Origin: a virus | Length of the DNA stretch: 64,000 bases | Direction: 5' to 3' (one strand) | IMG/VR virus record: IMGVR_UViG_3300050821_018287 | Span: 1-64,000 of that record | Shown here: piece after piece, positions 1 through 64,000 of the stretch | Position numbering within the stretch: the stretch's first letter is position 1 | Layout of the letters: every line of letters begins with the position of its first letter | The notes under the pieces: generated by a model | Databases searched by the model: none | Seen by the model: only the letters and a program-made list of their open reading frames with translations | What the model was told of the DNA's origin: nothing | Position numbers and translations under genes: made by a program

Positions 1-245
1 GTCGCCGTGCGCCTCCTCGAAGCCGGGGGTGTGGATGGTCGTCAGTGCGTGCTTCAGAGCCGCGACGCGGAGCGCGTCGGTGGGCTGGGAGAGGGCCAGA
101 GAACCACGGTCAACAACAAGGAGAAGTATGAGGGAGAGAAGGGGGAAAAGCAAGCGGAATTAGAAAAAAGGTAGAAAGACCTGCGGTTACTGTAGGTTCC
201 TCTGGGGGCGTTTCCCTCCAGAATCGGACAAGATCTGGGGGATGG

Positions 246-707
246 ATGAAGGAGATCCCTCTCACACAAGGGAAGGTCGCGCTGGTGGATGACGAGGACT
301 ACCCTCACCTCTCCGCTTTCAAGTGGCATCTGAATGCGGGCTACGCCGCGAGGTCTCACCCCTGGGATGGAAAGCGGCGCCGGACTTTCATGCACGATCA
401 GCTCTTGCCCGCCCCGCCAGGCTTCTTCACCGACCACCGGAACCGGAACCGGCTCGACAACCGACGTGAGAACCTCCGGATCTCCACCCGCTCTCAGAAC
501 GCGGCCAACCGGCGCCTTCCGCGCACCAACACCTCCGGATTCCGCGGCGTACACAGATCCGGGCGCGGGTGGGCAGCAACCATCACATGCGCCGGGAAGC
601 ACTACTACCTCGGCACCTTCGACACCCCCGAGGAGGCCGCCACCGCCTACGACAAGAAGGCGCTGGAGCTGTTCGGAGAATTTGCATCCCTGAACAAGGC
701 CCTATAA
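246..707 (+). CDS. HNH endonuclease with C-terminal AP2 DNA-binding domain
   Basis: DHRNRNRLDNRRENLR HNH motif; NTSGFRGV...W.A.I...YLGTFDTPEEAATAYD AP2 motif; N-terminus MKEIPLTQGKVALVDDEDY is typical of this phage family. Confidence 0.93.
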   Translation: MKEIPLTQGKVALVDDEDYPHLSAFKWHLNAGYAARSHPWDGKRRRTFMHDQLLPAPPGFFTDHRNRNRLDNRRENLRISTRSQNAANRRLPRTNTSGFRGVHRSGRGWAATITCAGKHYYLGTFDTPEEAATAYDKKALELFGEFASLNKAL

Positions 708-717
708 CGGAGACCGG

Positions 718-942
718 ATGCTGAACCCCTGCGTCAACGAACACGATTTGCAGCCGATGGTGGAGGGTGGCCGCGCGCTCCTCGAAGATGTCCGCGCGCA
801 GACGTGCTCCCCGGAGTGCGCCGGCTTCATGCTCGCGCTCGCGCTCTCCCAGCTCATCGACGAGTGGAACCTGCCGCCGGCCGCGGAGATCGTCGACTTC
901 GCCCGGGTCATCCGGCTCGGTGCCACGCAGGGAGGGAACTGA
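718..942 (+). CDS. hypothetical protein
   Basis: Fills the gap between flanking genes; GGAG RBS upstream. Confidence 0.6.
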   Translation: MLNPCVNEHDLQPMVEGGRALLEDVRAQTCSPECAGFMLALALSQLIDEWNLPPAAEIVDFARVIRLGATQGGN

Positions 943-944
943 AC

Positions 945-1436
945 ATGGGTGGGAGAGCTTCGAGACGGAAGGGCCACGACTGGGAGCGCGAGGTGGTGCG
1001 CATTTTCCGGGAGATCTTCCCCGCCCAGGCCAAGAAGATCTCCCGCGTCCTAGTCCAGAACCGGGACGGCGCGGAGGCGCCGGACGTCGCGGGCGCCCCC
1101 TACTTCTGGATCGAGGCAAAGCACCACGTCCAGGTCAGCATCCAAGGCGCCCTCCACCAGGCGGACACTGCGCGAAAGGCGCTGCGACAGCGCGGAGCCG
1201 GCGCCCCCTACTTCGACGAAGCGGGAAAGCTCCCCCTCGTCGTCGCGAAGGACACCCACCGACCACCCGTCGTGGCGATGTACCTCAGCGACTTCAGAAA
1301 GCTCCTCCGCTCGCTGGCGGAGATCCCGGAGGTGCCCCGTGAGCCGTACCCCACGAACGTTCCTCAGCATCCAGGGTGCCCTAGTCCTAGCCTCGATTTC
1401 CTGCGGTATCCCCCCGATCGGAAGTCCGGAACCTGA
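945..1436 (+). CDS. Holliday junction resolvase-like PD-(D/E)xK nuclease
   Basis: SRRKGHDWEREV, PDV, IEAK motifs; ATG at 945 after GGGAGG. Confidence 0.8.
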   Translation: MGGRASRRKGHDWEREVVRIFREIFPAQAKKISRVLVQNRDGAEAPDVAGAPYFWIEAKHHVQVSIQGALHQADTARKALRQRGAGAPYFDEAGKLPLVVAKDTHRPPVVAMYLSDFRKLLRSLAEIPEVPREPYPTNVPQHPGCPSPSLDFLRYPPDRKSGT

Positions 1437-2025
1437 CGCAGCGAGTCAGGAGGACGCGGGGGTGGACCCGGACGCGGGTCCGACACCTGACGCTGGGAAG
1501 GGGTCCTCCGATGCCGGGCTGCCCCGCCCTGACGCGGGGAGCCCTTCCCCCGACGCTGGGCCCTCCCCGGATGCCGGAAGCCCTCCTGGGGACGGTGGCG
1601 CGCTCCAGGACGCAGGAAGCAACTTTGACGCGGGTTTCCCGGGAAGCGACGCGGGCGGCACGCCGGACGCGGGCCCCTGCGGCGGGAAGGACGCGGCTTG
1701 CTGCACCCCCGGAGGAAGCGGAAACCCCTACTGCAACGCGGGGTTGGCCTGCGTCTACGTCGGTGGGAGTGGCTTCCTGTGTGAGGATTGCGGGTACACG
1801 GGAGCGGCCTGCTGCCTCGACAACACCGCCGAGCCGCGCCTTTGCTTCGGGGCGCCCTCCTGCGCTGGGGGAAACTGCTACGAGCTGACGTGCCTCTCGG
1901 GCGTCTGCTACGACATCCCTGGCGGGTGCGACGCGGGGGGCCCGGGGACCGCGGGGCAGAGCTGCTACGGCGCTCAGAACCTCTGCTGCCCGAAGCTCTC
2001 CTGCAACTCGGGCGTTTGCGGGTGA
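1339..2025 (+). CDS. Cys-rich lipoprotein with DAG-repeat linker
   Basis: Lipobox-like VLASISC; 12 DAG tripeptides; 20 Cys in the C-terminal half. Confidence 0.75.
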   Translation: MSRTPRTFLSIQGALVLASISCGIPPIGSPEPDAASQEDAGVDPDAGPTPDAGKGSSDAGLPRPDAGSPSPDAGPSPDAGSPPGDGGALQDAGSNFDAGFPGSDAGGTPDAGPCGGKDAACCTPGGSGNPYCNAGLACVYVGGSGFLCEDCGYTGAACCLDNTAEPRLCFGAPSCAGGNCYELTCLSGVCYDIPGGCDAGGPGTAGQSCYGAQNLCCPKLSCNSGVCG

Positions 2026-2249
2026 GCCTCGCGGAAGTCACGCACTACGGACGCGACCAGTTCATCACCACGGACTACGCGCTTTACGGAATCCAACCCG
2101 GACCAAATACCTGGACCGCCTGCCTCGGACATTGGCGAGCGATGACGATGACGGTCCAAGTGACGACAGATCGCGAGAAGGTCACCTGCGAAAGGTGCCT
2201 GGAGAAGCTCGCCGCGCTCGCCGTCGCCGCGCTCCGAGGCGGCGGATGA
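2022..2249 (+). CDS. small Zn-finger-like protein (paralogue 1)
   Basis: GTGA overlap with upstream stop; H...TAC...TTDREKVTCERC. Confidence 0.7.
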   Translation: MSLAEVTHYGRDQFITTDYALYGIQPGPNTWTACLGHWRAMTMTVQVTTDREKVTCERCLEKLAALAVAALRGGG

Positions 2250-2500
2250 GGCACTTCGTGCTGAAGGAGATCGACTCCTGTTGCATGGTCCCCGCCTGCA
2301 AGAGCGGCTACACAGTCCACCGCCGCGGAATGCGGTGGGTCCAGCGGTGGTACCCGGGCCGGATCTGCACCATCACCACGGAGGTCTTCGCCGTGACGTG
2401 CAAGGCGTGCCTCGAAGCGATCCAGCGCGACGTCGCTGAGAGGCTCTCCGGCTTTCCCCGCGTCTACTACTCGTGGGACGGAAAGGCGCCCGAGATTTGA
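2246..2500 (+). CDS. small Zn-finger-like protein (paralogue 2)
   Basis: ATGA overlap; H...PAC...TTEVFAVTCKAC. Confidence 0.7.
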   Translation: MRHFVLKEIDSCCMVPACKSGYTVHRRGMRWVQRWYPGRICTITTEVFAVTCKACLEAIQRDVAERLSGFPRVYYSWDGKAPEI

Positions 2501-2712
2501 GCGGCATCCTCCACCACACCCGGGAGCTTTCTGGCCTCCCCCTCGCCCCCTACACAGGCGAACCGAAGCGGTGGTCAGCGTGCATGGAGTGGGTGTCCGT
2601 GGCGGAGAGCACGACCGAGGTCGAGAAGGTCACCTGCGAGAAATGCCGCTACTGGCTCGCGGCAGATGCGCGGGAGCGCCTCGGGGAGATTGTGGGAGAC
2701 CCGTTCGATTGA
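2497..2712 (+). CDS. small Zn-finger-like protein (paralogue 3)
   Basis: TTGA overlap; HH...SAC...TTEVEKVTCEKC. Confidence 0.7.
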   Translation: MSGILHHTRELSGLPLAPYTGEPKRWSACMEWVSVAESTTEVEKVTCEKCRYWLAADARERLGEIVGDPFD

Positions 2713-2729
2713 AACTGCCCCGGTGAGCC

Positions 2730-2760
2730 GCGCTTCGGGGGGGATCGAAGCGCACCCTTT
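2730..2760 (+). terminator. possible intrinsic terminator at the point of convergent transcription
   Basis: GCGCTTCG/CGAAGCGC stem with only a short T run, between converging gene blocks. Confidence 0.4.
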
Positions 2761-2802
2761 GAGGCCGCCGGGCCGACCTGTTCCGCCGCTCCCCTGAAGC
2801 TC

Positions 2803-3621
2803 CTACGAAGGCGCCGTCCACGCCTCCCAAATTGGGTACCCGCTCATCGGCATCCAGAAGTAGCCCCCAGCGCCCCAGCTCGTCCCCCACTGGTTGACGC
2901 CCTTGTAGAGCTGACGCCCTGCGTCGTAGCCGATGAGGAGGACTCCGTGACCACCGTGGAGCGCCTCCTTCGACGGATCCGGCACCGGCAGCACCCCGCC
3001 CGCGCCCAGGCCCTCGAAGGAGTCGTAGACGGGAATTGCAATCGCAATGGGGAGGCGCGCGTTGAGGACGGCCATCCCATTCTTCGGGTCGTCCAAGTCC
3101 ACCATCGTCGGCTGGCCGATCCGGTATTCCACCGCCGCAGCGTCGGCGATGTTGGGGATGGGCTCGGCGGGATCCTGGTCGTAGGGCATGTCCGTCTCCG
3201 GGCACACCCCGTACGCCTGGAGCACGGCAAACTCGTCGGCCATCGTCGCCCCCGAGTCCGCGGGGAACGTCCCCTCACCCATCCTCGTCCGCGCGTACAG
3301 GTACGCTGGGGAGAGCCGGAGCGGGAGCGGCACCGGCACCATCCCCTCCTTCCACTCCAGCGCCGCCATCTGGACCTCGCGGAACTGCGCGGTGGCGAAG
3401 CCGGTGCACGCACCCTCCCCGCCCTGATTCCGGATGCCCGCGAAGAAGGGGGAGAGATCCGCCCCAGCCGGCGGCGCCACCCCCATCGAGGCCGGGACCG
3501 GCGACGGCAGGCCCTTCGCCCAGCGATCCATCGACGCCTTCACGAGTGGGTGGTTCAGCGGCGACGGGCGCAGCTTGTAGGTGTGTTCCGAAGTCCCGAG
3601 GGGACGGTGGGCGAAGTGCAT
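2803..3621 (-). CDS. papain-like (C1 family) cysteine peptidase
   Basis: NQGGEGACTGF (Gln/Cys), GGHGVLLIGYD (His), NQWGTSWGAGGYFW (Asn). Confidence 0.92.
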   Translation of the reverse strand: MHFAHRPLGTSEHTYKLRPSPLNHPLVKASMDRWAKGLPSPVPASMGVAPPAGADLSPFFAGIRNQGGEGACTGFATAQFREVQMAALEWKEGMVPVPLPLRLSPAYLYARTRMGEGTFPADSGATMADEFAVLQAYGVCPETDMPYDQDPAEPIPNIADAAAVEYRIGQPTMVDLDDPKNGMAVLNARLPIAIAIPVYDSFEGLGAGGVLPVPDPSKEALHGGHGVLLIGYDAGRQLYKGVNQWGTSWGAGGYFWMPMSGYPIWEAWTAPS

Positions 3622-3633
3622 GGCGCTTCCCCC

Positions 3634-4677
3634 CTACCAGCCCAGGTAGAGCGTGTTTCCGCGGATGACTCCCGAGGGGCCCTTGGCGATGCCGACCGGG
3701 GGCGAGTAGGGGCCGAGCGCGAACTGGATGCTGAAGACGAGGAGGAGGAAACCCGGACCGCCCGGGAAGGCTCCGGAAGCGTCGAGCAAGGCGTGCCCGT
3801 AGCCGACGCCCAACAGCGAGTTGAGCGTGGTGAGGGCCACCGCCGCGCTGAGCTGTCCAAACTCCGCGCCGCTGGGCCCAGAGACGAGCTGCCCAAAGGC
3901 CATCCCGCTCACCGCCAGCATGTCGTAGGACTTCCCCAGAAGCGTCATCTGGAGCTGCGGCAGGGAGAAAGAGGCCATCATCCCCGCGCCCGCGCCGACG
4001 CTCGCCGGGTGCGGGTTTTTCCACTCGTACTGGAGGAAGGGGATGGTGGGGCCGACACTCATCGTGAAGGGGCCCACCTGGGTCTCCGCCCGCGCCGGGC
4101 GCGCGTAGAAGAGGCTCCCCACCAGGGCCAAAGCCACCATCGCCTTCACCACCGGCGCCGGGTTGAGCGGAGCCTGGACGCCGAAGATCTTGGTGGCGAG
4201 ATTGAATCCGCCGGCTGCGGTGACTCCGAGGACGAGCCCGTGGACGAGGAAGTTTAGGCTGAACGGAGCGCCCGCGTAGAGGCCGTTGCCGATCGCCGCA
4301 CCGACTCCCATCAGAAGGACGAGGATGGCCCCGCCGCGATCCGTCTTCAGGAAGGGACCCACCGGCGCCGGGATGGACGTCCCGTACTTCTTCGCCGCCC
4401 AGGTCAAACCGATGACCGCGAGCGCCGCCAGCAAGTGGTAGTTCTTCGAGTCGAGCGCCTGGAGGACGAGCTGCGCGTAGGCGTTGCCGTCCGCCGGGCT
4501 CGGAGGAACCGGGGGGATCGGAGGAGACAGGCCCGCATCCTGTCCAAACGCCTTGCTCGCGAGACCGAACACGAGAAGAGGCAGAGCGAAGATCACCGCG
4601 AAGTACACCCCCAACCAGAACGGGCGGCGGTACACCGCGTCCATCGCGTCGTTGAATCCGTCGATCAGCTTTCGCAT
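3634..4677 (-). CDS. multi-pass membrane protein: holin-like N-half plus beta-rich C-half
   Basis: Several hydrophobic helices; adjacent to the endolysin; ends in an aromatic residue (TLYLGW). Confidence 0.6.
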   Translation of the reverse strand: MRKLIDGFNDAMDAVYRRPFWLGVYFAVIFALPLLVFGLASKAFGQDAGLSPPIPPVPPSPADGNAYAQLVLQALDSKNYHLLAALAVIGLTWAAKKYGTSIPAPVGPFLKTDRGGAILVLLMGVGAAIGNGLYAGAPFSLNFLVHGLVLGVTAAGGFNLATKIFGVQAPLNPAPVVKAMVALALVGSLFYARPARAETQVGPFTMSVGPTIPFLQYEWKNPHPASVGAGAGMMASFSLPQLQMTLLGKSYDMLAVSGMAFGQLVSGPSGAEFGQLSAAVALTTLNSLLGVGYGHALLDASGAFPGGPGFLLLVFSIQFALGPYSPPVGIAKGPSGVIRGNTLYLGW

Positions 4678-4716
4678 CGGACTTCTCCTTTTCGGTGGGC
4701 GGAACCTACTGCACTG

Positions 4717-4878
4717 TCAGCCGTGGATCCAGCCGATGAAGGCTCCACGGAGGTGGAAGTGGTACCTGTTGAAACCGCGGCGGGTGCTGTACCGGCGGAG
4801 GGTGTTCGGCTCCGCCTTGAAGTCGGTGCGGTGAGCCCACCGGAAGCGCCACGCGCGCAGCCAGGACTTCCGGTGCAT
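4717..4878 (-). CDS. small basic hypothetical protein
   Basis: ATG overlaps the endolysin stop; 53 aa, Arg/Trp-rich. Confidence 0.4.
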   Translation of the reverse strand: MHRKSWLRAWRFRWAHRTDFKAEPNTLRRYSTRRGFNRYHFHLRGAFIGWIHG

Positions 4879-5390
4879 CAGGAGTGGGTCCAGAATTCGA
4901 GCTGCGGCATCATCGCGGGCGTGAAGACGGAAGTGAAGGAGATCCCGTACCCGCAAGACGCTCCCGCCTGGGCCAAGGTCCAATCCGGCATCACCCACGC
5001 GATGTGGCCGTGGCCCGTCGGGTTCCGCCAGGTGACGAGCGTCGGCTGACCGAGGGCTGCTGCCGCCTTCGCCGCGTCCGCGTCCACCTGGGTCCAGCCG
5101 TAGTCGACACCCTCCGTGCCCAGCCAGAGGATCCCTTCATTGATGACCAGCTCCTGCATCCCGTAGCTGCCGTTGAGGTTGTTCCACCAGTGGGGTACCT
5201 CGCAGCACAGGGCGCGCGAAGCGTCCCAGGCGGCGATGTTGCAGAAGGTGTCCCCGCCCGCCGGCTGGTAGCGAAGGCTCGTGTCAAAGTTGAACTGGCG
5301 CAGCACCGCCTCGTAGCGGGCCGGGCTCCGGTTGTCGTTGCCGTTGGACGACACGAAGCGCATCGGGCGAAGACGATCGAGGACATTCAC
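4878..5390 (-). CDS. putative endolysin (CHAP/NlpC-P60-like Cys-His peptidoglycan hydrolase)
   Basis: TFCNIAAWD catalytic Cys, GHGHIAWV His, AQAG; lysis-region context. Confidence 0.7.
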   Translation of the reverse strand: MNVLDRLRPMRFVSSNGNDNRSPARYEAVLRQFNFDTSLRYQPAGGDTFCNIAAWDASRALCCEVPHWWNNLNGSYGMQELVINEGILWLGTEGVDYGWTQVDADAAKAAAALGQPTLVTWRNPTGHGHIAWVMPDWTLAQAGASCGYGISFTSVFTPAMMPQLEFWTHS

Positions 5391-5626
5391 GGCGGCGCCT
5401 CCATCGAGATGTTGAACTGCGCGGCCTGCCAGATCTGCTCCGCGTTGCAGGATATCCCCACCTTCGTGCAGTACGTGAGCGAGTCAGCGAGACAGCTCTG
5501 ACGCGCCGCGTAGGGCTCAAGGGAGGAGTTGACGCACATCTCCAACCGCGTGATCGCCTCCTGGCGCAACCCCCACTGAGTGGGGGCGCAACCGAGGAAG
5601 ACGACGAGCGCGAGCGCCCACTTCAT
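5387..5626 (-). CDS. small lipoprotein (spanin-like candidate)
   Basis: MKWALALVVFLGC lipobox; next to the endolysin. Confidence 0.65.
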   Translation of the reverse strand: MKWALALVVFLGCAPTQWGLRQEAITRLEMCVNSSLEPYAARQSCLADSLTYCTKVGISCNAEQIWQAAQFNISMEAPP

Positions 5627-5811
5627 CGAGACACCGGGCTGCACGTCATCTCCGGCCACTGCCAAACCGGCTCGACGCGACAGAGGTAGCCCGCGTCGTA
5701 AGGATCCCCCGGAAGACTCTCGAAGTGCACCGGCAAGAAGGAGTCGTACGGTGGACTGCGGCCGAGGTAGGCGCAAGAGGACAGCGCCAGCAATGCCAGC
5801 GCCAGCCTCAC
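5623..5811 (-). CDS. small lipoprotein
   Basis: MRLALALLALSSC lipobox; 4-nt overlaps on both sides. Confidence 0.65.
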   Translation of the reverse strand: MRLALALLALSSCAYLGRSPPYDSFLPVHFESLPGDPYDAGYLCRVEPVWQWPEMTCSPVSR

Positions 5812-6254
5812 CGGTATTCGGTGACGCCGACCGCGTTGGCCGAGGTGCCGGCGGCGGAGATGCAGAAGATGTTGCCCAGCGTCGTCGCGGCTGGCGAGAA
5901 GGACGAGGGCGGTGTGGTGGTGAAGCACCCCACATTGAAGGTGACGCAGGAGGGGATCGCCGCGGTGCCCGCGGGGATGACTCGGCCCTGCGTCGGGCCC
6001 ACCGCCGCCGTCACCGTGGACGGGCCACAGAAGATCGCCACCGTGTCACTGTTGCAGATCTCGATGGCCTGCCGAGGCTGCATGCAGGACGCCGGCACTG
6101 CCGTCGCCGTGTTCGCCACCGTCATGTGGATGGAAGCCACCGCAGGCGTCGAGGAAACCATCTGCGCGTGGGCGATGGCCTTCACCCCGACGCACGCAGC
6201 GATGAGCGTGCCGAGGATGAAGGCGGAGACGGCGACGAGCGAGGCGCGGCGCAT
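5808..6254 (-). CDS. exported beta-rich protein
   Basis: Signal peptide MRRASLVAVSAFILG...AHA. Confidence 0.7.
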   Translation of the reverse strand: MRRASLVAVSAFILGTLIAACVGVKAIAHAQMVSSTPAVASIHMTVANTATAVPASCMQPRQAIEICNSDTVAIFCGPSTVTAAVGPTQGRVIPAGTAAIPSCVTFNVGCFTTTPPSSFSPAATTLGNIFCISAAGTSANAVGVTEYR

Positions 6255-6264
6255 TGGGAGCCTT

Positions 6265-6711
6265 TCAGGTTGCGACGGGGGCCGAAGGCGCTTCCGCCGC
6301 CGGAGGAACAGTGGGAGCCGGCGGCTGGACGCGGATGAGCGCGGGGCCGGTCTCGTCGAAGATCCACCGGCCGGAACCGGCGGGATCCGAACCGTCAATC
6401 CCGTGAGCAGCGGCGACGGTTGTGACGACCTCCTCCAGCTTCTTGGAGTTGGCGGCGACGGATTCGAGAATGGCCTGGCGCTGTTGCTCCGCCGCGCGGA
6501 CTTGAACGTGGGCGTCGGCTAGCATCACCTTCGCCGTGGTGAGGTTGTCCCGAGCCTGCTCCAGGAGCATCTTCTCCGGCTCGGTGAACTCCACCCGCGC
6601 CTCAGTCGGCGGAGGCACCTTCGGCTTCTCCTGCTTCGGTTGAGCGGGCACGGCGTGGAGCTGCTTTCCGTTCTTCTTCCCGTGATCCTTCCACCACGAC
6701 ATTTTTGACAC
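6265..6711 (-). CDS. coiled-coil hypothetical protein
   Basis: Good codon usage; central heptad-rich helix. Confidence 0.7.
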   Translation of the reverse strand: MSKMSWWKDHGKKNGKQLHAVPAQPKQEKPKVPPPTEARVEFTEPEKMLLEQARDNLTTAKVMLADAHVQVRAAEQQRQAILESVAANSKKLEEVVTTVAAAHGIDGSDPAGSGRWIFDETGPALIRVQPPAPTVPPAAEAPSAPVAT

Positions 6712-6727
6712 CCCCGGTAGAGCCCTC

Positions 6728-6757
6728 GTTCTACGTCACAGGAGGGACCCTGGTCAA
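6728..6757 (-). promoter_or_regulatory. possible sigma70-type promoter for the lysis block
   Basis: TTGACC-18 nt-TAGAAC on the - strand upstream of 6711. Confidence 0.35.
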
Positions 6758-6758
6758 T

Positions 6759-6896
6759 TCAGGGATCCGGCTGGCAACCAGAGCAACGGTAAGGACCCGC
6801 GTCGGGCAGAGTGGACAAGGAAGACGGCAAGGTGGCTCGGATCTCCGCGGCGCAACCGACGAGCGCAAGAAGGACCAAGGCGGCGACAATCTTCAT
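6759..6896 (-). CDS. 45-aa lipoprotein
   Basis: MKIVAALVLLALVGC lipobox; PDAG; CxxC; AGGAG RBS. Confidence 0.6.
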   Translation of the reverse strand: MKIVAALVLLALVGCAAEIRATLPSSLSTLPDAGPYRCSGCQPDP

Positions 6897-6910
6897 GATC
6901 GCTCCTAACG

Positions 6911-8512
6911 CTATTGCTTTCCAACGTAGCATCCGTTGGTGAAGACGAGAGGGGGATTGGAGGCGTTGATCGTGGCGTACGAAGTCGTAACGGGAGAGGA
7001 GTCCGCCCCGTTTGCCGTCGCGTTTCCGGTCGCTCCCGTGGCGGACGTGTTCGTGCTCGTGTAGATCGCCCCGGGACCGGGACCGCAGTTGACACCCCAC
7101 GTCCCGGAGTTGCCTGATGCGTTGGCGAAGCCGTTGCCGATTCGAGCAATGGCCCCACGCTGGACCTGGAGCGCCGCGCCGGAGGTTGATGTGGCGTAGG
7201 CGTTGCCGAGGCTGGCGATGCGCACGTACTGGGGACCGATCAGCAAAATCGCCGCAGCGCTGCCGCCGAGGATGTAGGACGAAAGAACGTTGATCTGGCT
7301 GGAGCCGCCCTCGATCTCCAGACCGTTTCCGACCCCCGAGATGAAAACACCGTCGAAGACGGCGCCAAACTTGACTCCCTGGAGGTCCACGGCGCCGCGA
7401 GCTGACCCACCCGCCGTCTGGACCACGGTGCTGCGAATCAGCTCGATGTAGGAGTTGTCCGCGGCCAGAACGCCCTGGTTGTTCACGGCGGTGCTCTGGA
7501 ATTGGCAACCCCAGAAGCGCACATTGGCGGTGTGAACTCCGACGGCAGCGTGACCACCCGGGGTGCTTTGGACGACCCGCACGTAGCGGACCTCCAACGT
7601 GGAGGAAGTGTTCTGGTTGAAACCAGCGATGGAATTGCTCGCGCCCATTCCACCGACATTGGAGATGGAGAGCGTTTCTTGGGGACCGTCCTGACCGATC
7701 CCACCGTCCGCCAACATCGTCTCCGGGTGGAGGATGGTGGACGGCTGCACAATCTCGTATTGCGTCGTGCTGTCCGGAGGTGCCTGCATTGGCTGAGTGG
7801 CGACGTCCGACAGCGTGAGAACCGTCGCCGAATTCGCATCAATCGGCCAAATGTTGGTGTCAGCCGCGGGAGAGATGGACTGCGGGTTGAACCCGCTGCC
7901 CGAGAGGATCTTCACGAACATCCCGGCGAACTGTCCTGGCGTCCACCCAGCGCCGGCCTGGGTGATGGTGATGAGGGACGCGACATCGGTTCCGGACGTG
8001 GCGGCGAACGGGCCAGCAACAATCGTCCCGGGTGAGCCCAACGGCGCGCCTTCGATCAGCACCTTCGGCATGATCGAAGAGGTGTCGAGCGTGGTCACCG
8101 CGGAGCCGCCGTCAGTGGGGTACTCCGGACCGTAGCCGGTGCCCATAATCAGGCCGACGCTGAGATCCGGAAGGTAGCTGGTGAGGGAGAAGGTCCCCGG
8201 GAGACCCTTCTCCAAGTGGCTCGCAGTCACCACGTTGTCGATCAGGTTCGGCGGACCGTAGTAGTTGCCTGCGTCGAGCTGGACCCGCTCCAACGCCTGG
8301 ACAATCTTCGGCAGTTGGGCGAAAGCGAAGTTGGGGCTCTTGCACGGAAAGGTCGTGCCGCACCCACCGACGTCGATTCCCGTGGCCTGGTCCACCGACA
8401 GCAACATGAAGTTGGGGCCGGTCCGGAAGTCGCGAACACGGAGGGAGGAGTTGATGTCGGTGACTTGCCCCAGGACGAGCGTCGTCACGAGAAGCGAAGT
8501 CCACCTTTTCAT
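6911..8512 (-). CDS. beta-helix (pectin lyase-like) spike or exported protein
   Basis: Gly/Asn/Val repeating beta-strand pattern; DxxTGxD...PCK motif; signal-peptide-like N-terminus. Confidence 0.6.
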   Translation of the reverse strand: MKRWTSLLVTTLVLGQVTDINSSLRVRDFRTGPNFMLLSVDQATGIDVGGCGTTFPCKSPNFAFAQLPKIVQALERVQLDAGNYYGPPNLIDNVVTASHLEKGLPGTFSLTSYLPDLSVGLIMGTGYGPEYPTDGGSAVTTLDTSSIMPKVLIEGAPLGSPGTIVAGPFAATSGTDVASLITITQAGAGWTPGQFAGMFVKILSGSGFNPQSISPAADTNIWPIDANSATVLTLSDVATQPMQAPPDSTTQYEIVQPSTILHPETMLADGGIGQDGPQETLSISNVGGMGASNSIAGFNQNTSSTLEVRYVRVVQSTPGGHAAVGVHTANVRFWGCQFQSTAVNNQGVLAADNSYIELIRSTVVQTAGGSARGAVDLQGVKFGAVFDGVFISGVGNGLEIEGGSSQINVLSSYILGGSAAAILLIGPQYVRIASLGNAYATSTSGAALQVQRGAIARIGNGFANASGNSGTWGVNCGPGPGAIYTSTNTSATGATGNATANGADSSPVTTSYATINASNPPLVFTNGCYVGKQ

Positions 8513-9453
8513 CAGACGTTCACCACCAGCAAGTAGGAGACGAGCCCATTAGGTACGGTCGTGGGGATGATCGTGTTCTTCACGATGTCGATCGTTCCAC
8601 CCTCCGGCGCGTTGTCGGCGGTGAGCATGGCCTGGTTGTTGACGCACTTCGCGAGGATTCCGAGCCGGCTTCCTCGCCCAAGCGTCGCAACCGCTGCCGA
8701 AGCGCCCTGCGTCGCTTTCGAGACTCCGGAGACGACCGAGAAGGCCACCAGCCCATCCGTCGTCCCGCCGGGGCTGGCCGCGAGGACGTCAACGACCGCC
8801 TGTCCGAATTGGTCCAGTCCGGAGACGGTGAGCGCGCCACCGTCCCATCCGGTTCCGAACGCTGCGCGCACGCACCGCGGAACGTCGGGGTTGGAGAAGC
8901 TCCCTCCCATCACCGCCGACACCTGATTCGCCGGAAAGGCGGCGGCGTTCACCGACACCGAATCGCTGAGGCCCGGGGTGGTGATGGTGACCACCTGGGC
9001 CGCAAAGGAGATCCCCGCCGGAGGAAGCGTCGGGGTGGTGAGAGGAAGCTTGGAGCCGGCCTCGGTGTCCTCGATGAACCAGGGGGAGAGCGGCATCACG
9101 ACATCGCGCGGTCCGCCCGAGGGCTGGATGGCGGTGATGTCGTAGCCGTAGATGCCGGCAAAGGTGTTGCGGAAGTCGGTGGGCTGAAAGGAGAAGGTGA
9201 CGAGCTGGGGGTTGGAGGGGGAGATTTGCCCCAGCGCGTACATAGCCGCAAACGTGTCGCTCGGCTTTTTCTTGACGGTGAGACCAATCGTCCAATTCGT
9301 CAGCCTCACGAAGCTTCCGTTGGGCCGCTGGATCTGGAAGTTGATGGTGAGGGTGATGGACTTCTGGACACGCACAGGCGTGCGCGGGTTTTGTGGGACG
9401 CTCGGCCGGAAGGCAGAGCCGTCGTTGAGGAGCCCGGTAAGGTTGATGACCAA
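8512..9453 (-). CDS. virion structural protein (BppU-like N-terminal Ig domain)
   Basis: Downstream of the tail fibre; 'GIYGYDI' beta-sandwich motif. Confidence 0.55.
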   Translation of the reverse strand: MVINLTGLLNDGSAFRPSVPQNPRTPVRVQKSITLTINFQIQRPNGSFVRLTNWTIGLTVKKKPSDTFAAMYALGQISPSNPQLVTFSFQPTDFRNTFAGIYGYDITAIQPSGGPRDVVMPLSPWFIEDTEAGSKLPLTTPTLPPAGISFAAQVVTITTPGLSDSVSVNAAAFPANQVSAVMGGSFSNPDVPRCVRAAFGTGWDGGALTVSGLDQFGQAVVDVLAASPGGTTDGLVAFSVVSGVSKATQGASAAVATLGRGSRLGILAKCVNNQAMLTADNAPEGGTIDIVKNTIIPTTVPNGLVSYLLVVNV

Positions 9454-9456
9454 GAC

Positions 9457-12009
9457 TCAGATCTCCGCGTCTGCGGCCCAGTGACCGGTTCCATCCCCAG
9501 TTGGTGTCTGGTTGGCTCCGCTGTTGTTGACCACCTCAATCGCCCCTGTGGAGATGCCGGCTCCAGCAGCGACGCTACCGGCAGCCCCGGCCAGACCAGC
9601 GATGTCCCATTGCCCGGCCGTGCCGTTGGATCGCCAGAAAGACGCGAACGGAGTCGCTCGCTTCTTCGAAAGAAAGCGCGGCCCGAACGAGTACCGCGTG
9701 CCGTTGGCGTAGACGACCCCGCCGGGCGTAGAGCCTACGAACTCACCCGCTGCGCCGACCGATCCAGGAGCGGTGTCCAAGTCGTAAGTCTTCTCGTAGA
9801 ACCGCTGACAGAGAGCAATCTCTCCCGCCTCGCTGACGCCTGCGAGTGAGTACGGAGGGGCTCCTGCTGCCGAAGCACCTGGGTTGAGCTGAACCTGAGA
9901 AACTTCGAACCAGTCATTGGCGCCAGCAGTCCCGACAGGCGTCCAGTAGAACGCTAGCGACGCCTCGGTGATGCCCGAGCCCAAGGCAGGAATGCTCAAA
10001 GCAAATTGCTGGTACGTGCCGGTGGGCGTGACGGTGGTAGCCAGCGGGGTGGCCGGTCCCGAGTTGTAGGCTAGGGCCACCCCGTTTGAGCTGATGACGT
10101 CCTCACCCGCCGTTCCTGGTGCACCACCAAGACCTGTCCCGCCCCCGGTGTTTGTGCCAGTGGCGAGTTGAACGTTGAGATGTCCACTGGCGCCGCTGAA
10201 ATTCGCGCCGACTCGCGCCCAAAAGACGAGAACGGCTTGCTGTCCGGCCATCTGTTTCACGAAGTCGCGGTCAATCTCCTGGTTCAGGACGATCCGATCC
10301 GTACCAGTGTTGGCATTGTTCCGCTGCACGCGGCAACCGCGAGTCGCCAGGAGTCCCGCAATCGAAGCGACAGGAAAAGCGGGGGTAGATCCCGAGTTGG
10401 CTTGGGCGAGTGTCGCGGTGGTCGCGGCCGAGCCAGTGACGCACTCCCATCGATCCGCCGTGTAGAGAAGAGTCATGGCGGAGGTGACAGGATTTCCCGG
10501 CGCAGTCCGGGTCCCGCTGGTGTTGACAGCGAAGGAGGATCCCCGCTGCCAAAAGTCGAAGCGCGAGTTGATGACGAAGTTGCGCTCACTGTCAGCGTAG
10601 GTTTTCGTCGCCGCGTCCTGCGGGTTTACCGGGTCCAGGACATTCTGGACCGGCCGATTGCCTCCGAGCCCGATGAGCGCGCCCGCGGTGGTGACTTGCC
10701 AGTAGCGGGTGTTGTTGGCGAGGAAGGTGGCGGGGTGGTTGGACGTCGCTCCAAACTCAACGTCACCTACGCCTGACGACTGCACCGCCCACGCGCGCGT
10801 CCCATCCGTCCCGTAGATCACGGAGCCGCCGCGGGCGATGTTGAAGTTGCCGTTGCCGGTGAAGGTGAGATCCCCGTTGGCGTTTTCGAGGATGTTCCAA
10901 TCGGGGAAGTAGATGCCCTGCGTGAGGGAGCCGGACGACTTGAAGCGGAGGCTGCCGATCGAATCCATCGACGTCAGGAGCGTCCCGGCGTTGTTCAACC
11001 ACTGCGACAAGTCCCCCGTCTGCCCCGCGGCGCCCTTGAACTGGAAGAGAGGATTGGCGGCGTTGGCCAGCGCGTTCAGGAATTGAACGGTGCCGGTGAA
11101 GGGAGTGGGAGTCGTGGTGTCGACGCGGAAGGCGTTGGTGAGCGTCCCGCCGGCCCCGAAGATGAGGTAGGGGGCGTTGATGGGAGTGATCTCGAACCCA
11201 CCCACCGCGTCCAGCCACACGTCGCTCGTCCCACCAACAGCGCCCGGACCCATGACGGTGCCGATCTGCCGCTGGATGGTCCCCGCCGTCGTGGAGAGCG
11301 TTGCCGTGTTGGAGACGTAGACCGGCGTGCCGGCCGCCGCGGTGAAGGGCGCGCCCGCGTAGCGGCCGATGTACCTCACCACCATCAGCGCCCCGTTCGC
11401 GACGGTGGTGCTACCGAAGGTGTCCGAGACGACCACTCCAAGCAAGCTGTCCACGTTCGCGAGCGCGGTGGCCGGCGCGGTGACGAAGCCGGGGACGGTC
11501 TCCTGTCCCGGGAGCCCAGTCTTGATGGTGGGGTTGGAGGTGACTTGGACGACAGTGCCGGCGGCGAGCGCACCGCCGCTCTGGTTCAGCCCAACGAAGG
11601 GTGGCGGGTTGGACAACAGCGCGTCGTCTCCGCGCAGCAACGTGTTCATCGACGGCTCGGCCCACCCGCCGGTCGTGCTGTCCTGGATCGTCTCGCCCGG
11701 CGCGGGGAGCCGGTTCCTCGACTTCAGAAGACGGATGCCGACGATCTGCGTGTCGCTCTGCTCTGACGGCAACGTGGCGTTGACGGTGAGCTTGATGAGG
11801 TAGGTGCCCTCCTTCTTCGGGGTGAAGGTGGGATTCTGGATGACCGAGTTGGAGAGGAGATCCGACGGGCCCGGAGGTTGGGTGAGGATGACCCAGGCGT
11901 AGGTAAGCTCACCACCGACGTTCAGGTTGTTGAGCTGAACGATGGTGTTGATCGGGAGGTCGTCGTTGGAGCCGGCGACCGCGTTGATGGTGATCTTCGC
12001 CTGGGCCAT
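9457..12009 (-). CDS. tail fibre / receptor-binding protein
   Basis: PKD-like N-terminus; DPVNPQDAATKTYAD fibre motif; RNFVINSRFDFWQRG...EIALCQRFYEK C-terminal domain. Confidence 0.85.
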   Translation of the reverse strand: MAQAKITINAVAGSNDDLPINTIVQLNNLNVGGELTYAWVILTQPPGPSDLLSNSVIQNPTFTPKKEGTYLIKLTVNATLPSEQSDTQIVGIRLLKSRNRLPAPGETIQDSTTGGWAEPSMNTLLRGDDALLSNPPPFVGLNQSGGALAAGTVVQVTSNPTIKTGLPGQETVPGFVTAPATALANVDSLLGVVVSDTFGSTTVANGALMVVRYIGRYAGAPFTAAAGTPVYVSNTATLSTTAGTIQRQIGTVMGPGAVGGTSDVWLDAVGGFEITPINAPYLIFGAGGTLTNAFRVDTTTPTPFTGTVQFLNALANAANPLFQFKGAAGQTGDLSQWLNNAGTLLTSMDSIGSLRFKSSGSLTQGIYFPDWNILENANGDLTFTGNGNFNIARGGSVIYGTDGTRAWAVQSSGVGDVEFGATSNHPATFLANNTRYWQVTTAGALIGLGGNRPVQNVLDPVNPQDAATKTYADSERNFVINSRFDFWQRGSSFAVNTSGTRTAPGNPVTSAMTLLYTADRWECVTGSAATTATLAQANSGSTPAFPVASIAGLLATRGCRVQRNNANTGTDRIVLNQEIDRDFVKQMAGQQAVLVFWARVGANFSGASGHLNVQLATGTNTGGGTGLGGAPGTAGEDVISSNGVALAYNSGPATPLATTVTPTGTYQQFALSIPALGSGITEASLAFYWTPVGTAGANDWFEVSQVQLNPGASAAGAPPYSLAGVSEAGEIALCQRFYEKTYDLDTAPGSVGAAGEFVGSTPGGVVYANGTRYSFGPRFLSKKRATPFASFWRSNGTAGQWDIAGLAGAAGSVAAGAGISTGAIEVVNNSGANQTPTGDGTGHWAADAEI

Positions 12010-12023
12010 TGCGGGCTCTCAGT

Positions 12024-13196
12024 CTAGTAGCTGTAGGCGCCGTTGATGAAGAGGACGGTGGGGTTGGCCAGCGTCGCCGCCGTGTCCGGGTCATCGCGGA
12101 TTCGGAACATGGCGAAGGGCGCGCCCAGGACGGCGCCGGAGCCGATGTCGCCGTTGGTGGGGTTGCTCGACGCGGCGCCGGAGATCCTCGCCAGGTCCGT
12201 CGCAGTGAGGTTGCCGAAGACGGGCGGAGAGAAGCTGAGCTGCTCCTTCGTGGGGCCGGTCGGTGAGACGAAGTTGCCGGTGTCCCCGCCGGGGATGAGC
12301 TGGGTGATGGGGCCGCCGAGGAGGTAGACAAACATCGCCGCTCGCCCGATGTCCACCGAGTCCCCCACGAAAACGACGTTGAGACCCGGGGGCGCGATGA
12401 GCTGGTTGACGGTGGGGAGGTTGGGGCCGCCGCCGGTGGTGGAGATGGACACCTGGGCGGTGAAGGCGCCGACGTTGCCCGGGAGGAGCTGGGCGCGCTG
12501 ATCGACGATGTTGGTGTCGGTGACGCTGACGGTGGCGTTGGTGACGTGGACGCGGGCGATGATGACGTAGCCGGGGGAAGCCGAGGGCACCGCCGCGGTG
12601 CCGACGGTAGCCGCGACACCTACCTTGTAGCCGATGCTGGAGGTGCTGTTGGCTGGTGAGACGACTCGCCCGTGGCGCCCGTTCTGGTTCCAGGCGAGGG
12701 TCTTGTTGACGCTGGTGGAGGTGAAGGCACCGGTGCCGGCGTTGAAGACGTCCCGGTTGGCGGCGTCCTGGAGACGCCGATCGTAGGTCACCTCGATGAT
12801 ATCGTAACGCTCCTGGCCCACGCCCGGCGCTGCGTCGATCGCCACCGTCTCGTCCGCGGTGAGGGAGAGAGGCTTGTAGGCTTGGAGATCGTCCACCCCC
12901 ACGATGCCGCCGATCGCCGCGGGGACGTCGGAGGCGTTGTAGAAGAAGCCCAGGCCCGCCTTCAGAAGGACCGTGAAGGCGGCGGGAGTCGTCGGACGAA
13001 TCCGGAACCCGTCGGCGAGAAAAGCTGCCGTCGGAGGCGGAACCGACGAAGGATCGACGATGGAGTTGCGCTTGGAGAAGACGCGCTGGAGGTACTCCCG
13101 AAAGGACTGGTTCAGGCGGGATTGCGCCGTGTTCAGGTCCGTCGAGGCCGGGCGCTCGTTGAAGTTGAGGATCTCTTGGTCGAAGGCGTTGTTCAT
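12024..13196 (-). CDS. baseplate / tail-fibre attachment protein
   Basis: Position; 'RYDII...IIARVHV...IVDQR' motif of fibre-proximal proteins. Confidence 0.65.
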   Translation of the reverse strand: MNNAFDQEILNFNERPASTDLNTAQSRLNQSFREYLQRVFSKRNSIVDPSSVPPPTAAFLADGFRIRPTTPAAFTVLLKAGLGFFYNASDVPAAIGGIVGVDDLQAYKPLSLTADETVAIDAAPGVGQERYDIIEVTYDRRLQDAANRDVFNAGTGAFTSTSVNKTLAWNQNGRHGRVVSPANSTSSIGYKVGVAATVGTAAVPSASPGYVIIARVHVTNATVSVTDTNIVDQRAQLLPGNVGAFTAQVSISTTGGGPNLPTVNQLIAPPGLNVVFVGDSVDIGRAAMFVYLLGGPITQLIPGGDTGNFVSPTGPTKEQLSFSPPVFGNLTATDLARISGAASSNPTNGDIGSGAVLGAPFAMFRIRDDPDTAATLANPTVLFINGAYSY

Positions 13197-13199
13197 GGG

Positions 13200-14774
13200 T
13201 CACTGTCCCGAGAGTTCAATCGTGGCAAAGATCCCCGCTGCCTTCACCTGTTGAAGGGTCTGGTAGAGGGTGTTGTACACCGCATTCTTCTGGACGTCGA
13301 TCCCGTCATAGAAGCCCGGGATCTCCGCCGGATTCAGGCCCGCCGAGGGTACGTCAAACGCGGACGGCGCGCGGTGCCCTCCGGAGACCGGGCTTTGGAG
13401 CTGCTGAGCATTCTCCGCCGTGTCGTCGTACACCATCCCATAGTCGGTGAGCGGCTGGAGGTTGTCGACGAGGACGAAGAAGGCGCCGCGCAGGGTGTTC
13501 TCGTCCAACCACCGGTTTCGAAACGGAGTGGGTGGACGCGGGTCGTCGTAGACGAAGCAGTTGGGGTCGTAGTTGGAGCCGGGGATCGTCGTGTTCGGCG
13601 CGTCCCAGCACGTCTGGAAGGTGATGTTCCAGGTCTCGATGACGGTGAAGTTGGCGCTGAAGGGGGAAAGGATCTGCTTGGCGTTCCGGTTGATCGCGTC
13701 GGGGCTGATGGTGTCCGGAAGCGTCCGGACGCGCGCGCGGTAAGCCGCGTCGATCTCGCCCGCATTGCGGATGATACCGCGGTCCACTCCATGCTGGTCC
13801 AGCGCCGGGTCCGCCCCGCCGGTCGTCGGCTGAGCCTGGGAGACGGTGATGGATGGATCCCCCAACGGTGGGTTTTCGATGAGGGTGGAGATGGTATCGA
13901 TGTCCCCCAGGAGCGCGGTTCCGTCCCCGGCGATGACTGTTCCGGGTACGTTCCACTCGTACCCCTTCGCGACGGCGACGACGGGTACGGTGAAGGGTCC
14001 CAGGTCATTCTGGTTGAAGGTGACGTCCTGCGTCGTGAAGAAGCTCCGACCGCCGCTGCTCGTCGTGACGATCGTCCCCGCCTTGACGGTGACGGTGAAG
14101 GTCACCTCGGACCAGGAGATCTCCCCGTTGTTCACGTCCGGCACCACCGCCGCCGCGTTCACCACGTCGAGGGTGGAGGGGCTGACGAAGGCGGCGATCT
14201 GGAAGGTGCCGTTGTTGGTGAGCGCGTTCGCGTCGGAGATCTGGAGAAACTGGCCCACGTCATTCGCCGTGAAGCCGGAGAGCCCGGTGACGCGCATGTT
14301 CCCCGCTGCCGCACCGGATACGATGGAAGCGGCGGCGCCCTTCGGCCCCAGCGGCACCCCGTTCGTCAGGACCGAGCCGCGCTGAAGCTGGATGTTGCCC
14401 GCCGCGGCCATCCCCCCGGAGGATGTGCTGATGAAGGAGTCACAGCCGAGGTTGGCGAGGGCGGTGGAGAGCCGCGCCATCATCTTCCCGATCGCCTGGA
14501 AGATTTCGTAACCCGGCCCGGGATTCTTGAGCGCAGCGAGGTAGCCCTCCGGGAAGATGCGGCTGAAGAGGGAGAGGAAGTCGGCCTGGGTGAAGGCGGT
14601 GATGGGGCAAGGCAACTGCGGGGAAGCCGTCGCCGCCGCGTTGGGGGGCTGGACGATCGTCGGTGTGACGATGAGCGTCCACGAGAGGGGGTGGTTGGGC
14701 GTCGAGCCCGGGTTGAACGGGTTGAAGCTCGGCGGCGCCGGATTGGGGGCGAAGAAGCTGAAGCTGCCGGGCAT
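13200..14774 (-). CDS. baseplate wedge protein (second J-like domain)
   Basis: VKAGTIV...FFTTQDVTF...TTGGAD...AYRARV; C-terminal KAAGI. Confidence 0.7.
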   Translation of the reverse strand: MPGSFSFFAPNPAPPSFNPFNPGSTPNHPLSWTLIVTPTIVQPPNAAATASPQLPCPITAFTQADFLSLFSRIFPEGYLAALKNPGPGYEIFQAIGKMMARLSTALANLGCDSFISTSSGGMAAAGNIQLQRGSVLTNGVPLGPKGAAASIVSGAAAGNMRVTGLSGFTANDVGQFLQISDANALTNNGTFQIAAFVSPSTLDVVNAAAVVPDVNNGEISWSEVTFTVTVKAGTIVTTSSGGRSFFTTQDVTFNQNDLGPFTVPVVAVAKGYEWNVPGTVIAGDGTALLGDIDTISTLIENPPLGDPSITVSQAQPTTGGADPALDQHGVDRGIIRNAGEIDAAYRARVRTLPDTISPDAINRNAKQILSPFSANFTVIETWNITFQTCWDAPNTTIPGSNYDPNCFVYDDPRPPTPFRNRWLDENTLRGAFFVLVDNLQPLTDYGMVYDDTAENAQQLQSPVSGGHRAPSAFDVPSAGLNPAEIPGFYDGIDVQKNAVYNTLYQTLQQVKAAGIFATIELSGQ

Positions 14775-15185
14775 CTACGGATTCTCCTGTCCCGTGACGT
14801 CGACCGCGTTGGGGATGAAGGTGGGGGACGCGGGCCACCCGCCGATCCGCAGGATGTTCGCGTACTGGAAACCTCCCGCAATCGCTGTCCGACTTCCGGT
14901 GTAGTTGGCGCTAAAGTTCAAGCCGTCGTGCACCACCTCGTACATCCCCAGGACCGGGTACTGCGCGAGGATGATGATGCTGCGGAAGGCGTTGTTGGCG
15001 GGGCTCGTGACTTGGAAGGCGATGGGGGAGGTGGGCTGAAGCGCGGAGCCGGTCGCCGGGACGATGTTGGAGACGACCGGAGGCGCAGAAGGGCCCGCCA
15101 AGGCGATCCCCAGCTCGATTGAATGCGATCCCACATTGGCGAATTCGATGCCTTTGTGGTTCGACAGCTCGACAGGATTGGCCAC
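14775..15185 (-). CDS. small Ig-like structural protein
   Basis: GTG at 15185 with GAGGAG RBS; beta-rich. Confidence 0.6.
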   Translation of the reverse strand: MANPVELSNHKGIEFANVGSHSIELGIALAGPSAPPVVSNIVPATGSALQPTSPIAFQVTSPANNAFRSIIILAQYPVLGMYEVVHDGLNFSANYTGSRTAIAGGFQYANILRIGGWPASPTFIPNAVDVTGQENP

Positions 15186-15195
15186 TGCTCTCTCC

Positions 15196-16164
15196 TCAGA
15201 GCGTCGGGTTGGACCCGTCCCAAGGAACGGTGCACTGGTTGATGTAGAGGCGGTCGTTGGTGGTGACCAGCGAACCGACGGAGCCGGTGGGTCGAGGCGC
15301 CGCCGTCGAGCCGGTGCATCCCCAGTAGCAATCCTGGGCGAAACCCTTCGCGAAGATTGGAGCGGTGACTCCCACGAAGAGGATCTCCAAAGCACCGTCT
15401 TTCGCGGTGCTTGGATCCGTCGCCCAGTTGTTCACGTTCGGAGGAGCGGAAGAGGTGACGTTCTGCGCCACACCGCCCACGCTTCCGAACACCCTGGAGC
15501 CTCCCACGATGTCCGAGCCGAAGACGCTGCTGGAGGAAGCCCCGACGTAGTTGAAGATCGGATCCGTGTCGCCCGAGTTGAAGACCGCGGAGGTCACCGG
15601 GTCCGGCGACATGATGAACATGCCGTGGGTCTGAGAGCTGGCGCCGGCCCCAATGGTCCACCCGACGCTGAAGAAGGGGTAGGCGGTGATCGCGGTACCG
15701 ATGCCTCCCGGCTGAACCGCGGTACCAACCGACTGCGCGGCGCAAGAGAAACGGTAGGCGCCGTCCGTGCCGAAGAAGGCGGAGAAGCTCGGCGACGCAT
15801 CCGTTCCAGCTCCGAGCAACGTCTGGCTGTCGGAAGCGCTCGGCACCTGGGTCGCGCTCGGAGAGCCGGTGACAAACTTCGCGAGCGGCGAATAGGTGAC
15901 GCGCCAGTTGGGGTTGGACGTGCCGCGCTGGAAGACGTACTCGCGGCGGGTGCCGGGATCCTGCACCCGGAACCAAGCGCTGTTGTTGGCCAGGCCTCCC
16001 CCGCCAGATCCTCCGCTGGAGATCTGGTTCCCCGACGAGTTGTAGGTGGTGCCGTCCGAGCTGGACTTCACGACCCAACCCGCGGCGATCAACCGTCCGA
16101 GGATGAGAAACATCGCCGCGGCGCCGGTCGCCGGGGTGTTGTTGGTGGAGAATTGCCAGGCCAT
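15196..16164 (-). CDS. virion structural protein (baseplate region)
   Basis: Ser/Gly/Thr-rich beta protein inside the baseplate operon. Confidence 0.6.
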   Translation of the reverse strand: MAWQFSTNNTPATGAAAMFLILGRLIAAGWVVKSSSDGTTYNSSGNQISSGGSGGGGLANNSAWFRVQDPGTRREYVFQRGTSNPNWRVTYSPLAKFVTGSPSATQVPSASDSQTLLGAGTDASPSFSAFFGTDGAYRFSCAAQSVGTAVQPGGIGTAITAYPFFSVGWTIGAGASSQTHGMFIMSPDPVTSAVFNSGDTDPIFNYVGASSSSVFGSDIVGGSRVFGSVGGVAQNVTSSAPPNVNNWATDPSTAKDGALEILFVGVTAPIFAKGFAQDCYWGCTGSTAAPRPTGSVGSLVTTNDRLYINQCTVPWDGSNPTL

Positions 16165-16174
16165 TTATCGGTCC

Positions 16175-17386
16175 TCAGTGCGAGACGACAAAAGCGTCAG
16201 GGTTGTTGCCGGTGATGATCGGCTGGTTGTTCTGCGCAGCGGTCGCCGCCACGAGCCCCAGCGTCGTACGGATGACCTGAAGCGGCGTGGGGGTGATGTT
16301 CCCGGCCGGCGACAGAAGCTCGCTGCCGGTGAATTGGAGGCCCGGGACGAGCTTGATGAGGGCCAGGAGGTTCAGCGCGACGAAGGGCGCGCCGGGAGGA
16401 AGCGCGTTGACGTAGTTGACCACCGTCCCGCGTGCCAGGAGCGCCGTCGCGTTCACGTCCGCGCCCGCGATGAAGGTGAGCGCGAGCTGGATCGCCTGGA
16501 GGATGACGTTGGCCACGGTCACCTGGACGAAGATCCCCGCCGGTCGAACGTCCGACAAAGCGTCGAAGACGTTGGTGGCGATGAGCTGGCTTTGGATCTG
16601 GTACGCGGGTGGGACCACCGACGTGTTGACGAACTGCTGCGCGAAAGCGTCCGCCACCACCAGCTCCACCAGGCGCGCCGGTCGCCCCGAAACGTCCACC
16701 GCTTCGAACGCGGTGGCGGTGCGGATGCCAGGAACGGCGAGCGCCGCCGCCTGGAGCGCGGCCAGGGTGCCTCGGCGCGCAGTGGTGAAGAAGCGCCGGG
16801 CCCTGTCTCTGAGGCTGTCGTCCGACTCTGCGTCATCGGCACCGGTCGTGGCGACGATGTTGTTGACGACGAGGTTGGTGGGCTGACCCGAGATCTGGCT
16901 GGTGATGCTGGTGATGGTGCCGATCTTGGCGGCCTGGTTCGCGCCGGCCAGGATGCTCCGCACAGCCACCGTCAGCGGGCCCAACGTCCCGGCAACGAAG
17001 ATCCCGTCAGCGGTGGTGATGTACTGAATGCCGTCCGTCGTCGAGAGCTGGGTGCCGGTAGGGATGGTGAAGGTGGCTCCGGCCGGAGTGGGGGTGGAGA
17101 ACTGGACGGAGCCGATGGCCGCTGCCGCCGCCTTCCGGAGGAGCCCGTAGCGATCGAATACGAGCCGGTCCAGATCCGAGCCGGAAGCCGAGTCCAGGAA
17201 GAGGGACGCGGCGAGATCCGTGATGGAGCCCACCACCTGATCCGCGGCGGCGGAAGCTCCGGCGATGATGATATTGGCGTCGGCGCCGTCCCGCTCCACA
17301 GCGTCCCGGGAGATGCGCGGGTTGCGCGAGAGGATCTCATCCCGGCCGGCGCGGAAGAGGTCAGTGAATGTGGGCAAGTCAGGCAT
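16175..17386 (-). CDS. baseplate J / gp47-like wedge protein
   Basis: ASGSDLDRL, IPTGT, GADDAESDDSLRDR motifs. Confidence 0.92.
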   Translation of the reverse strand: MPDLPTFTDLFRAGRDEILSRNPRISRDAVERDGADANIIIAGASAAADQVVGSITDLAASLFLDSASGSDLDRLVFDRYGLLRKAAAAAIGSVQFSTPTPAGATFTIPTGTQLSTTDGIQYITTADGIFVAGTLGPLTVAVRSILAGANQAAKIGTITSITSQISGQPTNLVVNNIVATTGADDAESDDSLRDRARRFFTTARRGTLAALQAAALAVPGIRTATAFEAVDVSGRPARLVELVVADAFAQQFVNTSVVPPAYQIQSQLIATNVFDALSDVRPAGIFVQVTVANVILQAIQLALTFIAGADVNATALLARGTVVNYVNALPPGAPFVALNLLALIKLVPGLQFTGSELLSPAGNITPTPLQVIRTTLGLVAATAAQNNQPIITGNNPDAFVVSH

Positions 17387-17398
17387 CGCCTTCGTCCT

Positions 17399-18535
17399 CT
17401 AAAGCGCCAGCGTAGCAGGGACCGTGACCGACACGGGCTCCCCGGTTGCTTTGTCCACTCCGTCCGCCGTCAGAAGAAGCTCATTCGTGCTGGGGTCCAG
17501 TAGCATTGAAACGTTGACCGACGCCACCTCCGGCTCCTGGAGGATCTGTTGCTCGGCGAGCGCCTTCAGCTTCGTCAGATCCGTCGTCGGAAGCGCCTCC
17601 TTCACCCTCAACCCCACCCCGTAGTTGGGGAGGTGGAAAAACTCGCTCGGCTTCGTCGTCAGCCGGCGCAGCATCAGCTTCCTCGTGAGCGCGGGACCGG
17701 AAACCGTCTTGTAGTCCCCCGAACCGTCCACAATCATCGTTCCGCCGATGAGCGTGCTGGCGGTGCCAGAGACGGGGGTGTTGGCGAAGTCGGTGGAGGT
17801 GACCTTCCGTTGCGCGAGACGCGCGGTGTTGGAGATGGTGTTGAAGTCCACCAGGCCCGCGAAGTTGGCTTGACGCGGTGCGACGAGGACGTGCCCACCG
17901 GTGTCGAGGAGGGTGGTGGAAGAGATCTGGTGGAGGACGTTGGACGGAGCGAACGGCTCCAGCGTCATCACCCCGAAGGACGTGGGGGAGAACTGCTCCA
18001 CCTCCACCGCGTGGAAGACGAAGCCCGTGTCCAGCCGTTGGATGAGCCAGGTGGCCGGGTTGAGCGCGTCCCCGGGCACCACCGCCGACGTCGCCAGCGG
18101 GGGCTCGGACAGGATGATGCGGACCTCGTGCGTGGAGATCGCCACGGCCGAAACAACGTGGACCCCTACACCAATCTCCGTCGATCCGTAGGGCGTGATG
18201 CCGAACGGATCCAGCCCCCACCCGAGCGGCGAGGCGAGGACGGAGATCGAGAGAAGATCCCCCAACTGGAGACCCACCGTGTCCTGGACGGTGAAGGATT
18301 GGGTACCCGGGGTGTTCAGGACACCGAAGAAGGTGTGCACCCCCGCGTCACCGCCGGTGAAGGTGTAGTCGGCGGGGAGCACCGCCGCCGGATCCGACGA
18401 GGTGAAGTGGACGGTTCCGGTGTAGCCGGCCTGGACGTTTCCGCTCGCGTCGAGCGCGGTGACGATGAGCGCGCCCTTCACGCCCCCGACGATCGGGGTG
18501 GGGAAGTTGGTGATGAGGAAGTGGTCCAGGGCCAT
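17399..18535 (-). CDS. baseplate gp25/W-like sheath initiator with N-terminal Ig-like extension
   Basis: C-terminal RRLTT.P.EFFHLPNYGVGL...ILQEPEV. Confidence 0.7.
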   Translation of the reverse strand: MALDHFLITNFPTPIVGGVKGALIVTALDASGNVQAGYTGTVHFTSSDPAAVLPADYTFTGGDAGVHTFFGVLNTPGTQSFTVQDTVGLQLGDLLSISVLASPLGWGLDPFGITPYGSTEIGVGVHVVSAVAISTHEVRIILSEPPLATSAVVPGDALNPATWLIQRLDTGFVFHAVEVEQFSPTSFGVMTLEPFAPSNVLHQISSTTLLDTGGHVLVAPRQANFAGLVDFNTISNTARLAQRKVTSTDFANTPVSGTASTLIGGTMIVDGSGDYKTVSGPALTRKLMLRRLTTKPSEFFHLPNYGVGLRVKEALPTTDLTKLKALAEQQILQEPEVASVNVSMLLDPSTNELLLTADGVDKATGEPVSVTVPATLAL

Positions 18536-18538
18536 TGG

Positions 18539-18964
18539 TTAGGGGATCGTGGTGTTGTTGGTGTCGACGCGCCGCCAGTTGGTCCCGTCGCTGTAGACGG
18601 GCTGACCCGCCGCGCCGAGGCTCGAAACGAGGGCCATTCCACCGGGCCAGGTCGCCGCGGAGGGAAGCGCAGCTCCGTTAGCGAAGACGGGGAGCTGGGC
18701 AGGGAGCGTCGGAGTCGCCCCGCTGCTGCCCTCCTGAACCCGGAGCAGAGCCAAAAGCCCGGCGATGAACGAGGTCACCATGCCTGGAGGGACCTGCGAA
18801 GAAGCAACACCACCAAGCGGTGACGGAAGAGTCGTCGATGGGATCGCCAACCAAGTAAAGTTGGACGGTGCGGTGGCTCCATTGGCGAAGATGTTGATCA
18901 TCTCTGTCGCAATGGCGTTCGCCTTTGCGAGATCTGCGGCTGTGAAAACGCTTGGGGCTGGCAT
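18539..18964 (-). CDS. structural protein
   Basis: C-terminal VYSDGTNWRRV fibre/decoration motif. Confidence 0.6.
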   Translation of the reverse strand: MPAPSVFTAADLAKANAIATEMINIFANGATAPSNFTWLAIPSTTLPSPLGGVASSQVPPGMVTSFIAGLLALLRVQEGSSGATPTLPAQLPVFANGAALPSAATWPGGMALVSSLGAAGQPVYSDGTNWRRVDTNNTTIP

Positions 18965-18975
18965 AGGGTTCTTCT

Positions 18976-19839
18976 CTAAGGAGTCAGACTCACGCTCTGG
19001 GAGAGGTAGGGGGCTGAAGCGGCGTTGGTCTCGAAGGTGCCGATCGCCGTCCCCATCGCTGTGTCCGCCCCGAGGACGGTGGTGTGTCCAGCGGCGAGCG
19101 CCGGCATCCCCGCCGTGAAAAGGGCCCCGGCGGCAGCGATGAATGGGGCTGCAAACATCGATCCAAAGATCGGTATGAGCATGAATCCGGCGGCCGTCGC
19201 CATCAGGCCCCCCGCTGCGGCCATTGCTGTCGCCGCTGTCACTGCCGCCGTTTCACCGCCGACCGCGACGGCGAGCTGGGCCTGAAGCTGGGAGTCGAGT
19301 TGCGCCTGGGCGGTGCGGTAGAGATCTCCGTTTACCGCGTGCTGGTTCGGATCCTCCGCGCCGAGGTTCACCTTGGGTGAGGTGAGGACCACCTTCGTGT
19401 CGCTGTTGAGGTAGGACTTCCCTTGGCCGTGGGTGATCCACCGGAGCATCTTGTCCGTCTTGGCGACGAAGACGATGTCCTCCGGGTTGTTGATCGCCTC
19501 CTGCGGAAGAGGCGTGGCCACGTCGAAGGTGCGCCCGGTGACGACGCAGCCGTGCATCGGATCCCCTGCGGGGACCTCAATCTCCAGCTCGTCGTCTTCG
19601 TAGATCTTCGCGTAGAAGCCGAAGCCGATTCCGGAGTAGGGGGAGGCGACCCGCGCCGTCACCACCAGGCCCGACGGCGCCAGCGTCACCTCGACGAAGT
19701 GACCGTCAGCCGACGGAACCGAGTCAGCCATCGCGTACCCCAGGCTGTTCCAGGTCCGCGTGTCCATCCCCGGGCGCGCCAACGCCTCGCCGATCCGGCT
19801 GATGTCGGGTGTGCGCGCCACTCTGGATCGTCGAAGCAC
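18976..19839 (-). CDS. baseplate spike (gpV-like, OB fold)
   Basis: Follows the hub gene; ARVAS...GFGFY...DELEI...GDP OB-fold pattern; hydrophobic C-terminal helices. Confidence 0.7.
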   Translation of the reverse strand: MLRRSRVARTPDISRIGEALARPGMDTRTWNSLGYAMADSVPSADGHFVEVTLAPSGLVVTARVASPYSGIGFGFYAKIYEDDELEIEVPAGDPMHGCVVTGRTFDVATPLPQEAINNPEDIVFVAKTDKMLRWITHGQGKSYLNSDTKVVLTSPKVNLGAEDPNQHAVNGDLYRTAQAQLDSQLQAQLAVAVGGETAAVTAATAMAAAGGLMATAAGFMLIPIFGSMFAAPFIAAAGALFTAGMPALAAGHTTVLGADTAMGTAIGTFETNAASAPYLSQSVSLTP

Positions 19840-19841
19840 GT

Positions 19842-21581
19842 TCAGCCTCCCGGGGAGTCGCTCTCCACGTCGTACCGCGCAACGATGTAGTTTTGGAAGT
19901 CGAAGTCCACCCCCACCCCTGACTCCGAGTCCCAGGCAAACTTCACGTTGCTGACGCGGAAGGTGGTTTGGAGAGCGGTGATGGATTGGCGCGCGGTGTG
20001 GGCGAGCACCTTCGCGATGTTCATGTCCCCGAGGCGGGCGTTGATCGCCGAGGCCAGCTCACCCTCGCTCAGGCTCGCCTGGTTCGTAATCTCCGTGACG
20101 ACCGGCGGCAGGCCGTAGGGTGCGTTGGCGTTGGCGAGGATCTCCACCGCGTCCCCCGGCTGAATGTGGAGCAAGTCCGGGTCGTCATTCGAGCCCCCGA
20201 AGCTGGACAGGTCCATCGTCGAGATGCTCCCGCCCACCTCCTGCCGGGAGATCTGCTCGCGGTACTGCTTGGCGATCTCCTGGAGGCGCGCCTTCGACGA
20301 GATGCCCGGGACGGGGATGCGGAGGATCTCCGTTTGGGACGTGTCGCCCGATGGCGCCACCGTCGTCACCTTCGCCCCGCTCACGCGCTGGTTGGTGCCG
20401 GCCTCGTCGGGCCACTGGGCGGTGATGAGCCGGGACACCCCACGCACCGCGTTGGATGTGTCGACCGAAACACACTCCACCACCGGCACCTTCGTTCCAC
20501 CGAGCTTCCGCCCAAACTTCAGCGAGTGGATGTCCGCCCCGTAGACCATCCGCCGGTACGCGACGTCCACCGACTTCGAGCCCGCGCCGCTCACCAGCTT
20601 CAGGCTCCGCTTCGCGCCACCCTTGAAAGGAGTCTTCCCGCCGCCCGTCGGATCCGAGCTGGTGTCGTCCTTCTGGAAGTCGAAGAGACTCCTGGCACGT
20701 CGAATACGTAGGGTTCGTCCGATGAAGTGGGGGATGGCCCCGACGAGGAAGCAGTACTGAGTGATGATGTCCCAGAAGCTCAGCGTGTTCGGATCCCCCT
20801 GCGTCTTGACGGTGGGGTTGTTCCCGGTGACGCCGGAGTGCACCCGGGTCAAGTCCCCCTGCACGGCAACGGTGGGCACGCCATCGGGCCAATCCGCGTC
20901 GTAAGCCTGGACGTCGATGTCTCCGCCGAGCGGAACGAGGGAGACGATCTGGCTCACCACATCGTCAATCCGTTCGTCCAACTTCAGCTTTTGGAGCGTG
21001 GACGGGCGGATCTTCAGGTCCATGAAGATGCCGCGGAGATCTCTCCCTTCGAGGTGGACGAGGGTGCCGCTGTCGTTCATCTCCACCGTCATCTCATCGC
21101 CGGTGCCGGAGAGGAGGAGGTTGTTGTCCGTCGGGTTCACCACCGACACCCGGCGCCCGCTCGTCTTCCCCTTCGAGTTGACCCCGAGGGTGGAGGTGAG
21201 CCCTTCAGCGAAGTCGTCCTCACTCACCGCGTCGAGGAAGATCTCCACCCCCAGCGCGCGGATGGCCCGGGGGTCAAACGGGAAGTCCCGAAACTCCAGC
21301 TCCATCCGCCACTTCCCGGCCTGGTGGTAGCCGGGCAGCTCCACGTCACACTTCTTCGGGACGACGGCGAAGACCTGGCTGAACTGATCCGCCTGTCCCG
21401 CGAGGAGCGCGGGCTGGAGGGCTTGCTTGATGGTGGAGCCGATGCTGGCGGCGATGCCCTGATTGCTCGCCATGTCGTCCACGCTGTTAGCGGACGGCTC
21501 GGAGCCACCGATGATCGCTTGCTCGAAGCGGATCCGGAAGTTGACCGCGCACGACGGGTAGTAGAAGGGCATCGCCGTCAT
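19842..21581 (-). CDS. baseplate hub protein
   Basis: Position; LEGRDL motif; C-terminal FRV..V...W. Confidence 0.7.
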   Translation of the reverse strand: MTAMPFYYPSCAVNFRIRFEQAIIGGSEPSANSVDDMASNQGIAASIGSTIKQALQPALLAGQADQFSQVFAVVPKKCDVELPGYHQAGKWRMELEFRDFPFDPRAIRALGVEIFLDAVSEDDFAEGLTSTLGVNSKGKTSGRRVSVVNPTDNNLLLSGTGDEMTVEMNDSGTLVHLEGRDLRGIFMDLKIRPSTLQKLKLDERIDDVVSQIVSLVPLGGDIDVQAYDADWPDGVPTVAVQGDLTRVHSGVTGNNPTVKTQGDPNTLSFWDIITQYCFLVGAIPHFIGRTLRIRRARSLFDFQKDDTSSDPTGGGKTPFKGGAKRSLKLVSGAGSKSVDVAYRRMVYGADIHSLKFGRKLGGTKVPVVECVSVDTSNAVRGVSRLITAQWPDEAGTNQRVSGAKVTTVAPSGDTSQTEILRIPVPGISSKARLQEIAKQYREQISRQEVGGSISTMDLSSFGGSNDDPDLLHIQPGDAVEILANANAPYGLPPVVTEITNQASLSEGELASAINARLGDMNIAKVLAHTARQSITALQTTFRVSNVKFAWDSESGVGVDFDFQNYIVARYDVESDSPGG

Positions 21582-22732
21582 GCGTCACCCGTCGTGAGGC
21601 GCGGCACCAAGACGAGCTGCCCAGCAAAAAGAAGGCTCGTCGATAGCCCGTTGAACTGCATGATCTGCTGCCAGTTGTCCGGGGTGCCGTAGTAGGTGAC
21701 GGAGATCCGCCGAAGGTCCGTGTTGTCCGAGGCGGTGAAGATGGCGATGATGTCCTGTTGCTCGGCCTGGACCCGGAATTGGTCCGCCTGGTCCGCCGCC
21801 GTCGCCTTCATGTCCTGGGCCGCGCGAATGACGCTGCGGCTGTACTTCGCGGAGGCGAGCGCGTCCCCCTCCCCGAGCGAGGGGAGAGGCTCGTTGATGA
21901 GCCCGAGGGAAGGGACGCTCTGAAGCGAATCGATGATGACGTTGGAGTTGTCGATCACGCTCTGGCAGGCGGCGATCCCGATGCGCAACGAGTCCACCGG
22001 CGCCAGCACCGCGATCGTCATGTTCGCGATTGCGTTTTGGATGGAGTTGACCGCGTCCTGGATGTCGCTGGTGGCGGTGACCACGGTGTCGAAGACGGTG
22101 AAGAGAGCGTCGAAGGGTGGCTGGATCTTCGCGAGGAGCTTGGAGAGTTTCGTCTGGAGGTTGGCGAGGAGCCCGGCCTGGTCCCCTTGGGTGTGGAAGC
22201 CGACCGGCGGAGGTGCCTGCTCGATGGAGATCCACTCGAAGGTGATCTCCCACTCCAAGTCTTCGTGCCGGTGCCACTTCTTCCGAAACTTCTTCATGTA
22301 CCCGTAGCGCGACTCCGTATCCCAGGACACCTGGAGGAGCTGGCCGCGGCGGCGGATCGTGTCAATGAACTTGGCGAGGGTGGCGACGTCCGCCGCCTGC
22401 ACCCCGTCGATGAGCGCGACGCCTTCCGGTTGGACCGGGACGCTGCCGGTTCCGCCGAAGACGGTGACGCCCGAGTCGGTGACCGGCGAAATGAAGACGT
22501 CCTTCCACATCCCGTTGATGGTGGATTCGTCCTCCTTCGAGCCGAGCATCTGGAGCGTGGCGACCGGCGAGCCCGGGTACCACGTCACCGTCGCGCGCAT
22601 CTCCCCCGACACCTCGTAGGGGCGGTACGGGAGAGCGCGCCCGGCGAGAATGACTGAGTGGAGCCCGGCGGCGCCCGTCTGGGAGGAGACCTCCTGGATG
22701 GTGTAGCTGGTGGCGGTCCCGCCGTCCGGCAT
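21578..22732 (-). CDS. tail tube initiator with C-terminal LysM-like (gpX) domain
   Basis: DLRRISVTYYGTPDNWQQIMQFNGL...GQLVLVP. Confidence 0.8.
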   Translation of the reverse strand: MPDGGTATSYTIQEVSSQTGAAGLHSVILAGRALPYRPYEVSGEMRATVTWYPGSPVATLQMLGSKEDESTINGMWKDVFISPVTDSGVTVFGGTGSVPVQPEGVALIDGVQAADVATLAKFIDTIRRRGQLLQVSWDTESRYGYMKKFRKKWHRHEDLEWEITFEWISIEQAPPPVGFHTQGDQAGLLANLQTKLSKLLAKIQPPFDALFTVFDTVVTATSDIQDAVNSIQNAIANMTIAVLAPVDSLRIGIAACQSVIDNSNVIIDSLQSVPSLGLINEPLPSLGEGDALASAKYSRSVIRAAQDMKATAADQADQFRVQAEQQDIIAIFTASDNTDLRRISVTYYGTPDNWQQIMQFNGLSTSLLFAGQLVLVPRLTTGDA

Positions 22733-24582
22733 CAGCGCACCCCGTAGATCGGGGCGAAGCCGGACTGGAGCCGGCGCTCACCCAGCGCGGCGAGATCGTT
22801 CGTGAAGGCCACCGCCATCCGATCCGGGTCAAACCCCTCGGCAAACTTCTGCTCGATGTTGAAGCGGCTTCCGCGGAAGTCGAAGGTGGGTGGGCCGCTT
22901 CTCCCGTCGGGCGTCTTCCGCGACAGCGTGCGCTCCGTGGAGCGGTGCTTCGCTTCCTCCTCGGCGATCCGTCCCAGGACGCGGAAGGTGTCGGAGAAGG
23001 TGCCGAAAGCCTCGGAGAGGAAGGGCTTCGTAGCGGTGCGCTTCTTCTGCTCGTCCTGGAGGTACTTCTCCATCGGCCCGGCCAGGTTCGTCTTCAACCC
23101 GCCCATGCCCGGGATCTTCGCCACCGCCGCCGTCACGTTGTCGATGACCCGGAGGAAGAAGATCCCCAGGTTCATGAACACGTCGAAGGCGACGTGGCCG
23201 AAGGTCTCCAACGCCTGCTTCGCGCCGAGCTTGAACAGCTCCCAGAATTGGGGGAAGGCGATGCCGATGGTGCGGATGACGCGGATGAAACCCTCGGTGT
23301 ACTTCAGGTAGAGGATCAGCGCCTTCGGGATGAGGGTGATGAAGAAGCGGCCGATCCCCCCGTCCGGCCCGAAGATGCGCTTCACCCGCTCCCACACCGC
23401 GTCCAGCCCGCCGAAGCCGGACAGGATGGAGTCGACCTGGACCATGATCTTGTCCCAGGTGGCGAGAAGCTCTGTGCGAACCCCGCCCACATCATCCCGG
23501 AAGGCGACGAAGGTGGCGTAGGCGGCGGCGAGCACCAAAGCAACGGCCCCCACGACGGCGAGGACGGGCCCCACGGCGGCAACGATGCCCGCCACCCCAC
23601 CTCCGGCCTGCCCGTAGGCGAACGCCCCTCCCATCGCCATCTGGGAGCCTTTGCCGATGGCGCGACCAGCCCACCCGGTCATCCCCATCCCCGTCGCCTT
23701 CATCAGGCCGTAGTTGAGGAGGAGCACCTTGCCGATGTTGAGGATGAGCTTCCCGTGCTTCTCCAGGACCCTCCCCAGCACCTCCCCAAATTCCGCGGCC
23801 TTGTCCACCCAGTGGTCCAGGTTGTCGGAGACGTGGCCCATCAGCTTCTCGATGACGGGGAAGAGGCGGGTGCCGATGGCGACTTTGATGTGCTCCCAGC
23901 CCTCGGCGATCTTGTTCTTCGACTCCTCGATCCGTCGCATCTGCTGGACGGTGGAGGCGTGGACGGCGATGTTGGACTTGGACACCTTGTCGATGGCCGC
24001 TTTCATCGCCGCCGGCCCACGCTCCAGCACCCGCATCAAGTCGAGCGCTTGACGCGGGGCCACCCCCAGCATCATCGCCACCTGCCCCACCCCCATCTTC
24101 CCCTTCTGGACCTGGCGGGACATCTGCTCCAGGGCGTGCTCCGGGCCCTTGGAGATGTCGATCCCCATCTGCCGGTAGACGTTGACCAGGGCCCCGGCGT
24201 GGCCGGTGGCGCCCTGCATAGACATCTCCAGCATCGCGCCCTTCTTCGACATGCGCGTGAGGATCCGCTCGGCCTCCTCGCCGTGGACCCCGTACTGGTT
24301 CATCAGCGAGACGAGCCCGTGGGTGCGCTCAGTCGTTTCGCCGGTGATTTGCGAGACGCGATCGATGGTGCGGACGAACTCCATCGACCCGCGGATGACT
24401 TCCTCGAAGCCGAAGGCGGCGCCGATCCCGCCGAGGAGCCCCCCCATCATCCCCACCGCCTCGGACGCCTTGTTGAAAAGCTCGGTGGTCTTGGTGAGGG
24501 ACTTCTGGATCGCGGAAAGGTGCTTTGTCGCGTGGTCCGCGATGGTGATGTGTTCTTCGACTCTGTGCTGTACGTCGGCCAC
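22732..24582 (-). CDS. tape measure protein
   Basis: Long alpha-helical Ala/Gly-rich protein with TM segments, following the chaperone. Confidence 0.85.
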   Translation of the reverse strand: MADVQHRVEEHITIADHATKHLSAIQKSLTKTTELFNKASEAVGMMGGLLGGIGAAFGFEEVIRGSMEFVRTIDRVSQITGETTERTHGLVSLMNQYGVHGEEAERILTRMSKKGAMLEMSMQGATGHAGALVNVYRQMGIDISKGPEHALEQMSRQVQKGKMGVGQVAMMLGVAPRQALDLMRVLERGPAAMKAAIDKVSKSNIAVHASTVQQMRRIEESKNKIAEGWEHIKVAIGTRLFPVIEKLMGHVSDNLDHWVDKAAEFGEVLGRVLEKHGKLILNIGKVLLLNYGLMKATGMGMTGWAGRAIGKGSQMAMGGAFAYGQAGGGVAGIVAAVGPVLAVVGAVALVLAAAYATFVAFRDDVGGVRTELLATWDKIMVQVDSILSGFGGLDAVWERVKRIFGPDGGIGRFFITLIPKALILYLKYTEGFIRVIRTIGIAFPQFWELFKLGAKQALETFGHVAFDVFMNLGIFFLRVIDNVTAAVAKIPGMGGLKTNLAGPMEKYLQDEQKKRTATKPFLSEAFGTFSDTFRVLGRIAEEEAKHRSTERTLSRKTPDGRSGPPTFDFRGSRFNIEQKFAEGFDPDRMAVAFTNDLAALGERRLQSGFAPIYGVR

Positions 24583-24586
24583 GCGC

Positions 24587-24829
24587 TTACTCCCTCTCGA
24601 TCGCCTTGTTCTCCTCGGTCACGATCCTGTCCGTCTCCTCCGCCAGCATCCTCAACCGGCTCATCGGCAGTCGAAGGGAGACATCCGCGGGCTGGTGGGC
24701 GTAGCGTCCGAGGTAGGCGACGAGCTTGAAGATCCGCCGCTCGTAGCTGTCTCGCCCCACCATCCGCGAGAAGTGGAAGGCGAAGACCCCGAGGCTCAGC
24801 CCACCTTCACCTTCCTTGACTGCAAAAAA
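24587..24829 (-). CDS. tail assembly chaperone -1 frameshift extension (GT-like)
   Basis: The -1 frame is open from slippery T TTT TTG (24829-24823) to TAA at 24587, just before the tape measure start. Confidence 0.8.
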   Translation of the reverse strand, partial: FFAVKEGEGGLSLGVFAFHFSRMVGRDSYERRIFKLVAYLGRYAHQPADVSLRLPMSRLRMLAEETDRIVTEENKAIERE

Positions 24830-25179
24830 TCGTTGGCGTCCTCCTCTGGCGGCGTGTGGATGTCGGAGTAGGCGCGCATGACGAGGTTGCGGAGCCGCGA
24901 CCCCATCTCATTCCACGCCTTGTCCGCGCTCCCGTCGGCCAGAGACAGCTTCGCGCCGTTGAGTCCAACCAGCGACGTCTTCGCCATCTCGAACGCGAGG
25001 CGCACGTTGTCCGAGCGCGAGCGCTTCGCCGCGTCCAGCTCCTCGTCCGCGGTCAGCTCCACCAGCTCGATCGTCCCAAGCTTCGAGGTGAAGACGTGGA
25101 CCGGGCGCACGGGCGCCGGTGGCGGGACGATCCCCATCTGCGGCTGCGACGGCTTCGCTTGCTGCGGTGCTCCTGCCAT
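24796..25179 (-). CDS. tail assembly chaperone (G-like)
   Basis: Between tube and tape measure; ELTADEEL; slippery site near the 3' end. Confidence 0.85.
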   Translation of the reverse strand: MAGAPQQAKPSQPQMGIVPPPAPVRPVHVFTSKLGTIELVELTADEELDAAKRSRSDNVRLAFEMAKTSLVGLNGAKLSLADGSADKAWNEMGSRLRNLVMRAYSDIHTPPEEDANDFLQSRKVKVG

Positions 25180-25216
25180 GTTGCTCTCCTTTGTGAAGCC
25201 CCCTGGAGAGGGCGGT

Positions 25217-25648
25217 TTAGAGGAAGGACACCCCGGCAGCCTCGCCGTCCAGCTTCAACGTGCCGTAGTCCTGGCGCGTGGGGAAGTTGAAGGGCATGTC
25301 GCCGAAGAAGATGTTCTGCACCACCGCGCGCACACGCTGGCCGTTGGGGAAGTTGAAGGCCCCTTTGGCGTTGATGACGGTGCCGGGGGTGCGCCGACGC
25401 GCCCGGTTCAGGACGCTCGTGACGAGGTTGAAGACGTCCGAGTTTTCGTAATGCAGCTCGGCCGCGACGCGGACGCCTTTGAAGATCTCGTCGTAGCGAT
25501 CGGTCGTCTCGCCCAGGTACCCTTCCTGGAGCCGGTCAAACTTCAGCGTCAGCTCGAAGCTCCGGAAGTCGGTGATGGTCTGCTGGACGGCCCCGTTCAC
25601 CACCAGGAGGAGGGATACCTCCTGCCCTTTGATTCTTTGATCTGCCAC
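25217..25648 (-). CDS. tail tube protein
   Basis: 143-aa beta protein after the sheath; GTG start at 25648 with AAGGAG RBS. Confidence 0.8.
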   Translation of the reverse strand: MADQRIKGQEVSLLLVVNGAVQQTITDFRSFELTLKFDRLQEGYLGETTDRYDEIFKGVRVAAELHYENSDVFNLVTSVLNRARRRTPGTVINAKGAFNFPNGQRVRAVVQNIFFGDMPFNFPTRQDYGTLKLDGEAAGVSFL

Positions 25649-25677
25649 GGCCCTTCTCCTTCCCTCCACGAAGACGC

Positions 25678-25725
25678 AAAAAAAGCGCGCAAGGATCCGG
25701 GGAGGGGGGACGGATCCTCGCGCGC
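25678..25725 (-). terminator. intrinsic terminator downstream of the tRNA
   Basis: - strand GCGCGCGAGGATCC...GGATCCTTGCGCGC followed by T7. Confidence 0.8.
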
Positions 25726-25818
25726 CCTATCCCGTCCTGCCCAAAGGGGACGGTGAAGCGTGCGTCAAGTTGAGGGCGACAGCTTCGCTCTACATCGGTG
25801 TCCTTTGCCTCGTAACCT

Positions 25819-25890
25819 TTGCGCCGGGGGGAGTTGAACCCCCTACCTCCGGGTTATGAGCCCAGCGAGCTACCGTTGCTCCACGGCACG
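25819..25890 (-). tRNA. initiator tRNA-fMet (CAT)
   Basis: CGTGCCG-TGGAGCAACGGTAGCTCG-CTGGG CTCATAA CCCGG-AGGTA-GGGGG TTCAACT CCCCC-CGGCGCA-A; C1:A72 mismatch and three G-C pairs in the anticodon stem; CCA not encoded. Confidence 0.95.
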
Positions 25891-25929
25891 GAGAGGGACG
25901 GTACCAATCGTCCCTCTCCCACGTCAAGC

Positions 25930-28155
25930 CTACTGCGACTTGACCTGGACGGTGCCGTTGCCGACCTGGGCCTGGATGACGATGAAGTCGGCGGTGGCCA
26001 GCATCTGGACCTGGACGATGATGACGAAGACACCCTGCGCGGTCAGATCCGGCGTGTTGCCCGAGATGTCGTCCACCGCGAACGCCTGGATGCGCTGCGC
26101 GGCTGGGTTGTCCGGGGAGAGGAGCGTGTTGAGGAAGGTGGTGGTCTCCTCCGTCGCCGCATCCTGGAGCCCCTGAGTGAGAGGGAGCTTCGAGATCGGC
26201 TTCAGCCCCACCGCCAGGCTGTCCTCGATGAAGTCGGCCATCCTCCGACGGTTGACGTTGGTGGTGTTCGCCACCAAGGAAGTCGTCACTCCCGACTGGA
26301 TGATCGGCCCAACATCGGCGTCGATCTTCAGCGCCATGATGCCGTTCTGCCGGTAGGCGATGTAGTCGTTCATCGCCAGCGGAGTCGTCACGTTGCGCTG
26401 GATGCCGGTGATGGGAGCCAGGACGGTGGTGACCGGCGGAGACTCCTGCGCCGGGTTCCGCTCGGGAGCGAGGTTGGAGTAGATGGAGGCGATCCACCCG
26501 TCCAGGTGCGTGTCGAGGATGCCGTTGGTGTAGAAGTTTCCGTCAGCACCCTTGATGTTGGTGAAGCCGACCGCCTCCGGAACGAAGGTGGTGCCCCCTG
26601 GCCAACCGTAGCTCACGCGCTCGTCGCGGTTGCCTCCGGCGCCCGGGTCCGTCGCGCCGATGGCCGCGGAGGTGGTGTTCACCGAGCTGAACTCCGGCGA
26701 GAGGATCGTGGTCATCCCGCGTCCGAGCGCGGAGCGCTGGTCCACCAGGGTCCGCAGCGCGGATCGGATGTTGGCGGAGTGGCGCGCGGCGAAGGTGACG
26801 TTGGTGTTGTGGGCGGGGTTCTGCTCCGAGAGCATCGCGTTGATGGCGGTGGAGTAGAGGGTGTCGATGGCCGCGGCGTTGACCGCGTTCGGTCCCTGGA
26901 CGGCCGCCGTGAAGGTCAGGCCACCCGCCTGGGTAATCATCGTCAAGCCCGACAGCGGATCCCACGTCGAAGCGGTGGGGGCCGGCGGGATGATCGTCGG
27001 AGGGAGCTGGGTGTTGGCGGGAATCGTCGCGTCCAGCGGTCGGGCGGGGACGGTGAAGCCGGCCGCGGCGCTGAAGATCTGCTGCCCGCCGGTGTCGCCG
27101 TCCGTGGCCGGCTGGAGCCGCCAGGGGAGAGCCGCTCCGGCGACCCAGTTGGAGGCGGTGAAGTTGCTCCCGTTCAACTGCTCGATGACGAGATCTCCGG
27201 TGTCGGTGAAGGCGTTGACGCGGTAGGTGCCCGCGTCAGTCCCCAGCGCTCCACCTCCAGAGAGGACGCCCAGGACGAGCATGTCACCGACCTGGACCGG
27301 CTGACCGTTGTTGGCGGTCTTGAAGCTGGTGAGGGAGAGGTACTCCACCGCCGTCGAGGCGACGTTGGAGCCGGTCTGGTTGAAGGTGAAGGTCGTCCCG
27401 GTGACTCCCGGGAGGACCGTCACCGGCCCGGCCGGGAAGTTGGCCTCACCGGGGGCGATGAAGAGGGTGACGCCCGCGACGATCCACGAGGGCACCGCCG
27501 CGACGGTCGCCGTGACGAGGTTTCCGCCGGTCCGCACCAACCCGCCGATCCCCACCGACAGGCCGATGGAGAAGACTTGGGTGGCGGCGGGAAGCCCGGT
27601 GGGCACCACGTTGCCGTCGATGTTCGCGACGTAGGGGCCGAAGTTGGTGAAGGCGACGCGGCCCGCGTTGCGGACGCGGTTGCTGCCGTTCTGGAACTGC
27701 TTTCCCGCGAGCACCACCGCGCCCTGGCCCGGGACGACGGGCTGCGGCTGGGTGGCGGAGATGTTGGTGGGAAGCTGGCGGATGTAGCGGACGGCTTGGG
27801 CCGAAGCGAGGTTGACCGGGACGATGACGAGGGAGGTGTAGATCTTGTTTCGGAGGGCCACGAAGCCGCTGCCGCCCGCGTTCCCGAAGTCGCCCAGAAA
27901 TTCGTCGAAGGGGCCGGCCTTGTTCAGGTAGTCCTGGGAGCTGAAGACCTGGGTGGGGTTCGGCGCGGTGGAGACGACTCCGCCGGACACCGACACCCCG
28001 TAGGTCATGTCGGCGAATTCCCCGACGCAAGCCACCTGTCCGCCGTTGACGCCGTTGATCGCCCCAGGCGGCGGGAGGTCGACGATGATCACACCTTCGA
28101 TGAGGGTGATCTGCTGGACGGTGGGGAAGAAATTGAAGCGTCGGACGAAGCTCAC
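25930..28155 (-). CDS. tail sheath protein
   Basis: EGVIIVDLPPPGAINGV N-terminus; NRRRMADFI...ADFIVI C-terminus. Confidence 0.92.
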   Translation of the reverse strand: MSFVRRFNFFPTVQQITLIEGVIIVDLPPPGAINGVNGGQVACVGEFADMTYGVSVSGGVVSTAPNPTQVFSSQDYLNKAGPFDEFLGDFGNAGGSGFVALRNKIYTSLVIVPVNLASAQAVRYIRQLPTNISATQPQPVVPGQGAVVLAGKQFQNGSNRVRNAGRVAFTNFGPYVANIDGNVVPTGLPAATQVFSIGLSVGIGGLVRTGGNLVTATVAAVPSWIVAGVTLFIAPGEANFPAGPVTVLPGVTGTTFTFNQTGSNVASTAVEYLSLTSFKTANNGQPVQVGDMLVLGVLSGGGALGTDAGTYRVNAFTDTGDLVIEQLNGSNFTASNWVAGAALPWRLQPATDGDTGGQQIFSAAAGFTVPARPLDATIPANTQLPPTIIPPAPTASTWDPLSGLTMITQAGGLTFTAAVQGPNAVNAAAIDTLYSTAINAMLSEQNPAHNTNVTFAARHSANIRSALRTLVDQRSALGRGMTTILSPEFSSVNTTSAAIGATDPGAGGNRDERVSYGWPGGTTFVPEAVGFTNIKGADGNFYTNGILDTHLDGWIASIYSNLAPERNPAQESPPVTTVLAPITGIQRNVTTPLAMNDYIAYRQNGIMALKIDADVGPIIQSGVTTSLVANTTNVNRRRMADFIEDSLAVGLKPISKLPLTQGLQDAATEETTTFLNTLLSPDNPAAQRIQAFAVDDISGNTPDLTAQGVFVIIVQVQMLATADFIVIQAQVGNGTVQVKSQ

Positions 28156-28168
28156 GGATGGGCCTCCT

Positions 28169-28897
28169 TCAACTGAAAACCTTGGTGTTTGGTCCTATCA
28201 CGAGAGGACCGGAATTGACATTGGGAGCTGCGGACCCGGCGCCTTTGACCACGGGCTTCGCCGGCATGTAGCGGACCGCCTTCGCCACCGGCACCTGCGC
28301 CTGAACGAAGATGGAGGCGCGCCGGTAGCGCCGATCCACGTTCTCCTCGTCGTCCAGGTACCGCATCCGCTCCATCGAGTAGGTGGCGCGCTCGTTGAAG
28401 TAGTGGGGGAGATCCAGCCGAAACCCGTACATGAAATCGACCGGGTTGAAAGCCGCCTCGCACATCGCCATCAGCTCCCGGCGCATCGCCCGGTCCACCG
28501 CCCAGATGTCGACGATGATGGGGAGTGTGAACTCCGCCAGCTTCAGGAGGTAGGGGCCGTCGATGTCGGTGCCGATCTTGTAGCGAGGATCCAGCGTCGG
28601 AGTGAAGCTGTGCGCGTCGTAGATGCCTTCCTCCTGGCTCCACACCGCCGCCGACGGGTACTCCGCCTGGGACTCGGCGTCCGCCCACTCGGAGAAGACC
28701 TTGTTGAAGCGGACTTCGCGCCCACCCACCGCCACCGCCTTCAGCGTCAGGAGGTACTCGGCGAGCCCCCGCGTCAGCGCCGTCCGCGCGTCCGTCTCGC
28801 GGTTCAGCGTGTAGGCCACCGGCTTCGTGTCGGAGGTGACGAGGGTGGTGCCGGGGATCGGCGAGAGGTCCACGCCTTCCGAGGGGAGATCGCTCAA
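28169..28897 (-). CDS. tail terminator / neck protein
   Basis: YPSAAV motif; directly upstream of the sheath; TTG start overlapping the previous stop. Confidence 0.65.
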   Translation of the reverse strand: MSDLPSEGVDLSPIPGTTLVTSDTKPVAYTLNRETDARTALTRGLAEYLLTLKAVAVGGREVRFNKVFSEWADAESQAEYPSAAVWSQEEGIYDAHSFTPTLDPRYKIGTDIDGPYLLKLAEFTLPIIVDIWAVDRAMRRELMAMCEAAFNPVDFMYGFRLDLPHYFNERATYSMERMRYLDDEENVDRRYRRASIFVQAQVPVAKAVRYMPAKPVVKGAGSAAPNVNSGPLVIGPNTKVFS

Positions 28898-29415
28898 CGG
28901 ATCACCCCCAACCCGGACATCGCGCGGTCCAACGCCCGGCGGATCTCCTCGTGAATGAAGCGGGTGATCTCCTTCCGCGCGCCGGTGAGGACGCGCCGCG
29001 CGCGCAAGCCACGCTTCCCGATTGCCTTCGAGACGGGGAACGCCGCACCCTCCGCCTCCGACTTCGAGAGCCCCGCGCGCCTCTGCAACCAATGAGCGAT
29101 CGGGGCGAGCGGAGGCGGGCGCGCCCCGCGGCGCCGGCCGAACTCGATGACACCCGAGTAGGGCATGAGGTTGAAGACGAGAGCGCCGGTGGGGGTGGGC
29201 TCCGACTTCCAGCCGCGAGCGTAGTCGCCGGTGTTGAAGGCGCCCACCTGTCCCTTCGGGCTGGCCGGCTTCGCTGTGCGGGCGCGGGTGTGGAGAAGCG
29301 GAAGCGCGCGCAGAGCGCCGGAGACGATGCCCTTTCGGGCCTCGTGTTTGAAGCTCTGGCCGAGCGCCTTGTAGTGCTTCTCCAGGCCCTTCAGGGAGAT
29401 CTTGACCGTAATCAT
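28894..29415 (-). CDS. neck / tail-completion protein (HK97 gp10-like)
   Basis: NTGDYARGW...VFN..PYSGVIEFGRR...PPLAPI..W...IGKRG. Confidence 0.8.
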   Translation of the reverse strand: MITVKISLKGLEKHYKALGQSFKHEARKGIVSGALRALPLLHTRARTAKPASPKGQVGAFNTGDYARGWKSEPTPTGALVFNLMPYSGVIEFGRRRGARPPPLAPIAHWLQRRAGLSKSEAEGAAFPVSKAIGKRGLRARRVLTGARKEITRFIHEEIRRALDRAMSGLGVIR

Positions 29416-29969
29416 CAGAAGCCCGGCTGCCCATCCCGCGCGCGATCCTCGTGCGCCTTCTCCAGCGTCACCTGCCACTGAAACTTGCCGGCGAAGAACT
29501 GCGGCGCGGCGCGAAGCTGAAAGCGGCGCTTCTGCCCCGAGAGGCCGTCCGAGCGAAGGAATTCCACCTCCCAGAAAATCTCCTGGTCGTTCGGAATGGG
29601 CGTGCCGTCGTCGTCGATCCCGCGGAGCTGCTCCTCCGTGAGCTGCCCGGAGATCTGCGTGACGAGAATGGAGCCCACTTCGTCGAGGCCCACCGGCTGG
29701 ACGATCTCCTGGACCCCGGCGAGATCCGTCATCTTCGGCGTCGGCAGGAGGAGAAACTCCGAGCCCGGGATGAGGTTGGGCATCCCGAGCCCGCGAGAGC
29801 CTCCGGACCACTGCACCCGAACGATCTTCACCGTGTACGGACGCATCCCGAATACGCTCAGCAAATCCCTCAGCTTGTCGGCGACAGGGAGCAACGTCCG
29901 CTGGAGCGTCTTCGCGAGCTGGAGCCCGGTGACCACCGTGAAGGGCCCGCCCTGTTGAGGAAGGGACAT
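29415..29969 (-). CDS. head closure / head-tail connector
   Basis: Synteny; beta-rich. Confidence 0.6.
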   Translation of the reverse strand: MSLPQQGGPFTVVTGLQLAKTLQRTLLPVADKLRDLLSVFGMRPYTVKIVRVQWSGGSRGLGMPNLIPGSEFLLLPTPKMTDLAGVQEIVQPVGLDEVGSILVTQISGQLTEEQLRGIDDDGTPIPNDQEIFWEVEFLRSDGLSGQKRRFQLRAAPQFFAGKFQWQVTLEKAHEDRARDGQPGF

Positions 29970-30383
29970 TTACCCGTTCCTCGTGGGAATGGAGCCGGCG
30001 CGGCCCGGCCCGCCGACGGTGCGGTAGCGCATCGAATAGGCGTAGACGGGGACCCCGAGGATGTCCGCGAGGCGATACCCCCACCGGCGGTATTCGTCCT
30101 CCAGCCGCTCCAGCTCGTCCGAGCGCAGGGTCAGGTCGTCGAGCTTGTCCGCGGCGAGCCGATCCTGCCCGGCGATCAGCTTCGTCTCGATCCCGTCCAT
30201 GATGTTGATGTAGCGGCGCACGCGATCCTCCGCGTACGGCACCAGCAACGTCACCGCCGACTCGAAGAGGAAGGCGGTTTGAATGGGCCGGGGGATGCCG
30301 AACTGGATTGACGCCGCCGGCTGCACCTCTGGGTAGCCGAGGTGGTACCGGCAGCGCTCAATCTCGGGCTGTGAAAGGGCCAT
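29970..30383 (-). CDS. head-tail adaptor
   Basis: Synteny; RCRYHLGY helical protein. Confidence 0.6.
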   Translation of the reverse strand: MALSQPEIERCRYHLGYPEVQPAASIQFGIPRPIQTAFLFESAVTLLVPYAEDRVRRYINIMDGIETKLIAGQDRLAADKLDDLTLRSDELERLEDEYRRWGYRLADILGVPVYAYSMRYRTVGGPGRAGSIPTRNG

Positions 30384-30408
30384 TCCTACCGCTCACGTCG
30401 AGGAGCGG

Positions 30409-30699
30409 TTACCCCTCGATCGGCTCCATCTCCACCTTCGCCAGCTTCAGGTACTCGACGTCGTGTGAGTGGCTCGTCACCACCTGGCCGGCGGCGAAGA
30501 AGTGGATCGCGCCGTTGTAGTTGATGTGGCGGCCGACCTTCACCCGGTACTTCTTCGGGCCCTCTTCCTTCTGCGGAGCGGCTTCCTCGGCAGGCTTGGA
30601 CTCCGGCACGGCGACCGCGGACACCTCCACCTTCGCGTCGCCTTCCGCCGGGGCCGCCACTTCCGACTCGCCACCATCGATCTTCACGCGCTTGCCCAT
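30409..30699 (-). CDS. small capsid-associated hypothetical protein
   Basis: GAGGAG RBS; ATG at 30699. Confidence 0.7.
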   Translation of the reverse strand: MGKRVKIDGGESEVAAPAEGDAKVEVSAVAVPESKPAEEAAPQKEEGPKKYRVKVGRHINYNGAIHFFAAGQVVTSHSHDVEYLKLAKVEMEPIEG

Positions 30700-30721
30700 G
30701 TGAGCTTCTCCTCGGTCAAGG

Positions 30722-31217
30722 AAAGTGGAGGTGGAACGCTGAGGTGAACTCTCGGGAATCCGGTCTGACCCGACCGTGGGGGGATGTCCGCGAGTACGAT
30801 CCTCTTGTTCCGACCTCCGATGTGAAGCGGTTCCGTGGCAAAAGCCAGGGTTTGCTTCACGTGGGGACGTGTCGAAACCTGGGCAGCAAGCCCGAGGGCG
30901 CAGTGATTCGGTACGCAGATGACAGGCAGTGACCGACCGCCAGGCGTCGAGCGTACAGGCACAATGCTGGTGACGCGTCCGTGGACCACCTCGTTGGAGT
31001 AGCTCTCGATTGGGGAGAGCATCGTGGTGGTGGAGCCGTGGAGCGACACTCCATGTGCGCTTGGGGCCCCGTTGTAGGTTGGCACGAGGCCAACACATTC
31101 GACGACGGCGGGGGCGCCCGCGGGTGCTTCCACTCTGGCGCCGCTCTCCGTCAAAAGGATCTCCTTCTGTACTGCGAGGGGGGTGGCGCGAATCGCAGAA
31201 ACCGCGCCACCTCCCCT
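30722..31217 (+). ncRNA. candidate large structured ncRNA of unassigned family
   Basis: At least nine stems within ~500 nt of intergenic DNA; long-range closing stem 30724-32/31126-34; non-Watson-Crick positions are mostly G-U when read on the + strand. Confidence 0.55.
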
Positions 31218-31231
31218 GGCCCTGGCAAGGC

Positions 31232-32617
31232 TTAGCCGTGCTCGATGGCGACGAAGCGCTTGTAGCGCGCGGCGTCGCCGGTGGTGGCGTCCGTCCGGAT
31301 CGGCCAGTCACCCATGAACTTCCAGCTCGCGGACACCAAGTCCTGGAGCCGGTTCAGCGGCGAGCGGAGGAGGAGCTGGATGCGCTCGGTGTTCACCTCG
31401 ATGCCGTTGTTGCTGATGCGCGGCTCGCCCACCTTCCCGGTGACACCGGCCTCGGTCAAGAGCAGCGCGAGGTCGATGTAGTACTCCATGATGCCGCCCT
31501 GGCCGGTGAACAGCGCCCGGTGGACCGGCACGGAGCTGGCGTTGAGCAGCTCTCCCGGGAACGGATCCGTGAGGATGTAGTTGCCGGACTTGTCGCCCAC
31601 GGTCTCCTTCAGCGGCGACTCCGTGTTGCGGAAGAAGGCGACACCGAGGATGTAGCCGATGCCGAACTGCTTGTACATGAAGTAGTCCGGCAAGGACGTG
31701 TGGAGGCGCTGCCACTCGGGATCCGCGAAGATCTCCGACTCGGACGTCGGGTCCAGGTGGCAGTGGAAAGCGCCGTCGGTGTGCTCCGGGACGTTCTCCT
31801 GGCGCATGCGGGAGACCGCGGAGCGGACCGCCTGCATCGTGAGCAGCGAGCCCGCGTTGATCGAGTCGATCGAGTTGCCTCCGCCGACGCGCACTAGCAC
31901 CGAGGCGTCGTTGGAGATGACCGGATCGCGGGAGGAGAACGTCTGCGCCACGTCGAGCGTCAGCGTTCCCGGCCCCACCTCATCCCCGGGGTTGGTCGAG
32001 GAGAAGCCGATCACGTTCACCGAGAGCGGCACGCCCGCGTGGATGATGTTGATGGGGAGGGGGTTGTTGCCGGTGACGACGCTGAACTGCACCGGGCTTC
32101 CCAGCGCCAGATCCGGCCGGCGGGAGCGGGTGAAGCCGTTCAGCCGGACCACCGGCAGCGACGTGGTGGCCGCGCCGGAGGCCGAAGCCACCGTGTTGCC
32201 CGACAGCGCCGCGTTGAACATCCTGTTGCGGACGATCCGGTTCAACGTCTGTCCCGCGGCGAGCCCGAGCTGCTGAGCGTTGCGCAGGAAGAGGTTGGCG
32301 ATGGCGACGATGCTCGTCGGCATGTGGGTGTCGATCGTCTGCGCGTACTGCTGGACGATCGCGTTCCACTGCTCCTCGGTGTACGTCTGAGGAATCGGGT
32401 CCTGGCCGGGGACGATGGGCTGTCCGTTCGGCGGGATGAGCCCGGTGCCGGTGAAGAACATCGAATCACCGACGTTCCCCGGGAAGATGACGGGGGCTGC
32501 CTCGCCTCGGTACAACAAGCGGGGGAAGAGAGCATCATGGAACGCACGCTCCAGGATTCCATCCTGCACCAGGGCGCGGATGTTGGGATCCTGGAGAATG
32601 ACGGTAAAGTCGGCCAT
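31232..32617 (-). CDS. major capsid protein
   Basis: 461 aa after the scaffold; HK97-fold hallmarks (QLGLAAGQTLN, IGYILGVAF, DLVSASWK). Confidence 0.88.
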   Translation of the reverse strand: MADFTVILQDPNIRALVQDGILERAFHDALFPRLLYRGEAAPVIFPGNVGDSMFFTGTGLIPPNGQPIVPGQDPIPQTYTEEQWNAIVQQYAQTIDTHMPTSIVAIANLFLRNAQQLGLAAGQTLNRIVRNRMFNAALSGNTVASASGAATTSLPVVRLNGFTRSRRPDLALGSPVQFSVVTGNNPLPINIIHAGVPLSVNVIGFSSTNPGDEVGPGTLTLDVAQTFSSRDPVISNDASVLVRVGGGNSIDSINAGSLLTMQAVRSAVSRMRQENVPEHTDGAFHCHLDPTSESEIFADPEWQRLHTSLPDYFMYKQFGIGYILGVAFFRNTESPLKETVGDKSGNYILTDPFPGELLNASSVPVHRALFTGQGGIMEYYIDLALLLTEAGVTGKVGEPRISNNGIEVNTERIQLLLRSPLNRLQDLVSASWKFMGDWPIRTDATTGDAARYKRFVAIEHG

Positions 32618-32627
32618 CGGTTTGACT

Positions 32628-32713
32628 CCTCGTACGGTGGAAAAACGTGGTGCTACTACCTCACATCCCAGGCCGTGAGGTCAACTGCTCCGCCGTGATT
32701 TCCACCGTCGAGG
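32628..32713 (-). promoter_or_regulatory. stem-loop in the capsid 5' UTR overlapping the RBS
   Basis: ACGGTGGAAA(32634-43)/TTTCCACCGT(32699-708), extended by CCTCG/CGAGG; inner CCTCAC/GTGAGG. Confidence 0.55.
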
Positions 32714-32723
32714 GCCCTGCGAC

Positions 32724-33611
32724 CTAGGTCGGAACGGTCATCCCGCGCCTGCGGATTTCCGCTGCGAACTCAGGTCCCGACAGCTTCTTCACGTCAAGGC
32801 CGTTGCCCTTCCCGCCTCCGGCAATTTCCCCGGGCTTCGGAGGAGTCTGCTCTCCCCCCTTCGTCCCGGTTGTGGCGGGCTTCGTCACCTTTGGCGCTTC
32901 ACCGAACAGGTACGGGCGATCCGTCTTGAGCTGTTCGAGCCACTTCGACTCGTCGAACCCCTTCAGATCCTCCTCCGACTTCCCCTTCAACTCCGTGCGC
33001 AGGAGGAAGACGGCCACCGGAACATCCTTGACACCGGCCTTGTAGCAGGCGTCGCGGATGGCCATTTCGGTCTCCGTACCTTCCTTCTCCCGCTCGGCCC
33101 GCTTCCGGGCTTCGGCCTCTTGTCGGGCCTTTCGAGCGAGTCCCTGACGCTCCTTGTCCCACTCCGCGCGGTCCCGCTGGTAGCGGGCCCAGGCCCGCCG
33201 GTCGTTCCGGCCTCCTGGGGGTGGCTTCGGCTCGCCGTTGGAGGTGGTGGTCTCCCGGGTCTCCCGGGTCTCCCGCCGCTCTCCGCCCTTCGGGGACGGA
33301 GCGGACAGCTTGGCCAGGACATCATCGAAGGACTGGAAGCCGGCCTTCTTGATCTTCTCCTGGAACTCCGCGAGCGCTTCCTTGCGTCCGCGGTCCTTGC
33401 TGTCGTCCAACCGCTTCTTCAGCGCCTTCGATGGGATGACGACGTTTTTCCCGTCGCCCACCACCGTATCGCCACCGGCTCCGGCAGCCTTCGCCGCCGC
33501 TGCCTTGTCTGCCGCTTCCTTCGCCGCCGCTTCGGCCGCTGCTGCTGCCGCTGCATCGGGTGGGGGAGGTGTACCTGCTCCTGGTCCTGCTCCGTCTTTC
33601 GCGTCCGGCAT
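32724..33611 (-). CDS. capsid scaffolding protein
   Basis: Charged coiled coil; C-terminal RPYLF motif; precedes the major capsid gene. Confidence 0.85.
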   Translation of the reverse strand: MPDAKDGAGPGAGTPPPPDAAAAAAAEAAAKEAADKAAAAKAAGAGGDTVVGDGKNVVIPSKALKKRLDDSKDRGRKEALAEFQEKIKKAGFQSFDDVLAKLSAPSPKGGERRETRETRETTTSNGEPKPPPGGRNDRRAWARYQRDRAEWDKERQGLARKARQEAEARKRAEREKEGTETEMAIRDACYKAGVKDVPVAVFLLRTELKGKSEEDLKGFDESKWLEQLKTDRPYLFGEAPKVTKPATTGTKGGEQTPPKPGEIAGGGKGNGLDVKKLSGPEFAAEIRRRGMTVPT

Positions 33612-33792
33612 CGCTTCCTCGTGGAAGCCCTCTGGGTTTACTCCGTCCGGTCATTCCGGCTGTTTACCGCCGCCGTCCGCGTGGACGACAGAGACAACTT
33701 GCCGGGCTGGCGAATGGCGATAGTCCCAGACGCTTTTGGCTATTCGCCGGAGGGCGCTCTGTCCCCCCGGGTACGTTGAACTGCCGCTCCTT
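33612..33792 (-). promoter_or_regulatory. structured leader upstream of the scaffold gene
   Basis: Several inverted repeats, including CTTCC/GGAAG over the RBS, GACAGAG/CTCTGTC and 33707-18/33739-50. Confidence 0.45.
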
Positions 33793-34278
33793 CTAGAACT
33801 CGGCCTGAACCGAGGTCATGTTGACCGCGGGACGGGGGATGTACTCGATGACGAAGCCGGTGACGGCCGCCTCGAAGGTGAGGGTGGTGCCGTCGTCTGA
33901 CAACACCGCCACGCCCGGGCCACCCGCGTCGCCCGCCAGCGGGGTTCCGCCGGAGTCCACCACGATGCGCGAGCCCGCGAAGGCGGCGCCCGCGGTGACG
34001 CGGAGGGAGGTGACCGAGAGGATTGCCGGGAGGAAGGTGGCCGGGGGCTCGACGTTGGTGTTGACGCCGGGGGTGGCAAAGGCGGCGGCGGCGATGGCCG
34101 CGGCGTTGTTCCCGAACACCTGCTGCGCCGCCGCCGAGGTCAGGCCCGAGAAGGTCTGCTTCTGGGGGGTGAGGTGCGTCCCGAGCTTCACCTGCCGCAG
34201 GAGGTCCGGCACGAGGTTCGGATCGGCGTTGTCGAGGAGGTTCTGCGGGGTCTCGGTGATGGTGCGGGTGGAAGCCAT
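33793..34278 (-). CDS. head-associated (decoration-like) protein
   Basis: Ala/Thr-rich beta protein next to the scaffold; AAGGAG RBS. Confidence 0.6.
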   Translation of the reverse strand: MASTRTITETPQNLLDNADPNLVPDLLRQVKLGTHLTPQKQTFSGLTSAAAQQVFGNNAAAIAAAAFATPGVNTNVEPPATFLPAILSVTSLRVTAGAAFAGSRIVVDSGGTPLAGDAGGPGVAVLSDDGTTLTFEAAVTGFVIEYIPRPAVNMTSVQAEF

Positions 34279-34307
34279 TGCGTCGTTGCTCCTTGTGAAG
34301 GCGGGAC

Positions 34308-34706
34308 CTACGCGGTCTGCCCGAGGAATACATCAACTGTGGTCACTTGACCAGCGAGTCGAGTGAGGCTCAGCGCCGTGTAGGGCACCGTGTGGGAAAT
34401 GAGGGCCAGGAATCCGTCCACAGGAATCACCTGAGAAGTGCCGTCCGCGCTCGTCAGCACCGCGTCGATCTTTAGGGAGGGCGACTTGATGATGATGATG
34501 TTGGCACCGCCGGGGGTCACCGTCCCCACCGCGCCGAAGGGAACCGCCTGCGGGCTGTCCGCGTTGAGCTGGAGCCCGGAGACGAGCTGTTTGGCGAGGA
34601 GTTGGTACTCCTCGTCGATCGGCGCGACGAGATCCGCGATCGTGGAAGGCGCGCCGACGTTGGGCGTCGTCGTGTAGCTTCCGGTGAGCGCGAAGTTGTC
34701 GGCCAT
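34308..34706 (-). CDS. structural protein
   Basis: Beta-rich; head module context. Confidence 0.6.
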   Translation of the reverse strand: MADNFALTGSYTTTPNVGAPSTIADLVAPIDEEYQLLAKQLVSGLQLNADSPQAVPFGAVGTVTPGGANIIIIKSPSLKIDAVLTSADGTSQVIPVDGFLALISHTVPYTALSLTRLAGQVTTVDVFLGQTA

Positions 34707-34763
34707 GAAAGGAGTGGTCGGGCCGTCTCGAAAGAGCTACCGGCCCGACCGGGGCGTGATGGT

Positions 34764-34961
34764 TTACCGCCCGCTGGGCGTCATCGGCCCGACGGTGAAG
34801 GGGGAGGGATCCGTGCCCTTCGGCATCTGGCTCTCCTGGAGGAGATCCTTCTGCGGCACCTTCGCCACGACATCCTCGTACTTCCCGTGCTTCTTGTCGT
34901 AGGTCTCCGCCGCGTTGGGCGTCTCGCCTTGCAGGAGATCTTGGTTGGGGGTGTCGCTCAT
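34764..34961 (-). CDS. small peptide (YDxKHGKY family)
   Basis: GGAGAAGGAAG RBS; paralogous to 34987..35151. Confidence 0.7.
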   Translation of the reverse strand: MSDTPNQDLLQGETPNAAETYDKKHGKYEDVVAKVPQKDLLQESQMPKGTDPSPFTVGPMTPSGR

Positions 34962-34986
34962 CTTCCTTCTCCGGGGTGGATGCGGG

Positions 34987-35151
34987 CTACTTCCCGCCCT
35001 TCATGCTCAACGGCTGGTGGGTCTCGGCGCTCTGCTTGACGGCCTTCGCCTTCGCGGTCATCACCTTCGAGCCGTCGTACTTCCCGTGCTTCGAGTCGTA
35101 CGCCTCGTGAGCCTTCGGGAGATCTCCGCTGACCAGATCCTCATTGCACAT
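34987..35151 (-). CDS. 54-aa peptide (YDxKHGKY family), absent from the ORF track
   Basis: MCNEDLVSGDLPKAHEAYDSKHGKYDGSKVMTAKAKAVKQSAETHQPLSMKGGK; GGGAGAG RBS. Confidence 0.7.
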   Translation of the reverse strand: MCNEDLVSGDLPKAHEAYDSKHGKYDGSKVMTAKAKAVKQSAETHQPLSMKGGK

Positions 35152-35163
35152 GGTTCGCTCTCC

Positions 35164-35442
35164 CTACTTCACGGTGAACGGGGTGTCCAGGCCCCCGGTG
35201 GTGGGCTTCACGACGTTGCCCTTGGCAGCCAGCGCCTCGGACTCGTCGTAGTGTTGGGCGGTGACGCCGGGGAGATCCGTCCCCGCGACCGGCGAGCCGA
35301 TCTGCGGGTCGATCGTCATCTGCGGTCCGGCGTTGAACATCTTGGAATCGGTGCCCTTCTCCAGGGCGCGCATCCGCGGAGAGCGCGGCGTGCTCACCGA
35401 GCCCGCGATGCCCTTGCCTGCAAACGGCCTCTCGCTCGCCAT
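35164..35442 (-). CDS. small disordered protein
   Basis: AAGGAG RBS; ends DTPFTVK. Confidence 0.7.
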   Translation of the reverse strand: MASERPFAGKGIAGSVSTPRSPRMRALEKGTDSKMFNAGPQMTIDPQIGSPVAGTDLPGVTAQHYDESEALAAKGNVVKPTTGGLDTPFTVK

Positions 35443-35453
35443 CGTCGTCTCCT

Positions 35454-35837
35454 TTACTTCTTCACCGGCCGGGAGCCCAGAACGAAGGGCGCTGCCGGCG
35501 ACTCGACTGAGTGCCGAGAGGGGAAATCGCGTTGGTAGTCCGCGCCCGCGAAGCCCAGGTCACCCTTCGCCCGGCGCTCGGTGTGCTCCCGGGGGACACC
35601 CTCGAAACCCAGCGCGTCGTTCGCGAAGGCGTGCTTGGCGCCGTCCCGAGTCTCCCAGTTCAACGGGCGCTCCGCCGGCCACTGCTGCTCCTGGAACGGC
35701 TCGTACCCGTACTCGTTCACCATCTTCGGCTCCTTGAAGACGGAGATGGGGCGCTCCTGCGGCGCGCGCTGCTCGTCCGGCACCATCACATGGAGCTTCT
35801 CGGGTGCTGGGGCCTTGGGGAGAGCCATGCGCGCCAT
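35454..35837 (-). CDS. small disordered protein (true start may be 35828)
   Basis: Good codon usage; ends PAAPFVLGSRPVKK. Confidence 0.65.
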   Translation of the reverse strand: MARMALPKAPAPEKLHVMVPDEQRAPQERPISVFKEPKMVNEYGYEPFQEQQWPAERPLNWETRDGAKHAFANDALGFEGVPREHTERRAKGDLGFAGADYQRDFPSRHSVESPAAPFVLGSRPVKK

Positions 35838-35865
35838 CGTACACGCCGCGCCGCGGCGTACGCAA
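35836..35865 (-). promoter_or_regulatory. possible sigma70-type promoter giving a leaderless mRNA
   Basis: TTGCGT-18 nt-TACGAT, with an ATG 7 nt downstream. Confidence 0.4.
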
Positions 35866-35868
35866 GAG

Positions 35869-36303
35869 CTACTCCTCTGCCGCGCTGCGCTGGCGCTTCG
35901 CTGCCGCGGCGGCGCGCTGGGGCGTGGCGATCTTCCCGTCCACTATGGCTTGGTAAATGGAGGTAATCAGCGCGTCACGCCGATCGTCCCCCTCTTTGAT
36001 GTTGCTGAGCGCCAACTCGTGCTCCTTCTCGTGGACAGCGATCTCCTCCTGGACGTCCTTGTGGAGCTGAGCGACGGCCTTGTTCGAGGAGGTGACGGTC
36101 CACCCGGCGATCCCCACGCCGATCATCAGCGCCACTCCGAGCGTCCCACCGAGGATGGTGAGGAGGCGCCCGTAGCTGACGAAGTGCTGGTCCAGCTTTT
36201 CGAGCCGCTTCAGGACATCGCGCACCGCAACGCGGACACGGGGATCCGTGTTCTGCTCCACGAGGTCCCGAGTGGGGTGCTCCTCGGAAGAGTCGATCGC
36301 CAT
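35869..36303 (-). CDS. single-pass membrane coiled-coil protein
   Basis: TM segment LLTILGGTLGVALMIGVGIAGW; GGAGG RBS. Confidence 0.7.
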   Translation of the reverse strand: MAIDSSEEHPTRDLVEQNTDPRVRVAVRDVLKRLEKLDQHFVSYGRLLTILGGTLGVALMIGVGIAGWTVTSSNKAVAQLHKDVQEEIAVHEKEHELALSNIKEGDDRRDALITSIYQAIVDGKIATPQRAAAAAKRQRSAAEE

Positions 36304-36327
36304 GCCCCTACCTCCGGATGCGCGTGC

Positions 36328-36858
36328 TCAGTCGTCGTCGCCTTCATCTCCGCCGTCGCCGCCGCCCTCACCACCGTCACCACCCTTACCGCCGCCTTTG
36401 AACTTTCCGCCGAGCTGCTTGTAGGCGTAAGCCACCACCGCCACCGGATCATCCAGCTCGTCCCACTTCGGCTCGACGGCATTCTTGGCCTTGTGCCACT
36501 TGCCCTCGTCCTGCACGAAGTCGGGGGGCTCGTCGCCGTCCCCGTCGTAGTCCTGGAGGTGGTGCTCGATCTCCTTGTCCGCGGCGTTCTCCGCGTCCTC
36601 GGTGGCCTGGTCGAGATCTACGTGATGCTCGCCTCCATCGTCACCACCATCGTCTCCCCCGTGGGGCTTGCCTTTGCCCTTTCCTCCATCACCGTCTCCC
36701 TTGCCCCCGCCGTGCTTACCCCCGTGGCCGCCCTCACCCTCATCCCCGTCATCTCCCCCGTCGCCATCGTCACCACCGTCGTGGTCCTCGTCGCGCTCAT
36801 CCTCGTCGTCCTTGTCGTGGTCGGCGAAAGCCTTCAGCTTCTTCGGATGGATGGCCAT
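36328..36858 (-). CDS. Asp/Gly low-complexity protein with a small helical domain
   Basis: DEGKWHKAKNAV...VVAYAYKQLGG domain flanked by D/G tracts. Confidence 0.75.
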   Translation of the reverse strand: MAIHPKKLKAFADHDKDDEDERDEDHDGGDDGDGGDDGDEGEGGHGGKHGGGKGDGDGGKGKGKPHGGDDGGDDGGEHHVDLDQATEDAENAADKEIEHHLQDYDGDGDEPPDFVQDEGKWHKAKNAVEPKWDELDDPVAVVAYAYKQLGGKFKGGGKGGDGGEGGGDGGDEGDDD

Positions 36859-36881
36859 TTCGGGGGAGTCCTTTCGCGGGC

Positions 36882-36910
36882 AACGTACAGGCGCGCGGAA
36901 TCTGCGTCAA
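36882..36910 (-). promoter_or_regulatory. sigma70-type promoter
   Basis: TTGACG-17 nt-TACGTT upstream of 36858. Confidence 0.6.
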
Positions 36911-37326
36911 TCTTCCAGCTCGTAGCGGCGATTCGCCTTCGACCAGATCTCCACGGCCGCGCGACAAGACGGATCCTTCAGCACCTTCGCCGCGTCCAGC
37001 TCGACGCTCGGGTTGTACGCCTTGAAGTCGTCGCCGTGCCCGATGCGGATGTGGCACTCCAGCGGACCCATGCAAAGCGTGATGAGGTTCCTCGGGTCCA
37101 GCTCCAGCGCCGGGTCCAGATGGAACGGCTTCATGTGGTGGACGTTCAGCCGCGCGGATCCGCCGCACGCCGCGCACGTGGGGTGCAACGCGCGAAAGGC
37201 GTGCTCGACGCCCGGCCACTTCGAGGAACGCGGGGGCTCCCCCGTCAGCTTCTGGGCGAGCTTCGAGCCGCGCTTTGCTTGCTCACGAAGGGTGGAATGC
37301 GCAACGCGGAGGAGGTGGGAAAGCAT
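36907..37326 (-). CDS. HNH endonuclease
   Basis: CAACG..LNVHH...LDPRNLITLC...CHIRIGH. Confidence 0.88.
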   Translation of the reverse strand: MLSHLLRVAHSTLREQAKRGSKLAQKLTGEPPRSSKWPGVEHAFRALHPTCAACGGSARLNVHHMKPFHLDPALELDPRNLITLCMGPLECHIRIGHGDDFKAYNPSVELDAAKVLKDPSCRAAVEIWSKANRRYELED

Positions 37327-37339
37327 CGTCCGAATCCTA

Positions 37340-37990
37340 TCACAGCCCCGGGCATTCGTGCCCGATGCGATCTTGGAGACCTACCAGCGCCGGGTGGAAG
37401 TGGTGCTTCAGGGCTTCGTTGAACGCGCGAGCGCACCCCCACCCGTTCCGTCGACGCCACTTGAAGATCTCGTAGCCGGTCCGATCCTGCCCGTGGGAGC
37501 AATGAATTCCCACCCCCATCGAGCGGTAGAGGCTGATCAGCTCCTGAATCCGCTCGTCTTGAGCGGAGGACGGGCCCTGGACGTCCTGCTGCACGTCCTG
37601 AACGATGTTGGTCCCGTCGAAGGGTGGGATGGGGAGCTTGATGAGGGAGATCCCCGCCTCCACCGCCAGCTCGTCGCTCCCCTCGTCGTCGGAGTTGAGC
37701 TTGACGATGACGTGGACGTTGTAGTTGTCGTGGAGGTACTTCCACGGCTCCAGGCCCGCCTTCGGATCCGGCTGACCGAAGCGGACCACCGCCGGCTTCC
37801 CCGCGTCGCCCCACTCCACGACGTCGAGGTTGGGAACGCCGTGCACGTAGCGCATCGGGGAGCACGCGCCCAGAACCATCGCCAGTACCGCCACCCACCC
37901 CGTCAACCAGCGCGGGTGGAGATTGAACTCCGAGAAGATGCGCGCGTTTTCCAGCATGCTCAGCCCCAGTCGTCGATCCTTCGCCGTCAT
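37340..37990 (-). CDS. protein-tyrosine / dual-specificity phosphatase, probable lipoprotein
   Basis: HCSHGQDRTG CX5R loop; VLAMVLGAC lipobox-like segment; start uncertain. Confidence 0.85.
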   Translation of the reverse strand: MTAKDRRLGLSMLENARIFSEFNLHPRWLTGWVAVLAMVLGACSPMRYVHGVPNLDVVEWGDAGKPAVVRFGQPDPKAGLEPWKYLHDNYNVHVIVKLNSDDEGSDELAVEAGISLIKLPIPPFDGTNIVQDVQQDVQGPSSAQDERIQELISLYRSMGVGIHCSHGQDRTGYEIFKWRRRNGWGCARAFNEALKHHFHPALVGLQDRIGHECPGL

Positions 37991-38400
37991 CGCAAAGCCT
38001 CCAGGATGAACTTGAACCGCTCGGTGTCGTTGGGGAGGTTCTGGAGCCACTGGCGCACCGCCTCCGCGGACATCGGCGCCTTCTTCCACAGAGTCAGCTC
38101 GCAGTAGTTGGAGAGCTGCTCCAACGACGCCCGCGCCGGCTCTCCTGCCACCGCCACACCGATCGACGTGAGCGAGCCGGCCATCTGCCCGTCCGTCTCG
38201 ACGATCGCCTTGTACGCGTAGCCGAGCGTGTCGAGGCCGGCCTTGAACTTCAGCATCCGCTCCTTCGTGCCGACGAGGATGGTCGCGCGCTCGTCCTCGG
38301 TGGGACGCACAAAGGGTGCCTCTCGCGCCGCGTGGGCGAGCTGGGCCAAGAGCTGACCCCCGTTCAACTTGTCCCGGAGCACCGCAAAGAAAAACGTCAC
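37987..38400 (-). CDS. Pth2-like peptidyl-tRNA hydrolase
   Basis: FAVLRDKLNGGQLLAQLAHAA...ILV...ETDG....TSIGV matches the Pth2 pattern (xxR.Dl..G...AQ..HA ... E.D..T..G). Confidence 0.7.
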   Translation of the reverse strand: MTFFFAVLRDKLNGGQLLAQLAHAAREAPFVRPTEDERATILVGTKERMLKFKAGLDTLGYAYKAIVETDGQMAGSLTSIGVAVAGEPARASLEQLSNYCELTLWKKAPMSAEAVRQWLQNLPNDTERFKFILEALR

Positions 38401-39488
38401 AGGTCCACCTGCCTCCCCCCGCGCATCTCCCAGGCGGGAACTCCCCACCCCGGGCGCCAAGGCGCGAGAATGGCCCTATCATTGGGCCGGTTCGGGGGAA
38501 AAAGCCACTGCTTCCCCCACATCTTCGTGTCCACGTCCGGATCCCTCGGCATCGTGAACGAGACGCCCGCCGGGACCGCCTGACCGTGCATGGCGATGGA
38601 GTCGGCCCCCACCCGGTCGTCGAGCGGAGCGTAGGTGGCGTCGTCCACGTGCTCGCTCCAGCGCGTACGCAAGTCCTCCAGCTCCTTCGCCGCCTCCACG
38701 AAACTGTCGTGATGCGATGCGTTGAAGGCCCAGGCCGTTTCCGTCCTGACGATGCGCTCCCCTTGCCACCACTCCGCCGCGGCCACCTCGGGGATCCGCG
38801 CGATGGCCTCTTCGGTGGTCTCCCCCGCCACCAGGGAGAGCGTGAGCTGATCGTGCACGTCCTCGAAGAGGCGCGTCCCCCACCGGGCCATCGACTTCCT
38901 GTGCATGTCGTCCAGCTCGGGCCGGCGCTTCTGGACGAGCGTCTGGAGCTTCACGGCCTCGTCGATTCGAAGGGGGACGGCGGCGCCGGTGAAGGTCTTC
39001 TCCAGCTTCCGCAAGTCCTTCGCGAAGGCTTCGATGGCTTCCGTCTGCGCCTCACGGGAGATGTCCCCCAGCTCTCCGGAAAGCTTCCGCGCGAGGAGCA
39101 CCTGGCCCTGTTTGATCTGCGCGAGCGCCACCTGGCGCTGGTAGGCGGTGAACGAATCCTTCATCCCGCTTCGCAGGACGGCGCGCAGCCGCGCCTCCAC
39201 CTCGCGGTACGCCTCGTCGTAGACCTTCTTCATCCGAGCCACCCCGCGGCGGTCCACGAGGCGATCCAACCGCGCGCGGTGCTCGTCCAGGACAGCTTCG
39301 TACGCTTTCGGCGCGTGGCCTTTGGCCGGCTTCAGCGCAGCCGCTGCCAGTTCGACGATCTGCCCGAGCCCGCCGCCCTGCGCGGCGCGGGTCTCGTCGA
39401 TCCACTTCTCAGCCGACTTGCGCGACGGGTGGTGGGAGGTGATCCACCCACCCGCCTTGTTCGCTACGCGCGCTTCGTACTTGTCCAC
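38397..39488 (-). CDS. minor head protein (Mu gpF / SPP1 gp7-like)
   Basis: ERIVRTETAWAFN, DDRV..DS..MHGQ, PPNRPNDR. Confidence 0.88.
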   Translation of the reverse strand: MDKYEARVANKAGGWITSHHPSRKSAEKWIDETRAAQGGGLGQIVELAAAALKPAKGHAPKAYEAVLDEHRARLDRLVDRRGVARMKKVYDEAYREVEARLRAVLRSGMKDSFTAYQRQVALAQIKQGQVLLARKLSGELGDISREAQTEAIEAFAKDLRKLEKTFTGAAVPLRIDEAVKLQTLVQKRRPELDDMHRKSMARWGTRLFEDVHDQLTLSLVAGETTEEAIARIPEVAAAEWWQGERIVRTETAWAFNASHHDSFVEAAKELEDLRTRWSEHVDDATYAPLDDRVGADSIAMHGQAVPAGVSFTMPRDPDVDTKMWGKQWLFPPNRPNDRAILAPWRPGWGVPAWEMRGGRQVDL

Positions 39489-39511
39489 GGCGGGCGACGG
39501 GGCGAGGCCAA

Positions 39512-39970
39512 CTACTCCTCGTCTTCGTCCTCACCCTCGTCGCCGCCCTCCTCGGAGCCTTCCTCCGAGTCTGGTTTGGTTTCCTCTTCCTCGTCACCCT
39601 CGCCGTCGAGGTCGCTGAACGCTTCCCACTCGTCCGGCGGAGTCGCTTCGCCGTCCTTCGGATCGAAGAGGTTGCAGCACCCCTTCTTCTCCGAGACGTA
39701 GGACTGGACCGCGGTGTTGGCGCAGTAGGCGCCCTCGATGAGGAAGCGGCAGTTGCCGCAGGAGAAGCCTTTCCCCTTCGCGCTCTCGATCTCCATGTAC
39801 CCCACGTGGGGCTCCTGGAGCCGGTGCTGCATCGCCTCGCGCGAGAGGTTGTCGGGCATGTCCAGCCCGGCGTCGCCCGCCGAACCTTCACCCTGCTCCG
39901 CGGGAGCGTCGAAGGCTTCCTGGCCCTCGCTCTCCGCGAAGTTTTGCAGCGCCAAAGGATTCAGTCCCAT
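39512..39970 (-). CDS. acidic protein with a HiPIP-like Cys motif
   Basis: CGNCRF-x6-C-x13-GCCNLF. Confidence 0.6.
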   Translation of the reverse strand: MGLNPLALQNFAESEGQEAFDAPAEQGEGSAGDAGLDMPDNLSREAMQHRLQEPHVGYMEIESAKGKGFSCGNCRFLIEGAYCANTAVQSYVSEKKGCCNLFDPKDGEATPPDEWEAFSDLDGEGDEEEETKPDSEEGSEEGGDEGEDEDEE

Positions 39971-39982
39971 GCTGCCTCCGGC

Positions 39983-40825
39983 TTACGGGAAGTTGATGAC
40001 GTCCCAGTCCACGGTCGAGGTGTCCGCGCCGGAGGAGCTGGTGATGATGAAGGAGCCGTTGCCCGAGCCGGGGGTGCGCGACGCAGCCGCGGCCTTCAGG
40101 TTGCCCTGGGTGCCTCCCACCGTGTTGGTGGTGAGGCCGATCACCGCGCCGGCCGCGAGCCACTGGTTGCTGATGGTGATGGACCCCGCGGTCATCGCCG
40201 CCGACGTCCCCTTCACCGCCGCCGGCATGAAGGCCATCGACGTGGTGCCGATCACCATCGCGCCGTTGGTGGTGATGACCCAACGGCTCTTGTTCCAGAG
40301 AGTGCCTTCCGAAACGCGGATCTCGCTGGCACCGTGGATGAAACCGGTGGCCCAGTCGATCGCGCGCTGGAGCTGCCACGGAGTGGAAGCGGAGCCGAGC
40401 GAGAGGACGTTGTAGACGCCGTTGTCCACGCCCGCCGCGCCGACCGCGAGGAGGACACGATCCCCCACCGCCAACGTCACGCCGTCCTGCGCCGCCAGGG
40501 CGCCGTTCGCGTTCGCCGTCAGCAACCCCAGCACCCCCAACAGGCCGTTGTTGGTGTAGGCGGGGAGGGCGGTGGCGATGGCCGCGCGGACGCCGAGCGC
40601 CGTGCTCGCCGCGCCGCCCGCCACCGGGAAGATGACTCCGGGCTCGAAGTCGGGGACCTGGCTCAGCTCCAGGAAAGTCGAGGGCGGGTTGCCCAGGGCC
40701 GCCTGAACGTTCGCGAGCAAGTCCTGGACGATGACGCTGCCACCCGGCTGAAGGGTCGGGTTGGGGCCGTAGATGTCGGGGATGCCAACGGGGAAGCCAG
40801 TGTGGTTGCGGACGAGCACGGCCAT
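39983..40825 (-). CDS. head fibre / decoration-like protein
   Basis: DGVTLAVGDRVLL...NGVY...WQLQRAID motif. Confidence 0.7.
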   Translation of the reverse strand: MAVLVRNHTGFPVGIPDIYGPNPTLQPGGSVIVQDLLANVQAALGNPPSTFLELSQVPDFEPGVIFPVAGGAASTALGVRAAIATALPAYTNNGLLGVLGLLTANANGALAAQDGVTLAVGDRVLLAVGAAGVDNGVYNVLSLGSASTPWQLQRAIDWATGFIHGASEIRVSEGTLWNKSRWVITTNGAMVIGTTSMAFMPAAVKGTSAAMTAGSITISNQWLAAGAVIGLTTNTVGGTQGNLKAAAASRTPGSGNGSFIITSSSGADTSTVDWDVINFP

Positions 40826-40855
40826 GAGTTTGGTCTCCGGGAGAGGGTGCGAGCT

Positions 40856-41278
40856 TCAGCGCTGATCCGACTGCTTATCACCTTCGGGCTTGACTTGGGA
40901 AGAGTCATCCCCATCCTCGCGCGCCTCTTCGTGGATGTCGTCGTGGCACTTGTCGCAGATGACGGCGATGTTGTTGGGGTCGTTGGAGTGGCCCTTCTTG
41001 GAGAGCCACTTCGACTTCACGATCCCGCCCTTGTGGTGGAGGGAGAGGTTTTCCCGCAGGCCGCAGCGCTTGCACCGGTACTCGTCCCGCCGGAACACCC
41101 CCAGGACGAGCGACGAGGGCAGCCCACCCTTCCCCTCGTTCGCCAGCGTCGCGCCGTGCTCCTCCGCCTCCGCGAGGAGCTTCTTGTACGCGCGCTGCTC
41201 CCCCGGGCCGTCTTCCTTCTCCTTCTTCTTCTCGGGCTTCTCGGTGGACTTCATCCACCGGTGGGTCAGCTCGCTCAC
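40856..41278 (-). CDS. HNH endonuclease
   Basis: VFRRDEYRCKRCG...LHH...NDPNNIAVICDKCHDDIH. Confidence 0.9.
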   Translation of the reverse strand: MSELTHRWMKSTEKPEKKKEKEDGPGEQRAYKKLLAEAEEHGATLANEGKGGLPSSLVLGVFRRDEYRCKRCGLRENLSLHHKGGIVKSKWLSKKGHSNDPNNIAVICDKCHDDIHEEAREDGDDSSQVKPEGDKQSDQR

Positions 41279-41682
41279 GTACCCACCTTGTCCTGCGTCC
41301 CGTCCCAGACGAATTCCCCCTCAGCTCCGACGGGGAAATGGGCGTGGCACCCGACACAGAAGGTGGAGCCGTAAAACTGCGGATTTCGGGCGTACGTCTC
41401 GGCGATGGCCTGTCCCATCCGCGTCACCACCCCGCACTTCGTGTGGATGTAGCTGTTGCGCACGGGACGGACGAAACCCTTCGCGCGCTCCTCCTCGGAG
41501 AGGATGTAGTACGCCTCGTGCTGTCCGTCCGGGCGCGCGGGCGCGGGCACGCCCTTGTCCTCGAAGCCGGGGCGCGGAGGGAGCCCGTCCGTCGTCGCCC
41601 GACCGACGAGCCGCTGTCTCGCGTCTTCCGCCTTCCGTTTCGCGTCGTCTTCCACCATCCGCCTCCAGCGCTCGCGGCTCAC
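41275..41682 (-). CDS. Zn-binding phage hypothetical protein
   Basis: FVRPVR.SYIH..CG..T.M...IAETYARNP.FYG.TFCVGC. Confidence 0.75.
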   Translation of the reverse strand: MSRERWRRMVEDDAKRKAEDARQRLVGRATTDGLPPRPGFEDKGVPAPARPDGQHEAYYILSEEERAKGFVRPVRNSYIHTKCGVVTRMGQAIAETYARNPQFYGSTFCVGCHAHFPVGAEGEFVWDGTQDKVGT

Positions 41683-42083
41683 GCGAGTTGTGAATTGATG
41701 GGCACTTGCGACACGGGACTCATCTTCGGGGGCCCGCGATCGATGTCGACGAGAACCCAACTCGGTCCTTTCGCCGCCTGCTTTTCGGCGGTCACCTTGC
41801 ACCGGTCGCAGGCGTAGATGTTGGAGATCAACAGCATCTCCCCGTTGACGGTTTTCACCGTCGGGAGGAAGGGCCCATTGGGGTTCATCGCCATCAGCCG
41901 CGCCACCAGGCCCGGGTTCCTCTTCACCATCTCGTCGACCGGAGCGAAAGTCTTGATGCGGATGGCCGGGGGGCCTCCGCACCCGAGACACTTCCCGCCC
42001 GCGAAGGCAAGGCGCCGGTGCATCTCTTCGGGCGTCTCCTTCCCGTCAGCGAATTTCTTGATGTGGTGGACTTTCTGTTTCAC
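41679..42083 (-). CDS. Zn-finger hypothetical protein
   Basis: CLGC and CDRC pairs; GTGA overlap. Confidence 0.7.
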   Translation of the reverse strand: MKQKVHHIKKFADGKETPEEMHRRLAFAGGKCLGCGGPPAIRIKTFAPVDEMVKRNPGLVARLMAMNPNGPFLPTVKTVNGEMLLISNIYACDRCKVTAEKQAAKGPSWVLVDIDRGPPKMSPVSQVPINSQLA

Positions 42084-42541
42084 GCGCTGCCCCCTGTCGC
42101 CCCTAGGTATACCCGCTCGCCGAAAGCCCGTCCAATCTCCTCCCAGTTCATCGCCGTCGGGCCGCTTCCGCAGCGCAGCGCCTTGTCGTCGATGAAGAGA
42201 TCCAGGCCGCTCTTGTCTGCCGTAACGGCGGAGAAAACGCCCGGCACCTCCCGGTGTACGAAGTCGAGCATCTGGAGATAGCGGATGATGTGAAGCTCGT
42301 ACTCGTCGTCCTCCGGGTACCAGGGCTCGAAGTCGTCGCGCAGGGTGAGGGTGTAGGTGTTCTCCCCGGTGAGGAGCCGCTTCGAGGCGCGGGAGCTGAA
42401 GAGGACGAGCACGTGTCCCGCGGCGGCGAGCGACAGGAGGCCGTCCTTGGCGTCGGGGAGCCACTCCAGCGGAGTCGTCACGTCCTCGTAGGCCGTGTCC
42501 TGCCTGACGAGCGTCTTGTCGAAATCAACCCCGATCCGCAT
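42080..42541 (-). CDS. HAD-superfamily phosphatase
   Basis: DFDKTL (motif I), SSR (motif II), DLFIDDKA (motif IV). Confidence 0.85.
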   Translation of the reverse strand: MRIGVDFDKTLVRQDTAYEDVTTPLEWLPDAKDGLLSLAAAGHVLVLFSSRASKRLLTGENTYTLTLRDDFEPWYPEDDEYELHIIRYLQMLDFVHREVPGVFSAVTADKSGLDLFIDDKALRCGSGPTAMNWEEIGRAFGERVYLGATGGSA

Positions 42542-42698
42542 TCGCCTTTTCCATCCGCTCCAGCTCGTGCCTCAGCCACTTCGAAACCGTCTCGGGATCC
42601 TTCCCCGTCTTCTCCTCCAGCGTCTTCAACGTCCGGTGCAGGGTACGAATGAGCGCGCCCCGGAGCCCGTAGAGCTGGACGAGCGATTCACCTTCCAC
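42525..42698 (-). CDS. 57-aa helical hypothetical protein, absent from the ORF track
   Basis: Fills the gap: MEGESLVQLYGLRGALIRTLHRTLKTLEEKTGKDPETVSKWLRHELERMEKANADRG. Confidence 0.45.
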   Translation of the reverse strand: MEGESLVQLYGLRGALIRTLHRTLKTLEEKTGKDPETVSKWLRHELERMEKANADRG

Positions 42699-42702
42699 CG
42701 AG

Positions 42703-43077
42703 CTACTGCCTCCGAACGATGGCCTTCACCCTCCACTTTACTTGAACCGTCGGAAAGCCGGGACTCGCGGTGTGGGCGGAGAGGCGCCAGTAGCTGGCGA
42801 GCGGATTGGGCCCAATCTCGAAGGAGCACTGGGAGAGCGGCGGCGCGGTGGCTGTCTGGGTCTTCCCAGTCACCGGATCCGAGTCGGGCGAAACCCCGTC
42901 CTCGCTCCGGTCCAGGATGACCGTCAGGGGATTCGCCGCGTCGAGGTTGACCACCGCAAAGAGGAGCCCGCCGGTGTGCGGCCAGCTCGTGAAAGGGAGG
43001 AGCGCCGTCAACACCGACACGCTCACCGGCGCGGAGAAGTCGATGAGGATGTCGGTGTCGCTGTAGGGGAGCGTCAC
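42703..43077 (-). CDS. beta-sandwich hypothetical protein
   Basis: GTGA overlap; SEDG...YWRL. Confidence 0.6.
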   Translation of the reverse strand: MTLPYSDTDILIDFSAPVSVSVLTALLPFTSWPHTGGLLFAVVNLDAANPLTVILDRSEDGVSPDSDPVTGKTQTATAPPLSQCSFEIGPNPLASYWRLSAHTASPGFPTVQVKWRVKAIVRRQ

Positions 43078-43310
43078 GCGAGGAGCTTCCTCATCATCTC
43101 CCGGAAGCCCCAAGGCTCGGGCCGGTGGGCCTGGAAGAGGGCGCGCTGGACGCGCTGGAAGATGGCGGTGCGCCGCTGGTCCATGTCGTAGCGGCGCGGA
43201 CGGAAGCCTTTGCTGGTGGGCTTCTCGTCGAGGAGGGCCAGCTCATGGCGGATCTGCTCCTGGGCCTGCCGCAGGACAATCCCCAGGAGCGGCTTTCGGA
43301 TGAAGATCAC
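43074..43310 (-). CDS. hypothetical protein
   Basis: Overlapping start and stop codons on both sides. Confidence 0.55.
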   Translation of the reverse strand: MIFIRKPLLGIVLRQAQEQIRHELALLDEKPTSKGFRPRRYDMDQRRTAIFQRVQRALFQAHRPEPWGFREMMRKLLA

Positions 43311-43582
43311 GGGGTGACTGTCGTCACCTTGAACTTCATTCCGGCGATGTCGCTCTTGAAATCCGTCTCCATGTACACACCGGTCACGACGCAGTACACC
43401 CACCCGTTGCCGGTGTTGAAGGCGAAGTTGACCACCGCACCGAGCAACACCTGATAGAGGACGGTGATTGCGCCTCCGGCCGCGGTGAAGATTGCCTCCG
43501 CCTCCGCCTTGGAGGTGGTGATGGTGCTGGCGTGGACCGAAAGCGAGAACAGCAACGCTGCAAGCAGGAAAAACCGTTTCAT
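43307..43582 (-). CDS. exported protein
   Basis: MKRFFLLAALLFSLSVHA signal peptide; GGAGG RBS. Confidence 0.75.
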   Translation of the reverse strand: MKRFFLLAALLFSLSVHASTITTSKAEAEAIFTAAGGAITVLYQVLLGAVVNFAFNTGNGWVYCVVTGVYMETDFKSDIAGMKFKVTTVTP

Positions 43583-43596
43583 TGAGAACCTCCAGT

Positions 43597-44055
43597 TTAC
43601 GGCGCGCAGTAGTAGCAGGCGGAGAGGTTGAAGGAGACGGAGGCGATCGCCGCGTTGCTCACGATCGTCGTCGCCAGGGCGTTGCTCACGGCCTTGATTG
43701 GGGTGGCCGGGATGCGCGAGTTGTTGGCGATGATTCCGGCGGTCGCGGTGACGGCCGACTGGAGCGCGAGCCCGTTCAGGTTGGTGGTGGTGGTGGTCGC
43801 GAGCCCCGCGGTCGGCGCGGCGGAGGTGGCCACGTCGGACCAGATCCCCGTGATGTAGGCGTACTGGCCGCCGGGGCAGATTGGGATGGTGATGGTCTGC
43901 TGGGTGGTGCCCTGCGCGTTGAGGCAGATCGCCGCGTCGTTGCGCGTGGACGACTGCGCCACGAGAGTCGCGCCCGGAGGGAGGATGTCGCCACGCGCGA
44001 GCATCGGCAGAGCGAGGAGGGAGATGAGGATCGCGTAACGCTTCCAGTTCTTCAT
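43597..44055 (-). CDS. exported Thr/Ala-rich protein
   Basis: MKNWKRYAILISLLALPMLARG signal peptide. Confidence 0.75.
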   Translation of the reverse strand: MKNWKRYAILISLLALPMLARGDILPPGATLVAQSSTRNDAAICLNAQGTTQQTITIPICPGGQYAYITGIWSDVATSAAPTAGLATTTTTNLNGLALQSAVTATAGIIANNSRIPATPIKAVSNALATTIVSNAAIASVSFNLSACYYCAP

Positions 44056-44066
44056 GTGCTTCTCCT

Positions 44067-46388
44067 TCAGGGTTGGCAGTTGGAGCGGCGGACAGCATTA
44101 CACCGCTGGAGCAGCGGATTCAAAGGCTGAAGGACGACGTTGGTTACGCCGCTCCACGGTAGGGAATTGGACGCCTGGCTCGGGAGGAACGGGTCCAAGC
44201 CCGTAGCCACGACGAGCCCGCCGCGCTGCGCGGATTGCGCCTGGGCCACTTGTCCCGGGGAGAGCGACGGCTGAGGAACGTTGTAGACGCCCGCCACTAG
44301 CGCCGGGTACGCCTGGGCTTGAAGCTCGATGGCTGCGGTCTGGAGGAATGTGTCGGAGCCGTTGGTGCCGATGGTGAGGGTACCGGAAGTTGTCGAGGCG
44401 ACGGTTGAGTGCGCCGTCCCGAAGGAGTTGCCGTTGCCGACGTCCTGAGAGGTGACGTCGAAGGTGGTGGTGGAGAGCGTCGTCCCCGGGAGGCCCACAC
44501 CGGTATTACCGTCCACGAAGGCTGCGATGACCCAGGAGCCGGCCTGGACGCTGAGCGCAGTCGAGTCCACCGGAAGCGCCGCCCCGGACACCCAACTGCG
44601 CCCGCCCTTCGCGCCGACGGTCTGGCTCGCGTTCGCGAAGGAGTAGATGCTGAACTCCCCGGAGAGCAGGACGGTGGCGGAGTTGGTGGCGGTGATGGTG
44701 TCGTTGATGAGGGTGCTGGCGGAGTACGCGGTCCAGACGGCCGCGCCCGCGGCGTTGGGAGACTCGATGTTCTCCACCTGCTTCGTCCAGGTCAGGCCCG
44801 CCGCGTCGGAGATGGTGACGGGGTAGACCGTCGTCCCAGCGGCGGCGAAAGTGACCGCCACCACCAATACTCGTCCCGCGCCTCCCGTCGAGAAGGCGGC
44901 GGAAGTGAGCGTCCGGGTGTTGACCCGGTTGAGCGTTGCGTTGACGGGAAAACCGGTATCAAGCGTCGGTGAGGGCGCAGTGCCCGAGGAGACGGGCCCA
45001 CCCACGATGAACGGCCCCATCCCCGCATTCGCCGTCACCGTCCCCGTCACCGAAGCCGTTCCGCCGTCGAGCGTCACCGCGTGTGGCTGGACGGGGATGG
45101 CCTGGGAGATGTGGTCAACATCCGTGGCCACGCGCCCGTCGAGCCCTTTTGGGAGCTTCGTGGAAGCGGAGAGCGCGGCGAGCTGATTCTGGACCGCGGC
45201 GAGCTGCGCCTGAAGCTGCGCCAGGCTCACCCCCGCGTCGAAGTCCTGCGTGGCCTGGACCGCGGGGAAGGAGTCTGACGACACGGTGACGCGCGGCACT
45301 CCCGCTCCGCTCGCTCCCGTCCCAGTAACCACAGGGTTTCCCCCGAATTGAGTGACGTTGGTGCTGGCGTTGGCGGGCGGTGACGTCGTGACGGTCCCGG
45401 AGACCGGGACGGGCTGCCCGCCGGAAACCCCCTGAATCGTCTCCACAGTCGTGGACGGGCTCCCAGCCGTGCCTTGGACCGCGGTCTGGTTGGCGGCGGT
45501 GGCCGCGCCGGTGGGCAGAGGAAGGGAGGACGCGGAGATTGGCTGAGTCGTCGTCCCCGTCGGGTCCACACGTACTGGGTGCGCCGCCGTCCCAAGCACA
45601 TTCGTCCCGTCGGTCACCTCGACCGGCCAGGAGTTGGCCGCGGTGTTGGGGGTGCCTTGGTTCGCCGTTACCGTCCCACTCACTGGCTGAGTCCCGGGGA
45701 AGTTGGACACCGAGACGGATCCGAGCGCATTCGAGCCGGCTGGGAGGGGTGAGTTGGGGCTGAGACCCACGACGAGCGCCGGATCCGCGGCTGCCGCGGC
45801 CGTGCTCGCCGCCTTCACTGCCACCGGCCCGTTGGTCCCGTCGGTGAGTTTCTGGGGCCAGGCATTCGCGAGGGTGTTGGGGGAGCCCTGGTTGTCCGTC
45901 ACGGTCCAGGAGCCACTCTGGGAGACGCTCCAGGGCGGAGTGCCCTGCTGGACTGTCCACGTCCCGGATTGCGTCACACTCCAGGCGCCTCCGCCCTGAA
46001 GGACGGTGAGCCGGCCGGAGGCGTCGATGGAGAGCTGATTCGTGCCGCCGGAGTCGAGGAGCTTGACGCTCCAGGTGCCCGACTGGAGTGACGCCACCGG
46101 GAGCGGGTTGGCAGCGGACACCCCCACGAGGTTCCCGCCGGAATTGAAGCCGGTGTAGTTGGCGTCAGCCGGCACTGCCGCGCCCGTTGCGCTGGAGGCG
46201 TTGTCTCCGCCACCCCCTCCACCGCCCGCGCTCGTCTTCAGCGTACCGTCCGCGGCGACCGAGGCGCACTGCGGGGGGCTCGCCGTCGCGTCGCAGATCT
46301 TCGTGAGCTGGATCTGCGGTTGCTGCGCGAGCGCGGCCAGGCCCAGGAGCAGACTAAGGGCGGCGAGACGTGAGGCGCAGCTCATCAT
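44067..46388 (-). CDS. large exported repetitive fibre-like protein
   Basis: Signal peptide RLAALSLLLGLAALA; QSGTW / VSGTVTANQG / VTDGT repeats; short coiled coil; C-terminal beta domain. Confidence 0.75.
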   Translation of the reverse strand: MMSCASRLAALSLLLGLAALAQQPQIQLTKICDATASPPQCASVAADGTLKTSAGGGGGGGDNASSATGAAVPADANYTGFNSGGNLVGVSAANPLPVASLQSGTWSVKLLDSGGTNQLSIDASGRLTVLQGGGAWSVTQSGTWTVQQGTPPWSVSQSGSWTVTDNQGSPNTLANAWPQKLTDGTNGPVAVKAASTAAAAADPALVVGLSPNSPLPAGSNALGSVSVSNFPGTQPVSGTVTANQGTPNTAANSWPVEVTDGTNVLGTAAHPVRVDPTGTTTQPISASSLPLPTGAATAANQTAVQGTAGSPSTTVETIQGVSGGQPVPVSGTVTTSPPANASTNVTQFGGNPVVTGTGASGAGVPRVTVSSDSFPAVQATQDFDAGVSLAQLQAQLAAVQNQLAALSASTKLPKGLDGRVATDVDHISQAIPVQPHAVTLDGGTASVTGTVTANAGMGPFIVGGPVSSGTAPSPTLDTGFPVNATLNRVNTRTLTSAAFSTGGAGRVLVVAVTFAAAGTTVYPVTISDAAGLTWTKQVENIESPNAAGAAVWTAYSASTLINDTITATNSATVLLSGEFSIYSFANASQTVGAKGGRSWVSGAALPVDSTALSVQAGSWVIAAFVDGNTGVGLPGTTLSTTTFDVTSQDVGNGNSFGTAHSTVASTTSGTLTIGTNGSDTFLQTAAIELQAQAYPALVAGVYNVPQPSLSPGQVAQAQSAQRGGLVVATGLDPFLPSQASNSLPWSGVTNVVLQPLNPLLQRCNAVRRSNCQP

Positions 46389-46602
46389 CCCGACTTTCGT
46401 ACCACGTCTGGAGAGCGTGCGCACGACGGTCCAACGGTACAACCTGCGTCTGTAGGAGATCCACATCCACCCTCAGCCGAGCATTCTCATCCCGCTTCGA
46501 CTGGATCTCCTCTTGACGCGCTGCGTCCCGCCCGAGGATGAAGCCGCCAAAGCCCGCGGCGCCGGCCAACGCGAAGGCCACCAGCACCCCCCAGCCATTC
46601 AT
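46354..46602 (-). CDS. membrane-anchored coiled-coil protein
   Basis: N-terminal TM followed by a coiled coil; ATGA overlap with the portal stop. Confidence 0.6.
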   Translation of the reverse strand: MNGWGVLVAFALAGAAGFGGFILGRDAARQEEIQSKRDENARLRVDVDLLQTQVVPLDRRAHALQTWYESRDDELRLTSRRP

Positions 46603-48326
46603 TTCCAGTCCTTGTCCGAGATGGGTTTGTCGAAGGACATCCCGCCTCCGCCGCCCTTCCCACCACCTCCGCCGCCACCCTTGCCCCCGCCACCCATCAT
46701 CAGCGCGTCCATCTCCTCCTGGCGCTCTTTCGTCTCCTTCTTGATCCGCTCCAGGAGGCTCGACACATCCTCCACCCGGAAGAAGGGCGCGACAAACTTC
46801 GAGGCGTGCTCGTCGTCGATGAGTGCGCCGGCCTTGGCCTGGACCGCGGCGGTGACGGACTGAACCACGTCGGAGATGACCGGCTCGAAGTAGGGGGGCC
46901 ACTGGAGCTTCAGCTCGGCGTCGAGCGCGTTCGGCCCCATCACCAGCTCCTCCATCGTCGTCTTGTCCCCCTTCTTCACCGCCTTCTTCGGGAGGAGGAG
47001 GCCCTTGGACACGGAAGTCTCGTTGCCCTCCTCGTCCGTCTCCGTCTCCGGCTGGGCCAGCTTCGCCGCAGCTTTCAACATCATCCGCAGGAGCGGCTTG
47101 ACGCCCTTCTCGCCGTACTGCTCACGGAGGATGTCCGCCTTCGCCAGCATCGAGCTGAACACGCGGTCAATCTCCGTCGCGGTCCGGTTCGCCATCTGCG
47201 GGTGTTCCAGGACGCACTGTGCCACTTCGAGCGCGAAGGCGCGGAGCTTGTCCACCATCTCCAGCGCCGCCTTCGAGCCCGAGCCGGTCATCTCCATGTA
47301 CCCGGCCGAGCCGCCCACCGGCACCTTCAGGGTCCAAGAGCTGCCCTTCTTCACCTCGGGGAGATCCGCGTTGGTCTCCACCATCAGCGTCGGATCGCAG
47401 TTGGCCAGGGTGCCCTTGTGCGCCTGGGCGATGAGCTGATCCATCCCCTCCATGATCTCGAAGATGCCCTGGCAGTCGGGATCCCCGTCCACGTCATCCA
47501 CCACCGGGAGATTCTGGACCCACACCACGGGGCAGAAGCCCAGCCCGTGCGTCACCGCGTCCTCCACCTCCCAGTGGGGCTCCTCCTCGGTGACGATGGC
47601 GGGCTTGAAGAGGATGTCCTGCTGGTCGGTGATGATCCGCCGGTACCAGAATTTCACCTCAACGTAGAGCCCGGTCTTCGGGTCCTTGATCTCCCTGGGG
47701 TACTGGTAGCGCTTCTCGATGCCCTTGAGGGTGAGAGTCGTCCGGTCCGCCCACTCCGCGTGGGTCCAGCGCGCGTCGTGGATCTCGATGAGGGGCTTGC
47801 CGTCGATGAACTTGAAGCCAATGGCCACTGTCCCCTGGCCGCCGCCGAAAGCCCGCGCCTGGATCATCGCCGCCCAGAGCCGCGCCGCCTCCGCGAGCGC
47901 GCGCACGTACTCCTCCGTCTCGGGATCTCCCTCCACGCGGATTTGGGGGTGGTGGCGCTCGGAGAAGAGGAGGCCCGTGAAGCGGTCCACGATGACCTTG
48001 CACAGGTTGTACGGGGCGCTCGGCCGCCGAAACTTCAGAGGCATCGTCTGGGCCCCGGCGTCTACGAAGCCGGGTGGGATCTGCTGGCCGGTGGCGATGG
48101 CCTCGTGGTCCAGAGCGTCAGCGTGCTCCGAGCCGTCCCAGTTGAACTTGCAGGGCTCGTAGTGGGCGCACTTGTACCAGCTCCACAGCCAGTTCAAGAG
48201 CTGCTGGCGCGGCGTCATCCCGAGCCGGCGGATCTTCTCCATCGCGTCGTCAGGGATGATCTGCCCGCCGGTGCCGGCGATGACGGAGCGGCCTGCGTCG
48301 GCCTCGACGACGGTAGCGCTGGACAT
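46599..48326 (-). CDS. portal protein (SPP1 gp6-like)
   Basis: NLCKVIVDRFTGLLF, HGLGFCPVVWVQN; downstream of terminase. Confidence 0.9.
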   Translation of the reverse strand: MSSATVVEADAGRSVIAGTGGQIIPDDAMEKIRRLGMTPRQQLLNWLWSWYKCAHYEPCKFNWDGSEHADALDHEAIATGQQIPPGFVDAGAQTMPLKFRRPSAPYNLCKVIVDRFTGLLFSERHHPQIRVEGDPETEEYVRALAEAARLWAAMIQARAFGGGQGTVAIGFKFIDGKPLIEIHDARWTHAEWADRTTLTLKGIEKRYQYPREIKDPKTGLYVEVKFWYRRIITDQQDILFKPAIVTEEEPHWEVEDAVTHGLGFCPVVWVQNLPVVDDVDGDPDCQGIFEIMEGMDQLIAQAHKGTLANCDPTLMVETNADLPEVKKGSSWTLKVPVGGSAGYMEMTGSGSKAALEMVDKLRAFALEVAQCVLEHPQMANRTATEIDRVFSSMLAKADILREQYGEKGVKPLLRMMLKAAAKLAQPETETDEEGNETSVSKGLLLPKKAVKKGDKTTMEELVMGPNALDAELKLQWPPYFEPVISDVVQSVTAAVQAKAGALIDDEHASKFVAPFFRVEDVSSLLERIKKETKERQEEMDALMMGGGGKGGGGGGGKGGGGGMSFDKPISDKDWK

Positions 48327-48329
48327 TGG

Positions 48330-48653
48330 CTAGTGGCTCTCGCCCGAGGTGCTGGTGGAGATGATGTAGGTGCCGCCCGGCGCGAGGAACGGATTGGGCG
48401 CAGTGGCCGGCCCCGGAGGCACGATGCCGATCGGCGCGGCCCCCGGCAGCGCCGGCCCTGGGACGAAGCCGGGGATGCCCCACGGGATCGGCGCAGCACC
48501 AACCCCGCCAATCATCCAGTTGGCCGGGACATCCCCGATGAGAGCCGAGCGCGCGAGATCCGCCTTCAGCTCGGAAAGCTCCTCGCGCAGAGCTTTCACC
48601 TTCTTCTTCAGGGTGCGGTAGCGCTTGACCAACTTTCGGAGGAGCGGGATCAC
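48330..48653 (-). CDS. hypothetical protein (basic coiled coil plus Pro/Gly tail)
   Basis: Overlap coupling; codon usage. Confidence 0.6.
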   Translation of the reverse strand: MIPLLRKLVKRYRTLKKKVKALREELSELKADLARSALIGDVPANWMIGGVGAAPIPWGIPGFVPGPALPGAAPIGIVPPGPATAPNPFLAPGGTYIISTSTSGESH

Positions 48654-48982
48654 GGCTCCAGCTTACCCCGCGGCGCGTCCGAAAACATCGCCGACGCTTC
48701 CGGCCGGCGCAAGCCCGGGAAGACGCGGGGCACGTACACCTCGCTCCCGCTCAACGTCTGGCCCGGGTTGAACTGCGTCTTCGTTTGCATCCGCAGGTTC
48801 AGCTTCCCGTGGAACAGGATGCGCAGCCGGTCCAGGAAGGACACCCTCACCTCGACTCGGGTGTGGATGGCGTTCGTCCACAGGACACCCCCGAGCGCCT
48901 CCGCGGCCAGCGACGCGCGGTTGTGCGGGGTGTCCGCCACCCCCGACAACCCACCGGCTTCCTCTTTCGGGAGAGCATTCAC
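48650..48982 (-). CDS. hypothetical protein
   Basis: GTG start near 48982; FLDRLRILFHGK motif. Confidence 0.6.
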   Translation of the reverse strand: MNALPKEEAGGLSGVADTPHNRASLAAEALGGVLWTNAIHTRVEVRVSFLDRLRILFHGKLNLRMQTKTQFNPGQTLSGSEVYVPRVFPGLRRPEASAMFSDAPRGKLEP

Positions 48983-49164
48983 CGATCCTTCTCCACTACG
49001 TCCTGAAGATGAGGATCCCCCATCGAGCCCTGGACGAGAGGCCCGTTGATCTTCCCCAGGACTTTGACGATCGTGTCCAGCACCCATTCCGTAAGGCGAC
49101 CAATACGCGTGTCTACCCGGACCTCGATGAACCAGCTCGCCACCGGCACCCGGACGACCCTCAC
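48979..49164 (-). CDS. hypothetical protein
   Basis: Overlapping start and stop codons. Confidence 0.45.
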   Translation of the reverse strand: MRVVRVPVASWFIEVRVDTRIGRLTEWVLDTIVKVLGKINGPLVQGSMGDPHLQDVVEKDR

Positions 49165-49814
49165 GGCTGCCTCTTGTAGAAGGAGTCCCGCCAAGCCTCC
49201 GCGGCCTTCTTCCACGTCGGGTCCGCGTTGTCCCAGCTTCCCCCGTGAGCGTTGGAGAGAAGCCCCCAAGCCACGTCCAGCGCGTGCTGATCCGGCGCGG
49301 GTGTCCGCGCCACCGCCCGGTCGCCAAGCCGATCCGCCTCAACGGCGAAACCGAGCGCCTTGCCGATGGCCTCGATGTTCCGGAGCGTCGTCGCCGTGTC
49401 CAGGCCCTTTCCCTTCGAGATGGCCACGGCGCCAGCGGCGAGGATGTCCTGGGCCGCCTTGAGCAGGCCCGCCGCCACCAGCTTCGCCAGGGCTGCCTGC
49501 TGCGTCTCCAGCCCCGCCAGCATCTTCGCCTGAAGCTCGGGGCTCAGCTCAGTCCCCGCTTGCGACGTCGGGCTCGGCTGGGCGGGGTGGACTGGGCTCA
49601 CCTCCGCCTCCGGGTGCTCCGGGCAGCTCTCCCCGGACGACAGCTTCCGGCCGCAGTGCTTGCAGTACCGCGCCGTCACCGCCTCCGGCCCCGTCGGCGT
49701 TCCCCCGTACAGGGACGTCGGATCCCCCGTCACCCGGCGGTCCGGCATGCTCGCCTCCACTTTCTTTCGCTTCGCGTCGTCCGCCAGCGCCCTCTCCAGC
49801 TCCGTGCCTTCCAT
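49161..49814 (-). CDS. Zn-ribbon-containing hypothetical protein
   Basis: GGAGGAG RBS; YCKHCG...CPEH. Confidence 0.7.
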   Translation of the reverse strand: MEGTELERALADDAKRKKVEASMPDRRVTGDPTSLYGGTPTGPEAVTARYCKHCGRKLSSGESCPEHPEAEVSPVHPAQPSPTSQAGTELSPELQAKMLAGLETQQAALAKLVAAGLLKAAQDILAAGAVAISKGKGLDTATTLRNIEAIGKALGFAVEADRLGDRAVARTPAPDQHALDVAWGLLSNAHGGSWDNADPTWKKAAEAWRDSFYKRQP

Positions 49815-49974
49815 TCGACTCCTCCGCTTTGGTGCAGGCCTCACACCAGAGAATGAACGTCTCGTGCGCAGCTTCCTTCCTCCGGTACGCCTGGAGGGCA
49901 TCGGGAAAGACCTCCTGCCCGCAGGCGGTGAAGCCGTTGGGAAGGATGATGTGACCGCTCGCGTCTTCGACCAC
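49549..49974 (-). CDS. small Zn-finger-like protein (long 3' overlap, extent uncertain)
   Basis: GH...TACG...CEAC within the first 55 aa. Confidence 0.4.
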   Translation of the reverse strand: MVEDASGHIILPNGFTACGQEVFPDALQAYRRKEAAHETFILWCEACTKAEESNGRHGAGEGAGGRREAKESGGEHAGPPGDGGSDVPVRGNADGAGGGDGAVLQALRPEAVVRGELPGAPGGGGEPSPPRPAEPDVASGD

Positions 49975-50023
49975 CGTACACCCCCTGAAGGGAATACCCC
50001 TACCACCGAGCCGGCCTCCCGCG

Positions 50024-51544
50024 CTACCTCACCGTCAAGTTGCCGGGGAGCACCGACACCTTCTCCGCGCCCATTCGGATGCCCTCGCGCGCGAACCACG
50101 CCGCCATCATCCGGTCCGGCGTGTGGCCGTCGGGCTTGTAGAACAGCATGTCCTGGATCCACACCGCCACTTCCTTCTCCACCTTCCCCTGCCCCAGCAC
50201 GTTCGGCGGCGGGCACATGATGGGGCCGGTGGAGGGGATGGCCCATTTCCCCTGGCTCATCTCCGCGGCGATGGACTCGATGCCGAATTCCGGGTGCGCC
50301 TTGTTCCGGCCGGTGGTGTGGGCCCGGAGCGGAAGCGCGGCCTGGTTGCGGGTGAACTGGAGGATGAAGTCCTGGGCGGCGTTGTTCTCCACGACGACGA
50401 AGGAGAAGAAGCGCCGGTTGACGTCGATGATGCGATCCACAATCTCCGGCCCGGTCCACTTCCCCGCGAGGATCTCCAGCGGCACCCGCGTCTGGTCCGG
50501 CAAGAGGAGGAGCGTGAAGAACACGGTCCAGTCCGCCGCCGCGTGCTGCTGAACCGCGAGGTCCACCCCCGTGTACGTCTTACACCCGGGGGGCATCGTC
50601 TGGAGCCCGTAGCACTGGAGCCCATTCCACAGGGCGAAATTCTTGAACTTCACGGGCGCGTCCGCCCCCGCGGCGATGCACCGGTCAATCCACTCACGCT
50701 TGAAGCGGGCCTCGGCGTCGTCCCGCGCCAGGCACAGAAACTGCCGCGCGAATTCGATCGGCGGCATGATGGCCTTCTTCGCCGCAATCCGCTCCTCCGG
50801 CCAGGCCGCCTTCCACCGCGGCTTCCCCTCGTTGTCCACGACGGGGTACCGGAAGCTGGACCAGCCCGGCGACTTCGCCAGCCGGTGCATCAAGTCTTCC
50901 GGATGGAAGGCGGTGCCGACGAAGATGATTCGGGCGTCCTTCGTGAGCCGGCCTTCGAGGGTGGCGTGGAACCAGTCGTACAAGTCCTGCATCGCCGTGG
51001 CGGTCCGGCAATTCTCGAAGTCGAGGATGTCGTCGAGGATGAGCCTGTCAATACGGGCGCCGAGGATGGTGCCGTGGACGCCCACCGCCTGGACGCTGGG
51101 ATCCTTCGAGCGGTTCCCCACCACGTAGAGCTGCTGGTTGGTCCAGGGCGTGGCCGGGCGCAGCTCCGGGAAAACCTCGTGCAGCTCCGGGCTCGTCTCG
51201 ATGTACTGCCCCACCATCCTCACCAGCTTCTCCGACTGCTTGTAGGCGTTGGAGACGATGGCGCAGCGCAACGTCGGGTCTTTCCCCAACTCGTGCAGCG
51301 TCCGGGCGATGGAGAGCTGAGTGGTCTTCCCGTGCTCGACCGCGCTCCAGAGGATGAGGCGGTTGTTCTTGTCCGCCAGCTCGTGCCACGCCTGGTGCAC
51401 CGGGGCCTGACGCAAGGGTCGCCCCGTCTTCTCGTCGCGCATGACGGCGGTGACGAAGGAGTTGATGTCGGTCCGCGCGTGGCGGAAGACGAGCGCGCGC
51501 GGGCTTCGGTCCAGCGGTGTCGTGAGGAGCGGGGAGAAGCTCAT
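50024..51544 (-). CDS. terL: terminase large subunit
   Basis: Walker A EHGKTT, Walker B LILDD, GTAFH coupling motif, RNase H GVDLA / DRMMA. Confidence 0.93.
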   Translation of the reverse strand: MSFSPLLTTPLDRSPRALVFRHARTDINSFVTAVMRDEKTGRPLRQAPVHQAWHELADKNNRLILWSAVEHGKTTQLSIARTLHELGKDPTLRCAIVSNAYKQSEKLVRMVGQYIETSPELHEVFPELRPATPWTNQQLYVVGNRSKDPSVQAVGVHGTILGARIDRLILDDILDFENCRTATAMQDLYDWFHATLEGRLTKDARIIFVGTAFHPEDLMHRLAKSPGWSSFRYPVVDNEGKPRWKAAWPEERIAAKKAIMPPIEFARQFLCLARDDAEARFKREWIDRCIAAGADAPVKFKNFALWNGLQCYGLQTMPPGCKTYTGVDLAVQQHAAADWTVFFTLLLLPDQTRVPLEILAGKWTGPEIVDRIIDVNRRFFSFVVVENNAAQDFILQFTRNQAALPLRAHTTGRNKAHPEFGIESIAAEMSQGKWAIPSTGPIMCPPPNVLGQGKVEKEVAVWIQDMLFYKPDGHTPDRMMAAWFAREGIRMGAEKVSVLPGNLTVR

Positions 51545-51825
51545 TCCAGCGAGCCCACCGTGGGGAGCCGCGGGGAGCACGCCCAACGACGACACAGCGA
51601 CAGCCTCCCCGCCAACGCGTGGGTGTGAGGGATGGCGCCGATGGGGTTGACGTCGGTGTGACGGGAGACGAGGTGGCGAAGGAGATCGTCCGCGTCCTCC
51701 CGCGTCATCTTCATCTCGTTCAGCTTCCCCTCGATCGGCTCCCACCCGCTCATCATCAGGAGCGCATCCAGCTCGTCGAGGAGCGGCGCCGCGAGGACAG
51801 GGTGAAAGCTCACGTCACCCCTCAC
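51541..51825 (-). CDS. hypothetical protein
   Basis: Fills the gap with overlaps. Confidence 0.5.
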   Translation of the reverse strand: MRGDVSFHPVLAAPLLDELDALLMMSGWEPIEGKLNEMKMTREDADDLLRHLVSRHTDVNPIGAIPHTHALAGRLSLCRRWACSPRLPTVGSLE

Positions 51826-52489
51826 AGAGCAAGTAGCGATCCGTCTCCGGACGATCCGCGAAGCCCGAGTCAGCGCGCTCCGCGCGGACGTGAACGTGAA
51901 GCTCCTCGCTCACCAAGCCCTTCCGATGCAGAGCCCAGATCGCCCCGCGTACCTCTTCGGCGGTGAACGTCCCGGCGTTGAGCGCCCGCTCCAACACCGC
52001 ATTCGGCGCGCCCAACCGCGCCAAAGCCTCCAGCTCCAGAACGAGCGGGACGCTGGCGCCGGTGGAGCAGAAGACTTTGCCCATGACCTTCTCGAAACCC
52101 TTCGCTCGCTTCGCTACAGCCACTCCCGCCGCCGCCGCCTCGTCACAGCATACGCGGGCATTCTTCCCTGGATCGAACGGAGCCGCGGGCCGAACGAGCG
52201 GGTGGATTCCGGATACGAATCCCCAGCCGGTGCCGGTGGGGAGCTTCGTGTAGCCTGTCTGCTTACACCAATCGGGAACGTGGAACGTGGGTGCTGGAGC
52301 CTCACCGCGGGCGACCCGCCCCAGGTTCGCCTGGTAGACCGGAACGTCCCCCGAGCCCACTACCTTCCAGCCGGCCGCCTTCTCCAGCGCAGCTTTGAGT
52401 GTCCGGATCTTCGAAACCGTGAGGGGCCCAACCCTCAGTTCCAAGTCAGTGGACGGCCCCATTGCCGGTACTTTGAACTGGTACGCCAT
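51815..52489 (-). CDS. hypothetical protein (possible C-terminal winged helix)
   Basis: FTAEEVRGAIWALHRKGLV. Confidence 0.55.
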   Translation of the reverse strand: MAYQFKVPAMGPSTDLELRVGPLTVSKIRTLKAALEKAAGWKVVGSGDVPVYQANLGRVARGEAPAPTFHVPDWCKQTGYTKLPTGTGWGFVSGIHPLVRPAAPFDPGKNARVCCDEAAAAGVAVAKRAKGFEKVMGKVFCSTGASVPLVLELEALARLGAPNAVLERALNAGTFTAEEVRGAIWALHRKGLVSEELHVHVRAERADSGFADRPETDRYLLCEG

Positions 52490-53438
52490 CGCTTTCCGCC
52501 CCTGCGCCTTCGCGCTCCTTCTTTTCCCTCGCCCGCCGCACGGAGTCTAGCGCCGCCTCCGCCCAAGTCTCCTCCTCCTCCAGCGTCGCCTCCTCCACCA
52601 TCGACAACCCCGCCACCTCGGTCGGCTCCCCCACCCTGAGACGTTCCACCTGAAGCGCGAGCATGACGCTGCGCTCCGCGGCCATCGCGAAGTGGCCCAG
52701 CTCCCGCAAGCATCGGACGATCTGGAGCGGCGTCAAAACCGTCGCCTTGTCCTCGATGAGCGTCTTCAGCCGCGCGGCCAGGGCGCGCCCCTGCTGGAGC
52801 GTCTCCGTGGCCACCGCCACCGCAGTCACCGCTACCTTCCGCCCGAGCTTCGCCCCCACCGCCTCGTCCGCCATCGTCTCCGCGGCGTCCACCTTCGCCT
52901 TGTCGAGCAAGTCCGCCATCCGCCGCTTCGCGTCCTGCTCTGCCTGGGCCAGGCGCGCCGTCGCGGCAGTCTCAGCCTCGGCCGCCTTCTGGAGCGCGAG
53001 CGCCTCCGCCTCCTTCAGCTTCAGCTCCGCGCCGGAGAGCTTCCCCTCGGCGTCAGCCAGGCCCGACTCAGCCAAGGCGCGCAGCTCGGCCGCTTCCTTC
53101 GCCGCGGCGACCCGGAGCGCCTCCGCTTCCGCCTCCGCCTTCTCGCGGATGGCGGTGGCCTCCAGCGCGGCCTCGGAGGTGGCCTTGGCGATGATGCTCT
53201 CACGCAGCCCTTCCGCGGTCAGCTCCTGGCGCGCGGCGCGGAGCGCCAGGTGCTCGTCCTTCAGGACTTGCTCAATGGCGGAGAAGCCGTGTTGGGCCCA
53301 CCCCCGCGCCCAGCCCCGGCGCGCTGTCTCGAAGGCGCAGCCGGCGGCCACCGCGGCGTAGCGATGCTGACCGGGCGCCTCCCGGTACGCCTTCAGGAGC
53401 GCCTCGTAGAATTCTTTCGTGATGGGACGGCGAGCCAC
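52446..53438 (-). CDS. putative terminase small subunit with a long coiled coil
   Basis: N-terminal HTH-like segment (AAVAAGCAFETARRGW); Ala/Glu coiled coil; first gene of the packaging block. Confidence 0.5.
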   Translation of the reverse strand: MARRPITKEFYEALLKAYREAPGQHRYAAVAAGCAFETARRGWARGWAQHGFSAIEQVLKDEHLALRAARQELTAEGLRESIIAKATSEAALEATAIREKAEAEAEALRVAAAKEAAELRALAESGLADAEGKLSGAELKLKEAEALALQKAAEAETAATARLAQAEQDAKRRMADLLDKAKVDAAETMADEAVGAKLGRKVAVTAVAVATETLQQGRALAARLKTLIEDKATVLTPLQIVRCLRELGHFAMAAERSVMLALQVERLRVGEPTEVAGLSMVEEATLEEEETWAEAALDSVRRAREKKEREGAGAESDGVPVQSTGNGAVH

Positions 53439-53509
53439 GGAGCCTTTCCAGCCTCCCGCATCTTACAGGACGGGTCAAGCTCCCCGCCAATTCGGAAGAA
53501 TGCAAGCCC

Positions 53510-53824
53510 CTAGGAACGCTTGAGAACCAGCATCACCGCCGCCGCCTTCACCGCCTCCACCAACCCATTCATCGTCATGTGGTACTGCACTTCCCGCTCC
53601 TCCACTTCGAGCCGCCACGGTCTCCACGCCACCCGGGACACCACCAGCAAGCACTCCCCCGTCTTGGTCTCAAAAGTTATGTAAAATTTCCCCAGGCGTT
53701 GCCGCCGCTGCGACTTCCGGGCTGGAACCACTTCCCATCCGCCCGGTGGATACGCGGCGGTGGACACGAGGCCCGTCTCCGCCTTCAGGAGGCCCATCAC
53801 GCGATTTGCTTCATTCTCGGACAA
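53510..53824 (-). CDS. array protein 15 (subfamily A)
   Basis: N-terminal EANRVMGLL; C-terminal MTMNGLVEAVKAAAVMLVL. Confidence 0.6.
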   Translation of the reverse strand: MSENEANRVMGLLKAETGLVSTAAYPPGGWEVVPARKSQRRQRLGKFYITFETKTGECLLVVSRVAWRPWRLEVEEREVQYHMTMNGLVEAVKAAAVMLVLKRS

Positions 53825-53825
53825 G

Positions 53826-54176
53826 CTACTGGCTCCCTCGGAGCCAAGCCCGCGCAATTCTTACCTTCATCTCCCAGACGACATCCCGGAGCGTCGCATG
53901 CTTCGAGTCGGGCTCATTCCGGTAGACGAGGGAGATGCTCAGCACCCACCGCGCCTTGTCCCGGTAGAGCCAGCCCTCGTGGATGGGGGGAGGCTCCATG
54001 TGGGTGATGCGGATCCACGCAATCGGCCCCACCGTCCCGAAGGTGAAGACGACCGCCCGTGCACCTTTCACTCCTGGCGTCCCAGAGGTTCCAATAACCT
54101 CCGACTGCCAGAAGGTGCCCCGCTCGAACTAAGCCTTCACCGCCTTCAGGACTCTCCCCGCCGAGGTCAGCTTCAT
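53826..54176 (-). pseudogene. array protein 14 interrupted by an in-frame TAG (54131-54129)
   Basis: MKLTSAGRVLKAVKA*FERGTFW aligns with its neighbour MTPSSARRVIRVVLARFEPGTFR. Confidence 0.65.
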
Positions 54177-54583
54177 CCCACCTCCAGGGCCCGCCGCGCC
54201 ATCTGCGCTTTCATTTCTTGTACAACTTCTGAAAGCCGACGGTGGTAGGTGCTGGGACCGTCCACTACCACCGATCTCTCCCCCATCCCAGCGTCCGGGT
54301 TGCGTTTGAGCCCGGAGAGGTTCCACCCCTTCAAGAAGCCCACCGGGCTCTCCCACGTCACGAAGCTCCCCATTCTCCCCTTTGGATCCAGCCGGTTGAG
54401 AAGGAAGCGCGCCCACCCATCCCAGGACGGGAGGGTGAAGGAGATCGCCCGCGGAGAAGCCTCTCCCCCACCCTTCGACTGGCGCTCCCGAAGCGGGGGA
54501 ACCACCTGCCCATGCCGGAAGGTCCCCGGCTCGAAGCGGGCCAGCACCACCCGAATGACGCGGCGCGCCGAGGAGGGTGTCAT
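54173..54583 (-). CDS. array protein 13 (subfamily A)
   Basis: ATGA coupling; RRLSEVVQEMKAQMARRAL. Confidence 0.7.
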   Translation of the reverse strand: MTPSSARRVIRVVLARFEPGTFRHGQVVPPLRERQSKGGGEASPRAISFTLPSWDGWARFLLNRLDPKGRMGSFVTWESPVGFLKGWNLSGLKRNPDAGMGERSVVVDGPSTYHRRLSEVVQEMKAQMARRALEVG

Positions 54584-54879
54584 AGGCCCGACAGTGCCCG
54601 GTACGCGAGGTGGGCCTGAATCGCCTGGACAGCCTCCAGAAGCGTCCGAACGGGGATGTTGGGCTCCGCGTACCGGAACGCGCTCACAATCCAACAGCGG
54701 CCCGCCAAGAGCTTCTGGCGCTGCAACGTGTAGACGACCTCCCCGCTCGTCCCGGCCACCGGAAATTCGAGCGTCTCCCCCGCCCGGTTCGCCCACCACC
54801 GCACGCTCGGGTGCGCGAAGGCTCCCGAGAGCCGCCTCTGCACCGCGTACACCACCCGCCAGGCCGAAGCGTGGGTCAC
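54580..54879 (-). CDS. array protein 12 (subfamily A)
   Basis: THASAWRVVYAV; RTLLEAVQAIQAHLAYRAL. Confidence 0.7.
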   Translation of the reverse strand: MTHASAWRVVYAVQRRLSGAFAHPSVRWWANRAGETLEFPVAGTSGEVVYTLQRQKLLAGRCWIVSAFRYAEPNIPVRTLLEAVQAIQAHLAYRALSGL

Positions 54880-55214
54880 GGCCTCTCCAAGCACATCCGC
54901 GCCAGCTCCGCCTGGACGAGCCCGACGACCTGGGAGAGGTTCAAAATCCAGCCCGTCGGATCCTCCGAGGTCCAATGGAGCTGTCGGACGGAGTGGCGCA
55001 CCTGCCACACCCGGCGGTACTTCGGGCTGTTGGAGGGAAAGAGCTGGGGGAAGATGTGCCTCGGGAGCCGAATGCGCCGAAGGATGAAGACGCAGGGATC
55101 CCCCGGAGCCTGGACGTGCACGGTCAAGTCGTGCCAGTCCGAGCTGGACAAGACGCACCGAAAGCCCGGCCCGAGGGCACGGTTCAGCACCTCCATCACC
55201 AACCGCTCCGTCAC
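54876..55214 (-). CDS. array protein 11 (subfamily A)
   Basis: LNLSQVVGLVQAELARMCL. Confidence 0.65.
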   Translation of the reverse strand: MTERLVMEVLNRALGPGFRCVLSSSDWHDLTVHVQAPGDPCVFILRRIRLPRHIFPQLFPSNSPKYRRVWQVRHSVRQLHWTSEDPTGWILNLSQVVGLVQAELARMCLERP

Positions 55215-55588
55215 GACAGCCTCAGAACGTGCTCGGCCACGCGTGCCTGAAGCTCGCAGTGCAGCTCCCGAAGGTGCTCGAACCGCCAAGGTACGAGCCG
55301 CCGTCCTTTCCCGAAGGGACCTTCATCCACGTACAGCCACCAAGAGGTGCCCCGCTCCTTGTCCACTCCGGGCCGGAAGGGGCGCCGATGGATCTCGAAG
55401 CGCTGCTCGGGCGTCCGGAATTCCACCGCAGGACGGATGATGCCAGTGCCGGGGATCGTCGAGTGGAGCTGGACCTGGACACACACCGTCCCGTCGTTGC
55501 GCTGCTCCACCCCAGCCCACCCCGCGTCGGAGGAGCCGAGAAGCTTGAGGACGAGCTGCATCGTTCGGTGGGCGCAACGCAGTGTCAT
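55211..55588 (-). CDS. array protein 10 (subfamily A)
   Basis: MTLRCAHRTMQLV; EHLRELHCELQARVAEHVL. Confidence 0.7.
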   Translation of the reverse strand: MTLRCAHRTMQLVLKLLGSSDAGWAGVEQRNDGTVCVQVQLHSTIPGTGIIRPAVEFRTPEQRFEIHRRPFRPGVDKERGTSWWLYVDEGPFGKGRRLVPWRFEHLRELHCELQARVAEHVLRLS

Positions 55589-55869
55589 TCCCCGCGCCTC
55601 AGCGCCCGATGCGCCTGATCCGCCTGAATCAGCTCGACCGCGGTGCGGAGACTCCGAGCGAAGTCGGCCAACCAAGGTGCCAACGTTCCCGTCTGCTGCT
55701 CCACCATCCACCCCCGGTGGCCCCGAACGATGGCCTTGTACAAGAGAAACTTCACCTTGGAGACGTACAGGATGAAACGCCCGTACCCGTCCGAGTGGAC
55801 CAGCTCCCCGCGAAGCTTGTCCGACATCAGGTGCACGCACCGAGCCTGCCTCGCGCGGGTCCAGCTCAA
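55585..55869 (-). CDS. array protein 9 (subfamily A)
   Basis: RSLRTAVELIQADQAHRAL. Confidence 0.65.
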   Translation of the reverse strand: MSWTRARQARCVHLMSDKLRGELVHSDGYGRFILYVSKVKFLLYKAIVRGHRGWMVEQQTGTLAPWLADFARSLRTAVELIQADQAHRALRRGE

Positions 55870-56177
55870 TCCAGCACCGTCGGATGCAAGTCGTGATTCT
55901 TCAGCACCCTCAGCGCCTCCGCCGCGCGCACCCGACGCTCCGCCCACTTCTTCGCCGCCTCCCGCGTCTTGTAGCGGCGCGCTGGTGGAATCGGCCATCC
56001 CCACCTCCAACCCTGCCGCTGGAAAAGGACGAGGAAGCGCCCCGTCACGAAATGGTAGGTGGACTCGTAGATGGTAGCGATGGCCCGCCAGGGCTCGAAC
56101 GGTCGCTCTCCGCGATCCCCGTCCAACAGGTACTCCTTGCCGCCGACCTCGCCCAAGCTGTTCCACTGAAGGTTCAC
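55866..56177 (-). CDS. array protein 8 (subfamily B)
   Basis: NLQW; YKTREAAKKWAERRVRAAEALRVL. Confidence 0.7.
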   Translation of the reverse strand: MNLQWNSLGEVGGKEYLLDGDRGERPFEPWRAIATIYESTYHFVTGRFLVLFQRQGWRWGWPIPPARRYKTREAAKKWAERRVRAAEALRVLKNHDLHPTVLD

Positions 56178-56491
56178 CGCTCCGACTCCAACGCGTGTCG
56201 AACCTCCGCGGCCATCTTCCCGTGGATCCGCCTCAGCCAGACCGCTCTCCACTTCTTCCAGCTCTCCGGCGATTCGACCGCGTAGTACACCCCGCCCTTT
56301 GGACCCATCGGCGCACCGAGAAGCGCGCCGAAGGTGTGGGCCGATCGCATCATGCTCGGAGAGAGCCGAGCGTAGTGGATGGGTCCTTTGAAAACGCCGC
56401 GGATCTCCAGCCACCAATCGAGCGGCATGTAGCAGCCGGACGGCGCAGGGGGCTTCGCCGGCACCCGAAGGGACGCGCTCCAGTCCGTCAA
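56174..56491 (-). CDS. array protein 7 (divergent)
   Basis: C-terminal KMAAEVRHAL; coupled overlaps. Confidence 0.55.
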   Translation of the reverse strand: MTDWSASLRVPAKPPAPSGCYMPLDWWLEIRGVFKGPIHYARLSPSMMRSAHTFGALLGAPMGPKGGVYYAVESPESWKKWRAVWLRRIHGKMAAEVRHALESER

Positions 56492-56856
56492 GGCGCGTAC
56501 CCCACTGCGCTCGCCTTGATCCGCGCGCGGAAGTCGTCGTCCGACTCCCCCGGCAACCGAGACATCCCGTACAGGATGCCCGCGACGTTGAGCGCGTCCC
56601 CGGTCGTCGTCGGGGACAGAATGTCGTCGTCCCCGTCCTTGAGCCGCGCCTCCGCGTCTTCGGCAAGGATCTGCCGGTCCACCTCCGCGCGAGCCTCTTC
56701 GGGCGTGGCGAAGGTCTCGCCTGTGTCCACCACCACCCAGTTGTCGCCGATCTGGAAGACCGCGCGGAGCGGCTTCGGATCGTCTTGCCGGCGCCACCCA
56801 CCCATCGCGAGTGACACCCACTTCCCGATCCGCTGTTGGTTGAAGAAGTACATCAC
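56488..56856 (-). CDS. array protein 6 (subfamily B) with a C-terminal baseplate-like motif
   Basis: FATPEEARAEVD; TGDALNVAG..YG..RLPGESDDDFRARI. Confidence 0.7.
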   Translation of the reverse strand: MMYFFNQQRIGKWVSLAMGGWRRQDDPKPLRAVFQIGDNWVVVDTGETFATPEEARAEVDRQILAEDAEARLKDGDDDILSPTTTGDALNVAGILYGMSRLPGESDDDFRARIKASAVGYAP

Positions 56857-57134
56857 ACGCCTCGCTGGAGAAGGATCCGCGCCATGTGGGCGCGCACGCT
56901 ATCCTCCAGGTACTTCTGCGCCGCCTGCATCGTCGAGAAGACCGACGAAACTTCGATGTCCGGCTTCGCGTCCTCACCGACGAACACGTGAGCCACGTAC
57001 GTCCCGACCTTCGCGATGTCGATCCGCCCGAAGCGCACCCCCACCGTCGAGGGTGGGATGTTGAAGAAGAGGAGGTAGCGCTGCGTGCCCCCCGAGCGAT
57101 CGTAGCGGTACTCCAACATGAACGGGTCATCCAT
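56853..57134 (-). CDS. array protein 5 (subfamily B)
   Basis: FSTMQAAQKYLEDSVRAHMARILL. Confidence 0.7.
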   Translation of the reverse strand: MDDPFMLEYRYDRSGGTQRYLLFFNIPPSTVGVRFGRIDIAKVGTYVAHVFVGEDAKPDIEVSSVFSTMQAAQKYLEDSVRAHMARILLQRGV

Positions 57135-57474
57135 CCTCGGGCCCCTTCATTTTGCGAAGCGCCGCCTCGGCCATCCTCGCCAGCTTCTCCTTCTCCACCT
57201 CCTCCTTCGCCTTGTCGAGGCTCTGGAAGTAGCCGATGCGACACTCGGCGCTGAGGGCTCCCTGGAACACGAAGCCCGCCCAGCCGAAGGAGGCGATGCT
57301 GCTCATGTGGTGCGCGCGGAAGCAGGAAGGGTAGACCACCCCGTCGTAGGCGGGACGACCGCCCAACCCGAGCGTCGCCCGGTGCATCTCCCCTGTGCGG
57401 GCCACTCCGAGGCGGTCCACCAGCTTCTCCTGCATGTTGTAGGCTGCCGACTCCCAGTTGAAGGTCACGGCCAC
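57127..57474 (-). CDS. array protein 4 (subfamily B)
   Basis: FNW; FQSLDKAKEEVEKEKLARMAEAAL. Confidence 0.7.
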   Translation of the reverse strand: MAVTFNWESAAYNMQEKLVDRLGVARTGEMHRATLGLGGRPAYDGVVYPSCFRAHHMSSIASFGWAGFVFQGALSAECRIGYFQSLDKAKEEVEKEKLARMAEAALRKMKGPEDG

Positions 57475-57857
57475 ACCAGCGGACCGTTCAGATTCTCCCC
57501 CAACGCCGCTCGCGCGAGCCGGGAGAGGACTTCCGCCTCAGCCGCATCCTGCGCGATTTTGGAGGTGCTGTAGCCGGAGCCGATGATCTGGAGGTCCCCG
57601 ATGTTGACCCCGTGGAGTCTCTGGATCCACTCCCCGTCGTCGTTCTTGTAGGAGTCGAAGCGCTCTCCCGCGCCCCAAAGCCCGAACGCCGCCCAATACC
57701 CGCCACCCTGCTCTGCGATGACCGCGAGCCCCCGCCAAAGCGCCCGATGCTTTTCGTCCTCTGGGCGCTCCTGCCCACCGATGAAAACGAAGCCGCCCGA
57801 AAGCCCGTAGTGCTCCGGCGAGCCGTACAACCGCGTTTCGAGCCATTCGAGCGCCAT
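57465..57857 (-). CDS. array protein 3 (subfamily B)
   Basis: LEW; YSTSKIAQDAAEAEVLSRLARAAL. Confidence 0.7.
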   Translation of the reverse strand: MALEWLETRLYGSPEHYGLSGGFVFIGGQERPEDEKHRALWRGLAVIAEQGGGYWAAFGLWGAGERFDSYKNDDGEWIQRLHGVNIGDLQIIGSGYSTSKIAQDAAEAEVLSRLARAALGENLNGPLVWP

Positions 57858-58150
57858 CAGTCCACCGATGGATCCCCAAGCCGCCACCGCGCGCTCATGA
57901 TGGCGTCCTCCCGCTCCCGCTCCTTCGTTTCCTCCTCCACCCAATCCATTGCCGCTTCGACTGTGGTGAAGAGGCGCCGAGACGGCTCCCGACGCAAAGA
58001 AGGGTGCAGCCGGCCCTCGAAGCGCGGCATGCGCAGAAGCGACTTCGGATCCGAAACAGGCCAGACCGAGCCGACCGAGCCCGAGTATTGCACCGTCTCC
58101 GAAGCGACGAGGTAGCGCGCCTCCGGGTTGATCTGCCACTCCAGCTTCAT
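57857..58150 (-). CDS. array protein 2 (subfamily B)
   Basis: LEW; FTTVEAAMDWVE...MSARWRL. Confidence 0.7.
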   Translation of the reverse strand: MKLEWQINPEARYLVASETVQYSGSVGSVWPVSDPKSLLRMPRFEGRLHPSLRREPSRRLFTTVEAAMDWVEEETKEREREDAIMSARWRLGDPSVD

Positions 58151-58419
58151 GTTGGTGCCCCCAAGCGATCCCTCGCGTCCTCTGCCTTGATGACCAGCTC
58201 CGCCTCCGCCCGCGCCTCTTCGATCGTCTCGTACTCCTCGTCGAACATCCTCACCCGCCGAAGCCGGCCGCTGAGACAAAGCTTCCACTTCCCCTCCTGC
58301 GTCTTGAAGAAAGCGACGTTGAGGTCATGCCCGTTAACCTGCACTGGCCGGTCCGTCGGAAGGTACCAGCCCTGAAAGTACAACTCATCCTCCCCGAGGT
58401 AGACGAGCCCCGACGACAC
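58147..58419 (-). CDS. array protein 1 (subfamily B)
   Basis: YETIEEARAEAELVIKAEDARDRL. Confidence 0.7.
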   Translation of the reverse strand: MSSGLVYLGEDELYFQGWYLPTDRPVQVNGHDLNVAFFKTQEGKWKLCLSGRLRRVRMFDEEYETIEEARAEAELVIKAEDARDRLGAPT

Positions 58420-58437
58420 AAGGGAGCCTTGTTCGGG

Positions 58438-58971
58438 CTAGGGGGAAACGCCCCGCCAGATGACGTGGACGTTGGGGAAGGTGGCACAGTCGCGACCCAC
58501 CCCCAACGGGTTCCCCGGCGCCCCATGTGTAACGCGCCCCTTCAGGAATCGGAGCTGAGGCCCTCCGGCCAGCTCCCGGTAGGGCTCGATGTACTTGTGC
58601 CACCAGGCGCGATCCGTCCAGGAGGGGAGGTGCGCGACGACGAGCTTGCACCCGAGGCTCAGCTCGCGCATCGCCTTCTCCAACCACTCGCCGATGTTGG
58701 AGTAGGGCGGGTTGAGGAAAACGCGGTGGCCAACCCACGACTGGACGAGCCCGTTGTCCGCCTCTCCGTACCACCGTCCGATGAGCTGCGCACTGAAGCA
58801 CTCCGCCGAGGCGCACGGGTCCAACGTGAAGCGAAACTCGTCGTGGAGGGGAATGAGCACCTCGCGCGGAGTGAATTGGTAGTCGAGATCCGTCACCAAC
58901 GGGATCGCCGGCTCCAGGAGCGAGAGCTGCTCCCCCTTCAGGATCGGGCCAGGGTTTGCTGTGTCACCCAC
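58438..58971 (-). CDS. phage DNA N6-adenine methyltransferase
   Basis: TP...F.FTLDPCA, NGL..SW..VFLNPPYS, LP.WTD..WW, RFLKGR. Confidence 0.92.
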   Translation of the reverse strand: MGDTANPGPILKGEQLSLLEPAIPLVTDLDYQFTPREVLIPLHDEFRFTLDPCASAECFSAQLIGRWYGEADNGLVQSWVGHRVFLNPPYSNIGEWLEKAMRELSLGCKLVVAHLPSWTDRAWWHKYIEPYRELAGGPQLRFLKGRVTHGAPGNPLGVGRDCATFPNVHVIWRGVSP

Positions 58972-59168
58972 GCGACTGCCTCCTCAACAACGTCCTTCCG
59001 GTAGAGGATCTCCCTCGTCCCGTCATTCCCCCGGCGCGTCATCCTCATCGCCGACAGCTCCTCCGGGCTCATCCACGACTGCCGATACAACGCCGCTCGC
59101 AACGAGAAGACGCTGACCTCGTACACCGCCGCTGCAACCGCCAGCGTCATCCACTCGATTTCAGCCAT
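58938..59168 (-). CDS. small HTH / excisionase-like DNA-binding protein
   Basis: WMTLAVAAAVYEVSVFSLR...ILYRKDVV. Confidence 0.55.
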   Translation of the reverse strand: MAEIEWMTLAVAAAVYEVSVFSLRAALYRQSWMSPEELSAMRMTRRGNDGTREILYRKDVVEEAVAWVTQQTLARS

Positions 59169-59689
59169 GGCCTGACGATCGCCAAGAGGTCTTCCGGACT
59201 TTGGCCCGCGTTCAGCTCCAGCCGCCTCTCGAAAGTCTCGGCGAAGCGCGCGGATTTCGTCTTGCGGCCCTTCACCCAGGACGGATTCTGATTGCTGCCC
59301 CGACGCAACCGGCGCCGGTGCACCTCCTCCTCGTCCGCGAAAAGGAGTACGCACCTCAAGACCGTCGGTGGGCAGCTCAGCAGAACGTTGCGATTGTCGA
59401 AGTAGCGGACCACCTTCGCGTTGGAGAAGCGATCCCCGTCGAAGATGGTGAGCGTGCAACGCTGCGCGAGAAACTCCGACCAGAAGTCCAGCGCCTTCCC
59501 GACTCCGTTGTAGGGTACGGTGTCCGCGCCGTCGAAAGTCGCGCCCGTGTAATGGCCTCCGGCACAGACCGTAGGACCCACCGTCCACTTCGGCTTAGAG
59601 ACGATCGTCGAGTTGGACTCCAGGAGTCCCTTCACCAGCGTCGTCTTCCCCACGCCCGGCTCACCCACCACCCAGAGGATCTGGTTCAC
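59147..59689 (-). CDS. P-loop kinase (5-hydroxymethyluracil DNA kinase-like)
   Basis: GEPGVGKTT Walker A, GHY....FDGADT, FDGDRF, RR..RGSNQ..SWVKGR.TK. Confidence 0.8.
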   Translation of the reverse strand: MNQILWVVGEPGVGKTTLVKGLLESNSTIVSKPKWTVGPTVCAGGHYTGATFDGADTVPYNGVGKALDFWSEFLAQRCTLTIFDGDRFSNAKVVRYFDNRNVLLSCPPTVLRCVLLFADEEEVHRRRLRRGSNQNPSWVKGRKTKSARFAETFERRLELNAGQSPEDLLAIVRPWLKSSG

Positions 59690-60111
59690 GGTTGCCTCCG
59701 CCGGGAGTCGAAGCCCTGTTTGAAAGGAGACTTTCTACGTTCGTCCGGACCCGCCTTGAACGCTCCCGGCGACGCCTGCCGGCCACGATTTGCCGCCGAG
59801 ATCTTAGCCCGCGCCTCTGGTGAATGCTTTCGCCCGCGCTGCGCTGTGCTCATCCGCAGCCGCGTCTCCGGTCGAATGACCTTCCCCCGATGGTGGTGAC
59901 TCTGGTGGCAAGACCGGTGGCACAAAGCCCAATTGTTCGGCGTGTCGTTGTCGTGGTTGTGGTCCTTGTGGTGAACGACGGGCTCCAACGGATCGCGAAA
60001 GGGCGGGCCTACCTCCACGACTCCGCCGCAAAAGAAACAGACCCAAGGACCGAAGCCCATCGTTCGAAAGAACAGCCACCAACCCGAGAACGTATGCCGC
60101 TTACCGGACAA
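59686..60111 (-). CDS. HNH homing endonuclease with NUMOD3 repeats
   Basis: VHHKDHNHDNDTPNNWALCHRSCH; GRKHSPEARAKIS. Confidence 0.85.
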   Translation of the reverse strand: MSGKRHTFSGWWLFFRTMGFGPWVCFFCGGVVEVGPPFRDPLEPVVHHKDHNHDNDTPNNWALCHRSCHQSHHHRGKVIRPETRLRMSTAQRGRKHSPEARAKISAANRGRQASPGAFKAGPDERRKSPFKQGFDSRRRQP

Positions 60112-61030
60112 GGAGGGCTCCTTTGTCTCGGTAGACCTTGAGACGCTCAGAATCGACCCCTGACCAACCACCCAGCTCTCCGAGATAGTCCACAGGAAAC
60201 GATTCGAGCCGAGCCTGCTGCATACGGTCGCCACACTCAGCGACGTGGCTCATTTGGAGATCGATGTCCGTCCCGGAATAGTAATGCCCGCGACAGAGAG
60301 AGTTGAAGTCGCAAAGCGCGGTCTCGAATTGGTCGAGCCCGGAGAAGAGAACCGCCTTCAGCGCCTCAGCGTAAGCTTGCTTCTGGATGTCAGGATTCGC
60401 AAGACACTCCTGGATGGAAAGCCCGCACACCCGCGCGAGCCCCGCGTAAGGCCCCGTCTCCTCCCCACCGCGCGGTTCCCCAATGTCCGGAGCGACGATG
60501 AGCGCGCCGTGAACGTTTTTAAGAAGGTCCGACCACTTGTAGCTAGCCCAGCCCCCGTTGCCCGGGATCTGCTGAAAAGCGAAGCGCGCTCGGTCCCAAC
60601 CCTGAGTGCTCGAAACGCTGTCGCAACAAGCCTCCACCCACCGATCGAATTGTCCGCCTCGGGTGAAGTGGAAGGCGTAGTTGATGTGGAGGCGCGCCTT
60701 GTCGTTGCCGCGGAAGCCGCGCCGCTCCACTCCCGTCGGGAGACCCAAAAGTGGCTCGTGGATCTCCGTCGGCTCCGGATACTTCGTCCAAACGATCTCC
60801 GCCGAACGGAGGTTGTAGAAGGTGACGTAGAGGAACGTCCTCCACAGCGCGGTGTTCAGCGGAAGCTTCTCCAGTTCGTAGAGCCGGCGCAGCACCGGAT
60901 ACGTCGGGTCCAAGTCGCCTGACCAGAGCTGCGTCTTGGAGAAAGTGCAGAAGTCGACCCACAAATGCTCACGCGTGATCGCTCGCTCGCCGAAGAAGAC
61001 AAACTGCTTCCCCTTGTCGGCCATCGGCAT
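60101..61030 (-). CDS. amino acid:DNA transferase (aGPT-Pplase / HhH-glycosylase-like)
   Basis: DLDPTY, Y..FYN, ERRGFRG, IPGNGGWASYKWSDLL (HhH), ETALCDF, GHYYSGTDID. Confidence 0.8.
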   Translation of the reverse strand: MPMADKGKQFVFFGERAITREHLWVDFCTFSKTQLWSGDLDPTYPVLRRLYELEKLPLNTALWRTFLYVTFYNLRSAEIVWTKYPEPTEIHEPLLGLPTGVERRGFRGNDKARLHINYAFHFTRGGQFDRWVEACCDSVSSTQGWDRARFAFQQIPGNGGWASYKWSDLLKNVHGALIVAPDIGEPRGGEETGPYAGLARVCGLSIQECLANPDIQKQAYAEALKAVLFSGLDQFETALCDFNSLCRGHYYSGTDIDLQMSHVAECGDRMQQARLESFPVDYLGELGGWSGVDSERLKVYRDKGALLVR

Positions 61031-61842
61031 CACGGCTTCTTGCCTCGCTTCTCGGAGCGGATCGTACCCAGTCTCCGCGCCCGGTCCAACTCCTCGGCCG
61101 GCGACTGGCAATGGCACATCCCCCGAAGCGAGTAGAAAACGACGGTGTAACGGTAGGAGCGCGGGGAGAGACTCCGGATGGGTGTCACCCCGTGGAGGAG
61201 GGAAGACCCGTCGAAGAGGATGAGCGAGCCGGGAATGAACTTGAAACCAATGCCGAGCTGAGGCACCGCGAGGTGCCCGCCGTCAATGTCCTTCGTGAAG
61301 GCAAACATCGCACTCCAGAAGCCCGGGAAGTTGCCCGCGTCGCGGTGGTAATAGAGCTGGTTGTTCCAGTTTGCGATCCCCGAGGTGTAGATGCTCCCCG
61401 GTAGCACCCACCCCGGCTGCACCTTCTCCCAAATGAGCTGGGCCTGCGCCACGTACTGCTCCGGCACCTCCTTCTCAAAGTACCGGGAGGCGAGCGACGC
61501 GAGAGAGCAGATCTTCGCATGCGCCTCCGGGTTCTCCATCGCCACCACCGAGCAATAGCAGTAGTCCTGGCGCAGAGGATTGCGGGGCATGAAGCCCACG
61601 GTCCTGTCCTGGTGTCGCAGACCCGACGTCCGGTAGGCGCGGTGGTAGCGAAGCGCTTGAAACGCCTCCACCATCCCCGAAAGGTTTTCTTCCGGCTGGA
61701 GGTAGGCGATGCGGAGGGTGTTCTCCTCGTAGATGAGGGTGGGCTTGTCGATGAGCACCGCGAAGTCTTGCTCATGCGCGGGGACCTTCCGCGCGAGCGC
61801 CTTCACGTCGACTTCAATTCGCTGGAGTCGTACGTGTTGCAT
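61030..61842 (-). CDS. 2-oxoglutarate/Fe(II) dioxygenase, TET/JBP-like
   Basis: TSGIAN.N..L.YHRDAGN (HxD), LHGVTPI (His), RYTVVFY (Arg). Confidence 0.88.
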   Translation of the reverse strand: MQHVRLQRIEVDVKALARKVPAHEQDFAVLIDKPTLIYEENTLRIAYLQPEENLSGMVEAFQALRYHRAYRTSGLRHQDRTVGFMPRNPLRQDYCYCSVVAMENPEAHAKICSLASLASRYFEKEVPEQYVAQAQLIWEKVQPGWVLPGSIYTSGIANWNNQLYYHRDAGNFPGFWSAMFAFTKDIDGGHLAVPQLGIGFKFIPGSLILFDGSSLLHGVTPIRSLSPRSYRYTVVFYSLRGMCHCQSPAEELDRARRLGTIRSEKRGKKP

Positions 61843-62473
61843 CGAACAAGTCCAGCAGCTTGAGGACGGCCTCGGTATGGCTCTGGACCCCATGGGCTTC
61901 CATCACCGCTTTCAGCCGCGCCAACGCCACGTCATAGGCCGCACCCTCGAAGTAGAGGACGACTTGCTTGATGTTGGCGGAGAGAAAACCCGGGAGAAGC
62001 TCCGCCGGAGTCGCCCCCACCTCCGTCTTCGGAGGCTCCACCGAGCGGAGGAGCGCGTCCACATCCGTCGGCTCGTAGCCAGTGCCAGCGAGGAGATCCC
62101 CCGTGTTGAGCCGGCCCAGCATCTCCGCCAGCGCCTTCTCGTCCCACCCGCCGACCTCGGTGAGCCGGTTGGAGGCGATGACATACGCTTCGGCCTCGGT
62201 GTCGTCCTTCGAAGCCCACCCGGTCAGGACTGGAACGAACCACCGGCCGTCCCTCACCTCCACCCCCGCTGGCACCTCACCCCGCTTCTTCAGCTCCAGA
62301 AGCGCCTCCCGCCGGCCGTGCCCCGCCACCATCCGCCCCGTCCGCTGGTCCACCACGATCGGCTCGGTAAAGCCGAAGCGGCGAATGGAAGCCTGGATGT
62401 CGGCCTGTGCGTGAGTCTTCGGGTTGCGCTCGGCCGTCTTGAGCGAATCCAAGTCTGTCGCGACGATCTTCAT
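61814..62473 (-). CDS. ParB/Srx-like nuclease-domain protein
   Basis: NPKTH, SIRRFGFTEPIVVD, AGHGR, IASNRL.E..GWD. Confidence 0.88.
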   Translation of the reverse strand: MKIVATDLDSLKTAERNPKTHAQADIQASIRRFGFTEPIVVDQRTGRMVAGHGRREALLELKKRGEVPAGVEVRDGRWFVPVLTGWASKDDTEAEAYVIASNRLTEVGGWDEKALAEMLGRLNTGDLLAGTGYEPTDVDALLRSVEPPKTEVGATPAELLPGFLSANIKQVVLYFEGAAYDVALARLKAVMEAHGVQSHTEAVLKLLDLFDATRTTPAN

Positions 62474-64000
62474 GCTGCCCCCTGAAGTTGTCCGCCTTCA
62501 ATCCTCCACTTCACAGTGGGCCCGAGCTGGAGGCGGCCGGCAATGTAGTCGGAGTGGGTGATGACTACCACCGCCCGCTCCTTTGCGAGGTCCACCAGGA
62601 CCGCCGCCAGAGCGTCCTGCCCGTCCACGTAGAGCGAGTCAAACACCTCGTCGAAGAAGAGGGTGCCAGCGCCCAGGCCACCGGAGAGTGCGCCGAGAGC
62701 GAAGAGGAGCGCCACATCAATCCGCCGCCGCTCCCCCGCTGACGCGCCACGGTAGCCCTCCCCGCCGCCAGCACCCTCCACCTCCAAACTGATTGCATCC
62801 GTCACCCCACCCGTCTTCTTCTCGGTGTAGGACTTGAGGCGGACCGAGAGCGCCGGGACGGGGCCCGCCGCCGTGACGCGCGGGGCACCGGAGATCCGCG
62901 CGAGCCAGCCGTTGGCCGCCGCCTCGACTGCGCCGAGCGCCCTCCCGAGGATGTGTGCGCGCACCCCCTTCGTCCCCAAGACAACCTCCACCGCCCCCAA
63001 CTCCTGCAACGTCTTCTCCAGAGTACCCGCCTCGGTGTCCGCGTCAGCAAATTGCTGCTTTGTCTTTTTCAGATCCGCTTCGGCCTGGGCCAGAGCCCGG
63101 TACGCGCGGTCCAGCTCACCCTTCCGGCGAGCGTGCGCAGCCACCCCCGCCTCCGCGGAACGAATCCGCTCACGCAACTTCGCATGGCGCTCGTTGAGCG
63201 CGGCGAGAATCCCGTCCAGCTCCTTGAGCTGTTCGTCGATCTCCAGGACAGCCTCGACGCTCTTGGCCTGGGTCGCCTCAGCCTCCTTCTTCAGCTTCCC
63301 GATCGCCTGGACCAGATTCCCCCTGAGTTTCGCGGGAATCTCCTGCCCGCAGGCGGAACACGTGCCTGTGTCCCCAAGCTTCTGGAGCTGACGCTTGAGC
63401 GCGTCCATGTTGGCCTGAACGCCGCCGTCCGAGCTGCGCAGGTTCATCGCCTTCGAGTACTCCGCGCGCCGGCTCGCCTCCGTTTTGTCGATGGCCTTCT
63501 TCACCTCCGTCGCCTGCGTCTGAAGCGCGAGAGGAGATTCCGTCTCCTCATCCCCGAAACTAAGCGGCGGAACCGAGGCCCCGGTGACCGTCTCCGTGCA
63601 CTGAAGCACCGACCGCGCCGCACCCTTCACCCGCTCGTCGAGGATTGCGGCCTGACGCCGGCACTCGTCCCACTGTCGCGTCGCCGCCTTCAGATCTGTC
63701 CTACACTTCTCCAAGGCCACATCGAAGCGCCCGAGCTGGAGGAGCCCCTCCAGAAAACGCTTCCGCTCCGAGTCGGTGGCCTCAGTGAAGCGTGCCGCAT
63801 CCGACGAGCTGAACACGTGCCTCCAGCGCCAAGTCTCGAAGGAGCCGATCCGCTCCTCCAGGGCTTCCTGCGCCTTGGAGTTGGTTTCGTACTCCGCCGA
63901 GGGCCCGTCATTCGTCGACCAGTCCAGCGCGGATCTCCCGCCCGCAGTCCTCGTCCGCGTCACCCCCAACCCCTCCGCGAGGAGCCGGAGCATTCCCGCC
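62470..64000 (-). CDS. sbcC: SbcC/Rad50-like ATPase (5' end lies beyond the window)
   Basis: Coiled coil; CSAC zinc hook; signature SAGE; Walker B FFDEVFDSL; ITH. Confidence 0.9.
   Translation of the reverse strand, partial: AGMLRLLAEGLGVTRTRTAGGRSALDWSTNDGPSAEYETNSKAQEALEERIGSFETWRWRHVFSSSDAARFTEATDSERKRFLEGLLQLGRFDVALEKCRTDLKAATRQWDECRRQAAILDERVKGAARSVLQCTETVTGASVPPLSFGDEETESPLALQTQATEVKKAIDKTEASRRAEYSKAMNLRSSDGGVQANMDALKRQLQKLGDTGTCSACGQEIPAKLRGNLVQAIGKLKKEAEATQAKSVEAVLEIDEQLKELDGILAALNERHAKLRERIRSAEAGVAAHARRKGELDRAYRALAQAEADLKKTKQQFADADTEAGTLEKTLQELGAVEVVLGTKGVRAHILGRALGAVEAAANGWLARISGAPRVTAAGPVPALSVRLKSYTEKKTGGVTDAISLEVEGAGGGEGYRGASAGERRRIDVALLFALGALSGGLGAGTLFFDEVFDSLYVDGQDALAAVLVDLAKERAVVVITHSDYIAGRLQLGPTVKWRIEGGQLQGAA

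Follow-up and report, generated by a model that had tools for sequence, protein, structure and literature searches.

A structured RNA behind the major capsid gene represents a family of large RNAs in a lineage of uncultured phages

To our knowledge, large structured RNAs without an assigned function are few in bacteria and phages (OLE, GOLLD, ROOL, HEARO, and raiA), and each of them is structurally or mechanistically unusual. ROOL and GOLLD, two large ornate RNAs that occur commonly in phages and prophages, are usually found near tRNA genes, in varied contexts. Stable or structured RNAs are also known from other settings, i.e., bacterial small RNAs that derive from 3′ UTRs (CpxQ, SroC, and DapZ), flavivirus sfRNA and related exonuclease-resistant RNAs, which accumulate as stable structured molecules from a viral 3′ UTR, and the pRNA of phi29, which is approx. 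170 nt long, is encoded at the end of the genome, and plays its role on the portal. GOLLD and ROOL have both been described as abundantly transcribed (PMC5737381, PMC2864571, PMC9241854) and as forming RNA-only multimeric cages (bioRxiv 10.1101/2024.12.08.627333). In addition, a bulk prediction of RNAs in IMG/VR exists, which comprises 10,006 unnamed candidates (Fremin et al. 2023, PMC10690425).

The locus described here belongs to a window of 64,000 nt, which is part of a 92,257-bp IMG/VR virus genome (IMGVR_UViG_3300050821_018287). The best-supported description of what it encodes is a sense RNA of approx. 350 nt in the 3′ UTR of the major capsid gene, which ends at a terminator-like helix and appears to accumulate as a separate molecule. 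Judged by sequence comparison, this RNA appears to represent a new large phage RNA family, unmatched in Rfam and of the same general kind as GOLLD and ROOL, to which it is unrelated by model. When the whole window was compared with Rfam 15, only a tRNA gene was matched (25819-25890, - strand; 57 bits), which is located inside the late structural region. The gap behind the capsid gene, taken with 200 nt on either side, returned three chance-level matches at E <= 10 (11-23 bits against cut-offs of 39-218), and twenty related loci gave no Rfam match. ROOL, GOLLD, OLE, HEARO, tmRNA, RNase P, group I/II introns, and self-cleaving ribozymes all stayed below the Rfam gathering score; the original prediction had likewise assigned the element to neither tmRNA, RNase P, nor group I/II introns.

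The capsid RNA resembles ROOL and GOLLD (RF03087 and RF01998) in being phage-borne, several hundred nucleotides long, and built of many covarying helices. However, it has no covariance-model match to either of them, it is smaller (approx. 350 nt in the window), and in every case it follows the capsid gene, within the 3′ UTR, in a single phage lineage. The family shows features of a 3′-UTR-derived RNA, namely a location on the same strand as and downstream of the capsid gene in all members and a terminator-like 3′ end. Like CpxQ, SroC, and DapZ, the RNA follows a coding gene on the same strand, ends at an apparent mRNA terminator, and has a 5′ end that is plausibly cleaved; nonetheless, it is 5-10 times longer, far more structured, and phage-encoded, and it contains no evident seed region or Hfq-type module. 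With sfRNA it shares the property of being a stable structured RNA from the 3′ UTR of a viral transcript, although the bacterial decay machinery differs and the 5′ end of the capsid RNA lies 12 nt before its first helix. The phi29 pRNA is also a phage-encoded structured RNA tied to head morphogenesis genes, but nothing ties the capsid RNA to packaging.

Every gene in the surroundings of the RNA lies on the - strand. A scaffold protein gene (32724-33611, -; Pfam Phage_scaffold, phrog_194) is found upstream of the gene for the 461-aa major capsid protein (31232..32617, -), which was delimited from its open reading frame and translation; the protein matches phrog_1357 (major head protein) and shares 27-31% identity with proteins annotated as major capsid proteins in phages of Streptomyces, Ralstonia, and Komagataeibacter. 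Between the stop of this gene and the ATG (30699) of a 96-aa gene, p96, there is a gap of 532 nt (30700-31231, -), and both its coordinates and the capsid identity of the gene in front of it bear out the original description of a large gap behind the capsid gene. As read from the sequence, p96 and its Shine-Dalgarno sequence GAGGAG (30708-30713) together occupy 30409..30713 (-), and they are followed by p137 and then by the neck genes. The GC content at codon position 3 (GC3) is 0.91-0.93 in the capsid, p96 (0.91), and p137 genes and at most 0.70 in every phase of the gap, including the two open reading frames found there (30684..31154 and a frame continuous with p96). Neither of these frames has a Pfam or PHROG match or any protein-level match among approx. 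215 related loci; protein-level conservation of 30684..31154 was looked for specifically, and none was found. The gap is thus non-coding, and a protein-coding reading is ruled out by the low GC3, the absence of a family match, and the lack of a conserved open reading frame. Comparison of the gap with 50,697 phage records by blastn revealed no similar DNA.

Two observations concern the neighbouring genes. The small protein gene (30409-30699, -, in the window) has a counterpart of 96-140 aa 3′ of the RNA or terminator in every relative; its product has a low-complexity middle rich in Pro, Ala, and Glu and matches no Pfam or PHROG family, and a DPLEAAK-like start motif, which is present in most of the small proteins of L001-L014, is missing from the window copy. 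Further downstream, a 396-aa open reading frame (28894-30084, -) has a GC3 of only 64%, compared with 91-93% in its neighbours, and only its residues approx. 224-391 match phrog_5 (neck) and relatives. The true start of this gene is probably much later, with another gene, perhaps 29415-29969, filling the rest.

The gap folds better than dinucleotide shuffles on both strands, and the margin is wider on the sense strand. For the 532 nt, the z-score is -4.07 in the sense (-) direction, with 0 of 100 shuffles folding as well, and -2.78 in the antisense (+) direction against its own shuffles; for the 356-nt part that is found in RNA libraries (30727-31082), the values are -3.48 and -2.17, respectively. 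The comparison with shuffled controls that had been proposed for each strand was therefore passed by both of them, whereas the claim that the element folds best antisense does not stand. It is true that the raw energy is lower on the + strand (-254 vs. -231 kcal/mol); however, this is because that strand is G-rich (35% G). Nearly all of the stems that had been proposed were recovered in a base-by-base check and recur in minimum-energy folds (30761-65/30772-76, 30821-30861, 30881-84/30890-93, 30911-16/30951-56, 31002-07/31015-20, 31039-43/31049-53, 31078-83/31089-94, and 31178-90/31203-15). The closing stem, proposed as 30724-32/31126-34, is present but has just 7 bp (30725-31/31128-34), and its 5′ half lies outside the piece found in RNA libraries.

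A functional RNA on the + strand, antisense to the late mRNA, as originally proposed, is very improbable. In its favour, besides the lower raw energy, the non-Watson-Crick positions in the stems of the window do read as G-U on the + strand, as had been noticed, and in the core alignment A-C/C-A combinations outnumber G-U on the sense strand (22 to 11); this latter count, which comes from a model-fitted alignment, is dominated by frayed outermost positions and is uninformative on strand. Against it stand not only the z-scores but also three kinds of sequence signal. C-UUCG-G forms an extra-stable RNA tetraloop, and in 44 non-redundant elements CUUCGG outnumbers its complement CCGAAG by 98:10, compared with 14 vs. 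21 in the adjoining capsid genes; on the + strand these UUCG loops would read CGAA. The helix followed by a U-run at P5, the long-range helix at the 3′ end of the element, is found on the sense strand only. Finally, the covariation term of alifold, calculated from the same alignment of three related loci (L004, L013, and L056), is poorer in the antisense direction (-9.0 vs. -13.7 in the sense direction). On the strength of these four lines of evidence, the antisense reading is rejected, and the RNA is read in the direction of the late genes.

Parts of the region 30300-32700 are present in 16 public soil runs, of which 12 are RNA libraries. In each of the four RNA runs examined, which come from four samples, a single contig was found with 100% identity (30727-31082, 30731-31082, 30731-31080, and 30731-31071); the eight other RNA runs, which are no part of the evidence, contain 5-14% of the sampled words. 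At their two ends, the contigs coincide to within 4 nt and 11 nt, and such coincidence is a weak hint of a discrete molecule only: neither the strand of an RNA nor its true ends or level can be read from assembled contigs, and all samples may stem from one campaign. In run X3, the contig runs into the Illumina read-1 adapter right after 31082, which means that the sequenced fragments ended there. If the library is dUTP-stranded, a type that is assumed here, the adapter would mark 31082 as the 5′ end of a - strand RNA, which is a further point against transcription of the + strand. Runs X3 and X4 also contain small pieces of the capsid gene, and in the four runs no RNA contig covers 30300-30704 or 31083-31223, although missing cover does not prove absence. 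The depth of the RNA piece is 34, 23.6, 19.5, and 5.45 and that of the capsid pieces 4.8 and approx. 2, bearing in mind that per-contig depth cannot rank genes. Pairing in P5 extends as far as position 30727, next to the U-rich tail, and it is at the base of this helix that the RNA contigs end. The 5′ end near 31082 is located within one arm of a small hairpin, and a promoter scan found no sigma-70-like promoter. The same 350-nt piece would not be expected in four libraries from DNA carry-over. Thus, 30727..31082 (-) is likely the mature RNA, with its 5′ end at approx. 31082 and its 3′ end at approx. 30727-30731. The large structured RNA that had been predicted is therefore indeed structured, non-coding, and covarying, but its size in RNA libraries is approx. 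350 nt rather than 500.

In sense order, the first feature of the 3′ UTR is a GC-rich hairpin of 13-15 bp (31178..31215, -), seen in the sequence and in the minimum-energy fold, which begins 17 nt past the capsid stop. It is not followed by a U-run, is not called a terminator by a consensus scan, and lies outside the RNA-library piece; it may be the 3′ end mark of a capsid-only message or an exonuclease block. The capsid-gene contig of run X3 stops at 31224, just before this very stable hairpin. The likely mature RNA, known as a single contig from each of the four soil runs, is predicted to fold into five domains in a row that fill the contig stretch exactly. A 12-nt single-stranded leader precedes the hairpin of domain 1 (31032..31070, -), which is predicted only, from minimum-energy and centroid folds. 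It is followed by module 2 (30985..31031, -), which consists of helices P2a and P2b and a 3′ internal loop and is shared with relatives, in which it covaries; by domain 3 (30865..30980, -), a branched variable region that in the window is predicted only by folding; and by the core hairpin (30821..30861, -), scored at 46.1 bits (E 3e-10) by the core model R1, of which the window is one of seven seeds. Domain 5 (30727..30818, -) is closed by P5, which covaries across 29 relatives, and contains a CGGUC-loop hairpin (30761-65/30772-76). The U-rich tail ACUUUCCUU (30718..30726, -) follows directly after P5.

Relatives of the capsid protein (53-65% amino-acid identity) were gathered from IMG/VR and JGI metagenomes. 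In all of them, the order is capsid gene, small gene, and p137 homologue, and between 394 and approx. 1,100 nt separate the capsid stop from p137, with more in a few cases; the RNA itself measures 300-600 nt in relatives. The first common sequence, a 30-nt stretch found by blastn, corresponds to the hairpin 30821-30861, i.e., the core. It is built of a 7-bp lower stem, an internal loop in which AAA faces AACC, and an upper stem whose pyrimidine-pyrimidine mismatch is conserved, and its consensus reads GC-AAACCC-U-GGC[loop]GCC-A-YGG-AACC-GC; across the family, the lower stem is variable, 5-7 bp long, and closed by G-C and C-G. Model R1 detects the core in 38 of 100 non-redundant loci at E < 0.01, in every case on the capsid (sense) strand and 105-408 nt behind the capsid stop, with the sole exception of L017 (846 nt); a second-round model, R2, added a few variant cores. 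Within the alignment, 89% of cells are paired, 10 of 13 pairs show double changes, and a single position has as many as five types of pair. The covariation score is 0.566, compared with 0.131 for shuffled alignments and 0.06-0.16 for slid partners, and none of 500 shuffles reaches it.

The exact core pattern, GCAAACCCTG-N4-20-CAYGGAACCGC, occurs 46 times in the 2.9 million viral contigs of IMG/VR, where approx. 0.35 chance matches would be expected by our own estimate from the information content of the pattern and an assumed collection size. All 46 copies point in the sense direction, preceded by a capsid homologue (with an identity as low as 43%) and followed by a homologue of p137, and they form 44 clusters below 85% identity. 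The element therefore constitutes a family of at least 44 non-redundant phage contigs, in all members of which it has one fixed place and one orientation, and three of its modules (the core, module 2, and P5) are kept by compensatory changes, as covariation in the capsid-downstream regions of relatives shows.

Manual inspection revealed module 2 in 29 relatives. The module combines the outer helix P2a (often ACCCG.../...CGGGU) with P2b, an apical hairpin of free sequence (31002-07/31015-20 in the window), and with a conserved unpaired 3′ strand, an 8-nt internal loop that reads UACUCCAA in the window and UACGCCAA[C/G] in relatives. In P2a, strands from one and the same member form a more stable duplex than strands combined from different members (-11.5 vs. 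-7.6 kcal/mol; permutation p <= 5e-5). With R3, the model of module 2, the window copy, itself among the seeds, reaches 31.4 bits (E 3e-5); the significant matches of this model are its 8 seeds and one new locus, L056, and three further loci with copies already recognised manually (L002, L008, and L055) match at the expected places with E 0.1-0.2. R3 is a weak model, as its seed is a structurally inconsistent MAFFT alignment. P5, in turn, pairs GGAGGU-CGGAAC with GUUCC-ACCUCC in the window. One of its strands lies just past the core (consensus approx. GGCGGC) and the other 20-30 nt before the next start codon (GCCGCC), and the 29 relatives again show a preference for the own partner (-19.6 vs. 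-16.6 kcal/mol; p <= 5e-5).

Global MAFFT alignments of the elements recovered the core only, and outside the three modules the family is unalignable. This also applies to the equivalents of domain 3, although they covary within the subfamily L004/L013/L056 (three sequences, approx. 70-75% identity). In this subfamily, 41 of 139 predicted pairs are compensatory along approx. 500 nt, which indicates that the whole length is selected for structure. A pseudoknot between the loop of module 2 (GCCAA) and a post-core UUGGC was considered and rejected, own and cross energies being alike (p = 0.13). A hairpin with a (Y)CGGUC loop recurs in approx. 20 of the 44 members, usually 20-70 nt upstream of the core; in the window it is located downstream of the core (30761-30776, -). 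The elements hold CGGTC 74 times and GACCG 39 times, and this hairpin is possibly a fourth module or part of a loop-loop contact.

The distribution of the core on the capsid tree is patchy. It is present in 40 of 98 rows, which requires at least 10-18 changes, and at least 10 of them are forced by well-supported branches. Two pairs of close relatives were compared directly. From L040 (4131-4330), exactly the 41-nt core hairpin is missing with respect to L048 (3990-4240), with 84% identity in the flanks and 76-84% over the whole gap; in L061 (4040-4240), the apical half of the core has been lost with respect to L151 (4040-4280) and a short hairpin is left. L040 and L061 are natural deletion mutants of the core module, and part of the patchiness is real loss. 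The core has been removed cleanly from close relatives in which the remainder is preserved, and the RNA therefore does not require it for its role. Such presence/absence polymorphism among close relatives might also be expected of a mobile-element relic (an ORF-less intron, a MITE, or a decayed homing-endonuclease cassette), or the region could be a degraded protein gene. However, the core pattern occurs in one context only (46 of 46 copies among the 2.9 million viral contigs) and the hairpin is present in a single copy in the 92-kb genome; moreover, no intron model matches, there is neither a coding signature nor a conserved open reading frame, and covariation testifies to ongoing selection for structure. 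A relic of either kind thus has very little probability.

With regard to hosts, only two contigs carrying capsid relatives were found in 185,579 species genomes, and both belong to MAGs: L218 (CAYVOK010000047.1) and L219 (PMZA01000066.1), from bins assigned to Acidimicrobiaceae and Armatimonadetes. These bins give at best a weak hint at the host range. L218 carries the core hairpin (R2, 27 bits). In the nearest cultured capsid relative, Streptomyces phage Kromp, the corresponding gap has 58 nt and no element is present.

Relatives with short gaps provide a different view of the same site. They have a textbook intrinsic terminator, i.e., a long GC hairpin and a U-run, in the interval that separates the capsid stop from the ribosome-binding site in front of the small gene, and such a plain terminator suffices in approximately half of the relatives. 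In L001, L005, L007, L016, L022, L025, L045, L135, and L145, a GC hairpin of 10-17 bp with a U-run lies within the first approx. 130 nt after the capsid stop. The presence of these terminators implies that, in the whole lineage, the downstream head and tail genes need read-through or a promoter of their own. The large RNA ends in P5 and a U-run exactly where the short-gap relatives have their intrinsic terminator, and it shares with the latter the place, the strand, and the succession of helix and U-run before the ribosome-binding site; the difference is that the 'loop' of P5 and the upstream modules add 300-500 nt of conserved structure. At the position of the U-tail, most members have '(C)AC UUUU' 18-30 nt before the start codon, and 17 of 30 relatives pass a simple test for a stem and a U-run (at least 5 U in 7) at this place. 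The window has a weak U-tail, with 5 U in 9, and no terminator is called there by the consensus scan. Taken together, P5 and the U-tail resemble a terminator, and the element looks like a greatly elaborated terminator region.

This resemblance underlies the main rival explanation, according to which the element acts purely in cis. It would be an elaborated terminator or attenuator as well as a 3′ stabiliser for the capsid mRNA and would determine how much capsid protein is made relative to the downstream proteins, whereas the species of 350 nt would be no more than a decay-resistant leftover with no function of its own. The fixed address, with position and orientation constant in 46 pattern copies and 38 model matches, and the dispensable core, which is so patchy on the capsid tree, both favour this explanation, as does the fact that the element takes the place of a plain terminator, with a helix and U-run 18-30 nt before the next start codon. 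Nonetheless, a terminator needs only approx. 30 nt, yet more than ten helices and invariant unpaired motifs are kept over 300-600 nt. Moreover, the piece in the RNA libraries is separate from the coding part of the capsid message and excludes the hairpin near the stop codon, unlike a 3′ protective cap. The amount of conserved structure and the separation from the capsid message thus favour a function of the RNA itself, and a purely cis-acting element seems rather unlikely, even though it has to be taken more seriously than any other rival.

Overall, the explanation that we consider probable is a structured 3′-UTR RNA that exists as a free molecule and would act in trans late in infection. Late transcription would pass through the capsid gene and the post-capsid hairpin and stop at P5 and the U-tail, whereas the 5′ end near 31082 would be generated by cleavage or at an unrecognised promoter. 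The compact fold might allow the RNA to outlast the mRNA and hence to accumulate in free form. The invariant unpaired nucleotides, i.e., AAA/AACC in the core and UACGCCAA in module 2, could represent the working surface, which would most likely dock a protein or another RNA; with such a docking surface, its late action in trans would correspond to what has been suggested for other large RNAs of phages. The terminator would also, as a side effect, reduce the expression of genes behind the capsid gene. In its most specific form, in which a large RNA of 300-600 nt is free and very stable in soil, acts in trans late, and uses its invariant loops as the active surface, this explanation is tentative and may well prove incorrect. 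Candidate roles in trans could include those of a protein scaffold or decoy, perhaps directed against a host defence or an RNase, or of a self-assembling particle like those of ROOL and GOLLD.

The origin of the 5′ end could also be explained by self-processing, i.e., by a new self-cleaving ribozyme or an RNase-guiding structure whose cut produces the end at 31082. The sharp fragment end at this position, followed by the adapter, is consistent with such a cut, and the two helices with conserved internal loops (the core and module 2) could dock with each other in the way in which loop-bearing helices do in hairpin ribozymes. On the other hand, no self-cleaving family of Rfam matches even at E <= 10, the sequence of the putative cut site is not conserved, and the core can be deleted, all of which makes self-processing improbable, and the free, trans-acting RNA is preferred.

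The capsid RNA comes from uncultured high-GC phages of soil and sediment, and it forms a clear family with covarying modules and a fixed genomic address. The very stretch predicted is present in RNA libraries, which is unusual for a metagenomic prediction. Within this lineage, nature has also performed an experiment, as the RNA is complete in some close relatives, lacks its core hairpin in others, and has only a plain terminator in its place in yet others, and this series shows a route from a simple terminator site to a large RNA. Action in trans would make the RNA a new effector RNA of phages, whereas action restricted to cis would make it an unusually ornate way of setting capsid stoichiometry.

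Follow-up and report, generated by a model that had tools for sequence, protein, structure and literature searches.

The window analysed here is a 64,000-nucleotide stretch from the genome of an uncultured soil phage (92,257 bp, CheckV 100%). The record is linear and lacks terminal repeats, so that a gene may still be missing from it. Among cultured phages the phage has no relative, and its portal protein shares 27% identity with the portal proteins of phages of Ralstonia and Komagataeibacter. A dTMP kinase and a UDG-exonuclease-PolA polymerase are encoded by the phage itself.

Gene content and organization of the locus

Genes for a ParB-like protein, a TET/JBP dioxygenase, an amino acid:DNA transferase (AADT), an HNH-NUMOD3 protein, a P-loop kinase and a Dam-type methyltransferase are all present, co-oriented, and match the expected families in profile searches, with the catalytic motifs intact in every one (Table 1). 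An earlier note, made from the sequence without database searches, had described four co-oriented genes with intact motifs, an HNH gene among them and an N6-adenine methyltransferase nearby, and had proposed HMM confirmation. All of this is borne out: the PF12851, PF18724 and PF18751 matches exceed their cut-offs, the ParB-like protein is recognized by phrog_620, the HNH gene by PF01844 and PF07460, and the methyltransferase by PF05869 (E 4.9e-15) and its NPPY motif, while conserved residues support the four enzyme genes.

Table 1. Position of the cassette genes and their neighbors in the window
Feature	Position	Strand	Length and family
SbcC-like ATPase	62470..64000, continuing to 64188 past the window end	(-)	phrog_77
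ParB-like protein	61814..62473	(-)	219 aa; phrog_620
TET/JBP-family Fe(II)/2-oxoglutarate dioxygenase	61030..61842	(-)	270 aa; PF12851
Amino acid:DNA transferase (AADT, formerly aGPT-Pplase2)	60101..61030	(-)	309 aa; PF18724
Free-standing HNH endonuclease with NUMOD3 DNA-binding motif	59686..60060	(-)	124 aa; PF07460, PF01844
P-loop kinase (Ploopntkinase3)	59147..59689	(-)	180 aa; PF18751
Dam-type N6-adenine DNA methyltransferase	58438..58971	(-)	177 aa; PF05869

The genes are tightly packed, as read from the sequence. The stop of the SbcC-like gene lies over the ParB start (4-nt overlap), ParB is directly upstream of TET with a 29-nt overlap, TET and AADT overlap by 1-4 nt (GTGATG), and a 40-nt gap separates AADT from HNH. 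Between HNH and kinase, stop and start overlap by 4 nt (GTGA), so that translational coupling is preserved. The cassette region showed no promoter-like site, and the stretch from ParB to kinase no terminator-like site. The G+C content of TET, AADT, HNH and kinase (0.61-0.63) is below that of the flanking genes (0.66-0.67). Start codons were corrected to ATG 61030 for AADT and ATG 60060 for HNH. The dioxygenase reading frame stays open back to ATG 61893, the start assumed earlier, but its most likely start is ATG 61842, which agrees with the database gene call and with the N-termini of homologues.

Two neighbors frame the cassette. The SbcC-like ATPase (phrog_77, E 2.2e-38, with further AAA_23 and SMC_N matches) adjoins ParB in the related loci L005, L006 and L007 as well; it is genomic context and stands outside the pathway. 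The Dam-type methylase is a syntenic neighbor that probably supplies a separate modification. L005, the closest relative, has a homologue of it downstream of its kinase, and L016, L017 and L025 have homologues too.

The ParB-like protein and the predicted pathway enzymes

The ParB-like protein matches phrog_620 with an E-value of 1.9e-34 and has no Pfam match at E<=0.1. In it, an N-terminal ParB/Srx nucleotide-binding domain (RNPK, GHGR) is joined by a linker to a conserved helical domain at the C-terminus. N17, H21, R32 and G51-H52-G53-R54 are invariant (49 homologues), and a C-terminal module (residues about 168-213) is conserved and common to the closest homologues; it may correspond to the dimerization domain that 5mYOX-associated ParBs have in place of a classical HTH DNA-binding domain. 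Its AF2 model (pLDDT 89.4) matches ParB CTPase structures with a Foldseek probability of 1.00, namely 6sdk, 7bnk (Myxococcus xanthus ParB), 7bm8 (Caulobacter crescentus ParB) and KorB; the top structural homologues of the ParBs associated with 5mYOX enzymes are likewise the M. xanthus and C. crescentus proteins (O'Toole et al., PMC13229309). The notion of ParB as a mere neighbor does not hold, since in tested homologues ParB activates the dioxygenase (PMC13229309), and by analogy the protein is a predicted activator of the adjoining thymine dioxygenase.

The dioxygenase is recognized by PF12851 (Tet_JBP; E 3.6e-11, 43 bits, cut-off 34.9) and is the sole Tet_JBP protein in the genome by six-frame search (44.3 bits). 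The Fe(II) triad H166-x-D168 and H217 and the 2-oxoglutarate-binding R231 are invariant in the enzyme and 22 homologues, which also share a conserved basic stretch (EELxRxR...KR) after C245. Its identity to the ParB-adjacent TETs of Rhodococcus phage Tonitrus and cluster-B mycobacteriophages is 31-32%. By analogy with such enzymes, it is predicted to be a thymine C5-methyl hydroxylase working on DNA.

The AADT matches PF18724 (E 1.7e-8, 34.9 bits, cut-off 26.2) and has 145 homologues at E<=0.001, 38 of which were aligned (identity 41-54%). The family profile matches the solved AADTs 25qc (7e-15) and PaMx11 gp46 (8z2m, 3e-9). Residues D24, Y47, Y51, E92 and W146 of gp46 correspond to D41, Y68, Y72, E102 and W161, and K150, E243, T244 and C247 to K165, E236, T237 and C240. 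Mechanism and catalytic residues have been established for the relatives M6 gp51, ViI gp247 and PaMx11 gp46 (PMC8989533, PMC11472151); in the first two, mutating the catalytic Cys or the nearby Glu abolishes activity. The equivalent E236 and C240, within ETALCDFN, are invariant in 39 sequences. By analogy, the enzyme is predicted to displace phosphate from 5-phosphomethyl-dU by an amino-acid nucleophile. D41, W161 and K165, equivalent to the glycine-contacting D24, W146 and K150, are also conserved; as they do not vary anywhere in the clade, the sequence gives no amino-acid specificity.

The kinase matches PF18751 (E 6.9e-7, 29.4 bits, cut-off 27). Within its Walker A motif (GEPGVGKT), G9, P11, G14 and K15 are invariant, as are G54, D56, G85 and R126, and R130 and Q134 are nearly so (17 cassette-linked homologues). 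The AF2 model (pLDDT 93, pTM 0.90) has an adenylate-kinase/NRK1/polynucleotide-kinase-like fold. AADT-linked homologues occur in 23 of 41 loci, and the family also includes gp4 of Gordonia phage Wooper, annotated as "5-hmU DNA kinase" (9e-59). The characterized 5-hmdU DNA kinases (M6 gp54, PaMx11 gp49) are assigned to a different family, PF18748, often with a PF18723 helical partner; PaMx11 gp49 matches PF18748 weakly and gp50 matches PF18723, whereas neither PF18748 (HMUDK_HMUD1) nor PF18723 has a match in the present genome, the kinase included. As the protein thus lies outside the family of tested enzymes, its substrate is a prediction: judged by gene context it is a predicted 5-hmdU DNA kinase, and it may function as such though not a member of PF18748.

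The HNH gene, between AADT and kinase, matches PF07460 (NUMOD3, 3.1e-6), PF01844 (HNH, 2.3e-3) and phrog_1271, 314 and 338 (HNH or homing endonuclease), and its translation shows CxxC...HHKDHNxDN...N...CHxxCH. None of 41 related loci has a homologue, and contig pieces identical across both HNH junctions were found in two further soil runs (three in all). In L005 the same slot holds a DAO-family, NGTO-like FAD oxidase (PF01266, 1.7e-25) that can be aligned along its entire length with PaMx11 gp47 (24.5% over 302 aa, E 1e-10) and so resembles the PaMx11 enzyme that processes N-alpha-glycinylthymidine. L006 has the ParB-TET-AADT-kinase core with the slot empty, and many relatives keep a conserved "fifth gene". 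The HNH-NUMOD3 gene is most simply a homing endonuclease now in the position of a tailoring gene, and this is the one unusual feature of the cassette.

Origin of the hydroxymethyl group and alternative readings

A nucleotide-pool route to 5-hmdU is recognized by a ThyA-like hydroxymethylase, usually accompanied by a dCTP/dCMP deaminase or dUTPase. In a six-frame search of the whole genome, which recovered the TET gene as positive control, no ThyA-like dUMP hydroxymethylase (PF00303), ThyX (PF02511) or dCMP deaminase (PF00383) was found, nor any C5-methyltransferase (PF00145). The earlier note had set a search for a dUMP hydroxymethylase, dCMP deaminase or C5-methyltransferase against its own claim that the dioxygenase makes the hydroxymethyl handle on DNA, with phosphorylation and substitution to follow; the claim stands, and it is supported by the confirmed families together with the absence of pool-route genes.

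Tailoring genes are equally lacking among the families searched: the phage genome has no DAO-family gene, Pfam scans of 86 predicted proteins gave no PLP, acetyltransferase, GATase or glycosyltransferase family, and the "fifth gene" of cultured actinophage cassettes is absent. With no recognized tailoring enzyme encoded, the base left by the AADT is probably final, and it is likely to be an untailored amino-acid-thymine adduct, perhaps N-alpha-glycinylthymidine, a nucleoside reported at 315 u (PMC8989533). The suggestion of a chemically new adduct finds no support, since a known type of AADT product is to be expected from such a genome.

The final base could still be tailored by genes that the family searches missed, giving an adduct unlike known AADT products, and one candidate is a radical SAM gene (genome 64206-65177, 323 aa, CRLKCSFC, phrog_9298 2.7e-45). 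It lies on the same strand two genes upstream, with only the SbcC-like gene before ParB; the M6 thymidine pathway employs a radical SAM isomerase, and many proteins of this phage have no family assignment. However, similarity to M6 gp53 is limited to the CxxxCxxC motif, none of the 41 AADT loci, L005 included, has a homologue, and the relatives of the protein belong to replication modules of Clostridium and Bacteroides phages, with no thymidine-modification genes nearby, or to records of archaeal (Methanomassiliicoccales) viruses. Further tailoring is accordingly regarded as unlikely. Still less probable is a decaying or partly functional cassette. On this view a tailoring gene was lost to the HNH insertion, kinase expression may suffer from it, and the DNA would bear 5-hmdU alone, a little adduct, or neither. 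While the HNH gene does occupy the exact slot of the L005 oxidase and of the "fifth gene" of many relatives, and the lowered G+C of TET, AADT, HNH and kinase would fit, none of the four enzyme genes is truncated or has lost an invariant residue, and the HNH stop over the kinase start retains the coupling. Moreover, a core with an empty slot occurs naturally in L006, and recurrence of the identical sequence with both junctions in three soil runs also argues against decay.

The dioxygenase might also act on 5-methylcytosine rather than thymine, a cytosine adduct then being built on host-derived methylation. Some TET/JBP enzymes are 5mC oxidases, and the tested phage T-dioxygenases are reported to oxidize 5mC as well, in vitro (PMC13229309). 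Against this, the genome encodes no C5-methyltransferase, the nearest TET relatives are of the ParB-adjacent type assigned to thymine by O'Toole et al. (PMC13229309), and the characterized AADTs and kinases of such pathways act on 5-hmdU derivatives (PMC8989533); a cytosine substrate is thus very improbable.

Proposed pathway and relation to known systems

Taken together, the locus is, with good confidence, a cassette for hypermodifying thymine after replication and belongs to the ParB-dependent TET/JBP kind (5mYOX clade C1), in a minimal four-enzyme form. Replication would use ordinary dTTP. The ParB-like protein would then enable the dioxygenase to hydroxylate some of the thymines of double-stranded DNA at their C5-methyl group, yielding 5-hmdU, as we infer by analogy from homologous pairs in which this is established. 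The PF18751 kinase would convert the hydroxymethyl group to 5-phosphomethyl-dU, a step that we infer solely from conserved gene linkage. Cys240 of the AADT would attack C6 with help from Glu236/Thr237 and a metal ion; phosphate would be expelled to give an exocyclic methylene, to which the amino-acid nucleophile would be added. The Dam-type methylase would contribute m6A independently.

Clusters with TET in place of a hydroxymethylase were described in 2021 (PMC8989533), and ParB-dependent phage thymine dioxygenases, giving partial, sequence-biased modification and linked to P-loop kinases and AADTs, in 2026 (PMC13229309). The view that the combination is known only from computation is therefore outdated, such dioxygenases having been characterized (PMC13229309) and the cassette annotated in cultured actinophages; the cassette kind is already published and the phage is a further case of it. 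In the literature searched, no modified nucleoside has been reported from any TET+kinase+AADT cassette.

Likeness to the clade C1 clusters (e.g., 5mYOX176/ParB176; O'Toole et al., PNAS 2026, PMC13229309) was judged by description. Common to both are a ParB-like gene directly upstream of TET/JBP, the lack of a C5-methyltransferase, linkage to P-loop kinase and AADT, and a ParB model like M. xanthus and C. crescentus ParB, and the basic stretch after C245 may correspond to the extended TET C-terminus of that clade; many members, however, have GATase and other tailoring genes, for which the present cassette has HNH instead. The order ParB-TET/JBP-AADT-kinase with overlapping stops and starts is shared with Gordonia phage Wooper (genes 1-5) and Rhodococcus phage Tonitrus (PMC11955845), and Mycobacterium phages Phelemich and Reprobate have AADT and kinase homologues near the left genome end. 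In the cultured actinophages (AADT 33-36% and TET 31-34% identity to those here, kinase also PF18751), the cassette sits at the left genome end, adjoining the terminase in Wooper and several genes from it in Tonitrus, and a fifth gene (about 290 aa, GxGxxG N-terminus) follows the kinase; here the cassette, with HNH and no fifth gene, lies inside a replication/recombination module after the SbcC-like gene. The closest relative, the 94.3-kb contig L005, has the arrangement SbcC-ParB-TET-AADT-[slot]-kinase-Dam in common with the phage, with identities of 40-52%.

In Pseudomonas phage PaMx11, gp46-gp49 are a glycine:DNA transferase, an FAD-dependent N-alpha-GlyT oxidase/lyase, an acetyltransferase and a 5-hmdU DNA kinase (PMC8989533, PMC11472151). 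The AADT residues Glu-Thr-x2-Cys and Trp-x3-Lys and the order AADT-[tailoring]-kinase are common to both phages. PaMx11, however, obtains 5-hmdU via the nucleotide pool with the ThyA-like hydroxymethylase gp51, where the present phage has a DNA dioxygenase, and its FAD oxidase and acetyltransferase are both missing here. Base J synthesis in kinetoplastids offers a more distant parallel, as JBP1/2 likewise oxidize thymine in finished DNA before the hydroxymethyl group is derivatized, although by glucosylation rather than the predicted phosphorylation and amino-acid substitution, and JBP works without a ParB partner.

The modification would probably serve to shield the phage DNA from host nucleases or to mark it in a sequence-selective way. 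N-alpha-glycinylthymidine, like other free amino-acid adducts, is so far known only as a pathway intermediate (M6, PaMx11). It is a tentative proposal that here such an adduct is the natural final base, made after replication at sequence-selected thymines, the HNH gene having replaced the FAD oxidase. If so, the phage would provide a natural example of homing-endonuclease traffic altering phage DNA chemistry.

Gene order and genomic setting

The source record is a single contig of 92,257 bp from a soil metagenome, with 66% G+C and a CheckV completeness of 100%, of which the window represents the first 64 kb. Nearly all genes are found on the minus strand. The earlier note had described a cluster of ParB, TET/JBP dioxygenase, amino acid:DNA transferase (AADT) and kinase genes with an inserted HNH gene and a methyltransferase gene nearby, and this cluster was borne out after correction of start codons (see table). 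Stop and start codons overlap at the SbcC/ParB, ParB/TET, TET/AADT and HNH/kinase junctions, and a 40-nt gap lies between the AADT and HNH genes. Promoter-like sites were not detected in the cassette region, nor were terminator-like sites between its ParB and kinase genes.

Positions of the cassette genes and other features (L001 and L002, stretches of the same genome beyond the window; L003, Gordonia phage Wooper; other L-numbers, IMG/VR loci with a related AADT)
Feature	Position	Strand	Remark
SbcC-like ATPase	64188-62470	minus	
ParB-like protein	62473-61814	minus	
TET/JBP dioxygenase	61842-61030	minus	start ATG 61842 fits the 270-aa database gene call and homologue N-termini
AADT	61030-60101	minus	
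HNH-NUMOD3 endonuclease	60060-59686	minus	
P-loop kinase	59689-59147	minus	
Dam-type methylase	58971-58438	minus	
Radical SAM protein	L001:2206-3177 (genome 64206-65177)	minus	323 aa; CRLKCSFC; phrog_9298, 2.7e-45
Thymidylate (dTMP) kinase	L001:4038-4709 (genome 66038-66709)	minus	PF02223, 2.2e-24
SbcD-like Metallophos protein	genome 67930-69042		
DNA polymerase	L001:10188-12737 (genome 72188-74737)	minus	849 aa
Second ParB_N protein	L002:4332-4970 (genome 84332-84970)	minus	212 aa; PF02195, 1.2e-12; phrog_498/620
DUF2201 metallopeptidase/VWA protein and MoxR-type AAA_3 ATPase	L002:8648-11480 (genome 88648-91480)	minus	adjoining genes
HNH_3 + AP2 protein	window 246-707	plus	
tRNA-Met (CAT)	window 25819-25890		ARAGORN call
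tRNA-Pro (CGG)	window 34585-34682		ARAGORN call, 98 nt; strand opposite to surrounding genes
Cys-phosphatase-like ORF	window 37340-38482	minus	HCSHGQDRT
Fifth gene, L009	L009:7891-8763		
Fifth gene, L010	L010:7891-8778		
Fifth gene, L027	L027:7870-8754		
Fifth gene, L007	L007:7834-8556		
Fifth gene, L041	L041:7905-8738		
Fifth gene, Wooper gp5	L003:3054-3926		

Megablast matched the cassette to none of 50,697 phage records. Error-free fragments partially covering window positions 58000-64000 are also present, at low depth, in contigs from two soil metagenome runs that belong to other studies of the same year, which indicates the presence of the same phage strain in several soil samples. Among genome contigs, an AADT profile search retrieved a single MAG contig (Candidatus Paceibacterota), which gives no pointer to the host. 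Elsewhere in the genome, the tRNA-Pro listed in the table may be a false call, and the DUF2201/MoxR pair is unusual for a phage early region. The ORF with a Cys-phosphatase signature lies among structural genes, 22 kb away from the cassette, and one protein of the 0-53.4 kb set matches PF22785 (DSP-PTPase, 1.3e-5).

Proposed oxidation, phosphorylation and substitution of thymine

The dioxygenase and the AADT both score over their Pfam cut-offs. In the dioxygenase, H166-x-D168, H217 and R231 are kept and are invariant in 22 homologues. A single-sequence pattern search of IMG/VR for TET gave no match. Alignment with homologues also reveals a conserved basic tail after the last conserved cysteine, a feature reported as exclusive to ParB-dependent enzymes (O'Toole et al., PMC13229309). 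The ParB-like protein matches phrog_620 but no Pfam family; it has 49 homologues, in which the RNPK and GHGR motifs are invariant. The best structural matches to its AF2 model (pLDDT 89) are the ParB proteins of B. subtilis, M. xanthus and C. crescentus together with KorB, those of M. xanthus and C. crescentus being the ones named for 5mYOX-associated ParBs (O'Toole et al., PMC13229309). The second ParB_N protein of the genome has no dioxygenase gene adjacent to it.

Regarding the AADT, 145 homologues were found, forming a large metagenomic clade, with 41-54% identity among the 38 that were aligned. The single sequence returned only noise in a phmmer search of PDB sequences, whereas the clade profile subsequently matched two solved AADTs. 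The catalytic Glu-Thr-x2-Cys of gp46 from Pseudomonas phage PaMx11, as well as its Trp-x3-Lys and Asp residues, are all present. The kinase is an intact P-loop enzyme of family PF18751, the kinase family of actinophage TET cassettes, to which gp4 of Gordonia phage Wooper also belongs (9e-59). It is not a member of PF18748, the tested 5-hmdU kinase family, to which the characterised 5-hmdU DNA kinase PaMx11 gp49 is itself a weak match; its predicted substrate is consequently drawn from gene linkage rather than family membership.

Concerning the origin of the hydroxymethyl group, the earlier note had asked whether the genome encodes a standard dUMP hydroxymethylase route. No ThyA-like hydroxymethylase, ThyX, dCMP deaminase or C5-methyltransferase was detected in six-frame searches of the whole genome, which recovered the TET gene and were positive for every family in control genomes. 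The dioxygenase is therefore the only visible hydroxymethyl source, and its substrate is likely thymine. The genome also encodes a dTMP kinase, an SbcD-like protein and a DNA polymerase combining a UDG domain (residues 49-184) with 3'-5' exonuclease and family A polymerase domains. An association between UDG-PolA fusions and phages with T-modified genomes has been described (PMC13697223). The dTMP kinase and this fusion fit replication using ordinary dTTP.

In the reading that we consider quite probable, ParB-assisted oxidation would convert T to 5-hmdU in DNA, the predicted kinase would phosphorylate the 5-hmdU, and an amino-acid nucleophile would then displace the phosphate.

The tailoring slot and the upstream radical SAM gene

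Partner genes were mapped in 41 loci that were taken from IMG/VR and encode a related AADT. The closest of these, L005 (a 94.3-kb contig), has the order SbcC-ParB-TET-AADT-[slot]-kinase-Dam in common with the window, at 40-52% protein identity, where the slot is the position between the AADT and kinase genes. In L005 it is occupied by a DAO-family FAD oxidase whose full length aligns with PaMx11 gp47, which converts N-alpha-glycinylthymidine to 5-aminomethyl-dU (PMC11472151). In L007, L009-L013 and L027, a homologue of the actinophage fifth gene can be found there; L041 has this homologue after the AADT, and no kinase was found in that locus. The slot is empty in L006, where a 222-aa protein encoded upstream of TET is ParB-like.

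The fifth gene, present in actinophage and many metagenomic TET cassettes, encodes a conserved protein some 290 aa long with an N-terminal GxGxxG Rossmann motif and has neither a detectable family nor a PDB relative. Its assignment as a flavoenzyme like PaMx11 gp47 was rejected as unproven: the GxGxxG N-terminus is the sole common feature, and hhalign probabilities were 8% for gp47 and 0.4% for the L005 FAD protein.

In the window, the slot holds the HNH-NUMOD3 gene alone, which has no counterpart in any of the 41 loci. A tblastn search of the whole genome detected no FAD oxidase or fifth gene, nor a remnant of either, and Pfam scans of 86 predicted proteins revealed no PLP enzyme, acetyltransferase, GATase or glycosyltransferase. 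The genome contains several other free-standing HNH genes, which fits a mobile homing endonuclease in the slot. Contig pieces from the two other soil runs cross both HNH junctions with zero differences, indicating that the arrangement is stable in the sampled population. Apart from the HNH_3 + AP2 protein, two more proteins of the 0-53.4 kb set match PF01844.

A possible tailoring gene, the radical SAM gene, lies just past the window end, directly upstream of the SbcC-like gene and two genes upstream of the cassette, with a strong GGAGGG ribosome site. It was considered as an isomerase of the M6 gp53 type and rejected, the two proteins being unrelated. Its homologues are absent from all 41 related loci; relatives were found in phages of Clostridium, Bacteroides and Marinitoga, and further hits came from virus records with an assigned archaeal host (Methanomassiliicoccales). 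Relatives in the unrelated Clostridium and Bacteroides phages are situated in replication modules. For these reasons, the gene is treated as probably independent of the cassette.

Possible product and relation to described systems

As the AADT is 50% identical to the one paired with the gp47-like oxidase and tailoring genes were not found, the end product could, as a tentative guess from sequence, be untailored N-alpha-glycinylthymidine. No paper identifying the final base of any TET, kinase and AADT cassette was found in the searchable literature.

Metavirome clusters in which TET_JBP replaces dUMP hydroxymethylase beside a kinase and aGPT-Pplase2 have been described, with the proposal that 5-hmdU is formed in situ (Lee et al., 2021, PMC8989533). 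For clade C1 enzymes that have ParB as a neighbour, ParB-dependent oxidation of thymine in DNA has been demonstrated, with up to 25-35% of T oxidised in E. coli and an NTR preference (O'Toole et al., 2026, PMC13229309). Gordonia phage Wooper and Rhodococcus phage Tonitrus display the same annotated ParB-TET-AADT-kinase order as the window, Tonitrus having been announced with a five-gene thymidine hypermodification system (PMC11955845), and related genes are present in cluster-B mycobacteriophages. While the core of the earlier note's interpretation is supported, its claims of novelty were overstated. The cassette is a minimal, ordinary member of a class already published, its sole distinctive feature being the HNH gene in the tailoring slot.

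No new principle is revealed by this cassette. Fully post-replicative thymine hypermodification is a recently opened field, in which the first step, ParB-assisted oxidation, alone has been demonstrated. A minimal four-enzyme cassette without a known tailoring gene would offer a small, clean construct for rebuilding the entire route and a test of whether PF18751 kinases phosphorylate 5-hmdU in DNA. With it, the system, otherwise annotated mainly in actinophages, extends to a soil phage that has no cultured relatives.
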